A DNA stretch of 64,000 bases from Nitrososphaeria archaeon. Its GTDB lineage: Archaea; Thermoproteota; Nitrososphaeria; JACIWG01. Location of the stretch: contig CAVVXT010000003.1 in NCBI GenBank assembly GCA_963752255.1, positions 113,076-177,075 of the forward strand, in the 5' to 3' direction. Both the position numbers and the translations under genes were made by a program. The notes below the pieces were generated by a model, which saw only the letters and a list, made by a program, of their open reading frames with translations, was not told the origin of the DNA and searched no databases. Position 1 is the stretch's first letter. Each line of letters begins with the position of its first letter. Below are positions 1-64,000 of the stretch, piece by piece.

Positions 1-356
1 CTTCTCAGAGGTGTAATTCCAATCCCTCCTGACAGTAAAACAATGCCATCATACTGACCTTCGAAAATGAAATTTCCGTATGACGCATCTATTTTAACCC
101 GGTCGCCAACCTCTAAAGAGTCTAAAGCGTTCGAGAATTCGTGCCCTGTCAACTTCTTCGTGAACTCTATAAATTCCTTTTCAGTTGGACTACTCGAGAT
201 CGAAAAAGGCTTTTTAGCTTCTTCCCCTTGAATTTTTAATGTTAACAACATAAACTGACCAGCCTTATAATTAAAAGATTGAGGCCTGTTAAACCTAAAA
301 CTCTTAACATTATTTGTTCTTTTAATGATTTCTTTAACTTCTGTCTCAAACATCAT
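1..356 (-). CDS. FAD/NAD(P)-binding oxidoreductase, ferredoxin-reductase family (5' part; runs off the window)
   Basis: Manual translation MMFETEVKEIIKRTNNVKSFRFNRPQSFNYKAGQF...KPFSISSSP...GGIGITPLR shows FNR-family motifs; GGTGAG SD upstream. Confidence 0.85.
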   Translation of the reverse strand, partial: MMFETEVKEIIKRTNNVKSFRFNRPQSFNYKAGQFMLLTLKIQGEEAKKPFSISSSPTEKEFIEFTKKLTGHEFSNALDSLEVGDRVKIDASYGNFIFEGQYDGIVLLSGGIGITPLR

Positions 357-465
357 TATACTCACCATCTTATTTTACTAATTTAATAGAGTTTCCGGTA
401 GACTGTGAATAACTTTTTTGAATTATGAAGAATTTATAAGTCTCTATTTATTGATATTATAACAT

Positions 466-831
466 ATGACTGTTTTGCAAACTAAACGTTTAAGGTACGG
501 TGAATACGCTATTTTTTTGATTATATTAATTCTAGGCCTGTCTGGAATCCTTTATTTCGGAGGCGTGATAAAATATGGTATCGAATTCTATGTGAGCTTA
601 TTACTAGCAGCTGTAGGCGTCTATACCGTCGCCTTTGATTTATATTATTTGAAATTTATGCGTAGGTACGTAAGAAACTATATGTTCCTTTGGGGTTATA
701 TCTTAGCTTCAATAGGTTTCGCGCTGTTCTTCGATTTATTTAATCATAATCTATTTCTAAATATTAGCATAGCTGTATTAATAGGCGCCTTGCTTGGGTT
801 TGCCAGTATAAGATATATTGGAAAACAATGA
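466..831 (+). CDS. Small multi-pass membrane protein
   Basis: 121-aa ORF with about 4 hydrophobic segments. Confidence 0.75.
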   Translation: MTVLQTKRLRYGEYAIFLIILILGLSGILYFGGVIKYGIEFYVSLLLAAVGVYTVAFDLYYLKFMRRYVRNYMFLWGYILASIGFALFFDLFNHNLFLNISIAVLIGALLGFASIRYIGKQ

Positions 832-935
832 CTAATCAATATTAGTCGAACTACTACTACGTTATTAGAATATTTTATATTTTATTGATACTATCCTTAT
901 AAGTATACTGTTTATATTTTTAAGTTAGGATAAAA

Positions 936-1448
936 ATGTCAGACGTTTATGAAAAAATTAAAGGGGAACAGGGATTAGCTGAAAAGGTAATGTCAAACAT
1001 ACCCGGGTACCATGGATACAAAGAGAAAGAACTCCGGAGAGAAACCGATAAATCAGTCAGAGAATTTTCTGCTCAGAAGCTGAAAGAAGCAAAGATCGCT
1101 CTCGATGTAGCAGTCAGAGAAGTTTCAGATTCAGGAAATGTCGGTGCGTTTCAATACGCCAACCGCGCAATGGCTGTACTATATAGAGTGACAAACAAAA
1201 TCGAGCACGCTGATTACGGTTATTCCGGCTTCTTCGACGCCATCAAGGTAAGAGAGGATAAGTTGGATAAGCTGATCGAATTCGACTATGCTCTAATTGA
1301 CCTTTGCAAGTCAATGCAGGAAACAGCAACTACTGTAGCAGGTCAGCCTGACATAGATAAAGCGTTCGACGATTTTAGAAAAAAGCTACTTGAAGTAGAA
1401 TCTAAACTTAATAATAGGGAAAGGGTTATTTTCCAGTTGAGTAAGTGA
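936..1448 (+). CDS. Conserved helical hypothetical protein (IPGYxGYKEKExRRExDK...ADYGYSGFFD family, often next to SPFH genes)
   Basis: 170-aa ORF with recognisable conserved motifs. Confidence 0.8.
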   Translation: MSDVYEKIKGEQGLAEKVMSNIPGYHGYKEKELRRETDKSVREFSAQKLKEAKIALDVAVREVSDSGNVGAFQYANRAMAVLYRVTNKIEHADYGYSGFFDAIKVREDKLDKLIEFDYALIDLCKSMQETATTVAGQPDIDKAFDDFRKKLLEVESKLNNRERVIFQLSK

Positions 1449-1483
1449 TGCCGCAAGTTATTGAATGGTCAACAGAATTTTAG
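1448..1483 (+). pseudogene. Stub of an SPFH-domain gene N-terminus (MPQVIEWSTEF*)
   Basis: TGATG-coupled start; MPQVIEW resembles the start of archaeal SPFH proteins; stops after 11 codons. Confidence 0.45.
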
Positions 1484-1578
1484 TCTTTTATTTTTGTTCA
1501 TATATATGAACAATTATTTAGGAAATTTTTTATTAAAGTGATTAAGGTGCAGCACAAATTTATTATTAACAACTATCT

Positions 1579-1604
1579 TATCAAGCTTGATATCAAAGTT
1601 GATA
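1579..1604. repeat. Motif A: tandem palindrome TATCAAGCTTGATATCAAAGTTGATA
   Basis: Directly visible; recurs at 4465, 14410 and 62968. Confidence 0.85.
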
Positions 1605-1801
1605 TTCTCAAAGGAAAATCTGTAAATAGGTATTCTGTAGAGAAGGCTATAAAATTGACTTAAGATAAGTATTGTTCAATCAAAAGTACATTAGATAAGG
1701 AAATTATCATATGAACTAGGTGAATAACCGAATAGATCGAGACACATTAACTTTCTCCCAAGTTAAAGGATATATAAGTGACGATTTCAAACATTTAGTA
1801 A

Positions 1802-2977
1802 GTGTCATATTTGAAAATAGCAGAAGTTAAAGCTCTAATTTCCAAACCTCCACGTTCTTTTGTTTTTGCTAAAGTAACGACAAATGATGGAATCGTGGGT
1901 TACGGTGAAGCAGCATCGGATGGTGCGCCAGTAGTACACGCGGAGAGCATTAACACTCTAGGAAAAACTATAATTGGTATGGATCCTTTCAACACTGAAC
2001 TAGCCTATTATACTATGGACAATGCCTTCTTTGGATGGAATCCGGAAGCAACCATGCGCGCGACAGGCGCAATAGACGAAGCCCTATTTGATATCAAAGG
2101 TAAAGCGTTGAAGACACCAGTCTATAACCTGCTCGGCGGAAAATTTCGGGATAAAGTAAAATTATACTGTCATATCGTTCTAAGGCCAGGAGAGAAAGCT
2201 ACTCCTGAAACTGTTGCAGAGGGCGCTGTGCGCCAAGTTAAACTCGGTTTTAGAGCAGTCAAGTTCGATCCTTTTACAACAGTCATGCGAAGTGATATGA
2301 ATGAAAAGGAGATAGGTTTCGTTTCAATACCTCAGGGAATGAATTTTTCCCATGAGCTGACGCTTAAAACTCTTGAAATGGTGAAGTCGGTTAGAGACGC
2401 CATTGGACCTAAGGTCGATCTGATGCTAGATATTCACGGTAGATTCGATGTTGAATCAGCGATAAGAATAGGGAAAAAACTTGAACCATTTGACCTTCTC
2501 TTCTACGAAGAGCCTATTCCACCAACTAACGATGAGCTTCTCGCCTATGTACGTAAAAGGGTAGATGTACCAATCTGTGTAGGTGAGAGAAGGTATACGT
2601 TGGAAAGTTTTAGAAGATTATTTGCACTTGATGCAGCGGATATAATTATGCCAGACCACTCTAGGAATGGTGGCATAACGTGGGTGAAGAAGATAGCGGA
2701 CATGGCTCAAACTTATTTTGTTCCGGTCGCACCTCATGTTGTCTTCTCTAGCCCTCTAAACGCTGTAATCAGTGCTCAGAACATGGTTTCTATACCAAAC
2801 TTCCTAATTCACGAATCCATGGGTCCTCAAAGACTTGAACTCTACAAAGATGTTTTAAAGCCAAACGTGTTACCTGAAGATGGTTACATTAAAATTTCAG
2901 ACAGACCTGGTCTAGGCGTTGAACTGAATGAAGAGAGCCTTGAAATCGAATATGATGAGAGCCTGATTGGATTATAA
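1802..2977 (+). CDS. Mandelate racemase/muconate lactonizing enzyme family dehydratase (galactonate/gluconate dehydratase-like)
   Basis: GYGEA, DIKGK, KFD, DIHG, YEEP, GER and PH motifs of the enolase superfamily. Confidence 0.9.
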   Translation: MSYLKIAEVKALISKPPRSFVFAKVTTNDGIVGYGEAASDGAPVVHAESINTLGKTIIGMDPFNTELAYYTMDNAFFGWNPEATMRATGAIDEALFDIKGKALKTPVYNLLGGKFRDKVKLYCHIVLRPGEKATPETVAEGAVRQVKLGFRAVKFDPFTTVMRSDMNEKEIGFVSIPQGMNFSHELTLKTLEMVKSVRDAIGPKVDLMLDIHGRFDVESAIRIGKKLEPFDLLFYEEPIPPTNDELLAYVRKRVDVPICVGERRYTLESFRRLFALDAADIIMPDHSRNGGITWVKKIADMAQTYFVPVAPHVVFSSPLNAVISAQNMVSIPNFLIHESMGPQRLELYKDVLKPNVLPEDGYIKISDRPGLGVELNEESLEIEYDESLIGL

Positions 2978-3499
2978 TCTCATCCTCCCATTTTGTACCC
3001 CTTTGGAAGCCCTATTGTAACGTTTTAATCCATTTATTCTGAGGACTGAATATAATTTTTTAAGATCAACATTAGTTTTTGCAGTAATATCTTTTATTGA
3101 CGCGCCTTCTTTATACAACTTGATTGCCGTGTTTAACGATTTAATACTGTCTTCTCTGCTCCTTTTAACAAATTTTAACTTCCAATTAAGAAAACAATTT
3201 TTAAATTTTTCAAAGTCCTTAGACTTGGCCAGTGGAGGATTAATGGAGAAGAAATCGATAATCGACTTTAACTCATCATATTTTGTCACAGAATAGACGT
3301 AAATTGCATGGTGTGTGACCCTTTTTGGTTTAAGGACAGAAATCTTTCCAACCCCGAAAAAAGCCTGAATCCTTCTGATTATAATATTGTTCTTGCTTGT
3401 CACAAAAAATTTAGGATAGTAATGGTTATGCGACAATATTATAGAGAAATTACCTTGACCATCGACAAATCCGACAACATAGTCTGGAGAGATGCCCAT
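2972..3499 (-). CDS. Single-motif LAGLIDADG-fold protein with C-terminal HTH; catalytic acidic residue replaced by Gln
   Basis: YVVGFVDGQG motif, FFGVGKI and IIDFF...P segments; C-terminal LYKEGASIKDITAKTNVDLKKLYSVLR. Confidence 0.8.
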   Translation of the reverse strand: MGISPDYVVGFVDGQGNFSIILSHNHYYPKFFVTSKNNIIIRRIQAFFGVGKISVLKPKRVTHHAIYVYSVTKYDELKSIIDFFSINPPLAKSKDFEKFKNCFLNWKLKFVKRSREDSIKSLNTAIKLYKEGASIKDITAKTNVDLKKLYSVLRINGLKRYNRASKGVQNGRMRL

Positions 3500-3573
3500 T
3501 ATACGGTTATCGACAAATCCTAAATAATTAAATCTTTCTAGGATATAAAAGAAGACTCTGTGTATTAAAATTT

Positions 3574-3891
3574 CTATTGAACATGCCTTCTTTTTATTTC
3601 AGATATCGCTTTTGTAAGTGTTAGCTTGGCAATAGAACGTGGAGATACGTTAAACTGGTTATAGAGCCGATTTATCATCGACGGTAATATGAACGATACA
3701 CCGTAACCAAAGATGTTAGTAAGAAAAACCTCAAAGTCCTCTATATGATCCGCCAACTCTTCTTCTTCTCTTAAGTTGTTGCTGCTCATGAACTTGTATA
3801 TGATCGCATTCTTTGCATTTTCCCCTAAAAATGATAAGCTATAGTTTATTACCTGTACAACCTTAACTTTAGTTTGGGAGTCAAGTATCAT
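3574..3891 (-). CDS. DUF3227-like small archaeal protein
   Basis: LSFLGENAKNAIIY...IEDFEVFLTNIFGYG pattern; start placed at internal ATG 3891. Confidence 0.65.
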   Translation of the reverse strand: MILDSQTKVKVVQVINYSLSFLGENAKNAIIYKFMSSNNLREEEELADHIEDFEVFLTNIFGYGVSFILPSMINRLYNQFNVSPRSIAKLTLTKAISEIKRRHVQ

Positions 3892-4464
3892 CTTTATTGC
3901 ACACCAAATCAATTTGTTATCATCAAGACAAATTTTATATAACAAAGCAAAATTTTGATAACAAGCGGCAAAGAAAAAATTAATCAAGAAATTATCCGGC
4001 AGATAATATAAATTATTTCTCCAAAACTCCCTGGGTGGGCCATTTAATGATGTAGACACCATGGTATAAACACAACAAACTAGGCAATCATGGAAATTGG
4101 CAAATCCTGCTTAAGTCAGCCAAGTAAAAATGAACAGGTGCTTTTCAGCAGCAAATTATTATAAAAACCCTCTACTTCTAAAATAGTTGGATTTTTATTG
4201 ACAAATAATAATGATGTTTTCCTGTCACTAAAACTAAAAAGTCAATTAGACCCATATGACATGAACCTATCACTAAGGGCCAATAGCGTCAAAGCACCCC
4301 CCTGTCATGATAGGAGCCTTATGGTGGGCGATAAATCGATAGATACTTATCATAAATTATAAAATTATGGGCTCTGATAATAATGTACTCTAATGATTTA
4401 TTTAATTTGTTCCTTAAAACTTAATATTAATAATATGTTATGTTTTTCATAACCAATAATTTAT

Positions 4465-4488
4465 TATCAAGTTTGATATCAAGCTTGA
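4465..4488. repeat. Motif A: TATCAAGTTTGATATCAAGCTTGA
   Basis: Directly visible. Confidence 0.85.
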
Positions 4489-4673
4489 ATAATTAAGACA
4501 ATTGCTAGAAGAACAGATAAGATAATTTTACACTAGTATCTCCTTCCTTTCCGACTCTTAAGCCATTTGTCCAAGACTTTATATCCTCTTATTTACAAAT
4601 TCCCACATCTTTGGCACTCCATCAGATGATCGTTCGTAGTTTATTTGAATACATTTCTTCTAGAAAATAGAGG

Positions 4674-5693
4674 TTAGGGTCTAAAGACTATGTGTACTTT
4701 GTTTCCTGTCGGGTCGGTTTTCTTTAGGTATGCTAACTTGAAGCCTGACGCGATTATTGGCTGTTCAAGTTCTATGCCCTTTTCTTGTAGGTAGTTGTAT
4801 GCGGCTTCAAAATTTGACACATTTATTGCTATGTGCGTACGTGTTTCCTTTTCATGCGCTTTCATGACTTCTATTTTTCCAATACTTGTCCCTGTTAGCA
4901 TTATCGATGATGGCCCTTCTTCTTTTGCGAAGCCGAAGGTTCCAGCGTACCAGTCAGCTATTTGCTTAGCGTTCGCGGTTTCTGTTGGATATATCGCTAT
5001 ATGTTCAACGCCTAAGAATATAGATTTACCTTTTACCTCCCATATCCATTGCATGCAGTCTTCCACCTTCCTTTTTATGGATTCAAAGTTGCCCGACTTT
5101 ACTAGGTCTTTTTGTATGAGGTTTGAGCCCAAGTTTACTGCTGCCGCGCCCGCTCTTATCCAACTCGAAATGCCTTCTTTTGTGGCCTCTACACCTCCTG
5201 AGGGCATAAGTTTTAACCATGGAAACGGACCGAGCAAGTCTTTTATAAATTGTGGGCCTAGTACGTCTGCTGGAAATATTTTGATTATGTCAGCGCCCAT
5301 CTCTTCTGCCATGTATATTTCTGATGGAGTACTACATCCTGGAATATATAAAATATTGTATCTATTAGACGTCTTTGCCACATCTGGGTTGAATACTGGT
5401 CCGACGATAAAGTTTGCTCCACAATTAATATAGAGTGAGGCTGCTGATGGTTCGACTATCGTGCCAGCTCCTAGGACAACGTCTGGAAACTCTCTATCCT
5501 TCCATTTTATGAGTTCGCTGAAGACTTGATATGCTAATGCGCCACGGTTTGTGAACTCAACCACTTTAGCTCTGCCTTCGGCGCATGCCCTAACAATTTT
5601 TTTAGCAGTCTCCAAGTCTTCTTCATAAAATGTTGGGATTAGCCCGATTTCGAGAACACTTGAAACAACCTCATGTCTCATCGACATCGACAT
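4674..5693 (-). CDS. eda: KDPG/KHG aldolase fused to a C-terminal VOC (glyoxalase-like) domain
   Basis: EFTNR, GAGT, PG..TPSE, IKIFPA and MPSGGV motifs; C-terminal HIAI...WY...FGF...DPTGNKVHI. Confidence 0.85.
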   Translation of the reverse strand: MSMSMRHEVVSSVLEIGLIPTFYEEDLETAKKIVRACAEGRAKVVEFTNRGALAYQVFSELIKWKDREFPDVVLGAGTIVEPSAASLYINCGANFIVGPVFNPDVAKTSNRYNILYIPGCSTPSEIYMAEEMGADIIKIFPADVLGPQFIKDLLGPFPWLKLMPSGGVEATKEGISSWIRAGAAAVNLGSNLIQKDLVKSGNFESIKRKVEDCMQWIWEVKGKSIFLGVEHIAIYPTETANAKQIADWYAGTFGFAKEEGPSSIMLTGTSIGKIEVMKAHEKETRTHIAINVSNFEAAYNYLQEKGIELEQPIIASGFKLAYLKKTDPTGNKVHIVFRP

Positions 5694-6171
5694 ATTTTCT
5701 TACCCCATAAAAGCGTGAGAAACTCGTCTTCTTAAATTTTTATCTGATATACGTCTCATTGTTAATAGAAAGATGATAAATAACTGATCAAGCCTACCGC
5801 CTAAAGATCTTCCTAGAGGGCCTAAAGGAATCGACAACACATGAACACCTAGTTAAATAACGAGCGGCATTTTCGTATCCAATTGAAAGTATGATAAGTC
5901 TCTTAGAATATTCATTGTCAGGAACAGAATAAAAAGTTAGTTAATGTAATTCTACTAAACTGAGATAAACACTAGGCCATCAAGACGATTGATTCACCCT
6001 ACATTTTTGGTACATGTTTTCTTTTTCACGATGCTAAATAAATCTTCAATCCCAACGTGCCTATCTTGTTATGTAACTATTATTTAGTTAATGAATAAAG
6101 TTATAAACCTTTTAATATCAAAACAAACAGATGCAGAAAAAGATAGCGCTTCTCTTGTTGGGGGCGTAAGG

Positions 6172-7749
6172 ATGAAGGGTGGCTACAAGATCGTCCTCAC
6201 AGCCGATAGAACACTCATGAGCGAATACGGCGACAACATATTCCTCGGATTCAGCGCCTGTATGCCCATAGGAGTGATCCCAGACAAGCTCTACTTTTCC
6301 ATGTTCTGTCCTTCCGTCAAGGCCAATAAGGACGGTTCAGCAGAGGTGGCGCTGTGTGGGACGAGGAAGGTGGAGGCTTCGTTGTTGAAATATGGCTTTC
6401 GAAGGGACGAGGTCATAGTAGCACATCCAGATCACATCGGCGAGGCTGTTGGGCAAAAGACGAAGGTTGTGGGGGTCACGGAGAACGACCCTCTTGGAAT
6501 TGGTCCCGCCACATCCACCTTCACGCAGTTGTTCTCCGGAGAGGCTTACATGGCGGTGAAGTTCAGAGAACTCCTAAACCATCCGGCCGTCAAAGAGTTT
6601 CATCCGAAGATAATTGTTGGTGGGTCCGGAGCATGGCAGCTTGAAGACTCCAGGATCCGAGGAGAACTGGGGATCGACTGTGTGGTGAATGGGGAAGGAG
6701 AGGAAGTGGTCGGCCCCCTCTTTGAAAAAGCTGTCAGGGGCGAGCCATTACCAGGGTTAGTCCATGGAAATGTAGTTCCAGAGGAAAGTATTCCCACGAT
6801 AGTTGATCCTACTATCTCTGGTATCGTAGAGATCGCTAGGGGATGTGGGAGAGGTTGTGACTTCTGCGTGCCTACAATGCTCCACTACCGTTGTCTTTCC
6901 TTGGATCACATCCTAAAGGAGGTGGACATCAACCTGAAGGCCAATAGACAGCCCCTCCTGCACGCGGAAGACGTCTTGAGGTACAAGGCTAAGGGTTTAG
7001 AGGTCAACGGCGATGCCGTGACGGGCCTCTTCAAAGCCGTGAAGAATCATCCCGGCGTCAGAACTATCGAGATAAGCCACTTCGCTCTCTCATCAGTTCT
7101 GAGCGCACCTGAAGTTGTTGAGGAAATATCAAATATACTTGGTTTAGATGGTGATGATGCTTTGCTAGGGGGTCAGACAGGCATCGAAACAGGTAGTCCT
7201 AGGCTGATTAAGGAACACATGCTAGGGAAATGTAAGCCCTTTCGTCCAGAAGATTGGCCAGATGTTGTTCTCAATTCCTTTGAGGTTCTCTCTAAGAACC
7301 ATTGGGCTCCATGTGCTACGCTCATCCTCGGCCTTCCAGGTGAACAGGAAGAGGACATTAACCTCACGATAGAACTCGTCGAGAAATTAAAGAACTTTGA
7401 GAGCCTGATTGTGCCTCTTTTTCTAGTCTCCTTGGGTGGATTGAAGGACAAGTCCGATTCCTTCACGCTCCAGAGGATGACACCTAGGCATTCTGAACTC
7501 TTCTTGAAGTGTTGGGAGCACAACTTCCGCTGGACCCCCAAATTCTTGGACGACTTTACAAAGGGCAGACGCGGAATGAGGATCCTACTATCCTATGGCA
7601 TTAGATACACTGAGAATCTGATTCAGGAATGTCAAAATCACTATAATTACGACATGCTTCGAATGATAACGGATATTAAAAGTGGCAGGAAAACGATAGC
7701 TCCTCTATCAAACCGTCTGTTGAACCGATTGTTACATTTTGTGAAGTGA
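6172..7749 (+). CDS. B12-binding-like radical SAM protein
   Basis: KIVLTADRTLMS N-terminus, RGCGRGCDFC CxxxCxxC motif, GIETGS; start chosen at ATG 6172. Confidence 0.9.
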   Translation: MKGGYKIVLTADRTLMSEYGDNIFLGFSACMPIGVIPDKLYFSMFCPSVKANKDGSAEVALCGTRKVEASLLKYGFRRDEVIVAHPDHIGEAVGQKTKVVGVTENDPLGIGPATSTFTQLFSGEAYMAVKFRELLNHPAVKEFHPKIIVGGSGAWQLEDSRIRGELGIDCVVNGEGEEVVGPLFEKAVRGEPLPGLVHGNVVPEESIPTIVDPTISGIVEIARGCGRGCDFCVPTMLHYRCLSLDHILKEVDINLKANRQPLLHAEDVLRYKAKGLEVNGDAVTGLFKAVKNHPGVRTIEISHFALSSVLSAPEVVEEISNILGLDGDDALLGGQTGIETGSPRLIKEHMLGKCKPFRPEDWPDVVLNSFEVLSKNHWAPCATLILGLPGEQEEDINLTIELVEKLKNFESLIVPLFLVSLGGLKDKSDSFTLQRMTPRHSELFLKCWEHNFRWTPKFLDDFTKGRRGMRILLSYGIRYTENLIQECQNHYNYDMLRMITDIKSGRKTIAPLSNRLLNRLLHFVK

Positions 7750-8368
7750 GTTGAATGGTATTCAAAAGGATTTTACTGGTAAGGTCTTACAAAAGAAGAA
7801 ATTTGAGCTCCGCTTTAGTTGCTTCGTTCGCTATCGAGCTAGTGGTTTATTCGAGACTAACGACGATTGGAGAGCGTCCTGAAGCTTAGATAAGATAAGT
7901 GTCCTAATACTTGTATATTTTGAGAATCCAAACTCCTTAAACGTGTGCTGCACCTAGGAGAATTAGCCAGTTAGTTTTGTCCCATTAATGTATAAGGCTA
8001 GTTTCAGAGGCTTAATCTAAAGATGTCTGGTCACAGGAGCTAGCAAGTCAATTATGTTAGATTATCAAAGTTAAAGTTTATTGGTATATGGCATGATCAT
8101 CCAAAAATTGAGTGAAGTTTTTTACCTGTGCCAAAAGTTCTTGGTGGAGGTCACTTTTTATCTTCTGACAGCCATCTTCCAACAATTCAACTACTTTAAA
8201 TGCTTTAGAAGAACAGTTTACACTCACATAGTACGCATTTAGAATTCCATTCCAAGAATTTCTTTCAGTACTTCACTCATAACTTTTTATGATGATCATT
8301 TTTTTAAAATATGAGTAATTTTATTATCGTAAAACTTTTAAATAAACTATTATTTAGTTTAACTTGTT

Positions 8369-9013
8369 ATGACCGTTGTTACTATATCAAGAGAAGCAGG
8401 AAGCTGGGGTGATGAAATTGCAAGAAGGGCTTCAGGCCTTCTTCAATATACTTTGATCGACAAAGTTACAATGATAGAAGCTGCCACAAAAACTGGGATA
8501 TCTGAATCTGGGTTTATTGACTTGGATGTTGATTCATACCAATTTAGAAATTTAACTGACAGACTTTTAGGTAGAAAGGAGCCTGAAATTAAAGTCGCGA
8601 TTCCGACAGTCACTTCTGCAAGTGGAATGGATTTTAGAATACAAACTTTGGATGCTAAACAATGTATGGCAACTCTCCAGACTGTCATCACTTTTTTGAG
8701 TAAAAGTGGAAATATAGTTATTTTAGGAAGAGGGGGACAAGCTATCCTTAAAGATGCCAAAGATGCTTTGCATGTGAAGATTATTGCACCTTTTGAAGTC
8801 AGAGTAAGAAGAGTGATGGAAAGTCAAGGATGCAGTGAGAATAAGGCGTTTTGGTTTATCAGAGATAGGGATAAAGCTATAACGCAATATCTTCAAAGAT
8901 TTTTTGGCATTGAATGGAATGATAACACATTATATCATCTTGTAATTAACACGGGAAAATTGGATGTTGAACAATCTGCAGCTGTAATAGTAAATTCAGT
9001 TAGAGTACTGTAA
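8369..9013 (+). CDS. Cytidylate kinase-like family protein
   Basis: VTISREAGSWG, VILGRGG and YHLVINT motifs. Confidence 0.85.
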   Translation: MTVVTISREAGSWGDEIARRASGLLQYTLIDKVTMIEAATKTGISESGFIDLDVDSYQFRNLTDRLLGRKEPEIKVAIPTVTSASGMDFRIQTLDAKQCMATLQTVITFLSKSGNIVILGRGGQAILKDAKDALHVKIIAPFEVRVRRVMESQGCSENKAFWFIRDRDKAITQYLQRFFGIEWNDNTLYHLVINTGKLDVEQSAAVIVNSVRVL

Positions 9014-9172
9014 GATTAATAGTTATAGGAATCTTTGGATTTCTTATTTTATAATAGAACTAATTAGATTAAATTATGCAACACTTAAGCACTATATTAT
9101 AAAATTTCTAAACTTCTTTCTTATTGCAGAAGTAGGAAGACAGCCATATTGAACCCCAATTTATGCTTATTG

Positions 9173-10156
9173 TTATACGAGACTTGTGACAGGCTTTGGT
9201 CTATAAGGCTCTTCTAAGTACTTCATATCTGCGTCTGAGAGCTTGATATCCAATGCTTCAACTGCATCCTGTAAATGTTCTGGAGTTGATGTACCTATTA
9301 TCGGAGCTGTGACACCTTTGTGAATAAGCCATGATATGGCTATCTGAGTTGGCTTAACACCTTTACTTTGCGCCAACTCAATGACTCTTTTTACGATCTC
9401 AGCGTTTTCTGGTGGTTCTATATAATCCCTATAGCCATTACTATTTGGTTGTAATCTCTTGATATCGTCTTGTCCTATCAGAAGCTTTCCATCCTTTAAA
9501 TATCTTCCAGAAAGAACCCCAACCGCAGTAGGGCTCCAAGGTATGATGCCTATGTTCTGGCTTTTACATAAAGGCACCATCTCTCTCTCCTCTTCCCTAT
9601 ACAGCAGATTCCACTTATCCTGCATACTCACAAACCTCTCAAAACCCAACATCTCACTTGTGTACAAAGCTTTAGAGAACTGCCAAGCCCACATACTTGA
9701 AGCACCAATATACCTCACAACACCACCCCTAACAAGACAATCAAGAGTGAAGAGAGTCTCTTCAATAGGCGTCCCGTAATCCCACCTGTGAATCTGATAA
9801 AGGTCAATATAGTTTGTCCTAAGTCTCCTAAGAGATTCACTCGCCTGCCATAATATATGCTTCCTTGAAAGTCCACTTTGATTCGGCTTCTGCCCCATAA
9901 CATTGTAAACCTTAGAAGCTATCACAACATCTTCCCTAACGTCTTTGAGTAATTCGCCTACAATCTCCTCAGACCTACCAACCGAATAAACGTTCGCAGT
10001 ATCAAAAAAGTTAACACCTAAATCCAACGCCCTATCGACAACCTTCTTAGCGCCATCCCTCTCAACCATCCATTTCTCTGCGTTCCCAAAAGACATACAA
10101 CCAACCACAATAGGAGAAACCTTCAAACCAGAAGACCCAAAACTAACATATTTCAT
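9173..10156 (-). CDS. Aldo/keto reductase
   Basis: GCMSFG, FDTANVYS.G.SEE, IDLYQIHRWD and YIGASS motifs. Confidence 0.92.
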   Translation of the reverse strand: MKYVSFGSSGLKVSPIVVGCMSFGNAEKWMVERDGAKKVVDRALDLGVNFFDTANVYSVGRSEEIVGELLKDVREDVVIASKVYNVMGQKPNQSGLSRKHILWQASESLRRLRTNYIDLYQIHRWDYGTPIEETLFTLDCLVRGGVVRYIGASSMWAWQFSKALYTSEMLGFERFVSMQDKWNLLYREEEREMVPLCKSQNIGIIPWSPTAVGVLSGRYLKDGKLLIGQDDIKRLQPNSNGYRDYIEPPENAEIVKRVIELAQSKGVKPTQIAISWLIHKGVTAPIIGTSTPEHLQDAVEALDIKLSDADMKYLEEPYRPKPVTSLV

Positions 10157-10420
10157 ACTAAAACACCATCTTTTTACCTACTTCAATCTTATAAATGTTC
10201 CTCATACACTTAGAATTGAAGGTCTCTAATATTAATATCCAGTTTACATTACACCCTATGTTTTGAGATATAAGAGTGAGTATTTGGATAATATATAATG
10301 AAATCATTTTGCTCTTTTTTTTCTCATAATTAATATGTTCAAGTTTAATTCTAAAAATACCTTCCATTAGTTTAGATTTCATATAAGCACGCTTATCATG
10401 TTCTGATTCCTTTACCCTAC

Positions 10421-11473
10421 TCACATTTTTGGTTCAACTTGGACTTTGAGAGCTTTAGCACTATTTACCAGGTCAAATCCTTCTTTCAGTCGATTAAGTG
10501 GAAAAGTATTGGAAACGAGTTTCTCTACATTTATCTGCTTCTTTGAAAGAACTTTCAAAGCCCTCTCAACATGAGCTGGAACATGATCATAACTTCCTGT
10601 GACCTTGAGTTCACCATAATGTATAATGTTGGGGTCCAATTCAATATTCGTTTGAGGGTAGGTTCCACCGAAAAACACAATTGTGGCCGATGAAGCCACC
10701 GCTTTAAAAGCACTTTCTATAGCAGTTCTGTTTCCTGTCGCTACAATTACAGAATCAGCACCATATCCTCCTGTGAAATCTTTAACAGCTTTAGACATAT
10801 CTTCCCTCAAAGGGTTGACTATTGAGTCGGCACCTAGCTCGATTGCCATTTTGAGTCTGCTTTCAATAACTTCACTTAATATAACACTTGCTCCTGAAAG
10901 CTTAGTAATCTGTAGGTTAAGCAGACCCATTGGTCCTCCGCCTATGATCAAAACTGTCTCACCTGGTCTTGGTGATATTATCTCATTCGCATGTAAACAC
11001 ACTGCAATCGGTTCTGTAAACGCAGCTTCCAAAAAACTTACACTTTCTGGGATTCTGAACAAAGACTTGGCAGGCGTCTTTGCATATTCAGCAAATCCTC
11101 TAACGATATTACTTTTATTTTTGCACAAATTCGTTAAACCTTTTTCACAATACTTACAAATTCCGCATGAGACAATTATTTCAGGTACAACTCTATCTCC
11201 TATAGAGAAATCCTTAACCGAACCGCCAACTTCAACAACGTCGCCACACCATTCATGTCCAGAAAGACCATAGCTTTCTTTACCATATGGAAACATCTGC
11301 CTCTTATACACACCTTGATAACTTCTTACATCGCTAGGGCAGATACCGATTCTTTGAACTCTTATCAAAACTTCGTCTTCCCTAGGAGTTGGAATGTCGA
11401 CATCTTCTATGTGGATGTCCATCGGACTATAAAGTAATGCAGCCTTCATCTTTTTTCTATTAAAATTAGACAT
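10421..11473 (-). CDS. Zn-dependent alcohol/polyol dehydrogenase (MDR family)
   Basis: GICPSD, GHE, CGICKYC...C and GGGPMG motifs. Confidence 0.9.
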   Translation of the reverse strand: MSNFNRKKMKAALLYSPMDIHIEDVDIPTPREDEVLIRVQRIGICPSDVRSYQGVYKRQMFPYGKESYGLSGHEWCGDVVEVGGSVKDFSIGDRVVPEIIVSCGICKYCEKGLTNLCKNKSNIVRGFAEYAKTPAKSLFRIPESVSFLEAAFTEPIAVCLHANEIISPRPGETVLIIGGGPMGLLNLQITKLSGASVILSEVIESRLKMAIELGADSIVNPLREDMSKAVKDFTGGYGADSVIVATGNRTAIESAFKAVASSATIVFFGGTYPQTNIELDPNIIHYGELKVTGSYDHVPAHVERALKVLSKKQINVEKLVSNTFPLNRLKEGFDLVNSAKALKVQVEPKM

Positions 11474-11744
11474 ACACTTCACTATGAAAAAAAGTGAAAA
11501 TAAGTTTTTAAACTTTTCCATGAATTGATGTAACATCTAAAGAAACTGAAAAGAGCTCCTAACAATAGTGAAAATATAATTAAAACTGATAAAAAATAAA
11601 GTCTAGCTGACATAGAAATAAAAATAACGATTTTAATAAAAATAATTAAACTAAATTTTTGACTAAAAACAAATTTTTGATAGTTAAATTAATATAAAAA
11701 TGCCTACAGGCATTAAAAAAAGATAAGACCAGCTATATTCAATT

Positions 11745-12487
11745 TTAGATTTTAAGTATTTTTGCTATATTACCTCCCAAAATAAGTTCTCTTTTCTTCC
11801 GATCAGGGACTGCTACATTGATTTTCATGATTTCAACTTGCATAGATGGTCCGGGCGTATCTGTCCCAAAAACCAATTTCTCTGCTCCCGCCTTGTCCAC
11901 AGCTTTCCTTAAAGAGTCTACATTGTTGTTCATTGTTGTATCCAAGTAGAGGTTATCATATTTCATAGCTTTAGAAATGGCGTCTTCTATGTTCTGCCAA
12001 AACCCCATATGCGCCATAATTAGAGGGACATCCGGGAAAGTTTCCGCCATGTCCCCAAACTGTGCCGGAGTGCAGTGAGGACAATCGCCTTGGCCGTGAC
12101 TTATTATCGGGATCTTGAGCTTTGAACATTCTTCGAATATTACATCCGTCAGTGAATGTGCGTTAAGGGAAAAATGGTGTATAGCTGGGTGAAGTTTTAA
12201 ACCCTTGAATCCTAGTTTGTTTACACACCTTTCCAGTTCCTTCACTGCTTTTTCTTAGACCATGGGTTTACAAGTGAGAAGCCGATTAACCTATTGGGAT
12301 ATTTTTTTATTGATTCAAATATATAGTCATTGTTTTCGACAATATTAAATGAGTATTCAGGGAAACCGAATATGATCGCTTTGTCAACGCCTGCAATATC
12401 CATTTCGCTAATAAGCCTTTCAGGAGTTTGATACACTTCAAGCCCCGGTTCAGGTTTTCCTATGTGGTTGTGAACGTCTATTATCAC
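11745..12487 (-). CDS. Amidohydrolase family 2 protein (frameshift near 12250)
   Basis: IIDVHNH, GLKLHP, AHMG and FGTD motifs split over two ORFs at an A-run. Confidence 0.85.
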
Positions 12488-12619
12488 ATTTTCAGGAATA
12501 AGCTTTTGTATATTTAAGTATTGAGATTTTATAAAAAATTTTTCTACAAAAATTTCACCTTTATAATTGTTAGTTGACGCTAAAATATTTAAGTAGGTAA
12601 ATTTTCACATAATGAAATT

Positions 12620-13024
12620 ATGAAAGTGTACAAGGAGTCTATTGATTTTAAAACGTCTAAAGGGATCAGTTTTATGGATATAACTGAGAAAATATCTGAT
12701 GTAGTAAGTAATTCAAAGGTTACGAACGGTATAGTTTTTCTTTTTGCGCCACATGCAACAGGAGCCATAATAATCAACGAGTATGAGAGTCGGCTCCTAA
12801 TAGATATCAGGAAATTCTTGGAGAAGCTTATTCCTATAAATGAACCCTATGAACATCCAGAGAATGCGCCATCGCACATTCTCTCTTCTTTCTTCAGACC
12901 GTCATTGGCTGTTCCTCTTACACAAGGCATAATACAGCTTGGAACTTGGCAGAGTATAATTTGGGTCGAAGTCGAACCTTGGTCACGCAATAGGAATGTC
13001 TATATTACAATAATTGGCGAATAA
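12620..13024 (+). CDS. yjbQ: YjbQ (secondary thiamine-phosphate synthase) family protein
   Basis: PHATGAIIINE, NAPSH and LGTWQ motifs. Confidence 0.9.
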   Translation: MKVYKESIDFKTSKGISFMDITEKISDVVSNSKVTNGIVFLFAPHATGAIIINEYESRLLIDIRKFLEKLIPINEPYEHPENAPSHILSSFFRPSLAVPLTQGIIQLGTWQSIIWVEVEPWSRNRNVYITIIGE

Positions 13025-13071
13025 TTTTAAATCTTAGCACTTACAAATAAATGTAATCGGCGTAGAATACC

Positions 13072-13785
13072 GTGAATATCGCCGCTGTTTCCTTTGACGT
13101 GTGGGACACCCTTCTAAGGCTCAAGCCTTTCTATTTTAGGATTGCTAATGAAATCGGCTTAGAGAACAATAATAGCCCAACTAAGGTCTACGAAGATATG
13201 TTGAAGAACTATGTGGTGTTAAAAGAATATAGAAGTAAGGGAATGCTAAGGTATGATGATATCGTTAACCATTGTTTGGAATTGTCATCAGAGAATTTAG
13301 GTATCGATATAGAACTTCTAAAAAGGTCAATAACGAGAGCCATCCTTAATGTTGAGCCAAATGAAATTCTTGTTAAAGAAGCGCCTCATATATTAAGTGA
13401 ACTTAAATTTCAAGGGAAACAGATTGTAACGCTTGGGAATCTGATCTTCTGGCCTGGTTATTATAATAGGATTCTTTTAGAAAGAACTGGTTTAACTAAG
13501 TACTTTGACTCTCAGTTATATGCGGATGAAATAAAATTCTCAAAACCTAGTAAAGAAATTTTTTCGAGGTTGTGTCATGTGTTAAGTCTTGAACCTCAGA
13601 GAATTGTTCACATAGGAGATAATAAGATAGAAGATTATGAAGGCGCATTAAATGTAGGCTTTTACGGAATCTGGGTTAATCCCTTATATAATAATAGTGT
13701 TGAAATCATGGATAAAAGTGCGATAGTGAATTCAATATCTCACATACCTAAAGTTGTTAAAATATTTGATGGGGATCCCATTTAA
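13072..13785 (+). CDS. HAD-superfamily hydrolase
   Basis: FDVWDTL, KP..EIF and HIGD...D motifs. Confidence 0.88.
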   Translation: MNIAAVSFDVWDTLLRLKPFYFRIANEIGLENNNSPTKVYEDMLKNYVVLKEYRSKGMLRYDDIVNHCLELSSENLGIDIELLKRSITRAILNVEPNEILVKEAPHILSELKFQGKQIVTLGNLIFWPGYYNRILLERTGLTKYFDSQLYADEIKFSKPSKEIFSRLCHVLSLEPQRIVHIGDNKIEDYEGALNVGFYGIWVNPLYNNSVEIMDKSAIVNSISHIPKVVKIFDGDPI

Positions 13786-13826
13786 TGTCCCAACCATATA
13801 ATAATGTGGTTAATTCATGATATATG

Positions 13827-14282
13827 TTAGTCAATTGATATTTCTGATATTATGGCTTCATTTAGTGCTATGATATCTTCTGTCCTTAATTCAAGAAGTT
13901 TTTCCCTTGTACCGCCCCCACAGAATATGGTGTTATAATTCACTAGAGATTTGTCGATGATTGTTTTCATCTTTATCTTATGGCCGACCGAAGGAGTGGC
14001 GCCTGGAAGGAAACCGCTGATCTGTTCCGCTTGATCAAAGGGTACGAGCCGGACTTTCTTTACGCCTAGCAAAGAAGCAACGCGATCCAGATTAACTTTC
14101 TTATCACCGGGTACAATCAACAGTATGTATTCTCCTGTATCCATTTTAGAAACCAGGTTCTTCGTAAGCCTATTTAATTCGAGCCCTGCAACCTTAGCCG
14201 CATCCGCTGTATGAATCGTCTCAGGTTTCTCAATAAATCGATGCCATATTTTCTTCTCTTTAAGAAATTCTTCAAGACTCAT
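13827..14282 (-). CDS. YbaK/aminoacyl-tRNA deacylase family protein
   Basis: KNLV, GFLPGATPSVG and FCGGG motifs. Confidence 0.88.
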   Translation of the reverse strand: MSLEEFLKEKKIWHRFIEKPETIHTADAAKVAGLELNRLTKNLVSKMDTGEYILLIVPGDKKVNLDRVASLLGVKKVRLVPFDQAEQISGFLPGATPSVGHKIKMKTIIDKSLVNYNTIFCGGGTREKLLELRTEDIIALNEAIISEISID

Positions 14283-14409
14283 TGTTTTTCACCGAATATG
14301 CTCTAGTTTAAACGAGTTATGGTCGTCCTAATGGGTACTAAAAGATAGCGTCATGTTACTTATTCTATATTTTCACAAAAATCGAACTAAATTCGTTTAA
14401 CATATTGTA

Positions 14410-14433
14410 TATCAAGCTTGATATCAAGCTTGA
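14410..14433. repeat. Motif A: perfect TATCAAGCTTGA x2
   Basis: Directly visible in a divergent intergenic region. Confidence 0.9.
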
Positions 14434-14580
14434 ATAGGATAAATAGGAGGAAATAAAGGTGAACAGTTTAACCAATTCTATGTTTTTATGGTGATTCCAA
14501 TAATAATTCCTAAATTTTCCATCACCTTTTAAAAAAAGCTTATATGAGGCAAAAAGTTAGCGGTTAAACGTGATATATAC

Positions 14581-15462
14581 ATGTTAGAAAGCACAAAAGA
14601 AATGTTAGAGAAGGCGAAAGAGGAGAAATATGGTATCGGACTATTTGTTATTTTCAATTTGTCCTTTATTAAACCAGTAATTGAAGCCGCTGAAGAAGCA
14701 CATTCTCCTGTAATGATTGGAGCTACATATGGGCTCGCTGAGGCAAGTGGAGGTGAAAGCTTCCTAGCGCATATGAGGGTCGCCGCTGAAGAGGCTAAGA
14801 TTCCTGTAACAGTTCACCTGGACCATGGAAAAACCTTCGAGGAGGTGATGACATGTTTAAAGTACGGATGGACTTCTATGATGTTTGATGCCGCAAATAA
14901 GCCTCTAAAAGAGAATATCCAATTAACACGTGAAGTGGCAAGGGCATGTCATGCTGCGGGAGTACCGATCGAAGCCGAGCTTGGTGAAATGCCTGTCGTG
15001 AAAGACCAAAACAAAGCTGAATTTCCAAAGGAAATGATGACGAAACCGGAAGAAGCAGAGATTTTTGTCAAGGAAACAGGAATCGATATATTAGCTATTT
15101 CTATTGGACAGATTCACCATTCTCCTCAGATGGAGAACGGTATGCACCCAGTGAAAAGAGTCGCAAAATTAGATTTTGAGAGGCTTAAAAAAATTAGAGA
15201 GGTTACAGGAAACACCTATTTGTGTATGCACGCAGGTTCACATGTGCCTTTCGAAGCTTTGGAGAAAGCTATTTCCATGGGGATTGTTAAATTAAACATT
15301 GGCATGGCTTTGTCATCGGTTTGGACAGACACCTTAAGAAAAACAATAATAGAAAACCCAAATGAAGCGATGGCGCATAAAATAGTGGAGCCTGCTGAAA
15401 AAGCGGTAAAAAAAGAAGTTGCCGAGTATCTAAAAGTTCTGGGATCAGCGGGTAAAGTATAA
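14581..15462 (+). CDS. Class II ketose-bisphosphate aldolase
   Basis: VHLDHG, SMMFD, EAELG, LAISIG..H and MHAGS motifs. Confidence 0.9.
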   Translation: MLESTKEMLEKAKEEKYGIGLFVIFNLSFIKPVIEAAEEAHSPVMIGATYGLAEASGGESFLAHMRVAAEEAKIPVTVHLDHGKTFEEVMTCLKYGWTSMMFDAANKPLKENIQLTREVARACHAAGVPIEAELGEMPVVKDQNKAEFPKEMMTKPEEAEIFVKETGIDILAISIGQIHHSPQMENGMHPVKRVAKLDFERLKKIREVTGNTYLCMHAGSHVPFEALEKAISMGIVKLNIGMALSSVWTDTLRKTIIENPNEAMAHKIVEPAEKAVKKEVAEYLKVLGSAGKV

Positions 15463-16024
15463 GATGTGCACCTAGCACTCATTTACCAAATAAAATTTGA
15501 AGGAGAATCTTTCTCCTTCTAGGCTTCCTACTTTTTTTGTTTCTTAGACATATTTATCTAAATTTATTAAATATCTAGTAAAAATAACAATTTCCCTAAC
15601 ATATTCGGGTATAATATTATTAAGTTTTCAAATGTTTCCTTATGGCCACAACTCAAACTCTACCATATTTATGATAAACCTACTGATAAATTCTATGTAT
15701 ATCGAGGCGTTAAAATTAAGGTCGTACCTTCTCACAGTATTTTCAGAGTTTCTTCTCGATCGAGATTCAAGAATTTCACCGAACATAAATCTTCAAAGAC
15801 ATTCGAATGCTGGTATTCCTGTATTGTAAATCCCGCCTTGTTGAAAAACAGTTTTAATATCTTCACACCGTAGTCAAGCCATGTAGCATACCTCATGCAC
15901 TTGAATTTAAATCAAAATCAAGGGATTTTAAGTTTATTTATCAATTATAACGTGGATAACTTACATTTTGAATTTAACGTTCCCAATTGCAAGAGAAAGA
16001 CGATATTAATAGTGATAGGTTCAT

Positions 16025-16258
16025 TTATCCTTCCATGACAATCATGGTCAACGTTGAAATAACATTATCAAGCCGTCTCGTTCTCCAAGTTATTACCTCC
16101 TTCAACTTGTCCATTGTTTCTGCTTCGACTTTTGCTATTACATCGTATGTGCCGTACACAACATAAGCTTCTTTTACTTCATTCATGCTCTTCAGTTCTT
16201 TCAATACTTCTTTTTCTGTTCCTGCTTCTGAATTGATCAACACAAATGCTATTTGCAT
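16025..16258 (-). CDS. Lrp/AsnC ligand-binding domain protein
   Basis: AFVLIN...EAYVVYGTYDVIAKVE...STLTMI. Confidence 0.9.
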   Translation of the reverse strand: MQIAFVLINSEAGTEKEVLKELKSMNEVKEAYVVYGTYDVIAKVEAETMDKLKEVITWRTRRLDNVISTLTMIVMEG

Positions 16259-16338
16259 CTTAATCCTTAAGTTATTAATATAAAAGAATATTAAACTTTT
16301 CTTTTTCTACTTAAAATATAAGATAAAGTAACAACCAT

Positions 16339-16506
16339 CTACTCCATTCTAGCCCATATTACAACATCTTCCGCATTCCAACTTACGAATATATCTTCCC
16401 CCTTCCTGAATTGGCTTCTTAGCGCCTGGGCGCGTGCCGAAATTTCAAATTTGTCTCCTATTGAGTTGTTACTACTAGCTAAGTGTGATATTGACCCTCG
16501 TAGACG
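16339..16506 (-). pseudogene. Remnant of an ABC-transporter ATPase C-terminal TOBE domain
   Basis: Start-less frame ...GDKFEISARAQALRSQFRKGEDIFVSWNAEDVVIWARME*. Confidence 0.45.
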
Positions 16507-16555
16507 AAAAAACAATTTTAGAGAAAAAAAGTATATTCAGTAAATTCTAAAGATA

Positions 16556-17195
16556 TTAAAATATAAGGCCACGATTTTCAAGGAAATACATAGTATAATC
16601 TGATAACTTTAAGGCTGCAAGAGAGAGGAATATCCCTCCAATTGTATCGGTCGGGAAATGAGCTCCTAGAATAATCCTGCTTAAAGCGAGTAGAAACACA
16701 CGCACATAGGACAGATATCTAGCCACTTTTGATTTGTTTGGAAGAATCAAGAGAGCCCCAAAAGCTCTTGAGACATGCCCAGAAGGATAGGAAGAATTAT
16801 ATCCTTTAAAAACATATTGAATTACATCTGAGGAATATTGGTATGGCCTTGGACGGTTCGTAACATTTTGGAAAAAATACGTCATAAGGGTTGTTAGCAC
16901 CAAAAAGATTGCCAGTTCTAGTGCTTGAGGTTTTTTTTTCTTTAATTTTATGAATGAATATATTAAGTAAATGATTGTTAATGCCGTCCAGAACATAGAA
17001 GTCTCCGATATATGTTATTAAAGAAAATAACTGTATGCCAATTGTTCCTCTCAAAAAACCTTGGAGGTCTAAAACTATGGCAACTTCGAATCTGTTTAAC
17101 GATAATAGAATGATTATTAAGCCTAACCCTATCGTTATTAAAGTATAAATAAACGCTTGAGTTATCAGAATCTTAGAATCTTGTTTTTTAAGCAT
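16556..17195 (-). CDS. PAP2-family membrane phosphatase (frameshifted)
   Basis: RPRP, SYPSGH and SRI..GAHFPTD motifs; N-terminal TM part in a second frame. Confidence 0.8.
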
Positions 17196-17462
17196 AGCAG
17201 CCCTCCTATAAGAATCTAATCAAACGTTTTGTTCGATGGTTTCTATAAAGACCATTAAATGAATTCAAAAATGAAAAATAATTCGATGACATGTGTGAAG
17301 ATGAATGGGAGAAAAATACAGACAAAATGTCTCTCCTTAGCATATCTTCGAATGAATTAGAGGCAAATAAAAACATTAGCGAATGCTTATTAGGTAAGTA
17401 GATTTAATAGGACAGTTTTTTGTTAAAAAGTGCGGAATACTATCAGCAGACGATGGAAATTT

Positions 17463-18168
17463 CTAGGATGTACCCTGCTTTTCTTTATCAAAATAGTTTG
17501 CGATTTCTTGCCGAATCTGTTTTATTGTTTTACCCTCTATAGATAAACCTAAGCCTTTTGCAGCCACAAGTGTGGCTTTTATCTGGGCATTCTTCTGCTC
17601 TTTACGAACTCTCCTAGGCCGCAAAACATCAGTCTGAATCCTGAACAAGACCATAATGAAACCGACTGCGATTAGAAGAGGACCTATAATAAGGGCAAAT
17701 ATTGAAGGTCCATGTTTTTCTTCAACTAGGTCAAGAGACAATAGCATTATTGTGGCCTTACCTGTTTCAGATCTTATGAATACGAAATGATAAATATCGT
17801 CTTTATCAAACTTGTAAGAGAAAGTACCATTTGAAGACATTTCCTTCGTATAAAAAAAAGCCACACCATTACCGTTTAGAGACCAACTCTTAAACTCATT
17901 ACTATCGAATCCTAGACACGATGATGCTTCCGTTTACAACAGTAAAGTTTCCGACAACACTGAGTCCTTTATGGATATTAAATTGAAGATTAAGGCTGGA
18001 AGTGTTAATATTATACACACTTCCTGGAGGTATTAACGCAGAAGAGTTGTATGTAGTTTGTGAGAGACCTACTACGTCTGCAAATTGATTGAAATATTGA
18101 GAGGGGATTAAAACAAGAATGCCTCCGATAAGTAGTAATATTAAACCGAGTGTAAGAAGCTTTCTCAT
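17463..18168 (-). CDS. Membrane-anchored hypothetical protein (frameshifted)
   Basis: Two co-oriented ORFs with N- and C-terminal TM helices. Confidence 0.6.
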
Positions 18169-18245
18169 ACTTTGGCGATAACCGAGAACGGTTATTAAGT
18201 ATTATGGTGAAATAGTAGTCTTAAGATCGCACTTTATTAATTCAC

Positions 18246-19103
18246 TTATTTTGAAGTATCTTGCTGATTGTTGGTAGTCTTCTTACCAGCTGCGTTGAAG
18301 CTCTCAATATCCTTCCAAGCATCTTCGGAAATCAGTTTGTTCAGGCGTTCCTCTTCAACAGGTGCACCAAATTCTTTCTCTAACCGCGCCTTTAAATCTG
18401 GTGACTGTGCCATTTGAACAAGGAATATGTACATCTCCATGTTATATGCAAATGTGCTTTCGAAATAGAGCCTAAGAACGGCTCTAGCCAGTTCTTTATC
18501 CTCAAAATTATTTGATGCCTTTTCAATCACTTTTTCAACATTTTTCTTCTGTTCACCGATGAACTCTTCGAATATTCCTTCGATTTCGACACTAAATATG
18601 TTTTTTTCTCTAATGAAAGAGATAAGGTTCTTTATTTCTTCCTGGTATTGATCAAGATATAAAAGAATTAAGTAATCGGAATATTCAGGATTTCCAACCA
18701 TATAGTTTAATGTAAATAAAAAGTTGTGTCTAAGAGAGTTAAATTTATTAGCAAGAATCTCCTTTGTAGTGCTTTTCTCAATCAATCTAAATAAATTAGC
18801 CGATTGATTTTTCTTGTCCAAGAATTTCTGGAAGACAGAAAAAAGGTAGCCATGAGGAAAATTAGTTATATCAATGTTAGTATTCAATTCATAATATGTC
18901 GAAGGTGGGTGCGTTCCAGGGTCAACCTTTCTCTTAACAATGCCTTTATCTGTAAGATCTTTGAGCCTATCACTAAGGGTTCTAGAGCTGATATCAGTTA
19001 ATTTCTTCAATTCCTGCCACCGCAAACTGCCCCTACTTAGAAGTAGATTCAGAATTTTAGTTGTCGTTATAACCTTCTGAACATCTTGCATCTTTTCTTT
19101 CAT
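18246..19103 (-). CDS. HxlR-type winged-helix regulator with a long helical C-terminus
   Basis: LRWQEL...ISSRTLSDRLKDL...GIVKR...PPSTYYEL. Confidence 0.8.
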   Translation of the reverse strand: MKEKMQDVQKVITTTKILNLLLSRGSLRWQELKKLTDISSRTLSDRLKDLTDKGIVKRKVDPGTHPPSTYYELNTNIDITNFPHGYLFSVFQKFLDKKNQSANLFRLIEKSTTKEILANKFNSLRHNFLFTLNYMVGNPEYSDYLILLYLDQYQEEIKNLISFIREKNIFSVEIEGIFEEFIGEQKKNVEKVIEKASNNFEDKELARAVLRLYFESTFAYNMEMYIFLVQMAQSPDLKARLEKEFGAPVEEERLNKLISEDAWKDIESFNAAGKKTTNNQQDTSK

Positions 19104-19298
19104 GTCAATCCAACATTAAGTTTAGGGGACATTGATAATAAACTTTCTGTTTACCAATTTTTATTGCAATAATATCACTTTATAAAATATAGCTAAAATA
19201 TGGCACGTTACATTTAAAATAGCAGAGATATAAAAGTTAAAATATTATATTTGGCAATAAAATTTGGAAATCATAAAGAAAAAAAGATGATTTTATTA

Positions 19299-20642
19299 TC
19301 ATGACACTAGAACGACGAAAGATAATGAGTATGTATTTGTGCCATCGCTTAGTTCTAAGCCTAAAGTATATGAAACGCTGGGAATAAAGGTGCCGTTTGC
19401 CCATGTGAACCAAAGTGTCTTGGTTTCTCCAGGGTTAATAATGGTGCTTTGTGGAAGTGGATTTGATCCCCCTGGTGAAGGTGTAATTGATGTTATCTTT
19501 TCCTGGGTTATCTTTGAGAAACCAGTGTTCTTTATGTTCAGGATCAAGTTGTTTCCAGTAGTGTATTCACCGTCGATTTCTGCTCTGAACTGACTGCCGC
19601 TTCCAGTTAATTTACACGAAAAGTCATATGCCTGTTGAGTCTGAGCCCAACCTACAGATAATTTAATGTTGTAAGTTTCGGCAGGGTCAAATGTAATTGG
19701 TTTACCGTATATGTCCTTGAGATCGTAGGAGAATTTGACAGCCGCACCTGGATTGATACCACCAAGTAGTTGAATCTGTCCACTTGGTAAATTTGCACCC
19801 TTTGGTCTCGGTTCAATATCAACTACTTCAATCCAATTTATCGGTAGAGAACCCGTGTTTCTTACATCAGTGTAAAGTCTGTCACCGATAACATATGCAT
19901 TCTCCACTCGACATTTAAGTAGAATCGAAATAATGCCCTCGTGTTCCTTTCTTATTTCACTATAGTCCTTAGAAAGTTTCAAGTAATTCTCCTTTATTGA
20001 ATCAATATTGGTTGTCAGTTTGTTGTATTTATCTCGAGATGATTTTACCTCTGAGTTTATTCCTGTAAAATATGTTGTAAGCTGACTACTCTTCAAGACA
20101 CGGTCTTCAAGAAAATACGCTATAAAGAAAATTATTCCTACAAGAATTACGACAAAAACTCCATAGCCTATCATAACTATAGAAAATACGCCTTTTTCGA
20201 TAAGAGGTTGAAGCGAACCACTTTGACTTCCGGCTTCAGAGATAAGTTCCGATCTTACCGAATCAACGCCGAGTATCCACAGAAGACCTGTCATAATGCT
20301 AAAGAGACCTGCGAATAATGATATTTTTCTGTAAGCTATAGATAGAATACCCAATATTATTGAAGTGAAGTAAAGAAAAGTTGCGGCTATCATTGTTCTC
20401 ATCATCAATAAAATCTGAATCAAAGTATTAAGGAAAATGCCCATGTTAGTCGCAGGAAATGAAATAGAGTTGTTAATGATTATTCCAAATATATTAGCCA
20501 ACATCAGGTTATATTGATCATTAGTTGTATTAATAGGCAAGCTCGTACTCGTGCTAAACAAGCTAATACTGAGCCAAGGCATGGGGGAAGCAAGTATCAG
20601 CACTAATAACCCTAATCCAGCTACAATACTAAAAGTTTTCAT
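19299..20642 (-). CDS. Membrane protein with TM bundle, coiled coil and two Ig-like (NTG-motif) domains
   Basis: 447-aa ORF; hydrophobic N-half, coiled-coil linker, VRNTG and IKNTG beta domains. Confidence 0.7.
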   Translation of the reverse strand: MKTFSIVAGLGLLVLILASPMPWLSISLFSTSTSLPINTTNDQYNLMLANIFGIIINNSISFPATNMGIFLNTLIQILLMMRTMIAATFLYFTSIILGILSIAYRKISLFAGLFSIMTGLLWILGVDSVRSELISEAGSQSGSLQPLIEKGVFSIVMIGYGVFVVILVGIIFFIAYFLEDRVLKSSQLTTYFTGINSEVKSSRDKYNKLTTNIDSIKENYLKLSKDYSEIRKEHEGIISILLKCRVENAYVIGDRLYTDVRNTGSLPINWIEVVDIEPRPKGANLPSGQIQLLGGINPGAAVKFSYDLKDIYGKPITFDPAETYNIKLSVGWAQTQQAYDFSCKLTGSGSQFRAEIDGEYTTGNNLILNIKNTGFSKITQEKITSITPSPGGSNPLPQSTIINPGETKTLWFTWANGTFIPSVSYTLGLELSDGTNTYSLSFVVLVS

Positions 20643-20737
20643 TGTTACTATTTGTTAAGATTCCGTTATTTAACGATTACGGAGCAAATATTTTTTCTAA
20701 GGATTGACACGTTAGTACTTCGAAGCTTTAATGTTAT

Positions 20738-20815
20738 GGTAAACAAAGTTTACCCTACATTAAAATATCTGGCTCAAAAATTTGAGCAGTTTAGAGTAAA
20801 TAAAGTGTGCCCTAT
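20738..20815. promoter_or_regulatory. Motif B pair (TAAAC-AAA-GTTTA and TAAAT-AAA-GTGTG), centres 57 bp apart
   Basis: Directly visible; function inferred. Confidence 0.6.
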
Positions 20816-20846
20816 TTTTAATTTTGTATATAGTAACAGAGACCTA

Positions 20847-21539
20847 TTATTTTATTTTTAAGACATTAAGTCCTTCAATGATTCTTTGTACCGTTTCCTC
20901 AGGAGGACTGTTCATCCAAACATCAACAAAGGGGATCTTAACTTCCTTCTTATTCATATAGTATTCAATAATAGGTTTACTCTGTTTTTCATAGACATTT
21001 AATCGTTCTTCTATCACCTTTGGATTATCATCGTTTCTCTGAATAAGAGGTGAACCGCATTTATCACATATCATATTTTTGCGAGGCAGCAGGGGTGGTA
21101 AAACATAATTTACGCCGTTAATAGTTTTTTTAATGTCTGCGATATTGTAATTGCCATCACACTTTGGATTAGAGCATATTCTTCTCGCCGAAATCTTTTC
21201 GACTAAAATTTCGCTTGGGGCGTTAATTCTTATTATAGCATCAATCTTTGCAATTTTATCTAGCGCTTCAGCTTGTCTTAAGGTTCTAGGGAAACCATCT
21301 AAAATAAAATTATCCAAGTTACGAAGTTTCTTTTGAATTACTTCTATCACTATATCGTCTGGAACAAGCTTTCCCTCCCTTAGGAGATTCTCAATCTTCT
21401 TACCCAATGTTGAACCCTTCTTTATTTCTTTCCTAAAGATGTCGCCAGTGGAAATCTTTTCTAAACGAAATTTCTCCTTAAGCCTAATGGAGTACGTGCC
21501 TTTACCTGAACCAGGGGGTCCTAAAATTATCAACTTCAT
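20847..21539 (-). CDS. adk: Adenylate kinase (bacterial-type, Zn lid)
   Basis: GPPGSGKGT, LDGFPR, CSNPKC...CDKC and RNDD motifs. Confidence 0.92.
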   Translation of the reverse strand: MKLIILGPPGSGKGTYSIRLKEKFRLEKISTGDIFRKEIKKGSTLGKKIENLLREGKLVPDDIVIEVIQKKLRNLDNFILDGFPRTLRQAEALDKIAKIDAIIRINAPSEILVEKISARRICSNPKCDGNYNIADIKKTINGVNYVLPPLLPRKNMICDKCGSPLIQRNDDNPKVIEERLNVYEKQSKPIIEYYMNKKEVKIPFVDVWMNSPPEETVQRIIEGLNVLKIK

Positions 21540-21627
21540 ATTATTCGCTCACATACTCCTACAGTAAATATTTTAAACTTTTTCTACAGCAAAAATTGCT
21601 TTAAAAATATTTAACTAAGAATATTGC

Positions 21628-23136
21628 TTGCTATTAACAATGCATCGGGAACAAACGGTAGATGAGCAGATAAATATTTTCTTTGATCCAAAGTCAGTAG
21701 CTGTAGTAGGTGCTTCACGGAAAGTAAACAAGGCAGGTTATGTGATATTTAAGAACTTTGCTGAGAATAAGAGAACCGGTTTATTCAAAGGAGAACTCTA
21801 TCCGATTAACCCTAACGAAGATACTATTCTAGGATACAAATGTTACCCGACGTTAACAAAAGTTCCGATTGATGAAATAGAACTTGTCGTAGTAATTGTT
21901 CCAGCAGCCGCCGTCCCTGAGGTTATGGAGGATGCGTCACAAAAGAAATCAAAAGCGGCTATAATAATAACAAGCGGTTTTGGCGAAACAGGAAATCACG
22001 AACTTGAGAGCCGTATCAAAGAGATCTGTCTCAAATCTGGGATACGAGTCTTGGGACCTAACTGCCTTGGCGTTTACGATCCTCTAACAGGTATAGATAC
22101 TCTCTTCTTGCCGGAGACAAAGGTTCTTATTTCTGGAGAAGAAGTAATCGCGACACCTCGTCCGATTCCCGGTGAGATAGCTGTAGTAACGCAAAGTGGT
22201 GCATTTGGTGCAGCCACCCTAGATTATCTTGCGGGTAGACAATTGGGGATCAGTAAGTTTGTTAGCTTCGGCAACAGACTAGATTTGGATGAATCAGATT
22301 TGCTACAATACTTTTTTAAAGATGAAACAACAAAAGGCATATTAGTCTATCTTGAGGGAATTAAAGATGGAAAAAGGTTCATGGAAATCTCCCAAAAAGT
22401 AACCGAGATCAAACCTGTAGTCGTGCTTAAGACTGGGAGGACTAATGCGGGAGCTAAAGCAGCAATGTCACACACAGGATCAATGGCCGGAGCAGACGAC
22501 ATATATAATACTGTTTTTTTGCAAACTGGTATAATTAGAGCAAGCGATATGAATGAATTTTTTGATAACTGCAAGGCCTTGGTGTTCCAGCCCCCTGCAT
22601 CTGGCAACAATATAGCTATAATTACAGATGCCGGTGGACCCGGCATAATGGCTGCGGATGAATGTGAGTTTAAGGGACTAAGAATTGGAGAACTTTCCAG
22701 AGAAGGTGTAAAAGCGTTGGAGGAAATGCGTCAAAGAAAAGAAATTCCTGAATACGCAAGCATTTCAAATCCAATCGATCTAACCGGCTCTGTTACAACT
22801 GACATGTTCGTTAATGTAACAAAAATAATATTAGAGGACTCTGCTGTTAACGGAATTATAATACTCGGACTACATCACGTCCCTGGTCTGCAAGAAGATT
22901 TTATCGATAGAGTCGCCAATTTAACAAAATATTACACTAAACCAATAGTATTTTGCGATATTGGCGAAACCGAAATGGCACTTTATGTTCGCTCAAAATT
23001 TGAAAAATTTGGCATTCCAGCTTACGCATCCCCTGAGGATGCAGCTCGAGCTATGGCTTCCCTTTATAATTACGGTCTATACCTTTTAAAACAAAACAAA
23101 TTTAATGATTTTCTAAATAAATTCATGAAGAAATGA
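21628..23136 (+). CDS. acdA: ADP-forming acetate/acyl-CoA ligase alpha subunit
   Basis: PKSVAVVGAS, GPNCLG, QSGA, SHTGS and NPIDL motifs. Confidence 0.9.
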   Translation: MLLTMHREQTVDEQINIFFDPKSVAVVGASRKVNKAGYVIFKNFAENKRTGLFKGELYPINPNEDTILGYKCYPTLTKVPIDEIELVVVIVPAAAVPEVMEDASQKKSKAAIIITSGFGETGNHELESRIKEICLKSGIRVLGPNCLGVYDPLTGIDTLFLPETKVLISGEEVIATPRPIPGEIAVVTQSGAFGAATLDYLAGRQLGISKFVSFGNRLDLDESDLLQYFFKDETTKGILVYLEGIKDGKRFMEISQKVTEIKPVVVLKTGRTNAGAKAAMSHTGSMAGADDIYNTVFLQTGIIRASDMNEFFDNCKALVFQPPASGNNIAIITDAGGPGIMAADECEFKGLRIGELSREGVKALEEMRQRKEIPEYASISNPIDLTGSVTTDMFVNVTKIILEDSAVNGIIILGLHHVPGLQEDFIDRVANLTKYYTKPIVFCDIGETEMALYVRSKFEKFGIPAYASPEDAARAMASLYNYGLYLLKQNKFNDFLNKFMKK

Positions 23137-23506
23137 AGAGTTTTAGATTTCAATAACTAGCCTTGACTGAGTTAAATGATAACATATATAGCTCTTTTCG
23201 TTACAATTAATACTTACTACATAATAGCCAAATATATTAAAAACAACTGATTTTTTCTTATTAGTTATAAGTTCGGTGTAAATATGAAGTATTAAATTAT
23301 TGTTAATCAATTACTGTGGGAATACCAGCTTTATTGTATAACTTTTTGTGATTAGTGTATAAAAGTTATTTCAAACTAGTATTATGTTTTACCAGCTACG
23401 GATTTTGCAGTAGTTTTTAATCCGAATAAGATCTATTTGACGGTAAAAAAATAGTCAATTATTTATACAGAAACGTTTAAAAAACTTAATGACACAATAA
23501 TAAACT

Positions 23507-24251
23507 ATGACAGAGAAGAAAGAAAATAAAAAGGACATAGGTCAAATGACTAATGTTGAAATAATGCAAGAACTCAGAAAGTTTGATACTGCCACCATAT
23601 GTAACGTCGTTGCAACATACCCGGGAAGTGATATTTGCTTAAAATTATATGATGCATGGTATGGAGAATATTACACCGATCTGAATCTCCATTGCATGTA
23701 TCCAGACCTTGGCCCACTTTGTGGCTATGCGGCGACTGCTTGGTATTCCCAAACATCAGCGGATTATACTAAATTAGATGAATGGTTATTGTATGATCAT
23801 CTGGACTTGAGTAATAAACCAATAATTCTAGTGTACCAAACAAACATACCCTCCTGAACTAGTTGATTCGTCAGGCCTTTTTGGGGGAAATATGACTTCC
23901 CAGTTTAAAGCAATGAAAGTCATCGGTATTGTCACAGACGGTCCCATGAGAGATTATGAAGAAATAAAAGAGATGAAAGTACAATATCTTGCAAAAGGAC
24001 TTACTTCTGGACATGGCCCACTAATGTTGAGAGGAGCGAACATACCGATTAAGGTCGCTGGAATGTCTGTCTCACCAGGCGATATAATACATATGGATAT
24101 CTGTGGAGCTGCAAAGTTCCCAGAAAAATATCTTCAAAAAGTATTAGAATATGCTATTGAACTCCGAGATAGAGAGGTCAAACACCAAAGCATGTTCCAA
24201 GACCCTAATTTTAATTATAAAAAATGGAAGGAGAGCTCCAAGAAATACTGA
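23507..24251 (+). CDS. RraA/HMG-CHA aldolase family protein (frameshifted)
   Basis: DTATICN, GYAATA, TDGPMRD and VSPGDIIH motifs over two ORFs. Confidence 0.8.
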
Positions 24252-24294
24252 GTCTATTTCCCTCTATTTGGAGAAACGATCTTGATACACTGAG

Positions 24295-25264
24295 TTACCG
24301 TTCAATTGAACAGTACATTTTTTCTCCTTTCTTTTTTACTTTAATAAGTGTCTTAACTTGTATACCGAACTTATCTAGCACCTGTTGTTTCCCCTTATAC
24401 ATTTCCTTCTCCATTATACATGCGACATCAATTATTTTTACACCATGTTTTTGGAAAGTGTCGATCAAAGAAATTAACGTGCCGCCAGTTGATATCGTGT
24501 CATCGATTATTAGTATTCGTTCACCTGCTTTAACACCATATATGTAGTATACTTCCTTTCTCATAACCGGAAGAATATTTTACTTTATCTAAGAGGTAGT
24601 CGTTTGTACCCAAAGGTCTCTTCCTTACGATCGCCATAGGTTTTCCCTTACTTTGAGCTACGAGCGTAGCTATTGGTAAACCTAATACTTCAGGCACCAC
24701 CACCTTATCAATTTCGTCTGAAGTTCTATAATTTATTTCGCTTGCTATCCAGGATAGCGTTCTAGGACTCGGGGGAGGCACGTGTTCTGTAATCCTATTT
24801 AATATGAACTCGTATACCTTCCTTGAACCGTCTTTCACCCAACGCCTTCTAATTATTTTTGCATTTTCATAATACGAGGTTATTTCAGAGACTATTTCTT
24901 CATCATATTTCTTTTTCAGCGTTTGCGATTGTCTGATTTCTCTGAAGAAACATGTAACATTTCCTGTGTGGCAGGTCGGTCCAAATGGCTCGACCATATA
25001 AAGTATGGTATCATTGTCGCAGTCTACTCTGATCTGTACAACTTTAAGACGATTTCCGGATGTTTCACCTTTCATCCATAACTTTTTCCTCGATCTGCTC
25101 CAGAAATAACCGTATCCTGTTTCTATAGTTCTGTTTACAGCCTCTTTGTTGGCATAGGCTATCATAAGTACCCTGTTTGTTACAAAATCTTGCACGACAA
25201 CAGGAACGAGACCGTTTTCCCCAAATTCTATGTTCCCTATTTCAACTGCTCCGTATGTTTTCAT
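24295..25264 (-). CDS. hisI: Phosphoribosyl-AMP cyclohydrolase apparently fused to a type I phosphoribosyltransferase (frameshift near 24545)
   Basis: SRSR..LW.KGETSGN, DCDND and CHTG..TCF motifs, then in frame ITEHVPP...GLPIA...VRKR; IIDDTISTGGT in the next frame. Confidence 0.8.
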
Positions 25265-26031
25265 GTAATCCTTACACACACTCCTCTATCGGCAAGATAT
25301 TTTTTCACAACTTGCACAGGATACTCGTTAAAATGGAATATTGACGCGGCCAGCACAGCGTCAGCCTTCCCGATAGTAACCGCTTCATATAGATGCTGTG
25401 GGTTTCCTCCGCCTCCACTCGCTATAACCGGGATGTTAACGTTTGAAGCAACAAGTGAAGTTAGTTCAAGATCATATCCGATCTTTGAGCCATCCCTATC
25501 TATCGATGTTAGAAGGATCTCCCCTGCCCCAAGCTTTTCCACAGTCACAGCCCAATCCCTCACATCAATTCCCCTTGCTTTGCGGGCACCGTGAGTATAA
25601 ACCTCAAAGCCTGAATACACGTTTTTCGATCGTTTCCCATCTATGGCTACAACCACACACTGGCTACCATATTTGTTAGCGAGCTCGGTTATTATGGTGG
25701 GTTTTTCGACAGCCATAGTATTTATTGATATTTTATCGGCTCCATTCCTCAAAATCGAATATGTATCATCCATGCTTCTTATCCCACCTCCGACAGTAAA
25801 CGGAATATCCAGAACTTCTGCAACGCTCTTGACAACGCTTAGTAAAGTTTTTCTTGTTTCAATTGTTGCGGTTATATCTAAAAAGACTATCTCATCAGCG
25901 TTATCATTTCTGTACTTAAGCGCCATTTCAACAGGGTCACCCGCTACTTTCAAGTCGACAAAGCTTTTTCCTTTCATTACCTTACCGTTGTCGACATCTA
26001 GGCACGGAATTATCCTTTTAGCTATAGTCGT
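25261..26031 (-). CDS. hisF: Imidazole glycerol phosphate synthase cyclase subunit
   Basis: AKRIIPCLDV, ADEIVFLDITA and GEILLTSIDRDG motifs; apparent start codon ACG. Confidence 0.93.
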   Translation of the reverse strand, partial: TTIAKRIIPCLDVDNGKVMKGKSFVDLKVAGDPVEMALKYRNDNADEIVFLDITATIETRKTLLSVVKSVAEVLDIPFTVGGGIRSMDDTYSILRNGADKISINTMAVEKPTIITELANKYGSQCVVVAIDGKRSKNVYSGFEVYTHGARKARGIDVRDWAVTVEKLGAGEILLTSIDRDGSKIGYDLELTSLVASNVNIPVIASGGGGNPQHLYEAVTIGKADAVLAASIFHFNEYPVQVVKKYLADRGVCVRIT

Positions 26032-26737
26032 TTCTGGTCACCTTTAAAGCATCAGAGATGTCAATTAATCTATCGTATATCACTCGGCCGAGGATTACCC
26101 CCTTGATTTTATAATTCTTCAAGATCCTGATATCGTTTAATGAAGAGATTCCGCCTGCAACATAAATTTGTTCAGAAAAATCACGTAACAGGTCCAAATA
26201 TGAGGTATCAAGTCCTGTTAGGGTGCCATCTCTTTGAACGTTTGTTGAAAGAAATAACCTGAAACCCTGGTTCCAAAGACCTTGGAGTGTGGGTCGAAGC
26301 TCGAGAGCCAATTTTTTTTTCCAGCCATTTATAACAATCTTTCCCCATGAATGATCTATGGCAACAATTATTCTTTCAGCACCAAATTTTAACAACTCCG
26401 CGCGATCAATTTGACCGGTAAATATTCCAGTTCCAAGAATAGCTCTGCAAGATCCTATTTCAAATATCTTTTCTACTTCCCGGATGCTATGCAGTCCACC
26501 TCCCACCTGGATTTTTAGATTAGATTTCTGAATAATTTTCCCAATTACTTCAAAGTTACTTCCTATGCCTAAAGCCGCATCAAGATCTATAATGTGCAAG
26601 CCGTCAACCTTCATTTTCTCCCAATTTTCTGCGGTTTTAACGGGGTTATCACTGTAAACTATCATTTTTTCTTGTTCCCCTTTTATTAGCCTTACAACCT
26701 TTCCTTTCATTAAGTCAACTGACGGCCATACTTCCAA
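26018..26737 (-). CDS. hisA: ProFAR isomerase
   Basis: PSVDL..GKVVRL, HIIDLD, QVGGG and RDGTL motifs; TTG start after GGTGA. Confidence 0.9.
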   Translation of the reverse strand: MEVWPSVDLMKGKVVRLIKGEQEKMIVYSDNPVKTAENWEKMKVDGLHIIDLDAALGIGSNFEVIGKIIQKSNLKIQVGGGLHSIREVEKIFEIGSCRAILGTGIFTGQIDRAELLKFGAERIIVAIDHSWGKIVINGWKKKLALELRPTLQGLWNQGFRLFLSTNVQRDGTLTGLDTSYLDLLRDFSEQIYVAGGISSLNDIRILKNYKIKGVILGRVIYDRLIDISDALKVTRNDYS

Positions 26738-26741
26738 TTTA

Positions 26742-27343
26742 TCACCTCTTTGCGTACTCAATAAAATTCTCCAAGATTTTTTTCCTATATCTCCCGACTT
26801 TTCAGGATGGAATTGTGTTCCGAACACGTTTTTCTTTTCGACAACTGAAGTGAATGTTGAGCCATAGAATGTTGTACCTGTTTTAATAGAATCTTCTTTT
26901 GGTTCAGGATAATACGAGTGAGCAAAGTAAACCCACCTCGGTTCATATATATGATTAAGTAAAATGCTGTCGTTATTTAATTTAACAGAGTTCCATCCCA
27001 TATGCGGTATTTTTACACCATTGCTAAATCTAATTACTTCACCTTTGAGTATGCCTAATCCGCCGCCCGGTCCCTCTTCACTTCGTTCAAACATGAGCTG
27101 AAGTCCAAGACATATTCCAAGAAGGGGAATACCTTCTCCGATCGCATCAATGATCTCGTTTTTGACTTTTTCCATGGTGCCGCAGGCTGATGAAAAACTT
27201 CCGACACCTGGAAGAATGATTGCGGAATATTTCCTTAGGTCATTATTTTTTGAGATGACTTCAACATCGACGCTGAGTCTTCTCAGTGAAGAGAGAAGGC
27301 TAAACATGTTGCTTGCGCCATAGTCTATTACAGCAAATTTCAT
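26742..27343 (-). CDS. hisH: IGP synthase glutamine amidotransferase (1-nt indel near the 3' end)
   Basis: IDYG..N, LPGVG, GICLG and QFHPEKS motifs; adding one A at 26777-26783 gives GKKILENFIEYAKR*. Confidence 0.9.
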
Positions 27344-27919
27344 CTACATCTTGCCTTTGGAGCTGGGAATACCTTTACGTTTCCGATCAACTTCCCATGC
27401 TTCGCTTAAAGATAGAGCAATTCCTTTGAATACTGCCTCGACCTTGTGATGATTGTTTGTGCCATTCAGAACATTTACGTGCAAAGTAAATTTTAACGAA
27501 TTCGCTAAGAGTTTCAATAAAGTGCTGTATGTCTTCTGAAGCCATGTCTTCTATTTGTCCACCCCATAAACCAAGTTCTATATCTGAGAATTGGCGAGTG
27601 ACTAAATCAATGCTCACGAGCGCCAAAGCGTCATCCATTGGAACTATTGAATGGCCAAACCTCTTAATGCTCTTCCTGTCACCGAGTGCCTGTCTTAACG
27701 CTTCCCCTAACGTTATCGCGACATCTTCAACTATGTGGTGACTTAGATCTCCTCTTGCTTTAATTTCAGGTCAATATAGCTGTGAACAGCAAGTTCACAA
27801 AGGAGGTGGTCTAAAAATCTTACACCGGTGTCTATGTTGGTTTTACCCTCTCCGTCTACGTTCAACCTTATCTTGATTTCAGTTTCTTTGGTCTTTCTCT
27901 CAACAGTTGAAGTTCTCAT
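27344..27919 (-). CDS. hisB: Imidazoleglycerol-phosphate dehydratase (two compensating frameshifts)
   Basis: RKTKETEI, FLDHLL, HHIVED, PMDDAL, NNHHKVEA and PSSKG motifs. Confidence 0.88.
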
Positions 27920-27920
27920 G

Positions 27921-29018
27921 TTAAGTCACCGTAAATTCCCTTGTATATAACGTTGCGAGATCATCGACTGACTTCACAATCAAATCTGCACCTTGCTCCA
28001 TAAAGAACTTTTCGACAGCCACAGGATCTTCCTTTAGTCCTGTTATACCTGCAAACATAATTTGAGCTAAACTTTTTTTTGCGTTATTAACCATTAGAAC
28101 ATCCTCAGATGAGTCGCCGACATATAATGTAACAGAATTTCCGACTAAATTTAAAAGCGGTAAAGGAGAAGGTTTCTTCATCGGAATTGCCTTTTTGTTA
28201 TCCCGTCTGACAACATCCTCTATAAAGATTGAAGAATCAAAGTCAAAATATTCTATGAGAGAGCCTAAAACATGTTCTACACCCATTCTTGAACGCCCTG
28301 TAAGCATAAAAAAAGGTAAACCGATATCTGTTCCAAGCCTTTTAAATGATTTTTCGTTTACCGCCGCTCTCTCATTTCCAATTAGTCCTCCCCTAGTCAA
28401 TATAGGTCTTGAGCCATAGATCTTCTTATAAATTCTGTTACCATAGTATATCGAATCGAAAAGTTTAACAAGGTAACTCTTTGAAGGATTTAATGGCACA
28501 CCGAGTTCCTCTATTAGTTGTTGGAACTCATCAAAAGTTCCTTTTTTATTGCACGTCGATATTGCATATTTGTCTACATCAGAGATCGGATCTGTTTTAA
28601 GAGAGCTAAGGAAAGTCTTAAATTGTAACTGCAATAATTTCTCGTTTATTTCTTCGCTCTCCTGATTCAACTTGCCATATTCCAACCAAAATAGGATTGC
28701 TTGTGCTGATTCCTTTGACAGCTGTGAAAAAATGAAGACTGTTAAGGCGTATACAGCATCCCACTCGTTGTTATAGAGCCCACTTTCCCTCAATTTTTCA
28801 ATCTGCGCTCGATCTATAGATGATTTTTTCCTCAGTGGCCTAAAAATGTAGTTAAGAACTTCAATTATTGCAGAGTCATACGAATTTCTTGAATCAACGA
28901 GAACGCCATCGCAATCAAATACTAGGCGATTAGCTGAATTTAGTTTACCCAAACTCCTGTTAAGCAACAATGCTCTCCCCTTGCTCAGTCTGATTTCTAA
29001 ATAGTTATTGACTGACAA
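27921..29018 (-). CDS. HAD-family phosphatase inside the his operon, candidate histidinol-phosphatase
   Basis: FDCDGVLVD, TGR, KP and YVGD...D motifs; lies between hisC and hisB. Confidence 0.75.
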   Translation of the reverse strand: MSVNNYLEIRLSKGRALLLNRSLGKLNSANRLVFDCDGVLVDSRNSYDSAIIEVLNYIFRPLRKKSSIDRAQIEKLRESGLYNNEWDAVYALTVFIFSQLSKESAQAILFWLEYGKLNQESEEINEKLLQLQFKTFLSSLKTDPISDVDKYAISTCNKKGTFDEFQQLIEELGVPLNPSKSYLVKLFDSIYYGNRIYKKIYGSRPILTRGGLIGNERAAVNEKSFKRLGTDIGLPFFMLTGRSRMGVEHVLGSLIEYFDFDSSIFIEDVVRRDNKKAIPMKKPSPLPLLNLVGNSVTLYVGDSSEDVLMVNNAKKSLAQIMFAGITGLKEDPVAVEKFFMEQGADLIVKSVDDLATLYTREFTVT

Positions 29019-30073
29019 TCTTCTTCACTAGTTTGAAAAAAGTTTGGTTCATTTCACCTGTTCCGACTGTAACTCTAAAATAGTGTTCGCCAAATATCTT
29101 CCCAATGTTCCTAATCATTACACCCTTATCATACAATTTATTATAGAATTTGTCAGGGTCAATAGGAGAGCGGAAAAGTATAAAGTTGGCCTCTGATTTA
29201 TAGGCTTCAACTCCCACCGATTTAAGGTCGTTATAGAGTTTTTCCCTTTCAACCTTAAGTCTATCGACTGCATCTTCTATAATCTTTCTGTTTTGAATAA
29301 GCTTGATAGCGATTCTAGCTGCGAAGTTTACGATAGGGTATGTTAACTGAGCAACAGTTGAGATAGGCTTCGATATTTTGGGGTTAGCTATCATGTAACC
29401 TATTCTCAATCCCAGCTAAGCCATACGACTTCGAGAAAGTTCTCAATACAATAAGATTTTCATATTCATTGATCAAAGAATAAACTGAGTATTTTGCGAA
29501 ATCAACGTATGCTTCATCGATGACTACGAGACCATCAAGTCTGTTAACCACTTCTCTGACAATCTCTATAGGAAACTGATTACCTGTTGGATTATTTGGT
29601 GAACAAAGTATAGCTAATGCGGCCCCTTGTCCTTCTTGAACAAATTTATCGAGGTCCAAAGAGAAATCGTGTTTAAGTGGCACAGCTACATATTCGCCTC
29701 CATTAAAAATTGTCCTATAGCGATAAACTGGAAAGGTTGGGAAGATTGAGACAACTTTTTGTTCCGGGGCAAAAATGTTAAGCAGTATGTCGATGAGCTG
29801 GTCCTCTCCAGAACCCACAGTAATACTGTCTTCACCCAAATTTAGAAACCTTGAGAGAACCTTAACTATTTCAACGTTTTCTATATTTGGGTAGAGCCTT
29901 AAATCAACTTCATTAAGCACTTCTTCAGCTAATCTTTTTAGAACATCTCTGTCCATAAGAAAATTCTCGTTAGCATTAAGCCTTAGAATTACATTTTCCA
30001 CTTCTTCCATGGGATAATATTCGTACTTGTTCAAGTTTTCAAGCCTATCAGCTACTACCCTGTTAAGCGTCAT
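29005..30073 (-). CDS. hisC: Histidinol-phosphate aminotransferase (frameshift near 29410)
   Basis: LNANEN, SPNNPTG, DEAY and RTFSK.YGLAG.RIGY motifs. Confidence 0.9.
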
Positions 30074-31348
30074 TTTCTTCTCACTGAATATTCTATTGAC
30101 TTCAAATGGTTATTTAGGCCTTCTGAAGAAGCTAACGTCTTGATTGTTGGGAACGATTTGACGATCCCAGACTTGGAAGCTATAACCACTCTAACCAACT
30201 TAATATAGTCTAACACGTTTAATCCACCTCTCTTTAACGCGTAACAGTCAGTTGGAAGAACATGATTTACTCCGACAAAATAGTCCGTCACAACACTCGA
30301 CGAATTAACTACGGTTACTCCAACATTTTCAATTTTGTCTATGATTCGACTAAAATCTTTTGAAATTACTTCAAAGTGTTCAGGGGCAAAACCGTTAACG
30401 AAATCAACTACGGTATCTACTTTATCAGCAACGATAACAAATCCCTTGCCTTCAAGAGCTGCTGTGACTATTTCTTTACGGTCCACGGTTCCAATTATCT
30501 TTGATATCTCGCTCACTACTTTTTCAGCTAACTCTTTGGAACAGGTTATGAACCCGCAAACAGAGTCAGTTCCATGTTCCGCTTGAGAAATTAAATCCAG
30601 AGCTATAGACTTGGGATCAGATTCCAGTATCTGCATAGATTATTATTTCTGTAGGCCCAGCGGGCATGTCTATTTGAACGTCTCTTGAAACTATTGTTTT
30701 AGCTTTTGTAACATAAGCATTACCTGGACCAACTATCTTATCAACTGGCGCAATTGTCTCTGTGCCGTATGCAAGAGCTGCGATAGCCTGCGCACCTCCG
30801 ATCCGATAAACTTCTGAAGCACCCGCGATATTGGAGGCAACAAGCATCAATGGAGTGAGTTTATTTGGTGGTGTTACAACGACTGTTCTTTCTACACCGG
30901 CTACTTTGGCCGGAACCACAGTCATCAATAGTGTACTTGGATACGACGCCTTCCCACCAGGGATATAGCATCCCACACTACGGATAGGTCTTGTTGTCTG
31001 ACGAATTATGAAACCATTAGCTCTAAGTGTTATGTGCAGTCTATCCTTTGTTTTTTTTTCTAATTTCTCAATGTTCTTCTTTAACGTATAAAGCGCTCGA
31101 ACCTCTTTCTCATTGACTTTTCCATAAGCCTGTTGTATTTCTTTCTGGGAAATTCGAAGCAAATTTTGCTTTAAAGATATACCATCAAATTGCCTTGTAT
31201 ACTCTATCAGAGCATTGTCACCCCTTTTTCTAACCTGGCCAACTATTTCCACAACCTTTTTGTCAAGTCCAATATCCAAATCAGATTTCTTTCTTACTTC
31301 ATTTAGTACGTAATCTATGTCGTTCTTAGATAGTTTGAAGAATTTCAT
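30070..31348 (-). CDS. hisD: Histidinol dehydrogenase (frameshift near 30620)
   Basis: YIPGG, GGAQAIAALAYG, GPGN, QAEH, APEH and NHVLPT motifs. Confidence 0.92.
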
Positions 31349-31349
31349 G

Positions 31350-32333
31350 TTATTTTTCCCCGTTTTCTTCTTTGGCGATATCTTCAAGCGGCATTATCAG
31401 TTGGGGCTCGTGTACTACAAGACCTTGAGCTACTTTACGAAGTTTAGGTAGTAATCTTATGTAATCAGACCTGTTAATGATGGTGTTGACAGCATACCAA
31501 CCGGGCTTAGAAAGGGGGCTTATCGTTGGACCTTTAAGCCCAGGTAGCAGAGTGATAAGGTCCTGTAGTTTATCCTCTTTAACATTAACAAATATGTGCA
31601 GTTTCTTGCTACTTTCAATTACACCCCTAAAGAGTGCAACCACATCGTAGATTTTTTCTCTTTTATTTGGATCATTTAAAGAAGCTTTGTTAGCGATTAG
31701 AACCGCTTGAGACCTCACTATTACATCTATGGGTTTTAATCCGTTTTGCTCTAAAGTCGTACCAGTTTCTGACACATCAGCTATTGCATCAGCTTCTTCT
31801 GGAGGTTTGGCTTCTGTAGCACCGAAAGAAAGGTAGACTTGAACGTGCTTATTTTCACCAGTCTTCCACCATGGTGTTACAATAATTGGTTTCTCTCTGC
31901 CGTAGAGTTTTTTATATTCTCTGAGATCAGATATGTACTGAGACACGGATGATGGGTACTCCGTTGATATTCTAATGATCTTATCGGAAGCATGATATGA
32001 TTCAAGAAGTTTCTCGAATGAATCTACGTTAATTGTTTTTGGAACCGCTATCATAAGATTTACAGCACCATACTCCAAATTTAAAAGAACCTTTACACGC
32101 GCTTTAGTTTCTTGAACCCAGTCAAGGCCCGTTATTCCGATGTCATAAAGACCGTCGGAAACGTAGATAGGTATTTCCTGAGGTCTTAGAATCTTAAACT
32201 TTATCTCAGAGTCGTCGGATGTGGGGCGATAGCTTCGTTCTTTTCCGTATATTCTAATAAACGCTTTCTCAAGAAAGTCGTAGGTTGACTTTTCAAGTGA
32301 TCCTTTCGGTATAGCAAAAAGTATTCTAGACAA
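31350..32333 (-). CDS. hisG: ATP phosphoribosyltransferase, long form
   Basis: PKGSL, RPQEIP, GATE, ETGTTL..NGL and the PTIS regulatory domain. Confidence 0.93.
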   Translation of the reverse strand: MSRILFAIPKGSLEKSTYDFLEKAFIRIYGKERSYRPTSDDSEIKFKILRPQEIPIYVSDGLYDIGITGLDWVQETKARVKVLLNLEYGAVNLMIAVPKTINVDSFEKLLESYHASDKIIRISTEYPSSVSQYISDLREYKKLYGREKPIIVTPWWKTGENKHVQVYLSFGATEAKPPEEADAIADVSETGTTLEQNGLKPIDVIVRSQAVLIANKASLNDPNKREKIYDVVALFRGVIESSKKLHIFVNVKEDKLQDLITLLPGLKGPTISPLSKPGWYAVNTIINRSDYIRLLPKLRKVAQGLVVHEPQLIMPLEDIAKEENGEK

Positions 32334-32578
32334 AAAATAACACCTTCCAGACCGCTAAATTATTTGATTCCTTTTTATCCTTATCTTCAATAAAATTTCT
32401 TAGTGTTACACAAAGTTCATAGGTTATTATGAACTAAACCACCCATCAGCTAACCACGCCAACATCTCATAAATAAAGTGTATATAAATATAGTGTGGAA
32501 ATTTTCTATGAAATATATTATAACTAAACAGGATTTTCGATTATATCTATTTTTTAGTTAATACAACCTATATTATAG

Positions 32579-33823
32579 ATGGTAAAACATTTATTTCAGC
32601 GTTCTCTGCCACATCAGACGATGGGTTCAGAAAAAACGAATACAAATAAAAACAATAAGAAGTACAAGGGTTTTTCAACGGAAAGCGTGCACGGTCACGA
32701 CTTTTATGAAGTCGAAAAAGGGCTTTTTAAGGTTCCTATATATATGACTGCAATATGGGAACAGTTCGACAGAGTTACTGGAAAGGAAAGAAAAACTGAA
32801 AGGAACGTTGATCTTAAATATTCTAGAGAAGAAAATTTGACTGTTAACGCCTTTGAGAAGGCACTTTGTAAACTTGAACAAGGGGAAGATGCCCTGGCCT
32901 TTAACAGTGGCATGGCGGCGATATTAACTCTTTATCTTAGCTATCTATCTTCGAATGACAGAATTTTGATAACAAAGGAGAGCTACGGTTTAACGCAGCA
33001 ACTAGCGAAAGACATGGGTAAATATGGTATTAAAACAATTTTAGCTGGCCCCGAAACCGATGATTTAGTTAATTCAATTGATAAGCACATCAAAATGGTT
33101 GTTATTGAGACAATAACGAACCCTCTGCTAAAGGTCGTGGACGTTGATGAAATCGCCAAAAGATGTCTAGAGGTTGGTGTAAAACTTGTAGTCGACAACA
33201 CCTTCGCTACACCTCTACTTCTAAAACCGCTTAAACACAACGCATGGATCTCGATGAACAGCTTAACAAAGTACATAGGTGGACACAATGACCTAATCGG
33301 AGGAGCTATCGCATCAGATTCGAAGAGTATCTTACAGCTTTTTGACTGGCGGAAGAAAATAGGCAATATAATGAACCCATTTGAAGCCTTCCTTATGTTA
33401 AGAAGCCTGCCAACTTTAAAGCTCAGGTTCATGCAGGAATCGAAGACGGCGAAGGAGCTAGCCGAATATTTGCTTAATCATAGGGGAGTTGAAGAAGTTT
33501 ATTATCCAGGATTAAAGAACAGCCCTTACCTCGATGTCGCGAACAGGTTGTTCGAAGAGAAGGCGTACGGCGGTGTTTTAAGCTTTAAGATTAAGGGTGG
33601 AAAAGACGAGGTTTTAAGATTTCTTATGCGCCTACAGATCGTTAAAGCATCTCCGAGCCTCGGTGGCGTAGAATCACTAGCCACATACCCCGTTCTAAGT
33701 GCTTCGCGTGGCATGGAACCTGCGGTAAGAGAGGAGCTGGGCATAACTGAGAATCTTATAAGATTGTCTGTAGGTCTCGAAGACGTTGAGGATTTGAAGG
33801 AAGACATCGACAACGCTCTATGA
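32579..33823 (+). CDS. Cystathionine gamma-synthase/lyase family PLP enzyme
   Basis: SGMAAI, ETITNP, DNTFATP, SLTKYIGGHND and SLGGVESL motifs; true start may be 32621. Confidence 0.92.
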   Translation: MVKHLFQRSLPHQTMGSEKTNTNKNNKKYKGFSTESVHGHDFYEVEKGLFKVPIYMTAIWEQFDRVTGKERKTERNVDLKYSREENLTVNAFEKALCKLEQGEDALAFNSGMAAILTLYLSYLSSNDRILITKESYGLTQQLAKDMGKYGIKTILAGPETDDLVNSIDKHIKMVVIETITNPLLKVVDVDEIAKRCLEVGVKLVVDNTFATPLLLKPLKHNAWISMNSLTKYIGGHNDLIGGAIASDSKSILQLFDWRKKIGNIMNPFEAFLMLRSLPTLKLRFMQESKTAKELAEYLLNHRGVEEVYYPGLKNSPYLDVANRLFEEKAYGGVLSFKIKGGKDEVLRFLMRLQIVKASPSLGGVESLATYPVLSASRGMEPAVREELGITENLIRLSVGLEDVEDLKEDIDNAL

Positions 33824-33906
33824 ACACGCAATTTACACGAATTCTAACGAAACTCTTTTTTCCTAAGTACGGCGTATGTTATTGATAAATTTCAAGCCAA
33901 AGAATT

Positions 33907-34387
33907 TTACCCGCCGGGTCCACCGTGTAACACTGCATCTTTCCAGACCATATCCCATACAACATCTTCTGTAAGTGCTTCTTTTGACATTATCGCGTTT
34001 TTCAGCTCTTGAAATATCCTGTGATGTTTACCTTCGTCTTCTAGGTATTATATTAAGTATCATCTTTAACCTAGAATCGTCAACAGATTGTATTATCTTT
34101 TTAACTCCATCATAAAGATGTGCCTCATTTTTGATGTGAAAGTCGATTTCTTCCTGGATCTTTTCAATGTCACTTTCAGGCACCATCTTCCTTTCTTTGT
34201 CCAGAAGATCTATTGCAGATAGATAGAGGTTAGAATGCTTCTCGGAATCCAAAGCTGTTACTTGGATAAGAGACTTAATCACGTTACTATCTATTTGGTC
34301 GGCAAGTTTATGAAGCTTCTTAGATAGGTCATATTCTTCACCTACCATTTCGTTAAGAACGCTTCTGACATCAATTTTAATAGTCAT
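33907..34387 (-). CDS. Ferritin-like diiron protein (frameshift near 34040)
   Basis: DSEKH, HIKNE and EDEGKHH motifs; C-terminal WDMVWKDAVLHGGPGG. Confidence 0.8.
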
Positions 34388-34584
34388 ATTTTAAAAGTGT
34401 TCTTTAAAATATATATAAATCTTTACATGTTTATCGTCATTTAGATAAACAAATAACTTAAACAAAAAAAGTTTTATTGAAGTTTATGTTAGCGTTTACG
34501 TTGCTAGTTAAACCTCTTGAGGTTACAACTGACTTAATATTCCGAATTCTCAAGTAGTTGGAATTTAATGCTTGAATTTATCTC

Positions 34585-34654
34585 TACACTTAGTTTATCC
34601 AACACTGTTCAAGAAAAAGTCAATCAGATGGGAGTGTTGGGTAAACTTAGTTTT
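34585..34654. promoter_or_regulatory. Motif B pair in inverted orientation, centres 57 bp apart
   Basis: AGTGTTGGATAAACTAAGTGTA (-) and AGTGTTGGGTAAACTTAGTTTT (+). Confidence 0.6.
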
Positions 34655-34740
34655 GGGTCTAAAACTAAATGTTAAGATTTTATGTGCAAAATAAATGTAA
34701 AGATGATCCTTGTAAAATGTTGTCTCCTATAGGGATTCAA

Positions 34741-35262
34741 TCAGTGTAGTCCTTTGTCCCAAGGGAACACTTTATACTTCCGATAATAGTCAGCGATTCC
34801 TCCTTCAGTAATTATTTCTAGCATGAATTGAGGATAAGGTTTTATTTGATCGATTAAATCACTTTTTTCATCAGTTATTCTACCTTCAGTTAAGTCAATT
34901 GAAAGCACATCTCCATCCTTCACATTTTCGATAAACTTGGATGATGCAACAACGGTTGGTAGACCAACGTTGACTGAATTTCTAAAAAATATCCTTGCAA
35001 AAGATTCTGCTACTATGGCTTTCACACCAGCTGCTTTAAGCACTCTAGGAGCCTGCTCTCTGCTAGAGCCGCATCCGAAATTTTTGCCCGCAACGATAAC
35101 ACTGCCGACAGCCATTCTATCTCTAAGCTTAGGGTCAAGGTCTTCGAAAACAAACTTCGTAAGCTCACTAATCACCTGCGTCCTATATTTGTATTTCCCA
35201 GATATTATCAAATCAGTGTTTATATGATCACCTAATTTAACGCATTTCGCTGTTATTTTCAT
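34741..35262 (-). CDS. leuD: 3-isopropylmalate dehydratase/homoaconitase small subunit
   Basis: INTDLI, NFGCGSSREQA and FARIFFRN motifs. Confidence 0.9.
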   Translation of the reverse strand: MKITAKCVKLGDHINTDLIISGKYKYRTQVISELTKFVFEDLDPKLRDRMAVGSVIVAGKNFGCGSSREQAPRVLKAAGVKAIVAESFARIFFRNSVNVGLPTVVASSKFIENVKDGDVLSIDLTEGRITDEKSDLIDQIKPYPQFMLEIITEGGIADYYRKYKVFPWDKGLH

Positions 35263-36513
35263 ACAACGTCACCATATTTCCTTGGATCAGTTATCTTGCC
35301 CTCTAAGGCTGTTGCAGCTGCCGTTACCGGACTAGCGTAGGAATATCTTTGATGTACTTGCCCCCATCCTTCCTGTAAAGTTTCTATTACTAGTGGACAC
35401 AGCGATTTCTTCTTCGCCTAGAAGCCCCATATGAGCTCCAATACATGGACCACAAGTCGGCGGACCAACAGTGCATCCTGCACTTACAAGTTTCTGAAGA
35501 TAGCCAGCTTTCAGAGATTCCAGATAAAGTCTCCTTGAGGCAGGAATTACGATACACCTTACTTTAACATGTTTTCCTTCAAGGATTTTTGTAGCAGCCT
35601 TAATGTCTTCAATTCGTCCATTTGTGCAACTGCCTATGAACACTTGGTCAACTTCCAAACCCTCGACTTCAGTTACTTTTTTAACGTTATCAACATTCGA
35701 GGGCGCTGCCACCATTGGTTCAAGCTTTCCAGCATCGAAGTGTAGTTCTCTTACGTATTTGGCTTCCTTATCAGGTTTAATAGCTTCAAAGTTACCTATT
35801 CTGCCTTTAAGCCAGGATTCTGTTTTTTCATTAAGTTCCATAGGACATGCTTTTGCGCCCATCTCGACTGCCATATTAGCGATTGTCATCCTGCTATCAA
35901 CGGAAAGCTCATCTATACAAGAGCCGTGATATTCAACGGCTTCATAGGTTAGTCCATCAGCTTTAACCGCACCCAGAACCTGAAGAACGATGTCCTTTGA
36001 CATAACCATGTTCGGAAGCTTTCCATCAACAGTGATCTTGACGGTCTCTGGCACTTTAAACCAGAGCTTCCCCGTTGCCATCGCTAAAGCTGCATCAGTG
36101 CTGCCGACACCTGTCGCAAAGGCGTTAAAAGCGCCGTGTGTTACACTGTGAGAGTCCGCCCCGATAACGACATTTCCCGGTTTAACATACCCCTCTTCAG
36201 GTAAAACTTGGTGACAGATACCTGAACCGATATCAAAAAGTTTCAAACCTTGCTGTTCTGCGAACTTCCTTAAAGAAATGTGAATATTCGAAATCTGTGG
36301 AGATGGACTAGGTGCTGCATGGTCTATGAAGAAGACGACTTTAGTTGGGTCAAAAACCTTCTTGATTCCTAGCTCCTCCATTGATTCAATGGCGAGCAAC
36401 GCTGTGCCGTCGTGCGCGAAGACGACATCAATATTTGATACAATAAAGTCTCCTGAGGAGACTTCCTTCTTTCCCGACGATTTTGCCAGGATTTTCTCAA
36501 CAATCGTTGACAT
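35259..36513 (-). CDS. leuC: 3-isopropylmalate dehydratase/homoaconitase large subunit (frameshift near 35335)
   Basis: GICHQ, GADSH, GSCTNGR, CGPC and NRNF motifs. Confidence 0.9.
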
Positions 36514-36543
36514 AACTTTCACCGTGATAGTTGCTATATGTTA

Positions 36544-36902
36544 TCATTCTGCATCACTCTTTGTAGCTCTAATCAAACCAATTATTTTTGGAAAATTAAA
36601 ACCTAGATCCTTGATTTTTTTAAGAACTTCTATATCATTTTTAGTGTACAAGAAAAGCTCTGAGGTTCTTATAATACCCTTCTTGCCACCTAAGGTATTT
36701 AACAATCCGTAGATCTTTAAAGACTTTTCCACAGAAAAAATTCTCCAACCCTGTTGTCTGACTCTTAAAGTTGTATCAGCAAGCCAGATATTGCCAATAT
36801 TTTGTAGAAAACATATGATTGGAGTAACATCGAAGGGGAAAATTTCTCTGAAAAAAATTTTCTTTTCTACGGGAATCAACTGATTTTCCCTTGAACTATC
36901 AT
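36544..36902 (-). pseudogene. Truncated DRE-TIM metallolyase (Re-citrate synthase/IPMS-like) N-terminus
   Basis: IWLADTTLRVRQQ...GIIRTSELFLYT...GLIRA, then stop; DRE motif degenerate and start out of frame. Confidence 0.7.
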
Positions 36903-36985
36903 TCTGTTTAACTCCTTAAATCCAAAACTATTCGTAATATAAACTTTTTAAATTTTAGAGAAAAAATTGTCTTTTTAATAGAAAA

Positions 36986-37339
36986 TTAGCCATTAAAGAT
37001 TTTTTTGATTTCACTAAATAACCTGCCTAGAGCAGATACCTTAGGTTCGACTACTTTTGGCACGTAATTTGCCTGTGGTGCTGTAACTCCGCTTAAAATG
37101 TCATAGAATGTTTTATATATCAAAACACCTTTACTCGTAAGTTTGTATGAGACACCTTCCTTGATAACAAGGTCATTCCCAAGCATTTTAACTAATGTTA
37201 CATAAAGCGATGATTTTGGTAGGTTTGTTTTATCCAAAATATCTGGGAAAGATTTAATTGAACTATCTAATGAACCTAAAATGATATACGCATTTTCATC
37301 TAATATACCCAAAACCATCCTATGAGGTTGCTTAGGCAC
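36986..37339 (-). CDS. Winged-helix DNA-binding protein
   Basis: LPKSSLYVTLVKML...YKLTSKG. Confidence 0.75.
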   Translation of the reverse strand: MPKQPHRMVLGILDENAYIILGSLDSSIKSFPDILDKTNLPKSSLYVTLVKMLGNDLVIKEGVSYKLTSKGVLIYKTFYDILSGVTAPQANYVPKVVEPKVSALGRLFSEIKKIFNG

Positions 37340-37380
37340 ATAAGCAACACCTAAGTTTATATATATAAGTATGAATGAAA

Positions 37381-37788
37381 CTATTTCTGCTCTCCATTAT
37401 CAGATTGTCCTTTTGGAGGTTGTTGAATCTGAGCAATCGGAGGTGGTGGCGGTATTTGGACGGTTTGAATCATCTGGGACTTTTTTACCTCTTCTATAAC
37501 AGTATTGGAAATCACCTTCACAACCGAGGCAAAAGTGGCTACGCCGACAAAAAAGCCAACAAAAATAAAGATCAATAAGATAGGACCGGCATATTGTTGA
37601 ATAATAGGCTGCACTTGCGTAACAATTTGAGTACTGTTAAGGTTGCCCAGATTTCCGATTCTGGATACTAAACTTGCTAAAATAGAGACGCTAAGAAATA
37701 TAAAAATCAGAGCACCAATTATCGCCCATAGAGCGACCCAAAGAAATATTATGAATCCATTCCAAAAAGCTTTACCCCAACCGATCAT
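37381..37788 (-). CDS. Membrane protein with a Pro/Gln-rich tail
   Basis: Two TM segments, 135 aa. Confidence 0.7.
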   Translation of the reverse strand: MIGWGKAFWNGFIIFLWVALWAIIGALIFIFLSVSILASLVSRIGNLGNLNSTQIVTQVQPIIQQYAGPILLIFIFVGFFVGVATFASVVKVISNTVIEEVKKSQMIQTVQIPPPPPIAQIQQPPKGQSDNGEQK

Positions 37789-37887
37789 CTACATCAAATT
37801 TTGCAAACACTTCTATGATATAAATTTATCTCCAAGAATTTTCACGATGAGAGTTTAATACTTATATAAATAAGATGTTAAGCCTTT

Positions 37888-38190
37888 TTGAGTGAGATGG
37901 AAATCGTTTTATACGTTGAACAAAAAAATAATGAAAAACTTAAACAGGCTCTTTTTGGAGATGATATTGTTTCTAGATCAAATATCATCGTACATGAAGC
38001 TGCTTCCTTTGGAAAAAGTGCCGGATTTTATATAAGGGTTTTAGGTGACGAAAAACAATGCAAGAAAGCCTTAGAACTTTCAAAGGATTTAGGAATTGAA
38101 GTTACGGGTGAAGAAAAAGAGAAGGTGCTCAAACAGTTGAATGAGGAAAGTGAAAAATCATTAGAAGGCTTTGGAGGCATATTCGGCTAA
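37888..38190 (+). CDS. Small conserved archaeal hypothetical protein
   Basis: 100-aa ORF ending GFGGIFG. Confidence 0.7.
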   Translation: MSEMEIVLYVEQKNNEKLKQALFGDDIVSRSNIIVHEAASFGKSAGFYIRVLGDEKQCKKALELSKDLGIEVTGEEKEKVLKQLNEESEKSLEGFGGIFG

Positions 38191-38240
38191 GTGTCTTTTT
38201 AAATAGATAACTAAATCTTATAACACATTATATTCTTAAT

Positions 38241-38271
38241 AAAACAGTTAACTGTTTTTATTTTGATTATT
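38241..38271. repeat. Motif C copy containing the perfect 18-bp palindrome AAAACAGTTAACTGTTTT
   Basis: Directly visible; related copies at 51935 and 55915. Confidence 0.7.
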
Positions 38272-38381
38272 AAGATTTAATGTTCTAAGCACATGAAACG
38301 AATTTTAAAGCCTTCTAAAATGCTAATAATGATAGATAAATATCATGAATGATTAATTACTATTTTTTTCTTTTCTATTCC

Positions 38382-38792
38382 TTATAATTTAAAAAGTGAA
38401 AAATCGACATTAGGAAATATTATTATAACGTTCCTTTTTGAAGCGTTAAAGTCAAATCTTATACCATTTGTAGCATTGCAGAATATTTCAATCGCAGGTT
38501 TAGGTATATATCCTAAGTTGCTAATATCAGATATATAACGAGCTATCTTTTGAAAGCGTTGAAAATCATCATCCTTAACTTTGGCATAACTTCCAATTAC
38601 ACTCAGAATTGATATTATCCTTGTCATATCTTTTTTGATCCTATTCTTCTTTTCTTTAAACTCCATAGATTCATCTTCTATAATATCGTTCATCTCTAAA
38701 CAGATTTTCCTTATCTCATCCTTCTTTTCTACCAACATCAGCCTTTCTTTTTCAGTAATTTCCATGCAAGATAATACAATTTCACTCTCCAC
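38382..38792 (-). CDS. Hypothetical protein
   Basis: 136-aa ORF. Confidence 0.6.
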   Translation of the reverse strand: MESEIVLSCMEITEKERLMLVEKKDEIRKICLEMNDIIEDESMEFKEKKNRIKKDMTRIISILSVIGSYAKVKDDDFQRFQKIARYISDISNLGYIPKPAIEIFCNATNGIRFDFNASKRNVIIIFPNVDFSLFKL

Positions 38793-38883
38793 TTAAATTC
38801 CTTTCCAATAATCTGTTTAGATGTTGGCTACACTATGTTTAGGTTAAGCACAAAATCCTAAATATAAAGTTAGCAAGAAAGAA

Positions 38884-39336
38884 TTGATGTGGGAAGAGGA
38901 AGAAACAAGAAAGCCTATTCCAATGAGTGTTAAAAAGGAAGTCTATAAAAGAGCTAAGGGAAGATGTGAAAAATGCCATACTCCTTGGAAATGGGAGAAT
39001 GGCAACTTCCATCACCTTAGAACCCCCACTATTACGCCAACAGCTAAAACAGTCGTCTTCCTTTGTCCCAACTGTCATACAAAATATGGACACAAACGAA
39101 TAACTAGAAGATATGAAGATTTACTTGGAACACATTCTTATACTCAAGTCATTAGGCAAAGAGTTGTAAGAAAGCCGAAAAGTAAGACCAGAAGAATTGC
39201 TATTAGAAGTCTTCTTGGTGAGGTTATAGGATATAGGACAATTAAGATTAGAAAAAAGAAGAGAAAAGTAAAACAAAAAGGGAAAGTCGTTAAAAGGAAA
39301 GCAAAGAAGATGAAAAGAAGACGCAGACGTCGATAA
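38884..39336 (+). CDS. HNH-like Zn-finger endonuclease domain protein with a very basic tail
   Basis: RKPIP...RCEKC...FHH...LCPNCH. Confidence 0.75.
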   Translation: MMWEEEETRKPIPMSVKKEVYKRAKGRCEKCHTPWKWENGNFHHLRTPTITPTAKTVVFLCPNCHTKYGHKRITRRYEDLLGTHSYTQVIRQRVVRKPKSKTRRIAIRSLLGEVIGYRTIKIRKKKRKVKQKGKVVKRKAKKMKRRRRRR

Positions 39337-39823
39337 GACTATGGATTAGTTAGTTATTATTACTTAGATTATAAATTAGGTTAGAAGTCAACTAGTTAAA
39401 AGAACAAATTTAACATATTCCTTAACGCACTTTTTGGAGTCCCCAGTTAGAAGGGTTATCTTTAAGCACAAGACCCCATGCTATTAGCGTTAAAGTTTAT
39501 TATATTAGATGGCGTTTTTAGAGGTCTTTAGCACATCTTAATCTTTCTTGACTTTGTTCATGGCTTGGTAAACTTTAACCATCTCAGAGTAATATAAGCA
39601 TTTTGAAATAATATAATCCTCTCTCATCTTCTTGGATTCCTTACCCTTAAATGGGCTATAAAAAAGTTCCCAGAAATATATCGAACATGAACAATTTGGG
39701 CTTAACGCTTAACGCTCCTTCCGGAAAATTTGTCAAATTAAATAAAAGGAAATGATTATACATAATAACGCACAAGTTTAATATATTTGCGATTATTGCT
39801 TAATACCGAGTGTTCAGAGAACA

Positions 39824-41287
39824 TTGATAATAAAAAATTCTATGGAACTTCTACAACATGGCAACGTTTCAGGGCGGAAAACTGTTTTAGAAATTATCGA
39901 ATCAGGACTTAAGGCGTCCGACCCATACTTTAACACTAAGGAATTGATCAAACTAAGAAATAAAGAATTGATTATTGGTCGACCAGGGCTATCTTTTTTT
40001 ACATCGGATGGCAGAAATATTAGCTCACCACTTGTTTTTGACCTATCCAAAATAAATAACATTTACGTCGTCGGCGGAGGAAAAGCCGCTCAAAGACAAG
40101 CTAAAGCCATAGAAGATGTCCTTAAAAATCTGATTACTGAAGGACATATAAATGCTAAGAAGGGAGAGGAGGTTCAGCTCAAGAAAATTGAAGTTACTCT
40201 TGCTGGGCACCCCTTACCTGACGAAGACGGAGTCAGAGGCTCAAAAAGGATCATGGAGATAGAGTTAAAGGCAAAGAAAGGTGACATCGTCTTCTTTTCA
40301 GAATCTGGAGGAGGCTCCGCATTAATGGCTTTACCCGGACCCGGACTTAAACTGGAAGACATCCAAGCTGTCACAAAAAAACTTTACTTTGAAAAGGGCG
40401 CGTTGATGTGGGACACAAATACGGTTAGATGGAATCTGATGATTCTTAGAGGAAGGGATGAAAGGTATGTCGGAGACGCTACGATGATCTGTTTTCACAC
40501 AGACGAGAGACCTTTAGGTGTTAAAGTTAACGTAAACAAACAAGTGAGAGGAGTTGGAACATATAGTGATGCTAAGAATATATTAAAAAAATATGGCATC
40601 TGGAATGACGTCCCTGAATCGGTCCGAAGATATTTAGATAAAGCAGATCCCCGCTATTCGCTAATAAAAAAAGGTGAATTAAATGGTAGACCCCATTACC
40701 ATTTTAGGGTCATGGGGCCTGAATACATGTTGGAAGCTGCCAAAAAAAGAGCTGAAGAGATGGGTGTTACCGCATCGATAATTGCCTCAAGCTTAAGCGA
40801 TATTGAAGCTAATGCGGTCGGAAACATGTTGGCCTATATCGCCAAAGAAATAGAAGTCTTTGGCAGGCCATTTAAGCCTCCTTGTGTTCTAATCTCTGGT
40901 GGGGAACTTCTTGTTAAGGTGGGTGAAAAGAAGGGACGAGGTGGAAGAAATCAAGAATTCGTCCTCTCTGCAGCTTCCAGGTTAGCTGGAAGTAGTAATA
41001 TTGTTATTGCATCATGCGATTCAGATGGAACAGACGGACCTACCGAGGCAGCTGGCGGCATAGTAGACGGTTTTACGGTAGAAAGGGCTGAAAAAGAAGA
41101 AATTCAAATAATGGAAGAGCTCGATAATCATGACAGCTTTAATGCTTTATCAAAATTGAAAGATCTTTTTTTCACTGGCGCAAGAGGAACAAACGTTCAA
41201 GACCTTCGCATCGTATATGTTGGAGGTATGAAACAAAATCAATGTGAACAGATTCCAGATTACATAACATCATTATTTATAAAGTGA
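39824..41287 (+). CDS. Glycerate 2-kinase / MOFRL family protein
   Basis: GGGKAA, HPLPD, SGGGSAL, GGRNQE, DGTDG and GTNV.D motifs. Confidence 0.9.
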   Translation: MIIKNSMELLQHGNVSGRKTVLEIIESGLKASDPYFNTKELIKLRNKELIIGRPGLSFFTSDGRNISSPLVFDLSKINNIYVVGGGKAAQRQAKAIEDVLKNLITEGHINAKKGEEVQLKKIEVTLAGHPLPDEDGVRGSKRIMEIELKAKKGDIVFFSESGGGSALMALPGPGLKLEDIQAVTKKLYFEKGALMWDTNTVRWNLMILRGRDERYVGDATMICFHTDERPLGVKVNVNKQVRGVGTYSDAKNILKKYGIWNDVPESVRRYLDKADPRYSLIKKGELNGRPHYHFRVMGPEYMLEAAKKRAEEMGVTASIIASSLSDIEANAVGNMLAYIAKEIEVFGRPFKPPCVLISGGELLVKVGEKKGRGGRNQEFVLSAASRLAGSSNIVIASCDSDGTDGPTEAAGGIVDGFTVERAEKEEIQIMEELDNHDSFNALSKLKDLFFTGARGTNVQDLRIVYVGGMKQNQCEQIPDYITSLFIK

Positions 41288-41502
41288 TAGACTCAGTTGT
41301 CTTTTTAAAGATAGAGAGAGAGTTTAATGAACACAATCTTTAGTGTAAACCAATCTATATTTGCTAAAATAAGTTTAAGTGTAGTCTAAACAGCGTTTAC
41401 AGATAAAAGCTAGCTATTAAAAATTGAACACCGAAATTATTGCACGCTGGCTAAGCACTTTTTTAGGTTAAATACATTAAGTAGAAATTATAACCCTAAA
41501 AT

Positions 41503-42618
41503 ATGAAGGTTAGAGAAGTTTTTAATACGTTTGCACCTTATGAATGGGAAATTTCATCTCGTGAAATTGCGGGTATAGCAAGCATCCCGGTTGAAAGGGT
41601 TTTGCGGCTTGATACAAACACTTCTCCTTTCCCCCCCAAAAAATGGCTCAAAAAATTAGCTAAAAATTTGGTTAACGCACCCGTGAATCAATATCCTGAT
41701 ACAAAATATTCAGAAATAACTCAAGCAATTACGAAATATGTTAAAGTGGATTTGGACAATATCGTGATGACTAAGGGTGCTGACGAAGCGATAGATATAA
41801 TAGTTAAGACACTGTTAGACTGCGGAGACAAAATAATTCTTTCAGTCCCCTCATATCCCATGTTTAGGGTCGCATCGGAGATAGCAGGCGCCAAAGTTCT
41901 TGAAGTGGACAGAAAAAGCGAACCACCATTCATGGACGATGTAGATGAGATGATTCATGTCGGAAAAAAAGAGAAAGTTTCTGCTGTTTTCCTTAGTAAT
42001 CCCAACAATCCCACTGGAACTCTAATGGAAGTAGATGATATAAGAAGATTAGCGGAAGAAATAAAGTGCGGTATCATAGTCGACGAAGCATACTTCGAAT
42101 ATTGTGGTAAGTCTGCCGTGAAATTAATAAAAGAGTATGAAAACGTCGTAATTATTAGGACCCTTTCTAAAGCCTTTTCTCTCGCTGGTGAAAGGATAGG
42201 CTACATTCTGGCAGATCAGAAGACAGTTGACAAATTCAACTACGTTAGACCTCCGAATTCACTAAGCGTTACTTCAATGGAATTGGCGCTGATAGCTTTA
42301 TCCGATATCAAACAGATACAAAAGTGGGTCAACGAAGTGGTAAGTGAAAGGGAAAGATGCTTTAATTTTTTAAAGTCAATTAGCGATATTAACCCATACC
42401 CTAGTACTGCCAACTTCATACTCTTTAAACTCTACAATCTTAGGGCGGACACTGTACACGGAGAGTTGTTGAAGAAGGGAATAAGCGTCCGAAACCTAAG
42501 TGGTACGAGAAACCTTAAAAACTGTCTAAGAGTGACAATCGGCTCAAGAAATGATAACGATAGATTCTTGGAGGAGTTTAAGACAATCATTAAAACCAAT
42601 CGTAAGAATAATATATGA
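41503..42618 (+). CDS. Second histidinol-phosphate aminotransferase-like class I/II aminotransferase
   Basis: LDTNT, GADEAI, NPNNPTG, DEAY and RTLSKAFSLAG.RIGY motifs. Confidence 0.85.
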   Translation: MKVREVFNTFAPYEWEISSREIAGIASIPVERVLRLDTNTSPFPPKKWLKKLAKNLVNAPVNQYPDTKYSEITQAITKYVKVDLDNIVMTKGADEAIDIIVKTLLDCGDKIILSVPSYPMFRVASEIAGAKVLEVDRKSEPPFMDDVDEMIHVGKKEKVSAVFLSNPNNPTGTLMEVDDIRRLAEEIKCGIIVDEAYFEYCGKSAVKLIKEYENVVIIRTLSKAFSLAGERIGYILADQKTVDKFNYVRPPNSLSVTSMELALIALSDIKQIQKWVNEVVSERERCFNFLKSISDINPYPSTANFILFKLYNLRADTVHGELLKKGISVRNLSGTRNLKNCLRVTIGSRNDNDRFLEEFKTIIKTNRKNNI

Positions 42619-42647
42619 GAGCCTGTTGAACACCAACGACATATTTA

Positions 42648-42827
42648 ATGCCTTCGATAATTAACAACTTTGATACACTTTCAACACACGGCAATATTAG
42701 GGGAAGGAAGATTATTTTAGACATTCTCGAAGCAGGACTTCAAGCCACAGACCCCTACGACAACGTGCGAAAGCTAATTAATCTGAAAGGAAAAAAATTC
42801 TATAGGACGACCCAAGACAAGATTTAA
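42648..42827 (+). pseudogene. N-terminal stub of a second glycerate kinase/MOFRL paralog
   Basis: IINNFDTLSTHGNIRGRKIILDILEAGLQATDPY aligns with IIKNSMELLQHGNVSGRKTVLEIIESGLKASDPY of the 39824 gene. Confidence 0.8.
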
Positions 42828-42984
42828 AACAATTGGCTTGCCCAATACCATCAACTTCTAGTATACGAGACTCAATTTAAAGTTTACAAGGGGCTGTCAT
42901 ATAGTATACAGAGTCAATTTGATTCTATAGTTCAGAATATTCCTTAAAGGCGTAACTATCTTAAAATCAAAAGCGTCTATTAAA

Positions 42985-43968
42985 TTATTTTTTAGTAAAA
43001 GGTGAATTTACAGGGAATAATGGTTTCTCTCCGTGAAGAACCCTTAATATCTCTTCTGCTGCTGTCACCGCCATCCTTTTTCTGCACTCGATCGTATTCG
43101 AAGCTAGATGAGGTGTGAGTAAAACGTTCTCCAATCCTATAATTGGGTCGTCGACTGGAAGAGGCTCTTTGTAAAAGACGTCGATTCCTGCTCCAGCTAT
43201 CCATTTTTCCTTCAAAGCCTTCACAAGTGCACTGTGATCAATTATTGGTCCCCGAGCAACGTTTATTATAAAAGCGGTGTCCTTCATCTTTTTTAACTCT
43301 TCTTCACCGATCAACCCCCTCGTCTGCTCCGTCAGAGCACAGGAAATGGTAACGAAATCGGAATCGTGTAAAAGCGTTTCCAAGGGTTCAAATTCTAAGC
43401 CAAATCTGTTTTCAAGATCAACCTTTCGAACAATATCGTAATATAGGAGCTTCATCTTAAAACCTTTAGCTCTTTCAGCGATACAGACACCTATTCTACC
43501 TAAGCCTATGATACCAAGAGTTTTCCCGCAGACATCGGTTCCCGTAAACAGCATAGGATCTCTAACAGTCCAACGCTTCGATTTGACGAAGTAATTTGCC
43601 TCACAGATCCTTCTTGCCAAAGTTAGGAGAAGACTAAAAGCCTGATCCGCAACGGTCTCGTTAAGAACAGGCGTCGTAGTCACCCAAATCCCCCTTTTAT
43701 TAGCCGCTTCCAAATCCACGTTATCGAATCCTACACCATGTCTTGCGATGACCTTCAGCTTAGATCCTGATTCAATAACCTTCCTAGTAGCTCTTTCAAC
43801 ATTTAATGTTACAAGCAGTGCGTCGGCATCTTTAACAGCTTCTACCAGCTCCTCCTCACTCGGCGGCTTCGGGAAGATTTTTAGCTCAGCTTCACTTTCT
43901 AGAATCCTTATTCCTTCTTCTCTCATCGGAGCGGTTACAACTATCCTAAACTTTACCAAGACCTTCAC
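42985..43968 (-). CDS. D-isomer-specific 2-hydroxyacid dehydrogenase (glyoxylate/hydroxypyruvate reductase-like)
   Basis: GVGFDNVD, GLGRIG, NVARG, DVF..EP and TPHLAS motifs. Confidence 0.92.
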   Translation of the reverse strand: MKVLVKFRIVVTAPMREEGIRILESEAELKIFPKPPSEEELVEAVKDADALLVTLNVERATRKVIESGSKLKVIARHGVGFDNVDLEAANKRGIWVTTTPVLNETVADQAFSLLLTLARRICEANYFVKSKRWTVRDPMLFTGTDVCGKTLGIIGLGRIGVCIAERAKGFKMKLLYYDIVRKVDLENRFGLEFEPLETLLHDSDFVTISCALTEQTRGLIGEEELKKMKDTAFIINVARGPIIDHSALVKALKEKWIAGAGIDVFYKEPLPVDDPIIGLENVLLTPHLASNTIECRKRMAVTAAEEILRVLHGEKPLFPVNSPFTKK

Positions 43969-44139
43969 CCTTTCTTATGCAAAACCTTTAAGCCAAAATG
44001 AAACGTTATTACAACTCTCCGGTTAGAAGTTGAAAACATAAGCTGTGAATAATGTATACAATATTTAAGCTTTGAGTTTCTTTTTTCCTACGGAAAATAC
44101 TTTTTATATATAAAGGGTTTAGTTGGAGACGATAACATA

Positions 44140-45618
44140 ATGGAATATAATTTGTTAACAAGATTACATAGGTTTCCTCCTCGATACGGTCCTGAATGGG
44201 GATCTGGTGGGATATTCGGTCTAAGATACTATAAGGGTACTTTATACTTCAATCTGTCATTTGAAGGTGAAGCCCACTTTGTTGACGCTGAAAGAGATAA
44301 AGTATATAGTTACAACCTGATTGGACCAAGCCCTGTATCAGGAGGCGACACATACAACGCCGTCGACACGGTTGACAATAAGATATACTTCGGTGGATGG
44401 ATACATGCACCTGCAGTTTACGACAGATCTGGTGAAAAGAGAGCAATATCATTTGTCAACAAATACAGTCACGTCCACGAATATGATACCAAAGAAAAAA
44501 AGATACGCCTAGTGTGGAAAGATAGCATACATGATTCTACTGAATGGGCGGGAGAGGTCTCAGAGATAGTGTACAACCCTGTCGACGACAAGCTGTTGTT
44601 GGCTAGGGCTGACGGACACAAGAACCTCGGCATATTCTCTCTCGATAGAAAAAGTGGGGAAACCCAGTTGATTAGCCAGGATCCAGGTGTCAAGGGGACA
44701 CTCTTCCTTGACACAGCATGCTTTGACACATCAAGCATCGGTAATTTTACTGGAATACAGTGCTTGGAGCTTTCCAGTAACAAATGGGTAAAACAGAAGA
44801 TAGAAGATTTATCGGAGATTTCAGTCGACGACGGCTCATGCTTTAGACCGTTCGTCGGATCCATGACTTCTGCGTACGCGAGGCTATTCGTTTTCATTAA
44901 GGGAGGAATGATTGTAGACAACCCCTTAGATTACAATAGAGAAACAGTGAAATTCATCAGGCTATTCGACTTTGGATACTCGGGATACTCGCCGAGCAGA
45001 ACGGTCGCACTGCCTCTTGGAGGAGGCGTTCTAACGGCGTTCAATTCATTCACGCACGGTTTCGTTAATCCGATGAATCCGGAAGAAGTAAAAGAAGCAG
45101 AAGTCGTAAACACAATTATCGGCCCATCAGTGCTGGTTTATCTGTCGCCTCCAATGGCTCGAATAGTAGGCTCCTTCGGAGCTAGGGTAACTTCGATAGA
45201 AAGCTTTGGCGACAAGATTCTACTAGGCACCTCTACAACAGCGAATCTAGCAAGGTTTGATGCGACACCCATAGACGCGGGATACAGGGATATTCTGACT
45301 TTAGACAACAACTTGCTCCTTTCGAATCCACCTCCAGTAAGCTACAGTATACCAGGTAGCAGGATCGCTAACCTAAATTGGGGAGGAATACCTCTTTTCG
45401 GCTACAAGAACTCGAAAATGGTTTTCAAAGCCTCGAAAGACAACAGGTTAACCGTGTACGAATATGACATAGGTCTACCTGTGCAAAAAGCTGAAAGGAG
45501 TGTCCGCCAAATTAAAGCTGGGAAGAATATAATTAACCTTTCAGATTACGATAGAATATTGTCGTTCAAACTCGAAGAAGAGGATTTAGAGGCTACGATT
45601 TATTTACATCTTAAATAA
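44140..45618 (+). CDS. DUF2139-like crenarchaeal conserved protein
   Basis: FPPRYGPEWGSGGIFGL and SGGDTYNA motifs. Confidence 0.75.
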   Translation: MEYNLLTRLHRFPPRYGPEWGSGGIFGLRYYKGTLYFNLSFEGEAHFVDAERDKVYSYNLIGPSPVSGGDTYNAVDTVDNKIYFGGWIHAPAVYDRSGEKRAISFVNKYSHVHEYDTKEKKIRLVWKDSIHDSTEWAGEVSEIVYNPVDDKLLLARADGHKNLGIFSLDRKSGETQLISQDPGVKGTLFLDTACFDTSSIGNFTGIQCLELSSNKWVKQKIEDLSEISVDDGSCFRPFVGSMTSAYARLFVFIKGGMIVDNPLDYNRETVKFIRLFDFGYSGYSPSRTVALPLGGGVLTAFNSFTHGFVNPMNPEEVKEAEVVNTIIGPSVLVYLSPPMARIVGSFGARVTSIESFGDKILLGTSTTANLARFDATPIDAGYRDILTLDNNLLLSNPPPVSYSIPGSRIANLNWGGIPLFGYKNSKMVFKASKDNRLTVYEYDIGLPVQKAERSVRQIKAGKNIINLSDYDRILSFKLEEEDLEATIYLHLK

Positions 45619-45734
45619 ATTTGAAAAATAAGCATTTAGTGGCGCTTAAGTAAAGCCTTTCTCAGTTGCAGTGTACCCTAAGCCTTAGAAAAAAAATACT
45701 TCTGGATTTTTTAATCTCCTTGAGGTTCAAAATA

Positions 45735-46484
45735 TCATAATTTATCATAATCAAAGTATAATGTATTATACGCCTTTATTACGTGATCGATGGCATCTTC
45801 TCTTTTTCCTTGTAGGATCAAATTTTTTGCGGAATCATATTCTTCCATCGCAATTTCGAAGCCGGGTTTACCTTTTGAAATCTGGATCAGTTGACTGACT
45901 AGGAGAAGCATTTCATCCAAGTATGTATTGTTGAGAAAATTAAGTTTTTCATAGTACTTGATTTTGTCCCTAAAGCCCTTAAATGGCTCTTTTTCAGAAG
46001 GCAGCTCTGCCAGCCTTTGTCCTGACGTAAAAATGGATTCAATAACTTGTTCGAAGTTAAACCTAGACACCGGCGTCGGTTCAATAGCTCTGAAGCCTTT
46101 GTGATAGAAGAAACGATATATGTTCTGCACAGCCGAGCATAGGCCTGTACCAGTTCCACCCGCAACCGATATTCCAATCCCATATTTTCCTTTTGAATTG
46201 GATATTCTAACAGTATCCATGAAATTTTTCGTCAAACCATTGATTAAACCCCAATAGACGGGTGCACCGATGACAATAGCATCTGCTCCTTCGCATAAGG
46301 AATTCAACTCTTCAGGGCAGACAGCTTCTTCCGTGTATACTGGAACATCATAATCGATTAAGTATATCTTCTTAACTTCTGTACCCTTTGATTTAACGCC
46401 TTCTAAACATCTACTAACTAGCTGATCGGTCAGTTTCCCCTTTCTTGGACTTCCAATGATGCCTATAACCTTCTTTAACGTCAT
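45735..46484 (-). CDS. Flavodoxin family (NADPH-dependent FMN reductase-like) protein with a helical C-terminus
   Basis: GSPRKG..T, GAPVYW and KNFMD motifs. Confidence 0.85.
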   Translation of the reverse strand: MTLKKVIGIIGSPRKGKLTDQLVSRCLEGVKSKGTEVKKIYLIDYDVPVYTEEAVCPEELNSLCEGADAIVIGAPVYWGLINGLTKNFMDTVRISNSKGKYGIGISVAGGTGTGLCSAVQNIYRFFYHKGFRAIEPTPVSRFNFEQVIESIFTSGQRLAELPSEKEPFKGFRDKIKYYEKLNFLNNTYLDEMLLLVSQLIQISKGKPGFEIAMEEYDSAKNLILQGKREDAIDHVIKAYNTLYFDYDKL

Positions 46485-46604
46485 ATTTCTCTTAAAGTCT
46501 CGACAACTTGCACTATATAGATTTTTTCAAAAAAGTTTTATAATATAACTACTATATTGATGTAAGTTGGAAATCTCACAGGTATAGCACGAAGGACTGA
46601 TTGA

Positions 46605-47096
46605 CTAAACCTTATTATTTCGAGAGATGAAGTCTTCCTTATCACCTGATAGTTGGTAAATATATGCTCCAATTTCTACCTTCCCTTCTCTTCTAAGTTT
46701 AGAAACGAGCCAAGACAATAAGCTAAATTGTTCTACTGTAAGTGGTGGGTCCTTATAACGTGATGGATCGCTGAAGACCCATTCACCTTCTCCCTGCTTA
46801 TATGCCTTCCAAGGAAGCACGCTAAGGGCGGGTTCTTGAGCTTGTTGTGATATTATACTGGGCTGGAAGCTCTGTTCAGACTGGGATGTAGGAACAGGAG
46901 AAGGTTTTGTCTTCCTTAATCCTAAAACATAAACCAATGTAATATCTTGAAATAGATTTCCTTTCTTATCCACTTTTGAGATCGATCTTTCTTTTATTGA
47001 TAGAAGCTCCCAACCATTGAGAAGATGGTCATTTACTGCTTGAACTTCTGTTAGCTCTTTTACAGCTTCTATACCCCTATAATATCGTTCATTCAT
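46605..47096 (-). CDS. Hypothetical protein
   Basis: 163-aa ORF; VNDHL..GWELL and WKAYK..EGEW segments. Confidence 0.65.
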   Translation of the reverse strand: MNERYYRGIEAVKELTEVQAVNDHLLNGWELLSIKERSISKVDKKGNLFQDITLVYVLGLRKTKPSPVPTSQSEQSFQPSIISQQAQEPALSVLPWKAYKQGEGEWVFSDPSRYKDPPLTVEQFSLLSWLVSKLRREGKVEIGAYIYQLSGDKEDFISRNNKV

Positions 47097-47598
47097 TGAT
47101 TATACTGTCCTCTACTCGTTATATATGAACGTAATCCTTTTCTTAAATCATTTTTCAAATCATATCAGCTGCCCTACTCTAACTAATGTTCAATTCCTAA
47201 TTATTATGATCGGCATTTAAATTTTTAGAAATGCTCGGAAACTTGTCACGAGGACATAATAAAAATTCATGTTCATTGGAGGATCCCTTATTTTATTCAA
47301 AGTTCAACCCAAGCAAGGTCGGTTGTACTTAATGAACTTTAAAATGCAAGTTACAATTTAAAGAAAGTGAAATTTCTTCAAATATTAGAAAAGATATAGG
47401 AATTATGAAAGAAAAAGTGCATGCTTTCCTTCGCTTAGTCTATCAAGTCTATTTAAATATTATGTCTCACACACTAAGTTTATGGAATATAATGTGAATG
47501 GTTTCGACACAGATCTTCCCAAACGAAACATTAGCCCGTTTGTTATGTCAGGGTTAATGGTAGTACTTTTTGTCAACCACTGGTAAACTGATCAACAT

Positions 47599-48183
47599 CT
47601 AAGGTATTAAAAAAGTTCCAACATAATATATCTCAGAGTCAGTTCTAATATTAATTTCAACTGCCTGTCCAGAAACGATTGCCTTTGCATCACCTTTATC
47701 AGGAAAAGAAATTAAAATTACTCCAGATGAACCCATTTTTATTGGTTCAATTGAAGAACTTCCATTAACCATCGCTGAACTCCAAAAAGTAAACAAAGGC
47801 TTATCGCCAATAAGTATCTCTGTTATGAAAATGTCAGAGAAGCCAGTGTTCTTATAGCCGATTGTGAAGGTGTAATCGCTGGGATTCCTAGTTACGAAGG
47901 AATTTATTATTTCAAGATTCTCAGGAATAGTAGTAACTGTTTCTGTTGTTGATATTGTTTTAGTATAAGTCTGAGATTGTGTAATAGTAGCTATTGAAGT
48001 TTGGGTTGATGTGAGAGTTGATGTTATGGTCTGTGTTAAAGTGTATGGTATAGTGGTTGTTTGTCCTTTAATGGTTGCATTCTCACCATATAGATAACCA
48101 ACTAGTCCCACCAATAAAACTACTACTATAACTAAAAAACCTATTACGCCATAAACAGCCTTTGACATGATCTCCTTTAACAA
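47599..48183 (-). CDS. Surface-anchored protein: TM helix, Thr-rich linker and Ig-like domain
   Basis: Composition and YKNTG motif. Confidence 0.75.
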   Translation of the reverse strand: MLKEIMSKAVYGVIGFLVIVVVLLVGLVGYLYGENATIKGQTTTIPYTLTQTITSTLTSTQTSIATITQSQTYTKTISTTETVTTIPENLEIINSFVTRNPSDYTFTIGYKNTGFSDIFITEILIGDKPLFTFWSSAMVNGSSSIEPIKMGSSGVILISFPDKGDAKAIVSGQAVEINIRTDSEIYYVGTFLIP

Positions 48184-48288
48184 AAGTATCTAACAATGAT
48201 ATATAAGATTATAATAGAAACGTTGAATATACAATTCTGTTCGAAAACTAATTCTAAGGATAAATCAATTAGACGTATAAAAATATCT

Positions 48289-48376
48289 AAGATTATAAGT
48301 GTAGGGTACACTATGTATATCATATATTCTATTATCTTCAATAAAAAGATTATTAGTGTAGGGTAAACAAAGTGTT
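48289..48376 (+). repeat. 23-bp direct repeat (21/23 identical) with a 57-bp period, forming a motif B pair
   Basis: AAGATTATAAGTGTAGGGTACAC and AAGATTATTAGTGTAGGGTAAAC. Confidence 0.8.
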
Positions 48377-48796
48377 ACCACTATTGTAAATTTAATATGT
48401 GTTGGCAAGACACTATACCAATTATAGCATTCAAAGACTTAAGGAAACAGATAATATAGCTGAGTTAAAAATATTAATTGTCGAATAGGTTAGATAGTCT
48501 ATTCATATACTCGGAAGCATATTAAAGAAATAGCCATAAGATTCAGTTTTAATCTTTATGGAACATCAATTTCTATGTACTAATTGAACTGGTAACATTA
48601 ATTATTGCTTTCGTTTTTTTAGTTGTATATTTCCAGAAAATAGTCCAAACCTTTTAACTTCGATTTATTGCACTTCCGTCCATATATATTATTTGGGAGA
48701 AAATAAAAGAATTTAATAGCAAAACTACCAAAATATCACTACCATTATAAGTATAAGTACAACGATAAAGTATTCTTCACGAAATCTCTGAGCTAA

Positions 48797-48991
48797 ATGC
48801 CAGGAACTAAAAAATTCAAATTAACAGCTAAAATAAATTCGAGGCTTTCGCATCGTAAATATTCAAGGAAATTTGGTCTAAAATGTTACAAATGTCAAAG
48901 AGATTTAAACATAGGTGAAACAATCGTTTCAAAAGGTGCTCCAAGAAAATATCACTGTCTCCAATGTGCAAAGGCGTTAAATCTTATATAA
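48797..48991 (+). CDS. Small Zn-finger protein
   Basis: CYKC...HCLQCAK. Confidence 0.65.
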   Translation: MPGTKKFKLTAKINSRLSHRKYSRKFGLKCYKCQRDLNIGETIVSKGAPRKYHCLQCAKALNLI

Positions 48992-49149
48992 AAAATCAAA
49001 ATTGGTCATTTATTACGCATCTAACTAACTTTTCTTCTAATTGTTGTTGGGAGAAAGATCTATTTTTCTAAGAAGGCGTATAAACTGAAATTCTCATATC
49101 AAACCTTCGTTTTCCTTAATAAAAAATTAAATCATAAAAGATTTAGCCT

Positions 49150-49572
49150 TCAATTAACGTCGTGTATAAAAATTTTGTTTTTGCATTCGGGACAGAGTTT
49201 TTGCCTGAATCCTCTTCTCCGTAAAGGTTTGAACAGTTTTCTGCAAACACTGCATTCGACTTTATTAGTATTAGGAGATTTAATTATCTTCAATCTTCTT
49301 CCAATTTCAGCTTTAGTTTCAACATCAATCTCAGTCTCAAGCGCATCTGTCAACAGTTGACTAGCCAGTTCTATGCTTTTGTCTCCAAAAAGCTTCACAA
49401 AAACACTATTCTTATCTGAACCTATTTGCGCTGGCAACATGCAAACAAAGTTTGAGGGATACTTTTCGGGCCTATCCAAATCAACTACTGCACAGCGATA
49501 GCGTTGCGCCAAAGAAGTTCCACTTGCTCCTTTCATCTTGAATATTTTCAGCTTAACATTCATATTCATCAA
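49150..49572 (-). CDS. Conserved archaeal hypothetical protein with a C-terminal Zn ribbon
   Basis: YPSNFVCMLP; CSVC...CPEC. Confidence 0.75.
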   Translation of the reverse strand: MMNMNVKLKIFKMKGASGTSLAQRYRCAVVDLDRPEKYPSNFVCMLPAQIGSDKNSVFVKLFGDKSIELASQLLTDALETEIDVETKAEIGRRLKIIKSPNTNKVECSVCRKLFKPLRRRGFRQKLCPECKNKIFIHDVN

Positions 49573-49649
49573 CTAGTTTTAGTTTTTCATAGCTTCTTCA
49601 TCTTTTTATCCTATTTTGAAAGCATAAAATTAGTTAGCTGTTTCTATAG

Positions 49650-50132
49650 CTTCTTAGTTCTCTAAGCCATTGATAGCTTATGCTCTTAGTGAGATAGCCT
49701 CCTTTAATGGTGTAAAATCTGTTAAGACACATATCTATCGGTTTCTGATAGTGCTCCACCTATATAAAGAAACCCTTATCAACCAGTTAAATAAGTATAA
49801 ATCAGTGCCACTTTTTTCATATATTAAACCCCCAATAATTCGATTTCATATTCGAATATATTTGTATTTGTGTCAACCTCGTAATCAAGACCAACCCAAT
49901 CGGAGATACCTTCAAGGTATTCAGTCCCCCTTTAGAAATGACAATTTTCTTTATGCTGCAAACGAAATCCGACTTTTTTATTAACATCCATGATATATGC
50001 CCAATCAACGTCTATTCTATTCCAAGCACCAATTCCTTTTTTCTTAAGTGTAAAATTATCTGAATCTTGATATATCGTAAAGAATTTTGATCCTTGCTCA
50101 TTTGTAACGGATAAACATAGTGTAGCTAACAC
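49650..50132 (-). pseudogene. Fragmented hypothetical gene
   Basis: Overlapping short co-oriented ORFs; ends approximate. Confidence 0.3.
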
Positions 50133-50306
50133 TTAATTAGTGATGACATTTAAAATATATCTTCCAGGTTATTTGTAAATGGTTCTATAATTGAAATGCA
50201 GCGGCTAGTTGATCTAAAATGTGTGTGAGTTTGCTAATATTAAAAAAAGAAAGAATTGGATCCTATATAATTCTTTAGTTTTCTTACCTTTTTAGATTTA
50301 AATAAT

Positions 50307-50606
50307 TTACTTCTGGATCCCTAACTTCTTTGCCCAAGTTAGACCTTCTGAGATTTCCAGCACAGGAACTATCTTGACGTCTCCCACTAGTCTTAGTTGC
50401 TCCACAGCATTATTAAGTGCTTGGTTGTTATCTGCATCAATAACAAAGTAATATGTATGACCTGGTGCGTCCAGATATCCTCCTACAACCTTTACCTTAG
50501 ATGCTTTCATACTCTCTCCTAATTTTGCAAGGAACTCCTTGTCTGGTCTTATCTTTCCTCCTGGACATAATTCAGCGGTGTGCTTTGCATCAATCACGAA
50601 TAGCAA
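50307..50606 (-). CDS. Small dimeric alpha+beta-barrel (DUF3303-like) protein
   Basis: MLFVIDAKHTAELCP...PGHTYYFVIDA...IVPV. Confidence 0.7.
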   Translation of the reverse strand: MLFVIDAKHTAELCPGGKIRPDKEFLAKLGESMKASKVKVVGGYLDAPGHTYYFVIDADNNQALNNAVEQLRLVGDVKIVPVLEISEGLTWAKKLGIQK

Positions 50607-50873
50607 TTTATCTTACCTCGATGAAATGGAGGTGTCAGTTAGATATAAGAATATCCCGAAAATGTTCGGGCTATCTATATGTAAACAATTAGACCAAATA
50701 AGGAGAAACCTCAAAAAAGTTGAGAAGATCGCACTAGGAGGCTAAAAAATACAGTTTGGCTAGTTAATCCCTAGCCTTTTCAGCTTGATTTTGCATAAAT
50801 ATTTGAAAAAAATTAAAAATAGAAGCGTTATGGAAAGCAAAAACTTAAATAATACCATATTACTTTAAAAAGA

Positions 50874-51176
50874 GTGAATTATATGGTAATGGTAATCGTT
50901 CGCCATACATTCAAAGAATACAACATATTTTGCAGTAGAGTAGCAGATTGGGTAATGAGACCCGAGAAGGGATATAAATACATTAAAACCTATTCCGCCT
51001 TCCCTGTGAAGAATGAAGCATGGTGTATCTGGGATATTGCTAATCCCTTTGATATACCAAATTTCCAAAAGGAGCTTAGCGGAGCCATAGGTGATTCTGG
51101 GACCGCTGAAGTGACTTGGGTTACTGAATTTACACCAGAAACATTCCCATCATTCCAGTATGTACCTAAGAAATAA
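50874..51176 (+). CDS. Small dimeric alpha+beta-barrel-like protein
   Basis: MVIVRHT...AWCIWD...EVTWV. Confidence 0.6.
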   Translation: MNYMVMVIVRHTFKEYNIFCSRVADWVMRPEKGYKYIKTYSAFPVKNEAWCIWDIANPFDIPNFQKELSGAIGDSGTAEVTWVTEFTPETFPSFQYVPKK

Positions 51177-51178
51177 AT

Positions 51179-51214
51179 AGCTAAGCTTTAGACTTAGCTC
51201 TCCATTTCTTTTTC
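51179..51214 (+). terminator. Hairpin plus T-tract terminator candidate
   Basis: AGCTAAG/CTTAGCT stem directly after the stop codon, followed by TTTCTTTTT. Confidence 0.35.
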
Positions 51215-51467
51215 TGCCCTGAAATAATCATAAAAAAGAACTTAGTTGATCTCTAATCTTTTACTTTCTCATATTCGTGAATGAATCTTTTCCGTTCCCA
51301 TAACTCTATTTTATCGCCCATTTTATGACTGTTAGTATGTTAACCACAAATATACATAAATAATCATCTTTTAATTACTTTTTTCAATTATAAAAAAAAT
51401 TTATGACAATATAAAGATTATTAACTGAAATAGTTTATAAACTATTATTATTTCTAATATATTACCT

Positions 51468-51776
51468 ATGACCAAGAGTTTGATCATTTGGAGGGTAAAT
51501 GAGAACATTTGGCCTACATCACCAGAAGTTTCAATAAAACTACAGCTTGGGATGGTACAGATGGTGAAAGAAGACCTCACCAAGGGTGCGCATAAAGACT
51601 TTGGGATGTCTGTTAATGGTGCAATGGGGTACGTGATTAGTGAGCTACCTGAAAAGTAGCTTTGGGAAAATATTATGCGGTTTGAGCCATACGTTCACTT
51701 CGAAATTCACCCTGTACTTTCGGCTGATGATGTAATTAATACTTTACAGAAGGATTTGGAGTCGCTCAAAAAATAA
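51468..51776 (+). pseudogene. DUF3303-like protein with an in-frame TAG at 51657
   Basis: Frame continues LWENIMRFEPYVHFEIHPVLSADD... for 38 codons after the TAG. Confidence 0.7.
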
Positions 51777-51934
51777 AAAATTAGAGTTGATATTAAAGAC
51801 CATAATAAAAACCCGCTATTTTTCGGTTTTCACTGTCATCGTCTTTTTTTCTTCGTTTTCTTTCTGACATCCTTTATGCCACCTCCTTCTTTTAGTAGAC
51901 TATCGGCACAAAAGATATATTTATAAATATTATT

Positions 51935-51960
51935 AATAATCAAAAAAAACAGTTAACTAT
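51935..51960 (+). repeat. Motif C: AATAATCAAAAAAAACAGTTAACTAT
   Basis: Near-identical to the reverse complement of 55915-55941. Confidence 0.75.
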
Positions 51961-52117
51961 TGGTTTATATCTAATCGAACTAGCCCGCCGTCTTCTTTTT
52001 TACTCTCTTCCCTGAGAGACTAGATATAAAAATAGAAAAACTTGATTTTGATAAAATTGATGTCTATTAAAAAATGGTATAGCTTTATATATATGGAATA
52101 AATAAAAAAAATAACTT

Positions 52118-52780
52118 ATGACAAGAGCTCTACAAGGTTTCATATTTATTTGTGTCGTAGTATTGCTTGTATGGCCAAGTAGCATATATGCGGCCCAATC
52201 TGGTTGGAGTACTACTACCACCGATGTAACAAGTCCTAATGGGGCTGTTTATGAATTCAATTTTGATTGCCCTGAAAAATTTTCCACTGGTGAATTCTAC
52301 ACGATTCCAATTTCATTCACAGTGAAGTCCTTTGGGACTGACGTTGTTGAAGCACGGGTCATTTCCATTCGACTTGATATATCCACTCCCTCTGCTTTGT
52401 TTGTCACCGACCCTATGAGCGAAGATGCAGAGCTCAAATTAGTTGGTAGTGGCTTCAGCACAACGTGGCTCATTAGGATTTTTGATAAGGACGTAGGTCT
52501 CAGTGAGGGGCAGGCAAGACTTGGTTGGTTTTCTCCGATCATTAGGATTGAAGAACACTTGAAGGACGGACAAATAAGTGACAACGATGTTTGGGCAACG
52601 GTGAGACCGACTTTCGTCAGTCCAGAATCCGAGCCTCAAATGGGCTCCTTGCTTATTAATTTATTCACACAATTTAGCACGATTCTGGCTGTCGTAGCCA
52701 TAATATTGAGCGCAGTTGCTTTGGGAGTTAGTCTAGGGAAAAGAAGAAGCCAGTCACTCACCCAGAACAAAGTACTATAG
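52118..52780 (+). CDS. Secreted protein with a C-terminal membrane anchor
   Basis: Signal peptide, beta-rich middle, TM helix plus basic tail. Confidence 0.75.
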   Translation: MTRALQGFIFICVVVLLVWPSSIYAAQSGWSTTTTDVTSPNGAVYEFNFDCPEKFSTGEFYTIPISFTVKSFGTDVVEARVISIRLDISTPSALFVTDPMSEDAELKLVGSGFSTTWLIRIFDKDVGLSEGQARLGWFSPIIRIEEHLKDGQISDNDVWATVRPTFVSPESEPQMGSLLINLFTQFSTILAVVAIILSAVALGVSLGKRRSQSLTQNKVL

Positions 52781-53602
52781 ACAAAAACCACGGCAACTCA
52801 AAAGTTAGCCAATGAGCTACAAAACTTACGACAATTAAAGTGTAAGCAAGTTTTGAATTCATCTTTTATATAATAGTATATACCAAGATATTTAAGATTA
52901 TAACTTTAGACTACAGTAAATTTATATATTGAAAAAGAAATTTCTAAAATTTCAGAAATAGAGAAGGTAGTTAAAGAACTTAGCAGAAAAGGCTAGGGAT
53001 TAACTAGCCAAACATCAGAAAATACAAAGTTTCCCTATAAACTATACACTTACGATGATATCCAAAAAAGATAGAAGTATATATAAAAGCATACCGAATA
53101 GCATTAATGCGAAAAGAATTTAGATATAAAAAAGATGTTAAAAAACAGAAGAGATATATAAAAAATAAAAAAAAGTAATTGCCTTTACCAAATTCCATTT
53201 TGATTCATGCTTTAGGAAATATCACTAAGAGATTACTACCTCATTAGCATAATCGTTTCCAGCAGAAGTGTGAACTTCGATATAGAAATTTTTATTCTAT
53301 CGCCAACTCTGGCGGTGTAGTCCAATGGTCAAAGGTGCTAGGGTCTATTTCAAAAGACATGACCTTTTCTTTATCTAGGATATTTTGAATGGTTGGAAAT
53401 AGAGGCATATGAAAGGTTAAAGCGTCTCTTATCTCAGGCGTTAAATCGTCCCTTCTTATCGTCCGCAAAGTATTTCCTAAATTGAATAAGATGGTTGCCT
53501 CTGGTGAAGCATATAGAGAAGATGTAATGGAACAAATAAGACACAAAGGATAAGTATTAAAAAATAAAGCTGAGAAAAAGAAAAAAGAGGAAGATATAAA
53601 AC

Positions 53603-53837
53603 ATGTTTAGTAAGCGTGAAATCGAGTATATAGACAATCCTTCTAAATTCAATAAACCAATGACAAAATACCTTAGACATCAAATAAAAAAAAGATTATA
53701 GAACTAAAGCAAGAAATAGAACTCATAAAATCAAACCAAGAACTTTCTAACCTTTTCGATGAAACCTTTATGGTGAAATTACAAAGGTTTCCTGCAGAGC
53801 GGATCTACAGGGGTTCAAATCCCCTCCCCACCTCCTT
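53603..53837 (+). pseudogene. Int(N): N-terminal fragment of a split tyrosine integrase, reading into the att copy
   Basis: MFSKREIEY...KYLRHQIKK[K]IIELKQEIELI...QRF-PAERIYRGSNPLPTS; needs one extra A in the A8 run at 53686-53693. Confidence 0.65.
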
Positions 53838-54070
53838 GAAACTTTTGAAACGTTATGCGATTGAAAAGTTCCGTCAAAACTTAGTGTTGTGTAAATTACT
53901 AAATTCCGTAATTTAATTTTGTAAGTGTTGGGTAAATACTGTTTATCATACATCACCAAAGATTGTAGTTGTTTTATTATCCAGGCTTTCGTTTCTTGGT
54001 TCATTAAAAGAGTAGGTAGAATCTGTTTCTCGAAATGATTTAGTTTTTGTTTGATCCTATATCTCATCAC
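53768..54070 (-). CDS. Small ORF (DYxxxxRYRIKxKL motif) reading antisense through the att copy
   Basis: ORF track; basic-helix motif resembles the Int(N) YLRHQIKKK segment. Confidence 0.4.
   Translation of the reverse strand: MMRYRIKQKLNHFEKQILPTLLMNQETKAWIIKQLQSLVMYDKQYLPNTYKIKLRNLVIYTTLSFDGTFQSHNVSKVSRRWGGDLNPCRSALQETFVISP
53791..53837 (+). repeat. att site: 47-bp exact copy of the tRNA-Cys 3' half, inverted relative to the tRNA
   Basis: CCTGCAGAGCGGATCTACAGGGGTTCAAATCCCCTCCCCACCTCCTT equals the reverse complement of 55817-55863. Confidence 0.97.
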
Positions 54071-54093
54071 TGTCTCATAATCTTTTGATGACT

Positions 54094-54825
54094 TTAGGAT
54101 TTATCTTGTAGAATCTTGTTTCTTTCATCTTCATCTTTTAATTGAGTGATTTTAACATTTATGAAATTATATATTTTTTTCATTCTTTTATGTCCTAATT
54201 CTTCTTTGAATATTTCTGAAAAAACCATCAAAGTAAGTAATGGATAACTAGAAATAGGATCATATTTTTTTGAGTCAAAAAATGGTCCTAATTCAAAAGT
54301 AATAAGTGGATACTTAGACTCAATCCTATCTATGAATGAAATAATGGCCTTGGGTTCAGAGTGAACGAACTCACTTAATTGGTGATAAATAATATTAAAA
54401 TCTGTCTTTTCAATTTTTAAGAGTTTGCCGATATAGTTAATTAGTCTACTCTTTGGAACTTTAATATTCTTTCCTTTAATCCAATTTTCACACTCCTTAT
54501 CATTAAGATTGAAGTATGCACAAAGTCCAATGCTTTCAAGAAGACCTCTTAGAAGTATTGATTCGTCATAATAGAAACCCCTTAAATTCAAAACTCTAAT
54601 AGATTGTAGTGTTTGGATAATTCTTGGCATGATTATTAAGATAGAATCTTTTGTGCTTGAAAATCCATGCCTTTTTTTGCTTAAATTTACAACGTAAAAA
54701 AATTCTTTAATTAGTTCATTGAAAGAACTTTCATAAATTTCGAAGTACATTTTAAATTCATTCAGCGTCTTTTTTTCGATTTCTTCTTCATCATCAAGAA
54801 AATCCTTGATAATCGATTTTTTCAT
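54094..54825 (-). CDS. DUF5677/HEPN-like all-helical protein
   Basis: LRGLLE and YHQLSEFVH motifs. Confidence 0.7.
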   Translation of the reverse strand: MKKSIIKDFLDDEEEIEKKTLNEFKMYFEIYESSFNELIKEFFYVVNLSKKRHGFSSTKDSILIIMPRIIQTLQSIRVLNLRGFYYDESILLRGLLESIGLCAYFNLNDKECENWIKGKNIKVPKSRLINYIGKLLKIEKTDFNIIYHQLSEFVHSEPKAIISFIDRIESKYPLITFELGPFFDSKKYDPISSYPLLTLMVFSEIFKEELGHKRMKKIYNFINVKITQLKDEDERNKILQDKS

Positions 54826-54891
54826 TATTATCTTCTCCCATCTTCTTAGTTAATCTAAATATATCAATTAATATTATCAAACTAGCCAACA

Positions 54892-55863
54892 CTAAAAAAG
54901 AACTTTTAATCCTGCTTTCTCATATATTTCTCTCAATCTTTCTGAACTGTAATCTGAATAATGTCTTGCTAACACAGATTTTGGTGTTCTACCGCAGAAT
55001 GCGTCCACGTAACGATCAGGAATATTTAGTCTTCCCATTTCAGAGCAGAACCATTCTCTAAGTGTTTGTGGTGTTATTTTTATTCCAGATCTATTTGATG
55101 CTTTCATAAAAGTTAATTATATGTTAGCTAAATTGAAAGGAATTAGTTTTTCATCACCGTCATTTCTTGACATTAAATATTCTTTTAGAATTTTATATGT
55201 TTCTTGGTTGAAGAATGAAATCCATGATTTCTTAGTGTTCCCTTTATGGTTTCTTGGTATTATCATTTTTCTCTCAAGATCCACATCTTCTTTTGTTAGA
55301 CTTTGTAATTCCCCTATTCTTAAACCACTTGAAGCCAACAATAAGAAGATGGTTCTCTGTTTCAGGTTTGGTAAATAGTCATAGAATGTGTTAAGTTCTT
55401 TTTTTGATGGAATTGTCTTAGGTTCATAGTTTATGTTTGGTAGTTTGAAACTTGAAATAACTTCAGATTTACGAAGATAATCCCTAAAGAACCTTCTTAA
55501 TGCAGATACTATATTCTTGTACGTCCAAGGTTCATCTTTGAATTTAATAAGATATTCTCTAATATCATTATCATCAATTGAATAAGGATCTTTTTTTACA
55601 CATTGTAGAAACCTTTTAACTTCTATGACATGATGTCTCTTAACTGTATTGCAACTAAGTTGTAGATCGACAAGACAGAACCTTTCAAATTTAGATAGAA
55701 GGTTAGCAAAATCACTAACTGGGTTAGGAACTACCCTAACCATTATAGAACAAGGATAATTATTAGAAACTGCCAATTTTCCATGAATGCTTTGAGACGA
55801 AGTTTCAAAGGATTCTAAGGAGGTGGGGAGGGGATTTGAACCCCTGTAGATCCGCTCTGCAGG
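54892..55863 (-). pseudogene. Int(C): tyrosine recombinase catalytic fragment, open through the tRNA 3' half, with an in-frame TAA at 55117-55119
   Basis: SSGLRIGE, TKK, TPQTLREWF and CGRTPKSVLARHY motifs; both ORF-track pieces share one frame. Confidence 0.88.
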
Positions 55864-55892
55864 CGGATTCGTAACGTCTCCGACACCCCACC
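55821..55892 (-). tRNA. tRNA-Cys(GCA), intronless, CCA not encoded
   Basis: GGTGGGG/CCCCACC acceptor stem, TCG/CGA D-stem, TCCGC-CTGCAGA-GCGGA anticodon arm, AGGGG-TTCAAAT-CCCCT T-arm, U73 discriminator. Confidence 0.93.
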
Positions 55893-55914
55893 ATCATTTA
55901 AATCCTACAAATAG

Positions 55915-55941
55915 ATAGTTAACTGTTATTTTTTGATTATT
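55915..55941 (-). repeat. Motif C copy just upstream of tRNA-Cys
   Basis: Reverse complement is AATAATCAAAAAATAACAGTTAACTAT. Confidence 0.75.
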
Positions 55942-56357
55942 TATTTTTATTGAGCCTCTTTAATGTGTTTAAATCATAACCTTTTAATCGTTTTCTTTAT
56001 TGCTTTATCAAATATCTTACCTGCTCTTTTAATTAAGGTGGGAAATCCTGTTAAAATAACTAAGCTAAAGCAGACAAGCGGTTTAAACCCTCTTTAAACC
56101 CTTAACCTGCACTATTTTACAGTTAACACCCTGGTGCCGAGGCCTTAAACTGGTTCAGGTAATACCAACAATCAAGCAGGCTTAGCTATTTGGATCAGTT
56201 ATATTTTGCGATATTGATCTATAACCGTGATGGGTTAAGTCAAATTGTTTAAATATATAACGTAATGGAAATTGGTTCATTTAAGATTTATTAATTCAAA
56301 TAGAATTCCCAAAGTAGAATATTTAGGGTTATTTATCTTCACATTGACATTAGTTTT

Positions 56358-57211
56358 CTACCATTTGCCTTCTTCAAAGTACTTCGGATAATTTACCATA
56401 GACTTGGAAAGGAGATATGCTCCTCTATCCCAAGGTATCTTTTTTGCCTTTTCAATTCTATCTAAAGGCAGAAAGAATGGCCTCCTTTTTTCTTTGTAAG
56501 CATCTTCTAGATTATCATGTTTGTCGAAGTCGATCACAAAAGTAGCTATTCTTTGATTTTGGATAGGATCTTCTGTCATATTCTTGCCAATGAGATCAAA
56601 ATATACTGCTACACAACCTATCTCATTCTGCTTTAGAAAGTCGATGATATGATCAAAATCAGTAAAGGCAGTTGATTAACTTTAGTGGATCCAAACCCAA
56701 ACTGTAAAGGTATACTGTATGTTTGCACTTCATGTGGAAACAGCAGAGTAGTGTCACGTTCTTCATTGACTAATTCGCATGCAACGTCTGTCGGATAGAC
56801 CTTCTTTCCACCATAAATAAGGTCTATATCTGTCTCAAGCTCATATTGATCATAGATTTGTCTCTTTGCTTCGATCGCTTGTTTAGCTTCAGAAGCTGAC
56901 AACCGATTTCTGCTTTGAGAATCACTATAAAATGTGCGCTTCGAAGGAACGTAACTGGTTCCTATGGCAAGACTTGATGCTGGTCCAATGCCCAAGTTCT
57001 CAACTGTAATCATAAGTGCGTTCTTTTCGAAAGAAAAGGATCGGATAAGTGGAATTGGGTCTTGTTGGGAACGAAGAATCATTGTCTGCCTGATTAACAT
57101 GTCAACTTGACGTTTATTTTGTCCAATAGACATGTACGAAACAACCGCTGTAGCCATTGTTGCTATCGCAACCAGCAAAGTTGCTAGCAATTCAAGATCT
57201 ATCATGAACAA
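56358..57211 (-). CDS. N-terminally membrane-anchored hypothetical protein (frameshifted)
   Basis: Two co-oriented ORFs; TM helix plus a VENLG.GPA beta domain. Confidence 0.6.
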
Positions 57212-57261
57212 AAACTTTCCATCGCAGACTCATAAGCATGTCGGTAATTTATTTTAAGAGA

Positions 57262-60200
57262 TTACTTTGAGATAAAGCCGTCGAGATCGTTTGTCAGACT
57301 CCCAGTTTCCGAAATTAATTCTCTGACAATTTTATCTATCTTCAACAATTCTTCCGTAATCTCGACCTTTATCAGCTGCCTAATCTTTCCGACACCAGAA
57401 TACTTGGATTCCATGCCTATTACTAGTTTCTCGGATTTGACCTGAGCCTGCTTTGCAAGGCTAATCAATTCCACGTGTTTCTTATTCTTTGGGTCATATT
57501 TCGGCAGAGGGAGTTCAAAGACCTTCTTGTGTATGTCCCGCTCACCCCATTGACCTCGGCTCTGCATCGGCTTTATCAAAGAGTCAACTATTGGAGCATT
57601 TAGCATGGCTGAAATGAATAAGGCTTCATCGTAATCGTTTATGTCAAAACGATAGGCTTTAGCGTCCGCAATAATTCCTGACGTCTTGATTTGGGAAGAA
57701 TCAATTTTGATAGTTGATGGCCCATTCTTCAAGACGCAGGAAACCAGATAGGTTCCAGACGTGTTGTAGAGGACTTTATATTTCGCTCTTGAGCTTTGTG
57801 AAGTCAAGCCTCTCTGGTAGTCGAGACGTTCGTAGACGTCTAACTTCCTAGCTTTCTCTCCTCTTTTTTCTTTCCAGATCCTTTCAGCATCAGTCAACCA
57901 GCCATTGAGCCCAGAATACCCTTTCCTCTGCGCCTCATCAGCCTTGATAATGCGATAAGTACTGCCACTTGATTCTATCGGAAGAACTGCAGTAGGAAGG
58001 GTTGTTGTACAGAACGGAGCTAATTCAGAGCCAGTAACAATTTGGTAAAGAAACTCTGACTCGACTTCACCCTCTATAAGTACATCTTCGTACCCCTCCT
58101 TAGCTCTGTCTATGGCACGCTGTGATGTTTTCAGTCTTGGCTTACTTGGGTCAAGTCCTAACCTAGGATGAGCAACCGGTTCAACGAACCAGATGGACCT
58201 AGGAACAATTGTTGCCCCTTGTGTGAAATTCCCGTAGTATGGGCTGCGTTGTCCTTTCCCAATTGTTTTTAGTACTTTCTCAAATTCTTGACTTTCGAGA
58301 AAGGATCTTTGTCCAATTTCGTAATATTGGAATTTCTTTTTTGTCTGCTTGAGCGACTTGATTGCCTCTGCAAGTTTAGAATTCTTTTTTGAAAGAGTCC
58401 CTTCGAAAACAATTGTATCAACAGGATACCTATTCGTTCCCTTCTGTGCAGTAATTACGCAACAAGGTATACGAAAGAGGGGTGCCACATCTTCGAGATC
58501 CATTAACTCGATTATCCTCAATTTTGGACTGAACAACCCTTTTCTGAAGTTATGATGCTGATCGCTGACAAACAGGCTTCTTGGCATAACAAACGAAATG
58601 GTGCCGTCGTTTGCCAGATACAAGTCTGACGCTCGCGCAAGGAACAGGGTAGCAAGATCCATCTGTGTGATAAGCTCAGCTCTTTCTGATCCAAGCAGTT
58701 TATACTGTTCTAGAATAGCCTTTTTCAAAAACACTTGATAGTCTGTACTTTCAACGTACCTGTAAGAGAGCCAGGGAGGGTTACCGATTACAACATCGAA
58801 CTTCTGGTCCCGTAAGAAAAGAGGTTTGTACAGGTTTTTGAGAATGAATGCCCAGACCGTGTCCTTCTTTTCTTTGATAAGTTTGGCCATTGTCTGCGCT
58901 GTCTCAAACAGCACTTTGGAGTCGTTCATAACGATTTTGTTTTCGGAAGGAAGTTGAATTCCCTGTGACAGCAGGTTTTCGAAATCTTCCAGTTCCGCTT
59001 TTTCAATGTTAGCAACTGTCCTTGCATATTCCTTCACTACTTGAACCACTCTGTCCGTTAGTGTTGGATCTTCCGCGATATCAAGGGGTAATCTAAGAAT
59101 TTTCTTCTCTGCTTTGATTTTAAAGGTCTTAATGTCAGAGTATATTTCGACATCAAGTTCAGGTAGGCGAATCGAATCAGCCAAGTACACGGGCACGGAT
59201 ACGGGCCCACGTCTTGCAGAGAGGAGATCAGTTCCAAGTGCAGCTAAGAAGTTCGTTCTTGATAATATGACTGCTAGCGGATGAACATCGACACCTTTTA
59301 TGGAATTTAGCAGAAGCTCCAGTTGCTCACGAGGCTTCTTCTTTTTCAGCAGTTGTTTCTTTATACGAATGCTTGCAGCCAGAAATGTTCCGGAACCGCA
59401 AGCAGGATCGAGGACAGTCTTGCTAGGATCGTCTCCAATCGCCTTTTCGACCATAAGTTCAGCCAGCCAGTCAGGGGTGTAATATTCTCCTATATCATGT
59501 CTGGCCTGTGGATCGACAAGCTCTTGGTAGAGAGATTTCAGAATATCTTCGTCTATTGTTGTCAAGTCATAGAAAGCCAGTCTCTCAAGAAGCACAGTCG
59601 CTGCTTTTATGCCTGATTCAGATCTCGCAACCCATGAGAAAAAATCTTCCTCAAGGAAGTTGTGTACGTTCCATTTTTCGAAAACCTTTCCTTCCAGAAT
59701 TTCTACGATTTGCTCAGGCGATACAGGCAGAGCTCCCCCCGAGAACGAGGAATAAGCGAGCAGCTTGGCGAGTGTTGCCAAATACGTGTGTCGAATGAAC
59801 AAATCTTCGCTGTCAACGCTCGACCCGTAGACGATTCTGAGGAAGCCTGCCCATTGCTCATACAGGACATCTTCCTTGTTATTCCTCCAAGCTTCTTTAA
59901 GAAAAGCTTCCGCGTCGTTGAACGCGGGTTTATTTAGGCCGAATTCACCAGAAAACGCTTCAGCGGTCGCTGGCCTCAGCGCTTCAGTAAGCATATACCT
60001 GTCAAGCCAAACGAACGCAGGTCCTGGTTTGGTTTGCGTCAGGTCTATTCTGTCGATCTGATCCAAGAAAACATCATCTGGAGCAACCTCTCCTTCATCA
60101 ACAGCCGTTCTAGGCCTGTAACTCACAAATTTGATGCCGTCAGTCGCAATGACGACGTAAGGCACACGATGTTCCCCTTGTTGAGTCCAGAGAATCGATA

Positions 60201-60507
60201 TGTAACGTCGTAATTCGGATTCTGCCTCATCCAGACTTTTTCTGTCAAGTACCCTTTTGAATTCGATGATCAGATTTCCAAGGAAAGCATCGATGCGACC
60301 TTTGACAACAAGCGTTTTAGCTTTGGCAGTAATATGCTTCTCCAAAATCGGAAACAGCTTTTCAAGGTAATCTGCATCGATCTGCTTGAACACTCCACGT
60401 GAAAATTCAAGGAACAAGAATGCTTTGCTCGCCTCTGAATTTGCTTGCTGCACATCTACCAAATATTCCTCAAGCCACTTCTGAAAGCTGGATGGAGCAT
60501 TCGACAT
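57262..60507 (-). CDS. Type IIG-like fused restriction endonuclease/N6-adenine methyltransferase
   Basis: N-terminal GRIDA...IIEFK PD-(D/E)xK motif; GEYYTP, DPACGSGTF (motif I), NPPW (motif IV); long C-terminal specificity region. Confidence 0.88.
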   Translation of the reverse strand: MSNAPSSFQKWLEEYLVDVQQANSEASKAFLFLEFSRGVFKQIDADYLEKLFPILEKHITAKAKTLVVKGRIDAFLGNLIIEFKRVLDRKSLDEAESELRRYISILWTQQGEHRVPYVVIATDGIKFVSYRPRTAVDEGEVAPDDVFLDQIDRIDLTQTKPGPAFVWLDRYMLTEALRPATAEAFSGEFGLNKPAFNDAEAFLKEAWRNNKEDVLYEQWAGFLRIVYGSSVDSEDLFIRHTYLATLAKLLAYSSFSGGALPVSPEQIVEILEGKVFEKWNVHNFLEEDFFSWVARSESGIKAATVLLERLAFYDLTTIDEDILKSLYQELVDPQARHDIGEYYTPDWLAELMVEKAIGDDPSKTVLDPACGSGTFLAASIRIKKQLLKKKKPREQLELLLNSIKGVDVHPLAVILSRTNFLAALGTDLLSARRGPVSVPVYLADSIRLPELDVEIYSDIKTFKIKAEKKILRLPLDIAEDPTLTDRVVQVVKEYARTVANIEKAELEDFENLLSQGIQLPSENKIVMNDSKVLFETAQTMAKLIKEKKDTVWAFILKNLYKPLFLRDQKFDVVIGNPPWLSYRYVESTDYQVFLKKAILEQYKLLGSERAELITQMDLATLFLARASDLYLANDGTISFVMPRSLFVSDQHHNFRKGLFSPKLRIIELMDLEDVAPLFRIPCCVITAQKGTNRYPVDTIVFEGTLSKKNSKLAEAIKSLKQTKKKFQYYEIGQRSFLESQEFEKVLKTIGKGQRSPYYGNFTQGATIVPRSIWFVEPVAHPRLGLDPSKPRLKTSQRAIDRAKEGYEDVLIEGEVESEFLYQIVTGSELAPFCTTTLPTAVLPIESSGSTYRIIKADEAQRKGYSGLNGWLTDAERIWKEKRGEKARKLDVYERLDYQRGLTSQSSRAKYKVLYNTSGTYLVSCVLKNGPSTIKIDSSQIKTSGIIADAKAYRFDINDYDEALFISAMLNAPIVDSLIKPMQSRGQWGERDIHKKVFELPLPKYDPKNKKHVELISLAKQAQVKSEKLVIGMESKYSGVGKIRQLIKVEITEELLKIDKIVRELISETGSLTNDLDGFISK

Positions 60508-61121
60508 GCTTTCTACTTAATAGAATTTAGGTAATAAGCCTATATAGAGTTTGCAGCCTCCCTACCTGTTCATCATCGTGACAGGTCTTTACCAAATTGG
60601 TAAACACTAAAAATTTCCCCTAACGACAAGCTGGGAAAGGCATCCACCTAATATAAAATAAACTTTACCGATTTTGTTAAGGTTTCCTTTACCTATCTTG
60701 TTAAGGAAAAAATGCTGAACAGACGTTGATAAATTCTGTTCAGGCAGAATTTTTTTAACAAAATTAGCGCTAACAGTCTGCTGACTTGCTCGGACAGATG
60801 CCCCTGTGTTCAAACGATTATCATCTTGCTCTCATGCAGAGCGCATTTAAGTTGAACAGAATAAAAGAGTTAGTGCTAACTTTTTTTCCGAAAAATCAGT
60901 TGAGCAGAACATAATTGCGCCTAACCGCTCCCTTGATTAACCTTAACGGAATCGGTAAAGGCTCTTTAAAAGTGAAACTACTGCGACCATAGAAAGAGCA
61001 AAGAACAAATTACCAGAGGAACAAAAAATAGAAAAATCAGAAGTTAAGGAGGAAAAGAAAATGCAAAAAAAGTCTAATGAAGTAAAACAGGACCGGGAAT
61101 ATGGCAATATAGGTGAATGAA

Positions 61122-61492
61122 GTGAGCGATAAAAAACCTGTCGGCAACCCGCCGACAGAAAAAAAGATGAAAAATTAACAGAAAAGCAGAAAGAACATGA
61201 TAAATTTATACAAGAGCTACGTCAATCAGCCCATAAGCTCGGGTATCTCCATCCTGTTGTAAAGACGCGTTATGGGGTACTCATGTGTAATTCACGAATT
61301 GAAGCTGATCCCAACTGGACGGTTAAGGAGGTTGACGTTGACAGCCAGTACGATCATTACAAATTAGAGGCGGGCGACAACTTCCGTGAAGAAAAGGACG
61401 ACACGTGGTGGACAGATATTTTAACAAAAGCAGCCAAGGAACTTCTGGAAGGAGGTACTCCAAAAGGGAAGATAGCCCGAATACGATCTTAG
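61122..61492 (+). pseudogene. ParB/Srx-like N-terminal domain gene (frameshift near 61160)
   Basis: ELRQSAHKLGYLHPVVKTRYGVLMCNSRIEADPNW; GTG start after GGTGA. Confidence 0.55.
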
Positions 61493-61507
61493 CTAAGGTG
61501 AAAATTA

Positions 61508-61693
61508 ATGAGTAAAAATAGCCAAAACCCAGATGACACGAAAGAAGAAAATTCTGCTCCAACTGGTGGGAGCAGAAATGAAGATAAAATAGCAGCAAAA
61601 AAAGCAGAGAATGATAAAAAATTACAAAAACATATAGATGAATTGCGTGAATCTTACAAGAAAATTAAATCACTCCATCTCGTCAAAAATTGA
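61508..61693 (+). pseudogene. Truncated paralog of the ParB-like N-terminus
   Basis: KHIDELRESYKKIKSLH, then stop. Confidence 0.55.
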
Positions 61694-61980
61694 AACACAA
61701 TTCTAAGAATGACTTGAGCAAACGATCTGCATTAACTCTATTTTTTCTTAGAATCATTATCGTTTTACCTTTGAGCTGGACCGAATCATTTCCCGATTCT
61801 TTTTTTCGACTACGGAATATTCCTTGTCTAATATGATGGCCTTGCTCATTTTACTCCCTCTAAGGCCTCGAATACGCTATCGGTGAAATCATCCACGTTA
61901 CTCTTATACTGTTTTAAATTGACCAAGATCTGACCTCTGTCCTAACCTTATGCCTCACTTCTCTCTGAAGTGCCCATCCT

Positions 61981-62280
61981 TCAAAGATTTTTTTTGCTGC
62001 TCCGAAGATAAGAGAGTAGGCCGTTTATGAAGTCTATTGTCCTCTGCTTTTCTATGTCGGGAAGCAGCGTTTGAATTGTCTCATAGATGGGGGATTTGTC
62101 TCGACCGATTTCTTCTTCCTCCTTCTTCCATTCCACGATCTTCTGCGATATGGTGAGGAGCTTCTGATACATTCCTTCGGTTTTCGTTTTCTTGTCTATC
62201 AGTTCTCGATAGATAAGAAGGAGGGCAAGGTAATAGGTTTCAATGGAATCAATAATGTGAAGCAGATCGTAGGCAAGTTA
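61981..62280 (-). pseudogene. Internal fragment of a helical hypothetical gene
   Basis: Start-less open frame LAYDLLHIIDSIETYY...YLRSSKKNL. Confidence 0.35.
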
Positions 62281-62477
62281 GAATGGAGTGCTCCGATTTT
62301 CTTGTAAGATTCGCGTAGTTCCGCTATGTGTTTTTCTTTTTTATCATTATTTTCTTTTTTGTCATCCTTTTTTGTTGATTCTTTACCTTTATTTTCTGTT
62401 GCAACTGTTGCAACAGACTTTTCTGCTTTTGTTTCATTTGTGTTTTGGCTATTTTTGCTATTGTTTTTTTCGCTCAT
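62199..62477 (-). pseudogene. Truncated paralog of the ParB-like N-terminus (inverted copy)
   Basis: MSEKNNSKNSQN...KHIAELRESYKKIGALH, then unrelated sequence. Confidence 0.55.
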
Positions 62478-62967
62478 TTCATCACCCGAGATCGTATCCG
62501 GTCTTTGGATGCAGCACATCCTTTCCCTTTTCTTCCTTAACTTCTAAGGTAGCTGAGGATGGGGTTTCAGCTGTAAGATCTTTTGATTGGTTCGAAGTTA
62601 ATACTACTGTTTCTGAATTTACTGTTACTGGTTTCGCAGGCGGCGGAGGCGGAGGTGTTACAGGAACCGCTGGAGCGCTCGGCGGTCCAGCCTCTTTAGA
62701 TAGATTACCTTACAAAGAAGTTGAATCAGCTCTATGCAAGGATAGGGGAGGTTTTCCTGGAGGGCCTAAAGAGGACGACAGCACATGAAGCAGCCAAGAT
62801 CATAAGCAGACACCTCAAGGAGGAATACGTAGCGGTTCCGGCCTACGTTGAAATAGACAAAAAACATCAGGGGATACACTTTCGAGAAGAAGAAGGAAAT
62901 CACCTAAGTACCTCCTTGGCTCTCCTCATCACTCCCCTTAACTTTACCCTAAACCTATAAATTCTTC

Positions 62968-62984
62968 TGATATCAAGCTTGATA
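62968..62984. repeat. Motif A: TGATATCAAGCTTGATA
   Basis: Directly visible. Confidence 0.8.
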
Positions 62985-63000
62985 ACGGTCATAAAGTAAA

Positions 63001-63025
63001 TTCTGCATTAAGAGTTAATGCAGAA
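63001..63025. repeat. Perfect 11-bp inverted repeat TTCTGCATTAA-GAG-TTAATGCAGAA
   Basis: Directly visible. Confidence 0.85.
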
Positions 63026-63328
63026 CTCATGAAACGATTGCTTTAAAAAAAACTTACCCAGTTTGTAAAGGTTGTTTATACCTACCCGCTTTCAGGCCCA
63101 GGAGCCGTAATCATGATTGTCTTAGCAACCTCCTCAGGATCCTCACGCATTAGCTTCCCGATCTTCTGTGAACCTGTATCGACGGTTTCCGTCCTTTTAA
63201 CGATCTTGTCAATTACATCTACGCAGGAATCTATGATCCTGAATTTTACTCGCTTAAACCAGCCAAAACGTTAGATTTCAACAGCTCTTATATAACCCAA
63301 AAGCAGACTCCAATTCATAATTTTTTAG

Positions 63329-63982
63329 TCAATGCACCCTCTCAACATTAAACAACTCTAGGAGATCCTCTATTTCTTCCTTTTCATCATCTGATGGCCT
63401 CCATCCACAAAGTTCACATCTGCTTTCTGGATTTAATCCTTCAGTTTCTTGTTTAAGCTTCTCAACTAGAATCCCGACCTTATCCCGAAGCATTTCTTGT
63501 GCATCTTTTACACCTTCAATAGCATCTTGATTCTTTGGATCTTTTCTGGCATCAAGTTTAAAGCAATGCAGATCTTTCAATACGCAATAAATATCGGGGT
63601 ATCCGGTCTTTAAATGTTCAAAACCTATCTTCAGATATTCAGGTTTAGGGTTAAGGTCACCTTCAATATAGTAGCGTCCTGGTCTAATTAGTGCGAGCAA
63701 ACCAGATGCTATAGTGGGTTCATGTTCTCTCGAAAACTGTTTTTGTTTATTTGCCCCTCCAAGAGCCTCTACCCCTTTATCTGTGAGTCTAATTTGGAAA
63801 GACTTCCCTTTTACCCTGTCACCCATTTTCACATAGCCTTTTACTATTGGGTTCGCCAAGATTCTATCTACCGACTTTCTACCATAAGGTTCACATGCAA
63901 CATACAGGTCTCTCTTGGATATACTTGCGATCCCTCTAATTTTATGTTGCTCAAGTCCGATTTTTGTTAAGATCCTTTTCAT
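63329..63982 (-). CDS. Hypothetical protein with a wHTH-like N-terminus and a CxxC near the C-terminus
   Basis: KGYV...IRLTDKG; CELC. Confidence 0.6.
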   Translation of the reverse strand: MKRILTKIGLEQHKIRGIASISKRDLYVACEPYGRKSVDRILANPIVKGYVKMGDRVKGKSFQIRLTDKGVEALGGANKQKQFSREHEPTIASGLLALIRPGRYYIEGDLNPKPEYLKIGFEHLKTGYPDIYCVLKDLHCFKLDARKDPKNQDAIEGVKDAQEMLRDKVGILVEKLKQETEGLNPESRCELCGWRPSDDEKEEIEDLLELFNVERVH

Positions 63983-64000
63983 AGAATGTTGGATATCTAT

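What the first reader, a model, noticed from the sequence alone, without database searches (positions are those of the whole stretch)
53603..55892. Inverted tRNA-Cys att pair with a split integrase: candidate self-splitting/self-joining DNA inversion switch
Seen: the last 47 bp of the tRNA-Cys region (55817-55863, minus strand, starting at the anticodon loop) are repeated exactly at 53791-53837 on the PLUS strand. The integrase C-half is open through the tRNA copy (PAERIYRGSNPLPTS-LESFETS...) with no canonical start codon inside or upstream of the att. An N-half (MFSKREIEY...QRF) enters the other copy in the same PAERIYRGSNP frame. Known: SSV1/pTN3-type archaeal integrases carry attP inside int and are split into Int(N)/Int(C) on integration, normally between DIRECT repeats. 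Inference: with inverted repeats, recombination flips the 2-kb segment instead of excising it. That would fuse Int(N)-att-Int(C) into one frame of about 386 codons and leave the tRNA intact. It is either a phase switch gating its own recombinase and cargo, or the scar of a 'suicidal' intramolecular inversion. The assembled allele has a missing A in Int(N) and a TAA in Int(C), so it may now be locked.
Basis: partly seen in the sequence, partly recalled or inferred. Interest (0 to 1): 0.9.

Follow-up and report, generated by a model that had tools for sequence, protein, structure and literature searches.

The report
Rearranged relic of self-splitting archaeal integrase
A tiny mobile element whose integrase gene is cut in two by its own insertion sits at the only cysteine tRNA gene of this archaeon, but one of its two ends has been turned round, so it is most likely a trapped, decaying leftover and not a working DNA switch.

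Summary
A perfect 47-nt inverted repeat of the tRNA-Cys 3' half lies at 53791-53837(+) and 55817-55863(-), and these are its only two copies in the genome. An integrase body reads out of the tRNA. An Int(N) ORF reads into the inverted copy in the same frame. An A8 frameshift and an in-frame TAA break the two halves.

The integrase belongs to the SSV-type ('suicidal') family. Relatives show the normal layout. In 20 of 71 family loci examined the second att copy is direct, and none has a perfect inverted pair. One is a 2.2-kb twin of this element (L133). The Int(N) peptide is homologous to the Int(N) of a normally split relative (L072).

The 261 bp after the inverted copy is the native flank downstream of tRNA-Cys, as shown by a same-genus genome, a metagenome contig and one contig of a close strain. 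It now points the wrong way. So one ordinary integration and one illegitimate rearrangement happened, in an order I could not settle.

I read it as a locked, decaying relic (about 0.7). An active phase switch is unlikely (about 0.05), but no reads of the source could be laid. This scan noted related att flips on other DNA (e1-2661342, e1-1108572), not this layout.

The parts
53603..53790 (+). Int(N) pseudogene: MFSKREIEYI...KYLRHQIKK, then a frameshift, then KIIELKQEIELIKSNQELSNLFDETFMVKLQRF. It runs into the att copy.
   Evidence: ORFs. Read through with X at the break, it aligns from its first residue with the Int(N) of L072 (score 61, 0 of 1000 shuffles) and with the small ORF of G001 (score 75, 0 of 1000).
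53686..53693 (+). A8 run where the Int(N) frame is lost. The two open frames are one base out of register here.
   Evidence: Sequence; frames.
53791..53837 (+). att copy (attR type: Int(N)-att-native flank), inverted relative to the tRNA gene.
53838..54098 (.). Native flank downstream of tRNA-Cys ('Y'), here pointing towards the tRNA gene. On its minus strand (54100 to 53768) it carries the Int(N) relic of an older element, which natively read into the tRNA antisense.
   Evidence: L047: an intact tRNA-Cys followed by this flank, 119 nt at 89%. G001: 61 nt at 93%, and the ORF is 69% identical over 32 aa. X1 contig: 53301-53585(+), 54 nt, then the reverse complement of 54098-53924. The ORF versus the L072 Int(N): E 2e-8.
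54094..54849 (-). Cargo gene, DUF5677 family, 243 aa from ATG 54825, apparently whole.
   Evidence: Pfam PF18928 E 1.5e-6. Nearest Atlas clusters are DUF5677 proteins of 212-260 aa. No PHROG match.
54892..55116 (-). Int(C), last 74 codons after the internal stop. It holds the conserved PDRYVDAFCGR...ARHY...Y block.
   Evidence: PF16795 E 9.7e-6, 26.0 bits against a cut-off of 27. It keeps all 21 invariant columns of alignment A4.
55117..55119 (-). In-frame TAA that truncates Int(C) before the catalytic C-terminal block.
55120..55816 (-). Int(C), from the att to the internal stop: a linker, a SAM-like domain and the start of the catalytic domain.
   Evidence: PF00589 E 2.8e-9, PF13495 E 6.2e-6; phrog_1 integrase E 3.3e-21. 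27 homologues; 2369 proteins at E<=1e-3.
55817..55863 (-). att copy inside the intact tRNA gene (attL type: tRNA 5' half-att-Int(C)).
55819..55892 (-). tRNA-Cys(GCA), intact, the only one in the genome.
53583..53595 (+). AAAAGAGGAAGAT: one arm of a 12-of-13 inverted microhomology with 54127-54139. It sits at the left illegitimate joint.
   Evidence: Not significant (59 of 500 shuffles reach it). Contig matches break at 53585 and 54139.
54127..54139 (-). The other arm of the microhomology, near the right illegitimate joint.
48396..48490 (+). Older relic of an integrase C-terminus (VLARHYTNYSIQRLKE...) in the same island.
   Evidence: Also present in G001 and in contig C7 of this genome.

Best explanation
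What it is. This is the relic of a minimal (about 2 kb) integrative element that carries an SSV-type ('suicidal') tyrosine integrase and one DUF5677 gene.

Shown:
- The element's attachment site is the 3' half of tRNA-Cys and lies inside the integrase reading frame.
- The right junction (tRNA 5' half-att-Int(C)) and the left junction (Int(N)-att-native tRNA flank) are both exact products of normal att x att integration.
- The left junction, together with 261 bp of native flank, points the wrong way compared with relatives and with the family norm.

Inferred:
- The element integrated normally into tRNA-Cys, which split its integrase gene.
- Afterwards a local illegitimate inversion turned the roughly 0.5-kb piece Int(N)-att-flank. 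Its breakpoints lie just upstream of Int(N) (about 53585) and at the end of the DUF5677 gene (54098-54139).
- That left attL and attR as an inverted repeat.

Consequences:
- In this geometry an integrase supplied in trans could only flip the 2-kb segment, never excise it, so the element is trapped.
- The A8 frameshift in Int(N) and the TAA in Int(C) show it is now decaying.
- It is not a regulated switch.

The reverse order of events (the rival below) uses the same two illegitimate joints. I rank it lower only because it needs a chance insertion within 300 bp of the att site.
For: Family membership:
- Integrase domains are present.
- The homologues in the table carry PF16795. At least 9 of the 26 non-self hits start with peptides coded by a tRNA T-arm (recognising these peptides is my own reading).
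- 14 of the best 150 representatives have an N-terminal extension of 72 residues or more, with tRNA-coded peptides in it.

Family norm:
- Of 80 family loci, 71 had enough upstream DNA to examine. 20 of them have a second att copy in direct orientation.
- 4 have only short, imperfect inverted hits (27-41 nt, 90-93%). None has a perfect inverted pair.
- The same script calls the window's pair inverted, 47 nt, 100%.
- L133 is a normal twin. tRNA-Gln, then Int(C) reading RALDPLTGVRISS..., then 2.2 kb further on an Int(N) reading KALDPLTRVRISS into a direct att copy.
- Elements of 1.5-2.2 kb exist in L071, L061, L072 and L133.
- In this same genome, the one other partial tRNA copy that lies on the same contig as its gene (tRNA-Ala, 25 kb away) is direct.

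Int(N) is genuine:
- It is homologous to the L072 Int(N). In L072 both att copies are read in one frame.
- One Logan contig of run X4 carries the Int(N) start, the att and then a related but different Int(C)-like start (tables 5 and 7).

The native flank is turned:
- L047.
- G001.
- The X1 contig that joins 53585 to the reverse complement of 54098.
- Orientation anchors are the same in G001: repeat (b) and the 164-aa gene (46605-47099, 93% identical).

Lesions.

Foreign composition: G+C is 0.28-0.32 at 54-56 kb, against 0.36-0.46 further to the right.

Known chemistry: suicidal integrases invert DNA between inverted att sites in vitro (PMC7253208, passages read).
Against: - No reads of the organism that carries the element could be laid, so the orientation in the population is unknown. 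A 47-nt inverted repeat could in principle let an assembler choose the orientation of the enclosed 2 kb.
- The direct evidence for how L and Y lie relative to each other is a single contig of 514 nt, laid at a 90% threshold. Its two pieces are 94% and 98% identical. The tool warns that joints found below 95% can come from other organisms or repeats.
- Part of L (53289-53410) is a dispersed repeat, although 53411-53585 is unique.
- Contigs of X2 and X3 follow the window to 54139, not 54098, and then continue with unlike sequence. The native joint therefore varies between strains, and I could not see the 54 nt in the X1 contig.
- The microhomology at the joints is not significant.
- The breakpoints fall exactly at gene ends, leaving Int(N) and the DUF5677 gene whole. 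This is a coincidence under either order of events.
- hhalign found no likeness between Int(N) and the RHH-type N-domains of 10 full-length homologues.
- A search for longer proteins containing the Int(N)+att peptide found none.
Confidence: 0.5

Rival explanations
1. Scar of a self-inflicted inversion. An intact Int(N)-att-Int(C)-DUF5677 module first landed by illegitimate or microhomology-mediated recombination about 290 bp downstream of tRNA-Cys, convergent with it. Its own integrase then recombined the attP inside its gene with the neighbouring attB in the tRNA. Because the two sites were inverted, this flipped the 2-kb segment, split the gene and stopped integrase supply.
For: - If the segment between the att copies is flipped back, the locus differs from the native site (L-54 nt-flank-tRNA) by a single 1.95-kb insertion. 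That insertion is flanked by 12-of-13 direct repeats (with coordinate arithmetic), which is the fewest differences from the empty site.
- The second step is established chemistry (PMC7253208; PMC8371274).
- The boundaries of the inverted segment then coincide exactly with the att copies, as site-specific recombination predicts.
Against: - It needs a non-att insertion to fall within 300 bp of the element's own att site in a 2.1-Mb genome, while the normal reaction at that site was available.
- No family locus shows an intact integrase next to an inverted tRNA target (0 of 71).
- The flanking microhomology is not significant.
Confidence: 0.22
2. A working, self-limiting invertible switch. The 2-kb segment flips between a state with an intact integrase gene and a state with a split one, gating integrase and perhaps the DUF5677 gene. 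The two lesions would be assembly errors, or would be bypassed by slippage at A8 and stop read-through.
For: - The geometry allows it: perfect 47-nt inverted sites and the same frame on both sides.
- The frameshift lies in a slippery A8 run.
- Enzymes of this type invert without cofactors.
Against: - From the split state no integrase is made, and split halves were inactive in vitro (PMC8371274, passage in section 29). The switch could therefore turn only one way.
- The TAA removes the conserved catalytic C-terminal block.
- The layout is unique among 71 family loci and absent from the 9 family-level relatives searched.
- The cargo gene is whole in both states.
Confidence: 0.05
3. Assembly artefact. 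The orientation of the 2 kb between the 47-nt inverted repeats was chosen wrongly by the assembler, or the contig is a chimera of strains. The real genome would then hold the intact-integrase state or another layout.
For: - The genome is a 19-contig assembly.
- Inverted repeats shorter than the k-mer leave orientation open.
- Several strain variants of this locus exist in metagenomes.
Against: - 47 nt is shorter than the final k-mers and read lengths commonly used, so reads normally span it. This rests on my general knowledge, since the assembler is unknown.
- A normal direct-repeat layout cannot be turned into this one by collapsing a repeat.
- The two illegitimate joints share at most 13 nt, too few for a k-mer chimera.
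- Either orientation still leaves an inverted att pair to explain.
Confidence: 0.1

Closest known systems
SSV-type (type I, 'suicidal') tyrosine integrases: SSV1, pTN3, pT26-2 (PMC8371274 and PMC7253208, passages read)
   Same: The attachment site is a tRNA 3' half lying inside the integrase frame. Integration splits the gene into Int(N) and Int(C). The PF16795-type C-terminal block is present. No separate excisionase is needed.
   Different: Here attL and attR are inverted instead of direct, so excision is impossible. The element is only about 2 kb. The host is a mesophilic peat or soil archaeon rather than a hyperthermophile. Int(N) is not the RHH type seen in many full-length relatives.
Normal minimal elements of the same family found here: L133 (Bathyarchaeia MAG, tRNA-Gln, 2.2 kb) and L072 (Hadesarchaea MAG, tRNA-Ser, 2.1 kb)
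   Same: The integrase family is the same (61-72% identity in the C-terminal block). The size is the same. Int(C) and Int(N) read through the att copies in one frame. The L072 Int(N) is homologous to the window's.
   Different: Their att copies are direct. L072 reads the tRNA antisense, whereas the window and L133 read it sense.
Inversions linked to integrated suicidal-integrase elements: TKV2/TKV3 in Thermococcus kodakarensis and Int-pTN3-driven inversions in T. nautili (as described in PMC8371274 section 35 and PMC7253208 section 16)
   Same: An inversion changes how Int(N), att and Int(C) moieties of integrated elements are joined. Int-catalysed inversion between inverted sites is possible.
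   Different: Those are large chromosomal inversions between two different elements or tRNA genes. Here about 0.5-2 kb is involved, within one element and its own target.
Classical invertible switches (Hin/Gin, FimB/FimE, shufflons). Named from my own knowledge; no call tested them.
   Same: A segment is bounded by inverted recombinase sites.
   Different: Their recombinase stays intact in both states and the layout is conserved. Here the recombinase gene itself is cut, the allele is broken, and the layout is not conserved.

Membership tests
SSV-type (suicidal) tyrosine integrase element | Tyrosine-recombinase catalytic domain | tested here: met
   PF00589 E 2.8e-9, above its cut-off. phrog_1 integrase E 3.3e-21.
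SSV-type (suicidal) tyrosine integrase element | PF16795 (Phage_integr_3) C-terminal domain, which the review ties to suicidal integrases (PMC8371274 section 9) | tested here: inconclusive
   The window's 74-aa piece scores 26.0 bits against a cut-off of 27. Most of its homologues carry PF16795 in the table. The piece keeps all 21 invariant columns of A4.
SSV-type (suicidal) tyrosine integrase element | The attachment site lies inside the integrase reading frame | tested here: met
   Int(C) is open through the att, and Int(N) enters the other copy in the same frame. The same holds in L133 and L072. Caveat: an ATG at 55743 could start a protein of about 283 aa, and many homologues are of that length.
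SSV-type (suicidal) tyrosine integrase element | Int(N) is homologous to the Int(N) of other members | tested here: met
   L072 Int(N): score 61, 0 of 1000 shuffles. Not met against the RHH-type N-domains.
SSV-type (suicidal) tyrosine integrase element | The integrated form is bounded by direct att repeats, with Int(C) at one end and Int(N) at the other | tested here: not met
   The copies are inverted. Direct in 20 of 71 family loci.
Invertible DNA switch (phase variation) | Inverted recombinase sites bound the segment | tested here: met
Invertible DNA switch (phase variation) | A functional recombinase is available | tested here: not met
   Frameshift in Int(N) and TAA in Int(C). No other close copy of this integrase in the genome.
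Invertible DNA switch (phase variation) | Both orientations are present in a population | not testable with these tools
   No run holds half or more of the stretch's words (best share 0.22). The four runs laid were contigs of other strains.
Invertible DNA switch (phase variation) | The layout is conserved in relatives | tested here: not met
   0 of 71 family loci have a perfect inverted pair. G001 has no such pair at its tRNA-Cys.

The most novel reading that the evidence does not exclude
The inverted attL/attR pair may be a natural 'self-joining' recombinase gene. Any related integrase brought in by a superinfecting element would flip the 2-kb segment and rebuild an intact Int(N)-att-Int(C) gene in the chromosome without excision. 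Trapped relics of this kind, where two Int(N) genes converge on one att that is read sense by one and antisense by the other, would then be the intermediates through which suicidal integrases swap N- and C-moieties and change the orientation of their att.
Probability: 0.07. Interest if true: 0.7.

Novelty: new variant of a known kind. Interest (0 to 1): 0.33.

Why it matters
If the reading is right, this is a clear natural example of what happens when the two ends of a 'suicidal' integrase element end up inverted. The element can no longer leave, and a helper enzyme could only flip it. That bears on a standing question for these elements: how integrases that destroy their own gene persist and exchange parts. 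The models in PMC7253208 invoke inversions between elements. The locus also shows that very small (1.5-2.2 kb) elements with this kind of integrase occur widely in mesophilic archaea, and that the same tRNA-Cys site was used by relatives that read the tRNA in opposite senses. As a single broken allele in one assembled genome, it is a curiosity and not a new mechanism.

Tried and rejected
- **Homologous recombination between the two convergent Int(N) genes** as the cause of the flip. Rejected. It predicts hybrid genes, but the X1 contig matches the older Int(N) relic up to 54098 at 98%, and no inverted repeat links 53586-53650 with 54040-54098.
- **A large plus-strand element ending at 53837.** Rejected. 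There is no third att copy or 11-mer of it in the window or genome, and L has the same orientation as in G001.
- **Reading the element as antisense type.** Rejected. Int(C) reads RGSNP, which is the sense reading of the T-arm.
- **Cover in the four runs laid.** Bins 54227-54854 and 55012-55796 had no depth in any of them, and 53599-55796 almost none. I use only the joint.
- **Run listing.** The best share of words was 0.22, so no habitat or strain claim is made.
- **Searches that found nothing:**
  - Rfam on 44-64 kb found only the tRNA.
  - PHROGs and Pfam gave nothing for Int(N), the Y ORF or the small ORFs right of the tRNA.
  - The Atlas gave no usable hit for the G001 small ORF.
  - hhalign of Int(N) and of the G001 ORF against A2 was negative.
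  - BLASTP of the 32-aa Int(N) piece against the L072 Int(N) found nothing, before the read-through alignment.
  - The search for longer proteins with the Int(N)+att ORF found none, which is weak evidence.
  - Viral contigs held no relative of the DUF5677 gene or of Int(C).
- **The class-wide search** gave 18 non-self loci, 17 of them without a tRNA within 1.5 kb. One of those loci (L041) is from the unpublished genome G230.
- **The dispersed repeats in L and R** are not tRNA-derived and show no conserved ORF.
- **Papers:**
  - PMC8371274, PMC7253208 and PMC6563490: only the passages returned by 'find' were read.
  - The others: listing only.
  - Supplements were not seen. The supplementary tables of PMC7253208 and PMC8371274 may list layouts like this one.
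  - I ran no search that would support a claim that this layout is unpublished.
Full report
**Observation.** The repeat finder gives arms 53791-53837 and 55817-55863, 47 nt, 100% complementary. A 32-nt core occurs twice in the window against none in 100 shuffles. A 42-nt core with up to 3 mismatches occurs only at these two places in the 2.1-Mb, 19-contig genome. ARAGORN and Rfam place an intact tRNA-Cys(GCA) at 55819-55892 on the minus strand. It is the only tRNA-Cys among the 39 tRNA genes found. The repeat begins at the anticodon loop and ends 2 nt past the tRNA.

On the minus strand a frame is open from 55893 through the tRNA for 258 codons to a TAA at 55117-55119. The same frame then runs for 74 more codons. 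Homologue P0002 aligns across the TAA in one piece at 51% identity. On the plus strand an ORF starts at ATG 53603 and ends after 32 codons. The frame that enters the att copy as PAERIYRGSNPLPTS is one base out of register at the A8 run 53686-53693. Flipping the segment in silico gives one frame of 386 codons with that frameshift and one internal stop.

**What the genes are.** The minus-strand ORF has a SAM-like domain and a phage-integrase catalytic domain. Its last 74 codons match the archaeal integrase domain PF16795 just under the cut-off. Between the integrase and the inverted att copy lies a whole DUF5677 gene of 243 aa. The word-indexed search gave 27 proteins, the best non-self hit at 47% identity. 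The exhaustive search gave 2369 proteins at E<=1e-3.

At least 9 of the 26 non-self hits begin with peptides that are translations of a tRNA T-arm, such as GFEP, RDLNP, RDSNP, DRIRTDD and EFESP. Recognising these is my own reading. In 14 of the best 150 representatives the conserved core starts at residue 72 or later. Their N-terminal extensions hold a ribbon-helix-helix-like segment, and several hold a tRNA-coded peptide. This is the signature of the SSV-type or 'suicidal' integrases, whose att lies inside the gene (PMC8371274, passages read).

**The family norm.** A scan of one genome per species with the conserved C-terminal block returned 80 loci from Bathyarchaeia, Hadarchaeota, Nitrososphaeria, Methanomethylicia, haloarchaea and others. 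I compared the 5' region of each integrase with the rest of its locus.
- 9 loci had too little upstream DNA, which left 71.
- 20 of the 71 have a second att copy in direct orientation.
- 4 have inverted hits, all short and imperfect (27-41 nt, 90-93%).
- None has a perfect inverted pair.
- The same script run on the window reports the 47-nt, 100% pair as inverted.
- Among the 14 direct pairs in which one copy lies in a tRNA gene, the tRNA is on the strand opposite to the integrase in 11 and on the same strand in 3. Seven further loci have a same-strand tRNA at the integrase 5' end. So both readings of the tRNA occur in the family.

Some elements are tiny: 1.53 kb (L071), 1.66 kb (L061), 2.1 kb (L072) and 2.2 kb (L133).

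L133 is a normal twin of the window's element. tRNA-Gln comes first, then Int(C) reading RALDPLTGVRISS. 2.2 kb further on, an Int(N) reads KALDPLTRVRISS into a direct att copy.

In L072 both the Int(N) ORF and Int(C) read VRKVAPGRGFEPLRPKGPQVLQT. Its Int(N) starts MLSKSELKFL...DYDRVMKHRIRAKLLKFEHEV. The window's Int(N), read through with X at the break, aligns with it from the first residue (score 61, 0 of 1000 shuffles).

Against this, Int(N) shows no likeness to the RHH-type N-domains. No longer protein holding the Int(N)+att peptide was found.

**The flank is native and turned round.** The 261 bp after the plus-strand att copy (53838-54098, 'Y') is what normally follows the tRNA-Cys gene.
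- In JGI contig L047 an intact tRNA-Cys is followed by it: 119 nt including the att, 89% identical.
- In the same-genus genome G001 the match is 61 nt at 93%. The ORF on the opposite strand is 69% identical over 32 aa.

That ORF (54100 to 53768, minus strand in the window) is itself an Int(N) homologue (E 2e-8 against L072). In G001 and L047 it reads into the tRNA antisense, which is the normal position of Int(N) for an element of the antisense type. So an older relative used the same site.

Orientation anchors are shared with G001. Repeat (b) at 53289-53362 and the 164-aa gene at 46605-47099 (93% identical) lie on the same side and strand relative to the tRNA.

One Logan contig of a peat metagenome (X1, 514 nt) runs 53301-53585, then 54 unknown nt, then the reverse complement of 54098-53924. 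In that strain Y lies next to L in the opposite orientation, with no Int(N) and no att between them.

Caveats on that contig:
- It is a single contig, laid at a 90% threshold (its pieces are 94% and 98% identical).
- Part of L is a dispersed repeat, though 53411-53585 is unique.
- Contigs of X2 and X3 follow the window to 54139 and then differ, so strains vary here.

**How it arose.** Write L for the left flank, N for Int(N), a for the att, Y for the native flank, G for the DUF5677 gene, C for Int(C) and T for the tRNA 5' half. The window reads L N a Y | G' C' a' T' on the plus strand. The native site reads L (54 nt) Y' a' T'.

Both att junctions, T-a-C and N-a-Y, are exact products of normal integration. 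What is abnormal are two other joints: L to the start of N (about 53585/6), and the end of Y to the end of G (54098/9, or 54139/40).

Recombination at att keeps inverted sites inverted and direct sites direct. It cannot create this geometry alone. One illegitimate event is needed, and there are two possible orders.
1. Normal integration of a 2-kb circle, then a local inversion of the piece N-a-Y.
2. A non-att insertion of the intact module next to the tRNA, then an Int-catalysed flip between the attP in the gene and the attB in the tRNA.

Both orders use the same two joints. A 12-of-13 microhomology (AAAAGAGGAAGAT at 53583-53595 against 54127-54139) sits at both joints. It is an inverted repeat as the window reads, and would be a direct repeat flanking the module if the segment were flipped back. 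It is not significant in this A-rich DNA (59 of 500 shuffles).

I prefer order 1. It explains why the element is at its own att site, whereas order 2 needs a chance insertion within 300 bp of that site. Order 2 does need the fewest differences from the empty site. It is also chemically straightforward, because pT26-2 integrase inverts DNA between inverted att sites without cofactors (PMC7253208).

**Is it a switch?** I think not.
- From the split state no integrase is made.
- The review reports that split halves are inactive in vitro.
- The allele has a frameshift and a stop that removes the conserved C-terminal block.
- The layout is not found in 71 family loci or at the tRNA-Cys of G001.
- The cargo gene is whole either way.
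- In this same genome, the one other partial tRNA copy on the same contig as its gene is direct (tRNA-Ala, 25 kb).

What remains possible is that a related integrase arriving in trans would flip the segment. The X4 contig suggests that related elements with Int(N)-att-Int(C) in one piece exist in similar habitats. No reads of the source population could be laid, so active flipping is not excluded.

**Comparison with what is known.** The element works like, and by most tests is, an SSV-type integrase element. It fails the one defining feature of the integrated form, direct att repeats. Inversions that involve integrated suicidal-integrase elements are known at chromosome scale (TKV2/TKV3, pTN3). 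They are part of a published model for how these integrases exchange parts. This locus is a small-scale version within a single element. Earlier notes of this scan on other DNA describe a flipped tRNA site inside a split archaeal integrase (e1-2661342) and an att broken by inversion (e1-1108572). I did not test those.

**Verdict.** It is a rearranged, trapped and decaying relic of a minimal suicidal-integrase element: a new variant of a known kind, of modest interest.

Noticed in passing
window 52926-53012, 53289-53410 and 56029-56207: Three dispersed intergenic repeats with 3-6 further copies at 78-97% identity in this genome, and further copies in the same-genus genome G001. The first two co-occur at 0.4-1.1 kb spacing at three other places. 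They have no Rfam match, no conserved ORF and no likeness to the genome's tRNA genes.
   Followed up: partly
window 48396-48490 (+); L027:1327-1404; G000 contig C7:38994-39172: An older relic of an integrase C-terminus (VLARHYTNYS.QRLKE). It is shared with G001 and has another copy in this genome. Further short relics lie in contigs C8, C2 and C12, so the family invaded this lineage repeatedly.
   Followed up: partly
window 46533-47304, 48298-48447 and 60463-63930, compared with L048:3442-6283: Block order differs between this genome and G001. In G001 the sequence like 63845-63930 is joined directly to the sequence like 48298-48447. The window's end (64000) is the end of contig C3. The whole neighbourhood of tRNA-Cys is a scrambled island.
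   Followed up: partly
L061, L071, L072, L133 (loci): Integrated elements of only 1.5-2.2 kb, little more than a self-splitting integrase, occur in Hadarchaeota, Bathyarchaeia and a Methanobacteriota-labelled MAG. In the family the tRNA is read sense in some elements and antisense in others, with homologous Int(N) domains.
   Followed up: partly
L072:9309-10216 and 10360-10500: The Int(C) of this normal relative is itself frameshifted, and a second relic of an integrase C-terminus lies beside it. Such sites collect debris.
   Followed up: no
window 57262-60516 (-): A 1081-aa protein with N6-adenine methylase and Eco57I-type domains (a type IIG-like restriction-modification enzyme) lies 1.4 kb from the tRNA, on its 5' side.
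   Followed up: no
That would be a second inverted arrangement in the same island.
   Followed up: no
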